Origin: the human T2T-CHM13v2.0 reference genome, Homo sapiens
NCBI RefSeq assembly: GCF_009914755.1
Contig: NC_060931.1
Strand: one strand, 5' to 3'
DNA length: 64,000 nucleotides
Positions 1 to 64,000 of the stretch are shown piece after piece. The notes beneath the pieces were generated by a model. It did not search any database and was not told where the DNA came from. It was given only the letters and a program-made list of their open reading frames with translations. Position 1 is the first letter of the stretch. Each line of letters begins with the position of its first letter. The position numbers and the translations under genes are program-made.

Positions 1-211
1 CTGACCAATATGGCGAAACCCCATCTCTATTAAAGGCACAAAAATGAGCTCAGCATGGTGACCTTCACCTGTAATCCCAGCTACTCAGGAGACTGAGACA
101 GGAGAATCGCTTGAACCCAGGAAGTGGAGGTTGCCGTGAGCCGAGATCACACCACTATACTCCAGCCTGGGCTACAGAGCCAGACTCCGTCTCAAAAAAA
201 AAGAAAAGAAA
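1..211 (+). mobile_element. Alu (partial, runs off window start)
   Basis: Alu linker, right arm and A tail. Confidence 0.9.
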
Positions 212-970
212 ATGCAGCTTTTATGTGGGGTGCAGGATTACTGTTAGGCATACCTATAGACTCTCATAAGATTTTAGAAAAAGCAAAGTCATTATATGAC
301 AACTTGAAGCCAAAGGATGGTGAAAGATCTAAAGCTGGAGAGTTTAATGCCAGCAAATGATGGTTTGATAATTTTAGGAAGAGGTTTGGCTTTTAAAAAT
401 GTCAAGATAACAGGAGAAGCAGCTTCCGCCAACCAAGAGGCAGCAGACAAGTTCCCAGATGCCATAAAGAAAATCATGGAGGAGATGGGATACCTGTGTC
501 AACAGGTTTTTAATGCAGACAAAACTGCCCTAATCTGGGGGCATGGGAGGGAACCACAAAGGACATCTATTAAGTAAAGAAGGGAAGTGAGCCCCAGGAT
601 TGAAGGCACGCAGGGCTAAGCTAACTGTCCTGTTTTGTGCAGGTGCAGCTGTGTTTATGATCAGGCGAGCTCTTACCTATAAAACTGCTAACACCTGAGA
701 CTTAACGGGAAAAGATAAACACAGCTGCTGATCTTTTGGTTGTACAACGTCTGGACAAGCACGCTTTTTCTGGATTAATTCCATTGATGCCTTGTCCTTG
801 AAGTCAGGATGTACCTTGCCAGTAAGGTACACCTTTTTAAAGTTCTTCAATGCTGCAGGCACTCAGAGCCCCACGAGTTAACACCAAGGGCGTCAAAGTC
901 GTCTACTTGCCCCCAGGCTCATTACACACAGTACTCTATGAAATTGTCAGTGCTATGAAAGAGAACCCTG

Positions 971-1131
971 GCTGGGCATGGTGGCGCATGCCTGTAATTC
1001 CAGCTACTTTGGAGGCTGAGGCAGGAGAATTGCTTGAACCCAGGAGGTGGAGGTTGTAGTGAGATCGCGCCACTGCACTCCAGCCTGGGTGACAGAGCAA
1101 GACTCCATCTCAAAAAAAAAAAAAAAAAAAA
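971..1131 (+). mobile_element. Alu right monomer inserted in Tigger2
   Basis: TSD AAAGAGAACCCTG on both sides, poly(A) tail. Confidence 0.85.
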
Positions 1132-1843
1132 AGAGAACCCTGATTAGAACATCTTGAAGAGTCTGGAAGGATTACATCATTGAAGAGGCCATCATCGTAT
1201 AAAAAGCTGTGAAAGCCATCATGGTGAAACAGTACATTCCTCCTGGAGAAACCTGTGTCCAGATGTGCGTGACTTCATAGGATTTACGACAATCAAGGAA
1301 ACCATGAAATAGATCATAGATGGGGCAAAAGTGGGTGGTGAAGAGTTTCAGGGTATAGATCTTGGAGAAATTCAAGGGCTGACAGACACTGCACAGAAGA
1401 ATTAACATAAGACAGCTTAATGGAGAGAAGTGCTTCCAAACCAGTGCCAGACGTTGAGGAAGAAGACCTAGGAGAAGCCGGGCTGGAAAACAGATTTCCA
1501 TTAGACAGTCTGGGAGAAGGCTTCTGATTATTCAAGGCTGCTTTTGACTTCTTTTACGACCTGGAGTCTTCTATGATATAAGCACTGAAACTAAAGCAAG
1601 CAGTGGAAGGGTTGATGCTGCACACAACTATTTTTAGAGAAATCAAAAGGCAAAAAGTCAGACAAATTATGATGTATTTCCCTAAAGTTACACCGTGCTT
1701 GCCTCTCGTCCTTTCCTGCCTCCCTTTCTACCTCCTCCACCTCTTCCACCCAAGACAGCAAGACCAACCCCTCTTCCTCAGCGACATGAGGACAGTGGGA
1801 TGAAGACCTTCATGATGATCCACTTCAACTTAATGAATAGTAA

Positions 1844-2050
<207 letters not shown>

Positions 2051-3047
2051 TAAGAATATAGCATATAATATACAGACCATACAAAACGTGTTAATCAACT
2101 GTGATGGGTAAGGCTTCCCATGAATAGTAGGCTATTAGTGCTTAAGTTTTGAAGGAGTCAGAAGTTTTATGTGGATTTTCGACTGCACAGCAGTCGGGGG
2201 TCAGTGTCCCTAACCCCCCCACTGTTCAAGGGTTAGCTGTACTATATGATGAGATGTGCAACATGGTTTTGATAAGAGGCAGCAAGGGTTTAGGACATTC
2301 TGTGGCATACTGGCCACATAGCGATTTGCATCAGGTCAGATATTCTAAGTCTAGAAAGCCTGTGGGATAGTTCTAGAGGAGGAGCAGAGATGAAGCAACG
2401 CAAAGATGCCCTTGTTCGTCTGCAAAATTTAGGGTCTCTGAGTGAGACACAGCTCAAGGGGGGGACTGTGAGCATTTGGGGAAGGGGGTTCTGTCCAACC
2501 AGGCAAAGCGGGGAGTCATGGCTATCACAGCCATCTTGCCCTCACATTCAAGAACTTACCATCATAGGGACACTGAAGTTATCTTCTCATATGGCCATAT
2601 AAAGATAGGATGTTATGTATTGACTATCCCACAGATGTATGCCTCTTCTGGTTTATGTTGATATGGAGAGAAGCGAGTTCATGTCATTCATATCTTAATT
2701 GCCCTCAGTCTCACAGAAGGCGATTATGAGGCCAAGAGCCTGGGAGATGCAGCTCCTGGGTTTCCAGCCCTCAGCCCCCAAAACCTTAGGCAGCAGGGAT
2801 TGGAGCAGGTGGTCTGAGGTCCCTTCTAGCTTCAGAAGTGTCATAATCAAATACCAGGAATGACTCTTTGGTTACTTTTTTAACATAGTTTGCACTTAAA
2901 CCCTTTTCAGTAGTAAGCATCTTAGAGACAGACTGAAAATGTGATGTTCTTCTTGAAAACACCCTTTCCCATGTCATCAGTCTGTGGTGTTTGGTGACTG
3001 TCCCCTTCCCCACTGTGCGAGTACTTCCCTCAGGGCTGCTCTGGTGA

Positions 3048-3464
<417 letters not shown>

Positions 3465-3559
3465 ATTGCCGTAACTGATTTTAAAGGGTTTAGATTTTAA
3501 GAATGGTGCTCTTTCATGCCTATTATCAGTAAGGGGACTTGTATTAGAGTCAGAGTCTT

Positions 3560-3623
3560 TTTATTTAGGCCAGTTGTCAAGTGTCAATAAAAGCATCATG
3601 TAATTTATGGTTTTCATTTTATT
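3560..3623 (-). terminator. EIF2AK1: EIF2AK1 polyadenylation signals (two minus-strand AATAAA)
   Basis: TTTATT at 3560-3565 and 3618-3623, bracketing the AIMP2 AATAAA. Confidence 0.7.
3586..3591 (+). terminator. AIMP2: AIMP2 polyadenylation signal AATAAA
   Basis: AATAAA about 120 nt after the stop, followed by T-rich downstream sequence. Confidence 0.85.
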
Positions 3624-4448
3624 TAAAATTCAGCAAAATCATACGCCATCTACCGTGATGACTGCCAACTCCATGGCAGACCCTTTCTGGGATTCAAAAA
3701 CCAATTCATCAGATCGCTGCCTCTGAGGGATGTACAGATTGGCTGGGGAGCTGAGTGCTACAATAAAGGAGGAAGTACCGGGGAACAGTGCAGGGCAAAG
3801 GCAGGAAAGAGATCTGAGCTGCCTGGAGATCATCTGGGGTGCGGAGTACAAAGCTTTGCAAGGGTGTGGTTTTGGAATGACGCTAAACTGAAGGTGGAGA
3901 GAACAGATAAAAAGGTTGGAAGTTGCACACTGTACACTGTTAAGAAGTTGAGCTTTTATCTTAGAGGCAGCAGAAGGTTTGGAGCCAAGGAATGAAATGA
4001 TGAGGCGTCCTTCAGGTAATGAACTTCAGCTGCAGTGTGAAAGGGGCAGGAAGACTGGCAGCTGTCAAAACTGGAACAGTCCAGTGAGTATGTGCAGGCC
4101 CGGGCTTGGGCAGTGACGAGGGCAGGGAGCACACATCAATTTCTGCGGTAGAACCTTCTAGAGGAAGACCAGACAGAGGGTCAACAGAGTTGAAAGGAGA
4201 AAATAATTGAGGATGAGGTCCAAGTTTTTAGTTTCAGAGACTAGGCATATGGTTAATATTTAGGTAGGAAATTCAGGAAAAGGAGCTTGTGGGGCAGGAA
4301 GGGAAGGAACGGCAGCTTGGGGCACTCTGACATCTTTAACAAGTCTTGTAAAGGCTTACTAAATACAACGAAGCATTGTACCAACTATACCCTAATAAAG
4401 ATTAAAAATTTACATTCCAGTTAACTACCTTAAAAGTTAAGTCCACTT

Positions 4449-38884
<34,436 letters not shown>

Positions 38885-39532
38885 CGCCGGCCGCGCGCGG
38901 GCCGCAGCCCAGCCCGCCGGCCAGCCCAGCACTGCCACACTCCGATGCTGCAGCTAGCGCCGTCCGACCCGGAAGTAACCCCTCACCAGACGGAAAACCA
39001 GCCTCCGCCACGCGCGCACCTTCACTGGGGGGCGGGGCTGTAGCAGACTCCGCCCTTTATCAGACAAGAAGAGTTGGGCGTGTCCGGCCCCGGCGTACCC
39101 CCGGCGCATGCGCTCTGGTGGGCTCGTCTACCGGCGGCTGGGTTTCAGGGGCGCCCAGGTGAACCCTGGCCTAGTTCCCAGCTACCCCAGAAGGGTCTTA
39201 GCGCTCACGTCTCACGCCCAGACTCGAATGTCAGTGTAAGAATCAGGTGTCTGCAAAGACTAATCGAAACATATTTACCTTTTGTGGGTACAGCAATGAC
39301 TTTGGTCATTTGTTTTCCAGGAAAAAAATTTTAAAAAGCATTTTCAAAACCTGTCTCAAGGAGACCTGAACCTATTTTGGTCAACTGTTATGCCACAAAA
39401 AAACGGGAGATGCCGCCGGGCGCGGTGGCTCACGCCTGTAATCCCAGCACCTTTGGGAGGCTGAGGCGGTGGATCATGAGGTCAGGAGATCGAGACCATC
39501 CTGGCTAACACGGTGAAACCCCGTCTCTACTA

Positions 39533-39769
<237 letters not shown>

Positions 39770-40019
39770 TTAGAATTTACAACTGAAATGTTTTCCTTAA
39801 AAAAAAAAAAAAAAAAAAAAAATTTAGGTTGAGGGATACAGGTGCAGGTTCGTTTTCCAAACTAAAACCCCCCGCCCTGGCCACACTCCATCTACTATGG
39901 GTTGAAACCCTCAGATTCAAAAATCCACCCTAAGCCGGGCGCTGTGGCTCACACCTATAATCCCAGCACTTCCGGAGACCAAGGTTGGGGGATCACCTGA
40001 GGTCAGGAGTTTGAGATCA

Positions 40020-40220
<201 letters not shown>

Positions 40221-40987
40221 TCAAAAAAAAAAGAAAAAATTATCCTTAATTTTCATGGATCAGCTACAGCTGGAATAAAAATCTTTCAGCTTTTGGACCT
40301 CACCCACAGCACGATGTGTAAAAGTGGTATTGTTTAAGAATTCTATTTGAACTTGTTTTCCATAGACAGTCATACTTGGATGCATTCAGCTTGGTAGAGG
40401 CAATTAAAGGTGTAGTTCTCTTAAACAGCAACTCAAAGTACTGTAAAGATAGATAAAGAAAATAAAGAAAAATAAAAAATAAAGGTATAGTTCTCCAGAT
40501 AGATTAGATTCCAAACATTAGAGATGGGCCAGGCGCGATGGCTCACCTCTGTAATACTAGCACCTTGGGAGGCCGCGGCAGGTGGATCATCTGAGGTCAG
40601 GAATTCAAAACCAGCCTGGCCAACATGGTGAAACCCCCGTCTCTACTAAAAACACAAAAAATTAGCAGGAGAATCGCTTAAACCCAGGAGGCGGAGCTTA
40701 CGGTGAGCTGAGATTGAGCGACTGCACTCCAGCCTGGGCAACAAAGCAAGACTCCGTCTCAAAAAAAAAAAAAAAGAGATTAGAGATGTTCCTTCCTGTG
40801 CCTTGCTGATGTTCTAGAAGAGCACGCCCCTTCTGAGGAGTGTTTTGTCTGTATGTATTCGCAGCTTTAAAAATACAAATACTGTAAAAATATATATATA
40901 TACAAATACAAATACTGGCCGGGCGCGGTGGCTCACGCCTGTAATCCCAGCACTTTGGGAGGCCGAGGCAGGCGGATCACGAGGTCA

Positions 40988-41275
<288 letters not shown>

Positions 41276-42034
41276 TTATCCTAAGAAAAAGGTTAAAAAC
41301 AAGCAAAAATACTTAGTTTAAAAGCTAATGATTGAAACAATGCTTATAATGCCAAAACTGTAAGACAAGATAATCGGCTAAATTAACGACGAACATTCAT
41401 ACAATGGCGCACTTTACTTGCATTAAAAATATTAGCATGGGCCAGGCACAGTGGCTCACACCTATAATTCCAGCACTTTGAGAGGCTGATGCAGGAGGAT
41501 TGCTTGAGGCCAGGAGTTTGAGACCAGCATGGGCAATTTAGTGAGCCCTCCTCTCTATAATTTAAAACAAATAATAATAACGTTGATATGCTAATCTGGT
41601 TCTCACCATGTTCGACCATCACTGGAAATGCCCATTGTTACTGAAGGCATAGAGAAAAAAAGCAACACACTCTATACAGCTGCTCTCGAACCCCTGACCT
41701 CGTGATCCACCCACCTCAGTGTCCCAGAGTGCTGGGATTACAGGCATGAGCCACTGCACCTGGCCGAAATTAATTTTTTTAAGAAATACAATATCGCACA
41801 TCAGCTTGCAATATTAAACATAGTTAACCAAAGAGGAACCCCAAATAACCAATAAGATAGAAAAGCTGCACAAGTTTCATTAGCTACAAGTAAATGCAAG
41901 TTAAATGATGAAATATCGTTTCAAAATATATTTGCAAATTTAAACTTTCTCATACCAAGTGTTGGTGAGGATACGAAAAAAGAGAAACAATCGTACGTTG
42001 CTAACGAGCAATTTAGCAATGTTCAATAAAGTCA

Positions 42035-42473
42035 GATGGTCAATTAAGATTCTCTCCTTGACTTATCTCTAGTCAGGCCCCTCTGATTTCTCAACTAGGC
42101 CCTGATTTTAGAGCTCACATATTCATCTCTATATTGTCCAATTCTCGCAAGAATCCTAGTAAGTCGCTTTAGCCTGAATCCCTCATTCTCAATATCTGAT
42201 CATCCTCTATAACTGGTTGGGTTCCTCCTCGCCTAACATCCCCCAGGTGATGTCTTGTCACCCTGGCCTGCTTTCAGCAAGAATCCTATTAGGTGGATTT
42301 AGCCAGAAATCCCCCCTTAACCGCTGATATTTCCTCGTGGTAATTTTCCATGCACTGACCACCCCCGACAACACACACCCTCATCTTTGGCTATAGATTC
42401 TCACATTTCCTTGTTGTATTTGGAGTTGAATCCGACATCTCCCCAACTACAAAATGCCATTGTAGTACCCCTC
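42035..42473 (+). mobile_element. ERV1-type LTR (MER31-like, tentative); 3' part resumes after 44240
   Basis: gaatcct..aagtc..tttagcc.gaatcc and ttggctatagattctcac...gtatttggagttga motifs. Confidence 0.6.
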
Positions 42474-44235
<1,762 letters not shown>

Positions 44236-45844
44236 CCCTGCCTTAAATAAGTTCAGTCCTACCATGTTTAACAAGTGTTACAAGTGTTATGAATAATTTT
44301 TTTTTTTAAAGAGAGTCTCACTGTTGTCGCCCAGGCTGGAGTGCAATGACACGATCTCAGCTCACTGAAAACTCCACCTCCCGGGTTCAAGCAATTCTCC
44401 TGCCTCTGCCTCCCCAGTAGCTGAGATCACAGGCGCCCGCCACCACGCCCAGCTAATTTCTGTAATTTTAGTAGAGATGGGGTTTCACCATGTTGGCCAA
44501 GCCAGTCTCAAACTCCTGACCTCAGGTGATCCACCCACCTCGGCCTCCCAAACTGCTGAGGTTACAGGTGTGAGCCACCACACCTGGAGGAATTTTTTTT
44601 TTTTTTTTTGAGATGGGGGTCTCATTTTGTCACCCAGGTGGAGTGCAGTAGCGACATCTTGGCTCACTGCAGCGTCAACTTCCCAAGCTCAGGTGATCCT
44701 CCCAGTTTGGCTTCCCAGGTAGCTGGGACCACTAGCATGTGCCACTATGCCCAGCCAGTTTTTTGTATTTTTGGTAGAGACAGGTTTTGCCATCTTGCCC
44801 AGGCTGGTCTCAAACTCCAGAACTCAAGGGATCTGCCCTCCTTGGCCTCCCAAAGTTCTTGGATTAAGGCATGAGCCACTGCACCTGCCCAATTCATAAT
44901 TTTTTATGTTAACATGTTGCATACCCATGATCCAGTAAGTCCCCTCTAGGTTCCCTTTGGACACTCTTATGTATGTCCATGGATATTATATAAGCCTGTT
45001 TATTGCAACATTGTTTTTAACAGCAAATTGGTAAAAAACCTGCCAGGCGCGGTGACTCACGCTTATAATCCCAGCACTTTGGGAGGCCGAGGCGGGTGGA
45101 TCACAAGGTCAGGAGATCGAGACCATCCTGGCTAACACAGTGAAACCCCGTCTCTACTAAAAATACAAAAAATTAGCTGGGCGTGGTGGCGGGCGCCTGT
45201 AGTCCCAGCTACTCGGGAGGCTGAGGCAGGAGAATGCCATGAACCTGGGAGGCGGAGGTTGCAGGGAGGCGGAGGTTGCAGTGAGCCAAGATCACGCCAC
45301 TGCACTCCAGCCTGGGCAACAGAGTGAGACTCTGACTCAAAAAAATAAAAAAATAATAAAAAATAAAAAAACCTAATACCCATTAATAGAGAAATAGAGA
45401 TATGTATTATATATAAAAACAAATATTAAGTCAGCAAGGTGGCTCACACCTGTAATCCCAGCACTTTAGAAGACTGAGGTTGGGAAGATTGCTTGAGGCC
45501 AAGATTTCAAGACCAGCCTGGGCAACACAGTGAGACACAATCTCTACAAATAAAAATACAAAAATTAGCTTGCCATGGTGGCAGGAGCCTATAATCCCAG
45601 GTACTCGAGCTACTCGGGAGGCTGAGGCACAAGAATCGCGTGAACCTGAAAAGAAGAGGTTGCAGTGAGCAGAGATCGTGCCACTGCACTCCGGCCTCCT
45701 TGAGCGAGCAAGACCCTGTCTCAAGAAAAAAAAAAAAGTATAAAAATTATGGACAGAATCAACTAGCTCACATATATAATCGAGAACATTGAAATCAACA
45801 CAACAAAACCCCCAAATAACACAAGGCAATAATAATAGTCATAA

Positions 45845-46096
<252 letters not shown>

Positions 46097-46547
46097 TGAT
46101 CCACCCACCTTGGCCTCCCAAAGTACTGGGATTACAGGCGTGAGCCACTGCACCTGGCCCGGCCCATAATTGCTAATGTTTACTGAGCACTGTGTCACCC
46201 TCATTCCCCCACCCTGTTCTAAGTGTTTCTTTTTTTTTTTTTTTTTTTAGACAGAATCTCGCTGTGTCGCCAGCATGGAGTGCAATGACACAATCTCAGC
46301 TCACTGCAACCTTCGACTCTTGGATTCAAGCCTCAGCTTCTCGAGTAGCTGGGACTACAGGCGCGCAGCACCATGCTCTGCTAATTTTTGTATTTTTAGT
46401 AGCGACGGGGTTTTACTGTGTTAGCCAGGATGGTCTCGATCTCTTGACCTCGTGATCCACCCACCTCGGCCTCCCAAAGTGCTGGGATTACAGACAGGAG
46501 CCACCACGCCCAGCCTCTAAGTATTTCTAAAAGTGTTAACTCGGTCA

Positions 46548-46847
<300 letters not shown>

Positions 46848-46894
46848 TTAACTCACTCAATTCTCATAACAAACTTACTAGCTAGATGCTATAA

Positions 46895-47176
<282 letters not shown>

Positions 47177-47198
47177 TAAGCCACTGTGCCCAGCCTAA

Positions 47199-47456
<258 letters not shown>

Positions 47457-47681
47457 TGATCTGCCTGCCTCGGCCTCCCAAAGTGCTAGGATTACGGGCA
47501 TGAGCCACCGTGCTGGGCCCAAGAAAGTTTTTTAAATAACTTGTCCAAGGCCAGGCCACTCATAGTGCATCCAGGATTTTTTTTCACATCTCAGCTTTCA
47601 TTGTTATCTGTCTTTTTATAATAGCTTTATTCAGATATAATTTACATACCATAGAAGTCACTCTGTTAAAGTGACTTTTAG

Positions 47682-47927
<246 letters not shown>

Positions 47928-48252
47928 TGATCCACCCTCCTCGGCCTCCCAAAGTGCTGGGATGACAGGGGTGAGCCACCCCGCCTGGCCATACTCAGAG
48001 AATTGCACAACCATCACCACTATCTAATTTTAGCCATTCTCATTGCCCCAAAAAGAGATCTCTGGCAGGCAGAATTTAAACCCATGTACTTTGGCTCTAA
48101 ATTCAGCCTCAAAAAGTGCAGAATGATATCATGTATGTAAAAAATTTTGTATATACAAAAAAATATATGTTGGCCGGGCATGGTGGCTCGTGCTTGTAAT
48201 TCTAGCACCTTGGGAGACCAAGGTGGGCAGATTGCCTGAGCTCAGGAGTTCA

Positions 48253-48615
<363 letters not shown>

Positions 48616-49375
48616 TTATTTATTTTTGAGATGGAGTTTCAATCTTGTTGTGGCTGGAGTGCAATGGTGTGATCTCGGCTCACTGCAACCTCTGCCTCCC
48701 GGTTCAAGTGATTCTCCTGCCTCAGCCACTCGAGTAGCTGGAATTACAGGCACCTGTCATTGTGCCCTGCTAATTTTTGTATTTTTAGTAGAGACAGAGT
48801 TTCACCATTTTGGCTAGGTTGGTCTCGAACTCCTGATGTCAGGTGATCCACCTGCCTTGGCCTCTCAAAGTGCTGGGATTACAGGCATTCACTGCACCTG
48901 GCCCATTATTTCTTTAAGAAAAGCAATTTTCTTCCAGGTAAATTGCCTGTAAATTCTCCTTGACTCATGCCTGTAATGCCAGCAGTTTGAGAGGCTTAAA
49001 GGGGAGGATTGCTTGAGCCAAGGAGTTCAAGACCAGCCTGGGCAACATAGTAACACCCCCATCTCTACAAAACAAAATTAAAAAAAAATTTTTTTTTTAA
49101 TTAGCTGGTTGTTGTGGCATGTACCTGTACTCCTAGCTACTCAGGAGGCTGAGGTGAGAGGATCAGGTGAGTGTGGGAGATGCAGGCTGAAGTGAGGTAT
49201 GATTAGAGCCACTGCACTGCAGCCTGGGTGACAGAGAGAGCAATTCTCAAACAAATATAGCTTAACATCAGTGGTTGTTAAATTTGATTGTGGAAACATT
49301 GGTGTTTATTCACATTATTCTTGGTAACTTTTTATATGTTTGAAATGTTTCAATTTTTTTTTCAAGACAGCAAAT

Positions 49376-54485
<5,110 letters not shown>

Positions 54486-55110
54486 AGAAAGAAAGTGCAA
54501 GGGCCCTGGGGTAGAAATGAGCTTAGTGTGTTTCAAAGAAAGAGGACAAGAGTGAACAAAGAAGGCAGGAGTAGGCCAGCCACGGTGGCTCACACCTGTA
54601 ATCCCAGCACTTTGGGAGGCCGAGGCAGGCGGATCACCAGGTCAGGAGATCAAGACCATCCTGGCTAACACAGTGAAACCCCGTCTCTACTAAAAAAAAA
54701 AATACAAAAAATTAGCCTGGTGTGGTGGTGGACGCCTGTAGTCCCTGCTATTCAGGAGGATGAGGCAGGAGAATGGCAGGAACGCAGGAGGCAGAGCTTG
54801 CAGTGAGCTGAGATCGTGCCACTGCACTCCAGCCTGAGAAATAGGGCAAGACTCCATCTCAAAAAAAAAAAAAGAAGGCACGAGTAGAAGCAGGAGATCA
54901 GCCTTGCAGTGAGTCAGTCTTTCAAACGCACTAACAGCAAAGTACAGACTCCTTCCCTATGGCCTATAATTTCCATAAATACCTGTTTGTGGCTGGGCGC
55001 GGTGGCTCATGCCTGTAATTCCACCACTTTGGGAGGCCGAGGCAGGCGTATCACCTGAGGTCGGGAGTTCCAGATCAGCTGACCAACGTGGAGAAACCCC
55101 TTCTCTACTA

Positions 55111-55332
<222 letters not shown>

Positions 55333-55387
55333 TCATCCAATTAAAATAGTATCTTTTAACTCCCTGTTACATAGATAAGAAATGTTA

Positions 55388-55716
<329 letters not shown>

Positions 55717-56004
55717 TCACAGTGGTCTATGGGATCACACTGATGAATGGACAGAAAAGTAAGATGTAAGATTCATTACTTAAGCATTCATGACGGAGTG
55801 CTAGGGAGGGGGGCTTGTTCTTGAGGTCACAGCCTCTGCAGCAGGGACAGAGAGTCACCCAGAAGGACAGAAATCTAAGTGACTGATTGAATCATTGTTG
55901 GCCTGGCTGCATGGATGGCCCTTACCCATCTTCTTCACCTATGTCATATCTACCATGTATCTTTTCCCTCATGATGAAGCAAAGACAAACTCTCTAAAGC
56001 AGTG

Positions 56005-56120
56005 TAGGTGTGTGTCTGTGTATATCTACGTCTATATATGTATCTTACCTGTGTGTATATCTACTTTTATATATGTATCTTGCCTGTGTGTATGTCTGTG
56101 TGTGTCTGTGTCTGTGTGTT
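56005..56120. repeat. degenerate TG/TA low-complexity repeat
   Basis: gtgtgtctgtgtatatct... repeats. Confidence 0.7.
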
Positions 56121-56395
56121 TATGCACAAATTGCTTGCCCATTCTGTTCCCTACCACCCTCATCACCAAACCCCCTAATTCGAGATCTTCCCCACAATAT
56201 CCACATGGACTTGCAAGTCAGTTCTGTCAATTAGGAGGGAGGTCACTAATGTCAAAGGAAACCCCCAATTAGCTACCTTTCTTAATCATCAGGATTTCAA
56301 GAATACTTAATTATGGTTACTCAATAGAAGGTAAGTGCTGTAAACCATAATAGTATAAAATTAATGGTCTATCTATTCATGTTTGGAAGTAATAA

Positions 56396-56759
<364 letters not shown>

Positions 56760-56768
56760 TAGACATAG

Positions 56769-57070
<302 letters not shown>

Positions 57071-57300
57071 TAAAAGATACTGCTTCAGTTGGATGGATCA
57101 ATAAACAGATAGCTACAGAAATCATATAAGGTAACTAATAACGTGTTTGGATATAGCTGTAGTTGTATATATTTTATCATCTTCAACTGATGTTAAGGAA
57201 ATTGTAGGCCGGGCGCAGTGGCTCATGCCTGTAATCCCAGCACTTTGGGAGGCCGAGGTGGGCAGATCACGAGGTCAGGAGATTGAGACCCTCCTGGTTA

Positions 57301-58093
<793 letters not shown>

Positions 58094-58127
58094 TAGCCAG
58101 GATGGTCTCCATCTCCTGACCTCATGA

Positions 58128-58310
<183 letters not shown>

Positions 58311-58509
58311 TGAGTAGCTAAGATTACAGGCACATGCCACCACGCCCAGCTAATTTTTGTATTTTTAGTAGAGACGGAGTTTCACCATATTGGTCCGGCT
58401 GGTCTTGAACTCCTGATCTTGTGATCTGCCCACCTCAGCCTCCCAAAGTGCTGGGATTACAGGCGTGATGAGCCACCGTACCGGGCCACCAGGGCCTAAT
58501 CTTGTTTGT

Positions 58510-59581
<1,072 letters not shown>

Positions 59582-59726
59582 ATGTTAAACTCTATTTGAA
59601 GCATCTTATTGTGGTAAGAAATAGCCTAAGCCATCCGGGCACGATGGCTTACACCTGTAATCCCAGCACTTTGGGAGGCTGAGGCGGGCAGATCATTAGG
59701 TCAGGAGATCGAGACCATCCTGGCTA

Positions 59727-59972
<246 letters not shown>

Positions 59973-60581
59973 CTACCAAGCAACAGTTGTGATGTCATCA
60001 GGATTTGAACCCTCAATTAACAGGGTCTTGCCAACTGTCTGATGGTAAGTCCCAGATACGAAGGCACTTGTCAGGTGAGCACAACTACTTCTGCTTTCTT
60101 CTTTACTTCTCCAAATAGGGTGAATAACTAAGAGATTCCCAAGCCAAATTTGGCTCTTGGTATTCCTTAGGTCAACTAACATATTTTAAATGTCAGTTTC
60201 TAGTAGATCCTGTCAATTAAGAGCGAATTGCCCTCATTTCAATCCCTGGGCATATCCCTTTTGGTTTTAAAGCCTCCACCCCAGTGTAATGTACAAAATA
60301 GATGTTACTAAGGGTTTTTTGTTTGTAACAATTTTTATATAGGGTCACAAAATTGTCAGGTATAAGATGTAGGCATATCTTGAATTTTATTAAAGTGAAA
60401 CACTTTACAGTAATCAACATTGAATACATTTATAAAATATTTCAACTGAAAATATCAGGAGCCATATTTTAAAAAGTACTTAGTATTGGCCAAGCACGGG
60501 GGCTCATACCTGTAATCCCAGAACTTTGGGAGGCCAAGGCGGGCGGATCACAAGGTCAGGAGATCGAGACCACCCTGGCTA

Positions 60582-60803
<222 letters not shown>

Positions 60804-61272
60804 TTAGTATTATTGAGTGCCTCTAATTCTTCATTAAATATGAGCTATGTAACATAGATATAGAGCAGTTTTAGCTAACATTGTTTGTTATTAAGCTGCC
60901 TTGGACTAAATTATGAAATACTGCACTGTTTTAAAGTACTGTAAAAATTCTTTTGGAATTCCCTGAATGTGCTTTATGTTTATGCTCTTATTCTCATAAC
61001 CCTCAAATCCTCACCCCCTAATGGTAGATTTTATTTCTACAATTATTCAAAAGCCATTATACCAGAGTAGGTGCTCAAATTATACAAAACGTCATTCTTT
61101 TTTTTTTTTTTTGAGACACCATGCTTGGTGAAATTTGTCATTCTTACTCAAGTTTTAAAGATAATTTTTATTATGTAGAGAAGATACAGTATGTATATAT
61201 ACATTTTTCTGACCACATTTCACCCCCCTACCCCCCCAAAAAAAAACTTCATAGGCCAGGCGCGGTGGCTCA

Positions 61273-61674
<402 letters not shown>

Positions 61675-61737
61675 TTACATAAGCATATACCACAAAAAAA
61701 CAGTATTGTTTTAAGGGGTTTTTGTGTAAAAGAATTA

Positions 61738-62058
<321 letters not shown>

Positions 62059-62274
62059 TTAAAATCCACTCCCAAATACGTCTTGGGGGAACTTCCTATG
62101 TCAGTATAGCATGGTAGTCCATAACTGGATTCTTCAATAACAGTAAATCTAGCTATTTCCCCCAGCGGAATGGGAATTGTGTCCAACATTTCAAACATCT
62201 GGAAAAGTATCATCTATACGCAGTGTAATGTTTACAGCGAATTCTGCCACTGCTCGCTGATTTTAAACACATTA

Positions 62275-62400
62275 CCCTGTGTCTCAGTTTTTTATTTGTA
62301 AATGATATTTTACCACCTAATTTACAGGGCTGTAGTGAGGATTACATCGATTGACATATTTATGGCAAGCTCTCAGAGAGTGTTGTACCTAATACCATTA
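62275..62400 (+). mobile_element. MIR fragment
   Basis: ctgtgtctcagttttttatttgtaaatg...acagggctgtagtgaggatta core. Confidence 0.65.
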
Positions 62401-62499
62401 TTTGCTCTGATCCTTTAGTTTAGGCTCCTAGGAGACTTGATTCTGGCTGACGTGCTGCGACTGTCATCTTTCAGATCAGAGTAACTCTGAGTCTGGTGG

Positions 62500-63100
62500 G
62501 AGTGTCTTCCCCCGACACCCCGTATACCTCCGCTTTAAGATGAGAGAATCTTCTGTCGGTGCTAGCGTTCAGCGGCTAACGGAGGTGAGCTGGACACACG
62601 TTCCCCAACACCCTCCTCCTGGCCCGCGACCTAGATCCCCACCGGTCCCCACCATCATACCGGGGGCCGGGCCCGCCGCGGGGAGGTAGATGGCGGGCGG
62701 CGCAGCCACAGCCCCGGCCCCGCCGCCTTCCACTTTGCGCTCGCGGGCCCCAGAACTCGTCCGCCGGACAGCCAATCGCGCCTCGCTCCTTGCCCACAGC
62801 CATTGCCGTCCACCCCGGAAGTAGCCCTTCTCCAGACGTAAGACCCGCCCCACCCACGCGCGCGCCGCAGTTTGGGGGCGGAGCCCGCCGCAGACCCCGC
62901 CCCTTCTCCTTTCCGACTGGGCAGGCGGGGCAGGAGGGGCGGCTACCACGCGGGAGCACCCATGGCGCATGCTCTCTGGTGGGCTAGTCTTCGGACGGCG
63001 GCCTGCGGAGGTCGGGTGAGAGGGTGATCGCGCTGCTGAAAGCCGACTGCGCCTACGTGGACTGCGGGTTCGCTCCGGGCCGCTCCTCCCTGCTGTTCAC
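62500..63100. promoter_or_regulatory. CpG island with promoter motifs
   Basis: High CpG; CCAAT 62772-62776, CCGGAAGT 62815-62822, several GGGCGG/CCGCCC, GCGCATGC 62965-62972. Confidence 0.75.
62645..62995 (-). pseudogene. diverged duplicate of EIF2AK1 promoter + exon 1 (gene fragment; CpG island)
   Basis: 62647-62755 aligns to 38761-38870 at about 90/110 positions by hand; translates ...[11 protein letters not shown]...; ETS, GC-box and GCGCATGC order preserved; HRI ATG deleted. Confidence 0.9.
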
Positions 63101-63296
63101 GAGGAAACCTAAAGTCTGTGTTGACCCATGAAACCTGATCTCGTTCTTTCTCCCCTCCTGAGAGTTTACCAGCTGAGTTTCCTGACTTTTATATTCGTTA
63201 ACACTAACATATATAGAAATATAAATAAAATACAGTATACCTGTATATGCAAGTTGCAGAACAACACATAAAATAACATATTCTGTGAGACAATAA

Positions 63297-64000
<704 letters not shown>

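What the first reader, a model, noticed from the sequence alone, without database searches (positions are those of the whole stretch)
62645..62995. A second, diverged copy of the EIF2AK1 promoter and exon 1, 24 kb upstream in the same orientation
Seen: 62647-62755 matches exon 1 plus donor (38761-38870) at about 82% by hand alignment (90/110, one 1-nt gap). Homology continues through the promoter in the same order: CCGGAAGT, cacgcgcgc, GC boxes, gcgcatgc.ctctggtgggct.gtct. A deletion of roughly 35-40 nt removed the HRI ATG. The copy keeps the donor and promoter and has no poly(A) or exon 2, so it arose by DNA-level duplication, not retroposition. Inference: it kept a high CpG density despite this divergence, which suggests it stays unmethylated in the germ line and is an active promoter rather than a dead fragment. 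Its motif set differs: it lacks the promoter GATA site (TTATCA 39057-62), has a degraded NRF1 palindrome and has a CCAAT box.
Basis: partly seen in the sequence, partly recalled or inferred. Interest (0 to 1): 0.85.

Follow-up and report, generated by a model that had tools for sequence, protein, structure and literature searches.

The report
Old EIF2AK1 promoter copy upstream USP42
A roughly 360-base stretch 24 kb upstream of the stress-kinase gene EIF2AK1 is a real, old, decayed copy of that gene's promoter and first exon, and it sits exactly where predicted long forms of the neighbouring gene USP42 start, reading the opposite way; this is a tidy example of a known kind of event rather than a surprise.

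Summary
Window 62642-62999 aligns colinearly, on the same strand, with 38755-39138 (EIF2AK1 exon 1, donor and promoter). 256 of 343 ungapped columns are identical. The local score is 101, against a maximum of 24 in 500 shuffles and 34 in 76 comparisons with real CpG-island promoters. In the T2T genome each region finds only itself and the other.

The copy has no detectable homology in either flank. Only 1 of 15 EIF2AK1 exons is copied. A 38-nt deletion removes the HRI ATG. It is therefore a DNA-level partial duplicate and dead as a coding exon.

Four Gnomon USP42 models start at 62985-62998 on the + strand, at the right edge of the copy, and no minus-strand transcript is annotated there. The copy kept its CpGs (14 against the parent's 15 in a shared block), while the chr3 retrocopy kept 4.

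My best reading is that a whole divergent CpG-island promoter was duplicated long ago, and its "antisense" edge now serves as a distal alternative USP42 promoter. Activity is inferred, not measured. No other mammalian genome was available, so the dating is rough. It is a new member of a known kind, of modest interest.

The parts
38755..39138 (-). Parent: EIF2AK1 exon 1 (38767-38976, ATG 38882-38884), its GT donor with 12 nt of intron 1, and about 160 nt of upstream promoter
   Evidence: RefSeq annotation given with the finding; alignment; translation
62642..62652 (-). Intron-1-like stub of the copy, including the retained GT donor (exon|intron ATG|GTGGGG)
   Evidence: 10 of 11 ungapped columns identical; donor strings
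62653..62754 (-). Pseudo-exon: remnant of the coding part of EIF2AK1 exon 1, without a start codon in the HRI frame
   Evidence: 85 of 102 ungapped columns identical, K2P 0.19; HRI-like frame seen; weak tblastn matches to HRI residues 5-36 and 30-42 in two frames
62754..62755 (-). Junction of the 38-nt deletion relative to parent 38870-38907, which removed the HRI ATG
   Evidence: the edges are approximate because the alignment just right of the gap is weak
62755..62822 (-). Counterpart of the EIF2AK1 5'UTR and start-site region; holds the shared ETS-type box CCGGAAGT (62815-62822) and a copy-only CCAAT (62772)
   Evidence: 47 of 68 columns identical; motifs
62823..62999 (-). Counterpart of the EIF2AK1 upstream promoter: CACGCGCGC, GC boxes, an NRF1-type half-site (62965) and the 12-nt identical block CTCTGGTGGGCT (62974-62985)
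   Evidence: 114 of 162 columns identical, K2P 0.38; motifs
62985..63113 (+). First exon of four Gnomon USP42 models (starts at 62985, 62991, 62991 and 62998). Its first 15 bases lie inside the duplicated segment and the rest lies outside the homology. Donor AAA|GTCTGT
   Evidence: XM_054359202.1, XM_054359198.1, XM_054359199.1, XM_054359201.1; for the donor; for no homology right of 62999
62519..63069 (.). RefSeq functional element 'silent region_17934' (kind: silencer) covering the whole copy. Its paralogue 'silent region_17933' covers parent 38773-38972

Best explanation
The element is an old, DNA-level partial duplicate of the EIF2AK1 CpG-island promoter unit. It comprises about 160 nt of upstream promoter, the start-site region, exon 1 and its splice donor. 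It lies 23.8 kb upstream of the parent in the same orientation.

As an EIF2AK1 exon it is dead: the start codon is deleted and a 1-nt deletion shifts the HRI frame near its end. What was copied is a complete nucleosome-free-region-sized unit with a core promoter at each edge.

In the parent, the minus-strand edge drives EIF2AK1. In the copy, the opposite (plus-strand) edge is the annotated start of long-5'UTR USP42 models. That edge lies just 3' of the NRF1-type half-site and the conserved CTCTGGTGGGCT block. These models splice from 63113 onward into USP42 exon 2.

So the copy most likely works as a distal alternative CpG-island promoter of USP42. It probably stays unmethylated in the germ line, and its pseudo-exon now forms the region about 230-345 nt upstream of that start.

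Shown here: the paralogy, its limits, the disablement, the CpG retention and the coincidence with annotated start sites. Inferred: that the promoter is actually active and hypomethylated, the direction of duplication (EIF2AK1 as source), and an age of tens of millions of years or more.
For: Paralogy: score 101, with 0 of 500 shuffles reaching it, against a maximum of 34 in 76 real-promoter comparisons. The genome-wide hits are reciprocal and exclusive.

Limits: in a repeat-masked self-comparison of 94 kb (chr7:6138001-6232000) there were 13 hits. This pair is the top one, and the other 12 are 96 columns or shorter. Neither flank aligns (right: 267 of 500 shuffles reach the observed score; left: 497 of 500).

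DNA-level origin: 1 of 15 EIF2AK1 exons is copied, and homology crosses both the start site and the donor.

Dead as an exon: the ATG is inside the 38-nt gap, and the HRI-like frame is split between two frames.

USP42 link: 4 of the 18 USP42 transcripts listed start at 62985-62998 on the + strand, and no minus-strand transcript is annotated between the two genes.

Geometry typical of divergent promoters: 163-176 nt between the position homologous to the EIF2AK1 start (62822) and the USP42 model starts, and 148-161 nt at the parent.

CpG retention: o/e 0.88 over 358 nt, with 41 CpG. In the three-way block the CpG counts are parent 15, copy 14 and retrocopy 4.

Age: K2P is 0.18 in the exon part and 0.39 in the promoter part. 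That is far above any within-ape divergence; this last comparison rests on recalled neutral rates.

Direction: in the three-way comparison with the retrocopy (102 ungapped columns) there are 4 parent-unique changes, 11 copy-unique and 20 retrocopy-unique. This fits a constrained parent exon and a drifting copy.

Precedent: promoters duplicated from unrelated genes serve as new alternative promoters in LRRC37 (PMC3371713; abstract and introduction read).
Against: No expression, start-site or methylation data could be consulted. The start sites come from Gnomon predictions whose supporting evidence I could not see.

The curated and select USP42 transcripts start 23.3 kb further right.

RefSeq labels the stretch a 'silencer', not a promoter.

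Conserved blocks are not longer or more numerous than expected by chance at the observed identity. The longest run of 12 is reached in 63% of simulations. Five runs of 8 or more were observed against a mean of 3.9. So there is no sequence proof of purifying selection on the motifs.

The 4-versus-11 asymmetry is not significant (binomial p = 0.12).

The twofold difference in divergence between the exon part and the promoter part (Fisher p = 0.005) is not fully explained. Later gene conversion of the exon part is an alternative.

The direction and date of the duplication cannot be fixed without other species.
Confidence: 0.7

Rival explanations
1. The copy is an inert relic. It is a decaying duplicated fragment with no role of its own. 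The Gnomon starts reflect low-level or noisy transcription from an orphan CpG island, and CpG retention reflects its neighbourhood rather than function.
For: Conserved motif blocks are within chance expectation. The curated USP42 start is elsewhere. Other USP42 models start upstream at 59991-60053, 61771 and 62498 and read through the copy as intron. No literature was found on an upstream USP42 promoter: the 7 papers holding 'USP42' and 'alternative promoter' were seen as a listing only, one passage was read, and it was irrelevant.
Against: Four independent model starts cluster within 14 nt at the edge of the copy. CpG o/e is 0.88 after K2P 0.2-0.4 of divergence, whereas the retrocopy of the same sequence fell to 0.46. 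By established knowledge of CpG decay, a methylated relic should have lost its CpGs.
Confidence: 0.17
2. The copy is an alternative first exon and promoter of EIF2AK1 itself. Minus-strand transcripts would start near 62822 and use the retained donor at 62653 to splice to EIF2AK1 exon 2 (acceptor at 34488). This would work like clusters of tandemly duplicated variable first exons.
For: The copy has the same orientation as EIF2AK1 and lies upstream of it. The GT donor is retained. The ETS-type box at the homologous start site is identical over 10 nt. An ATG at 62803 would be in frame with exon 2 through the exon boundary, because the 1-nt deletion restores the phase.
Against: No RefSeq transcript, curated or predicted, runs on the minus strand from the copy, and both listed EIF2AK1 mRNAs start at 38976. 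An open frame is uninformative at this GC content: 40% of 2000 shuffles are stop-free in a given frame. The donor differs from the parent's at intron position +4 (G for A), which I take, from recalled consensus and without scoring it, to be weaker.
Confidence: 0.04
3. The similarity does not come from one old small duplication. Either the copy is the only recognisable remnant of a much larger (about 24 kb) tandem duplication, or the exon-like part was homogenised later by gene conversion between the two CpG islands.
For: The exon part is significantly less diverged than the promoter part (18 of 113 against 69 of 230 differences, Fisher p = 0.005). The intergenic DNA is half masked repeats (50.1% of 94 kb), so old flanks may have been overwritten.
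Against: Identity falls from 84% to undetectable within a few bases at the left edge, although about 500-600 nt of unmasked sequence adjoin both copies there. That looks like a breakpoint, not gradual decay. No other colinear block was found in 94 kb. Constraint on the parent's coding exon can explain the lower divergence (4 parent-unique against 11 copy-unique changes).
Confidence: 0.08
4. The similarity is chance or convergence between two GC-rich promoters that share common transcription-factor motifs, or both derive from an interspersed repeat.
For: Both regions are about 72-73% GC and carry common housekeeping motifs.
Against: None of 500 shuffles and none of 76 real-promoter comparisons come near the score. 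The best-conserved part, including a 20-nt identical run, lies in coding sequence, not in motifs. There are only two copies in the genome. Neither lies in a masked repeat. No Rfam family reaches threshold: the single hit is at E 0.5, 19.7 bits against a gathering score of 81.
Confidence: 0.01

Closest known systems
LRRC37 alternative promoters Cl3 and Cl8, duplicated from the promoter regions of DND1 and BPTF (PMC3371713; abstract and introduction read)
   Same: A promoter fragment of one gene is copied at the DNA level and then serves as an alternative promoter of an unrelated gene.
   Different: There the copies are young, primate-specific, part of large segmental duplications, and shown to be active by 5' RACE and luciferase. 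Here the copy is about 0.36 kb, much more diverged (75% identity), local (24 kb away), apparently used in the direction opposite to the source gene, and its activity is untested.
Unprocessed (duplicated) pseudogene fragments of human genes
   Same: It is a partial genomic copy that keeps promoter, exon and intron-boundary sequence and has lost the start codon.
   Different: It is not annotated as a pseudogene in the RefSeq table supplied (one search lists only EIF2AK1P1 on chr3). Unlike most such fragments it kept CpG-island character and coincides with annotated start sites.
EIF2AK1P1, the processed pseudogene on chr3 (L010)
   Same: It is also a disabled copy of EIF2AK1 sequence and contains the exon-1 coding part.
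   Different: It is a retrocopy of the spliced mRNA (87% identity over 1503 nt of the mRNA), with broken frames (4 tblastn pieces in 3 frames, longest stop-free stretch 156 aa). It carries no promoter and its CpGs have decayed (4 against 14-15).
Divergent (bidirectional) CpG-island promoters; the idea that divergent transcription seeds new transcription units is recalled general knowledge, with no paper read for it
   Same: There are two core promoters about 150-180 nt apart at the edges of one GC-rich unit. The copy's annotated start is on the side that is 'antisense' in the parent.
   Different: At neither locus are both directions annotated. The parent has no annotated plus-strand partner and the copy has no minus-strand one.

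Membership tests
Unprocessed partial duplicate (duplicated pseudogene fragment) of EIF2AK1 | Significant colinear similarity to the parent's genomic DNA, beyond composition | tested here: met
   score 101 against a maximum of 24 (500 shuffles) and 34 (76 real-promoter comparisons); reciprocal unique genome hits.
Unprocessed partial duplicate (duplicated pseudogene fragment) of EIF2AK1 | Similarity includes non-transcribed and intronic sequence of the parent | tested here: met
   162 aligned columns upstream of the start site at 38976 (70% identical) and 11 columns past the donor (10 identical).
Unprocessed partial duplicate (duplicated pseudogene fragment) of EIF2AK1 | Disabling lesions relative to the parent's reading frame | tested here: met
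   The ATG lies within the 38-nt deletion. A 1-nt deletion splits the HRI-like frame.
Processed pseudogene / retrocopy | Spliced exons joined, poly(A) tail, no parental promoter | tested here: not met
   Only 1 of 15 exons is present. The promoter is included. No A-tract was seen in the sequence read.
Interspersed repeat / transposable element | Many dispersed copies; masked as repeat | tested here: not met
   Two copies in the genome. Neither interval is in the masked_repeat list. Caveat: closed regions and unscored candidates.
CpG-island promoter | Length of at least 200 nt, GC above 55%, CpG o/e above 0.6 (recalled criteria) | tested here: met
   358 nt, GC 73%, o/e 0.88; the wider island 62560-63110 has GC 71% and o/e 0.89.
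CpG-island promoter | An annotated transcription start within it | tested here: met
   four Gnomon USP42 models start at 62985-62998 (+). These are predicted, not curated.
CpG-island promoter | Unmethylated state, H3K4me3, and measured start sites | not testable with these tools
There is only indirect support from CpG retention against the retrocopy.
Bidirectional promoter (two annotated genes or transcripts head to head within 1 kb) | Annotated transcripts in both directions | tested here: not met
   there is no minus-strand transcript from the copy and no plus-strand transcript from the parent in RefSeq.
Alternative first exon of EIF2AK1 | A transcript joining the copy's donor (62653) to EIF2AK1 exon 2 | tested here: not met
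   no such transcript in RefSeq. RNA reads were not available, so absence from cells is not shown.

The most novel reading that the evidence does not exclude
The duplicated unit may still fire in both directions. On the plus strand it would drive the distal USP42 isoforms. On the minus strand its retained start-site box and GT donor would let rare transcripts splice over 28 kb into EIF2AK1 exon 2. An ATG at 62803 would then be in frame, giving an HRI with a different N-terminus that lacks the exon-1-encoded residues. One duplicated CpG island would thereby couple a stress kinase and a deubiquitinase through paralogous promoters with different motif sets (no GATA site, a CCAAT box and more GC boxes in the copy).
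Probability: 0.04. Interest if true: 0.6.

Novelty: new member of a known kind. Interest (0 to 1): 0.3.

Why it matters
This is a clean natural example of a whole divergent CpG-island promoter being copied, after which the copy's other edge appears to have become the productive one. That makes it a small test case for how promoter direction and alternative promoters evolve.

Practically, the two loci share about 84% identity over some 110 nt and several identical blocks of 10-20 nt. Short reads, probes, guide RNAs or bisulfite amplicons aimed at the EIF2AK1 promoter or exon 1 could therefore cross-hit the USP42 upstream island, and the reverse.

The motif differences (GATA site and full NRF1 palindrome in the parent only; CCAAT and extra GC boxes in the copy only) offer a paired comparison for erythroid against housekeeping promoter logic. 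It does not change what is known about either gene's protein.

Tried and rejected
A larger duplication was not found. A repeat-masked self-BLAST of 94 kb gave no other colinear block. Flank alignments were at shuffle level. Exon-by-exon BLASTN found 1 of 15 exons, and tblastn with HRI gave only weak exon-1 hits (E 1.2) to the right of 39200.

A third copy at the curated USP42 promoter was not found. Local scores against that promoter were 17-25.

A structured-RNA explanation for the better-conserved exon part was rejected. Rfam gave one sub-threshold miRNA-family hit in the copy and none in the parent.

Motif-level selection could not be shown, because the run-length simulations were not significant.

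Ortholog comparison of the HRI N-terminus, which would polarise the changes, was not done. The search for homologous proteins needs a query of at least about 360 aa to reach full-length HRI. The spliced protein cannot be given by reference, and typing a joined sequence is barred. The chr3 retrocopy has no stop-free stretch longer than 156 aa, so I used the retrocopy as a DNA outgroup instead.

Poly(A)-signal and donor counts around both loci were not informative.

Literature searches found nothing on this pair:
- 'EIF2AK1' + 'USP42' + 'promoter' gave 2 papers, both cattle studies by title (listing only).
- 'USP42' + 'alternative promoter' gave 7 papers (listing only). One passage was read and was irrelevant.
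- Searches on duplicated or paralogous promoters, silencer screens and EIF2AK1/GATA1 were seen as listings only, except PMC3371713 (abstract and introduction).

I know of none that bears on this locus.

That RefSeq 'silent region' entries derive from a published silencer screen is recalled, not checked.
Full report
1. THE OBSERVATION

I read both stretches. A permissive BLASTN of 61500-64000 against 36000-42000 gave many repeat-type hits in both orientations, about 300 nt long and multi-copy. It also gave one same-strand, non-repeat hit: 62642-62999 against 38755-39138, 65.6% over 401 columns, E 9e-38.

A gapped local alignment gives the same end points. It has 399 columns, 56 of them gap columns, and 256 of 343 ungapped columns are identical (74.6%). 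The order of features is the same in both: donor, exon-1 coding part, start-site box, CACGCGCGC, GC boxes, then GCGCATGC followed by CTCTGGTGGGCT.

A 38-nt gap in the copy lies opposite parent 38870-38907, which holds the HRI ATG at 38882-38884.

2. IS IT MORE THAN CHANCE?

The local score is 101. None of 500 dinucleotide-preserving shuffles reached it (mean 15.6, sd 2.1, max 24). The reverse complement scores 17 and the reversed sequence 14.

As a real-sequence control I fetched 600-767 nt around the start sites of the nearest protein-coding genes on chr7. These made 18 regions covering 20 genes, plus the curated USP42 start. Of the 19 regions, 17 are CpG-island-like. Across 76 comparisons (parent and copy, both strands) the maximum was 34 and the mean 16.9.

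Genome-wide in T2T-CHM13, each region used as query found itself and the other locus only: 83% over 113 nt at E 5e-22, and 72% over 148 nt at E 1e-10. The tool does not show matches in closed regions and scores only the best candidates, so a very diverged third copy is not excluded. Neither interval is listed as a masked repeat. The paralogy is real.

3. THE LIMITS OF THE COPY

I masked the annotated repeats, which make up 50.1% of the 94 kb from chr7:6138001 to 6232000 (the window plus L007-L009). A self-comparison then gave 13 hits. The promoter pair is the top one, and the other 12 are 96 columns or shorter.

Of the 15 EIF2AK1 exons, only exon 1 has a match to the right of 39200 (62655-62833, 71% over 180 columns, E 9e-24). 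tblastn with the HRI protein finds only two weak exon-1 pieces there (E 1.2).

The flanks do not align. For the right flank (63000-63300 against 39139-39440), 267 of 500 shuffles reach the observed score. For the left flank (62340-62641 against 38450-38754), 497 of 500 do.

At the left edge, identity drops from about 84% to nothing within a few bases, although several hundred unmasked bases adjoin both copies. This looks like a true breakpoint about 12 nt into intron 1. The recognisable copy is therefore 358 nt, against 384 nt in the parent. It holds about 160 nt of promoter, the start-site region, exon 1 and the donor.

4. KIND OF COPY

Because homology crosses both the start site and the donor, includes one exon only, and carries no A-tract, the copy is a DNA-level duplicate and not a retrocopy. 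The true retrocopy, EIF2AK1P1 on chr3 (L010), looks quite different:
- it is 87% identical to the spliced mRNA over 1503 nt;
- it matches HRI as four pieces in three frames;
- its longest stop-free stretch is 156 aa.

As an EIF2AK1 exon the tandem copy is disabled. The ATG is gone. The HRI-like frame is thrown out of phase by a 1-nt deletion seven bases from the donor (two frames). The GT donor is retained: parent ACG|GTGAGG, copy ATG|GTGGGG.

5. WHAT THE ANNOTATION ADDS

In RefSeq for T2T, four Gnomon USP42 models (XM_054359202.1, XM_054359198.1, XM_054359199.1, XM_054359201.1) start at window 62985, 62991, 62991 and 62998 on the plus strand. Their first exon runs to 63113 (donor AAA|GTCTGT). 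They continue through 5'UTR exons into USP42 exon 2, where the coding part begins.

These starts fall inside the last 15 aligned bases of the copy. They lie just 3' of the NRF1-type half-site (62965) and the 12-nt identical block (62974-62985). The rest of that exon lies outside the homology.

The curated and select USP42 transcripts start 23.3 kb further right, at chr7:6224323. Other models start at 59991-60053, 61771 and 62498 and read through the copy. No transcript on the minus strand is annotated between the two genes, and both listed EIF2AK1 mRNAs end at 38976.

RefSeq also carries 'silencer' elements over both paralogues (38773-38972 and 62519-63069).

The only annotated transcription from the copy therefore points away from the pseudo-exon and belongs to USP42.

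6. CpG RETENTION AND ITS CONTROL

The copy has GC 73% and CpG o/e 0.88 over 358 nt. The parent has GC 72% and o/e 0.96. There are 41 CpGs in the copy and 47 in the parent, and 23 sit in shared columns.

The retrocopy gives an internal control. In the same 102-103-nt block the parent has 15 CpG (o/e 1.08), the tandem copy 14 (0.89) and the retrocopy 4 (0.46), with TG+CA counts of 7, 9 and 18.

It remains an inference.

7. DIVERGENCE AND AGE

K2P is 0.18 for exon-plus-donor (18 differences in 113 columns) and 0.39 to the right of the deletion (69 in 230). The difference is significant (Fisher p = 0.005).

I made a three-way alignment with the retrocopy (A1). Over 102 ungapped columns, 65 are invariant, 4 changes are unique to the parent, 11 to the copy and 20 to the retrocopy, and 2 columns differ in all three. 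This fits a parent exon held by coding constraint and a drifting copy, which would roughly halve the divergence in the exon part. However, 4 against 11 is not significant (p = 0.12), and later gene conversion of the exon part is not excluded.

Using recalled neutral rates of about 1-2.2e-9 per site per year, these distances point to an event tens of millions of years old. A very rough range is 50-150 Myr. It is certainly not human- or ape-specific. No other mammalian genome could be reached here, so this is unverified.

8. MOTIFS

In addition, the copy has 5 GGGCGG boxes against the parent's 2, and a YY1-like ATGGCGG at 62690 that the parent lacks.

The identical blocks are not more than chance at the observed identity. 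In the promoter part, the longest run of 12 is reached in 63% of simulations, and five runs of 8 or more were observed against a mean of 3.9 (35% of simulations reach 5). In the exon part, the run of 20 is reached in 43%. The sequence alone therefore does not prove selection on the shared motifs. Motif names are recalled consensus strings, not tested binding.

9. MECHANISM I COMMIT TO

The duplicated unit is one complete CpG-island promoter of the divergent type. The distance from the position homologous to the EIF2AK1 start (62822) to the USP42 model starts is 163-176 nt. The corresponding positions in the parent are 148-161 nt apart.

In the parent, the minus-strand edge is productive. In the copy, the plus-strand edge is the annotated one, and it acquired a downstream donor (63113) that links it to USP42.

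I rate this reading at 0.7: an old partial duplicate, dead as an exon, that lives on as a distal alternative USP42 promoter. The closest documented precedent I read is LRRC37, whose alternative promoters were duplicated from BPTF and DND1 (PMC3371713, abstract and introduction).

10. RIVALS

- An inert relic with noisy transcription (0.17).
- A remnant of a larger duplication, or later gene conversion (0.08).
- An alternative first exon of EIF2AK1 (0.04).
- Chance, convergence or a repeat (0.01).

For the third rival, I checked that an ATG at 62803 would be in frame with EIF2AK1 exon 2 if the donor at 62653 were used. But 40% of 2000 composition-matched shuffles are stop-free in a given frame, and no such transcript is annotated. 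It is therefore only not excluded.

11. NOVELTY AND SCORE

I found nothing in print on this pair. The searches were made, seen as listings only apart.

The kind of thing is known: partial unprocessed duplicates, and duplicated promoters reused as alternative promoters. This is a new member of a known kind. It is robustly real, tidy and mildly instructive, but it would not surprise a specialist, and its activity remains to be measured. Interest is 0.3.

Noticed in passing
window 38773-38972 and 62519-63069 (also 38633-38702): RefSeq functional elements of kind 'silencer' (silent region_17933, _17934, _17932) cover both paralogous CpG islands, so the same class of experimental label was attached independently to parent and copy. 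Their origin in a published screen is recalled, not checked.
   Followed up: partly
L010 (chr3:145196800-145200200), about 584-2822: The processed pseudogene EIF2AK1P1 is 87% identical to the EIF2AK1 mRNA over 1503 nt. It is broken into at least 4 protein-level pieces in 3 frames. Its exon-1 part has lost most CpGs: 4 against the parent's 15.
   Followed up: yes
window 62642-62754 against 62755-62999: The pseudo-exon part of the copy is about half as diverged from the parent as the promoter part (K2P 0.18 against 0.39, Fisher p = 0.005). Coding constraint on the parent or later gene conversion could explain it, and neither is settled.
   Followed up: partly
window 57752-59580: Two adjacent RefSeq 'NANOG-H3K27ac hESC enhancer' elements lie just left of the most upstream USP42 model start (59991).
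   Followed up: no
L014 (chr7:6391715-6392315, CYTH3 start region): This gave the highest control score against the EIF2AK1 promoter (34, against 10-28 for the other controls). I did not inspect the alignment and offer no explanation for it.
   Followed up: no
window 62874-62945 (+): A sub-threshold Rfam hit to mir-1260b (19.7 bits against a gathering score of 81, E 0.5) lies in the GC-box part of the copy. I take it for chance.
   Followed up: yes
window 39400-62000 and on to chr7:6232000: The EIF2AK1-USP42 intergenic and upstream region is dense in roughly 300-nt repeats in both orientations. 50.1% of the 94 kb is masked. This limits any search for older flanking homology.
   Followed up: partly
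window 2020-3607 and 11151-16327: From the supplied annotation: the 3' end of AIMP2 overlaps the 3'UTR exon of EIF2AK1 tail to tail, and ANKRD61 lies inside EIF2AK1 introns on the opposite strand.
   Followed up: no
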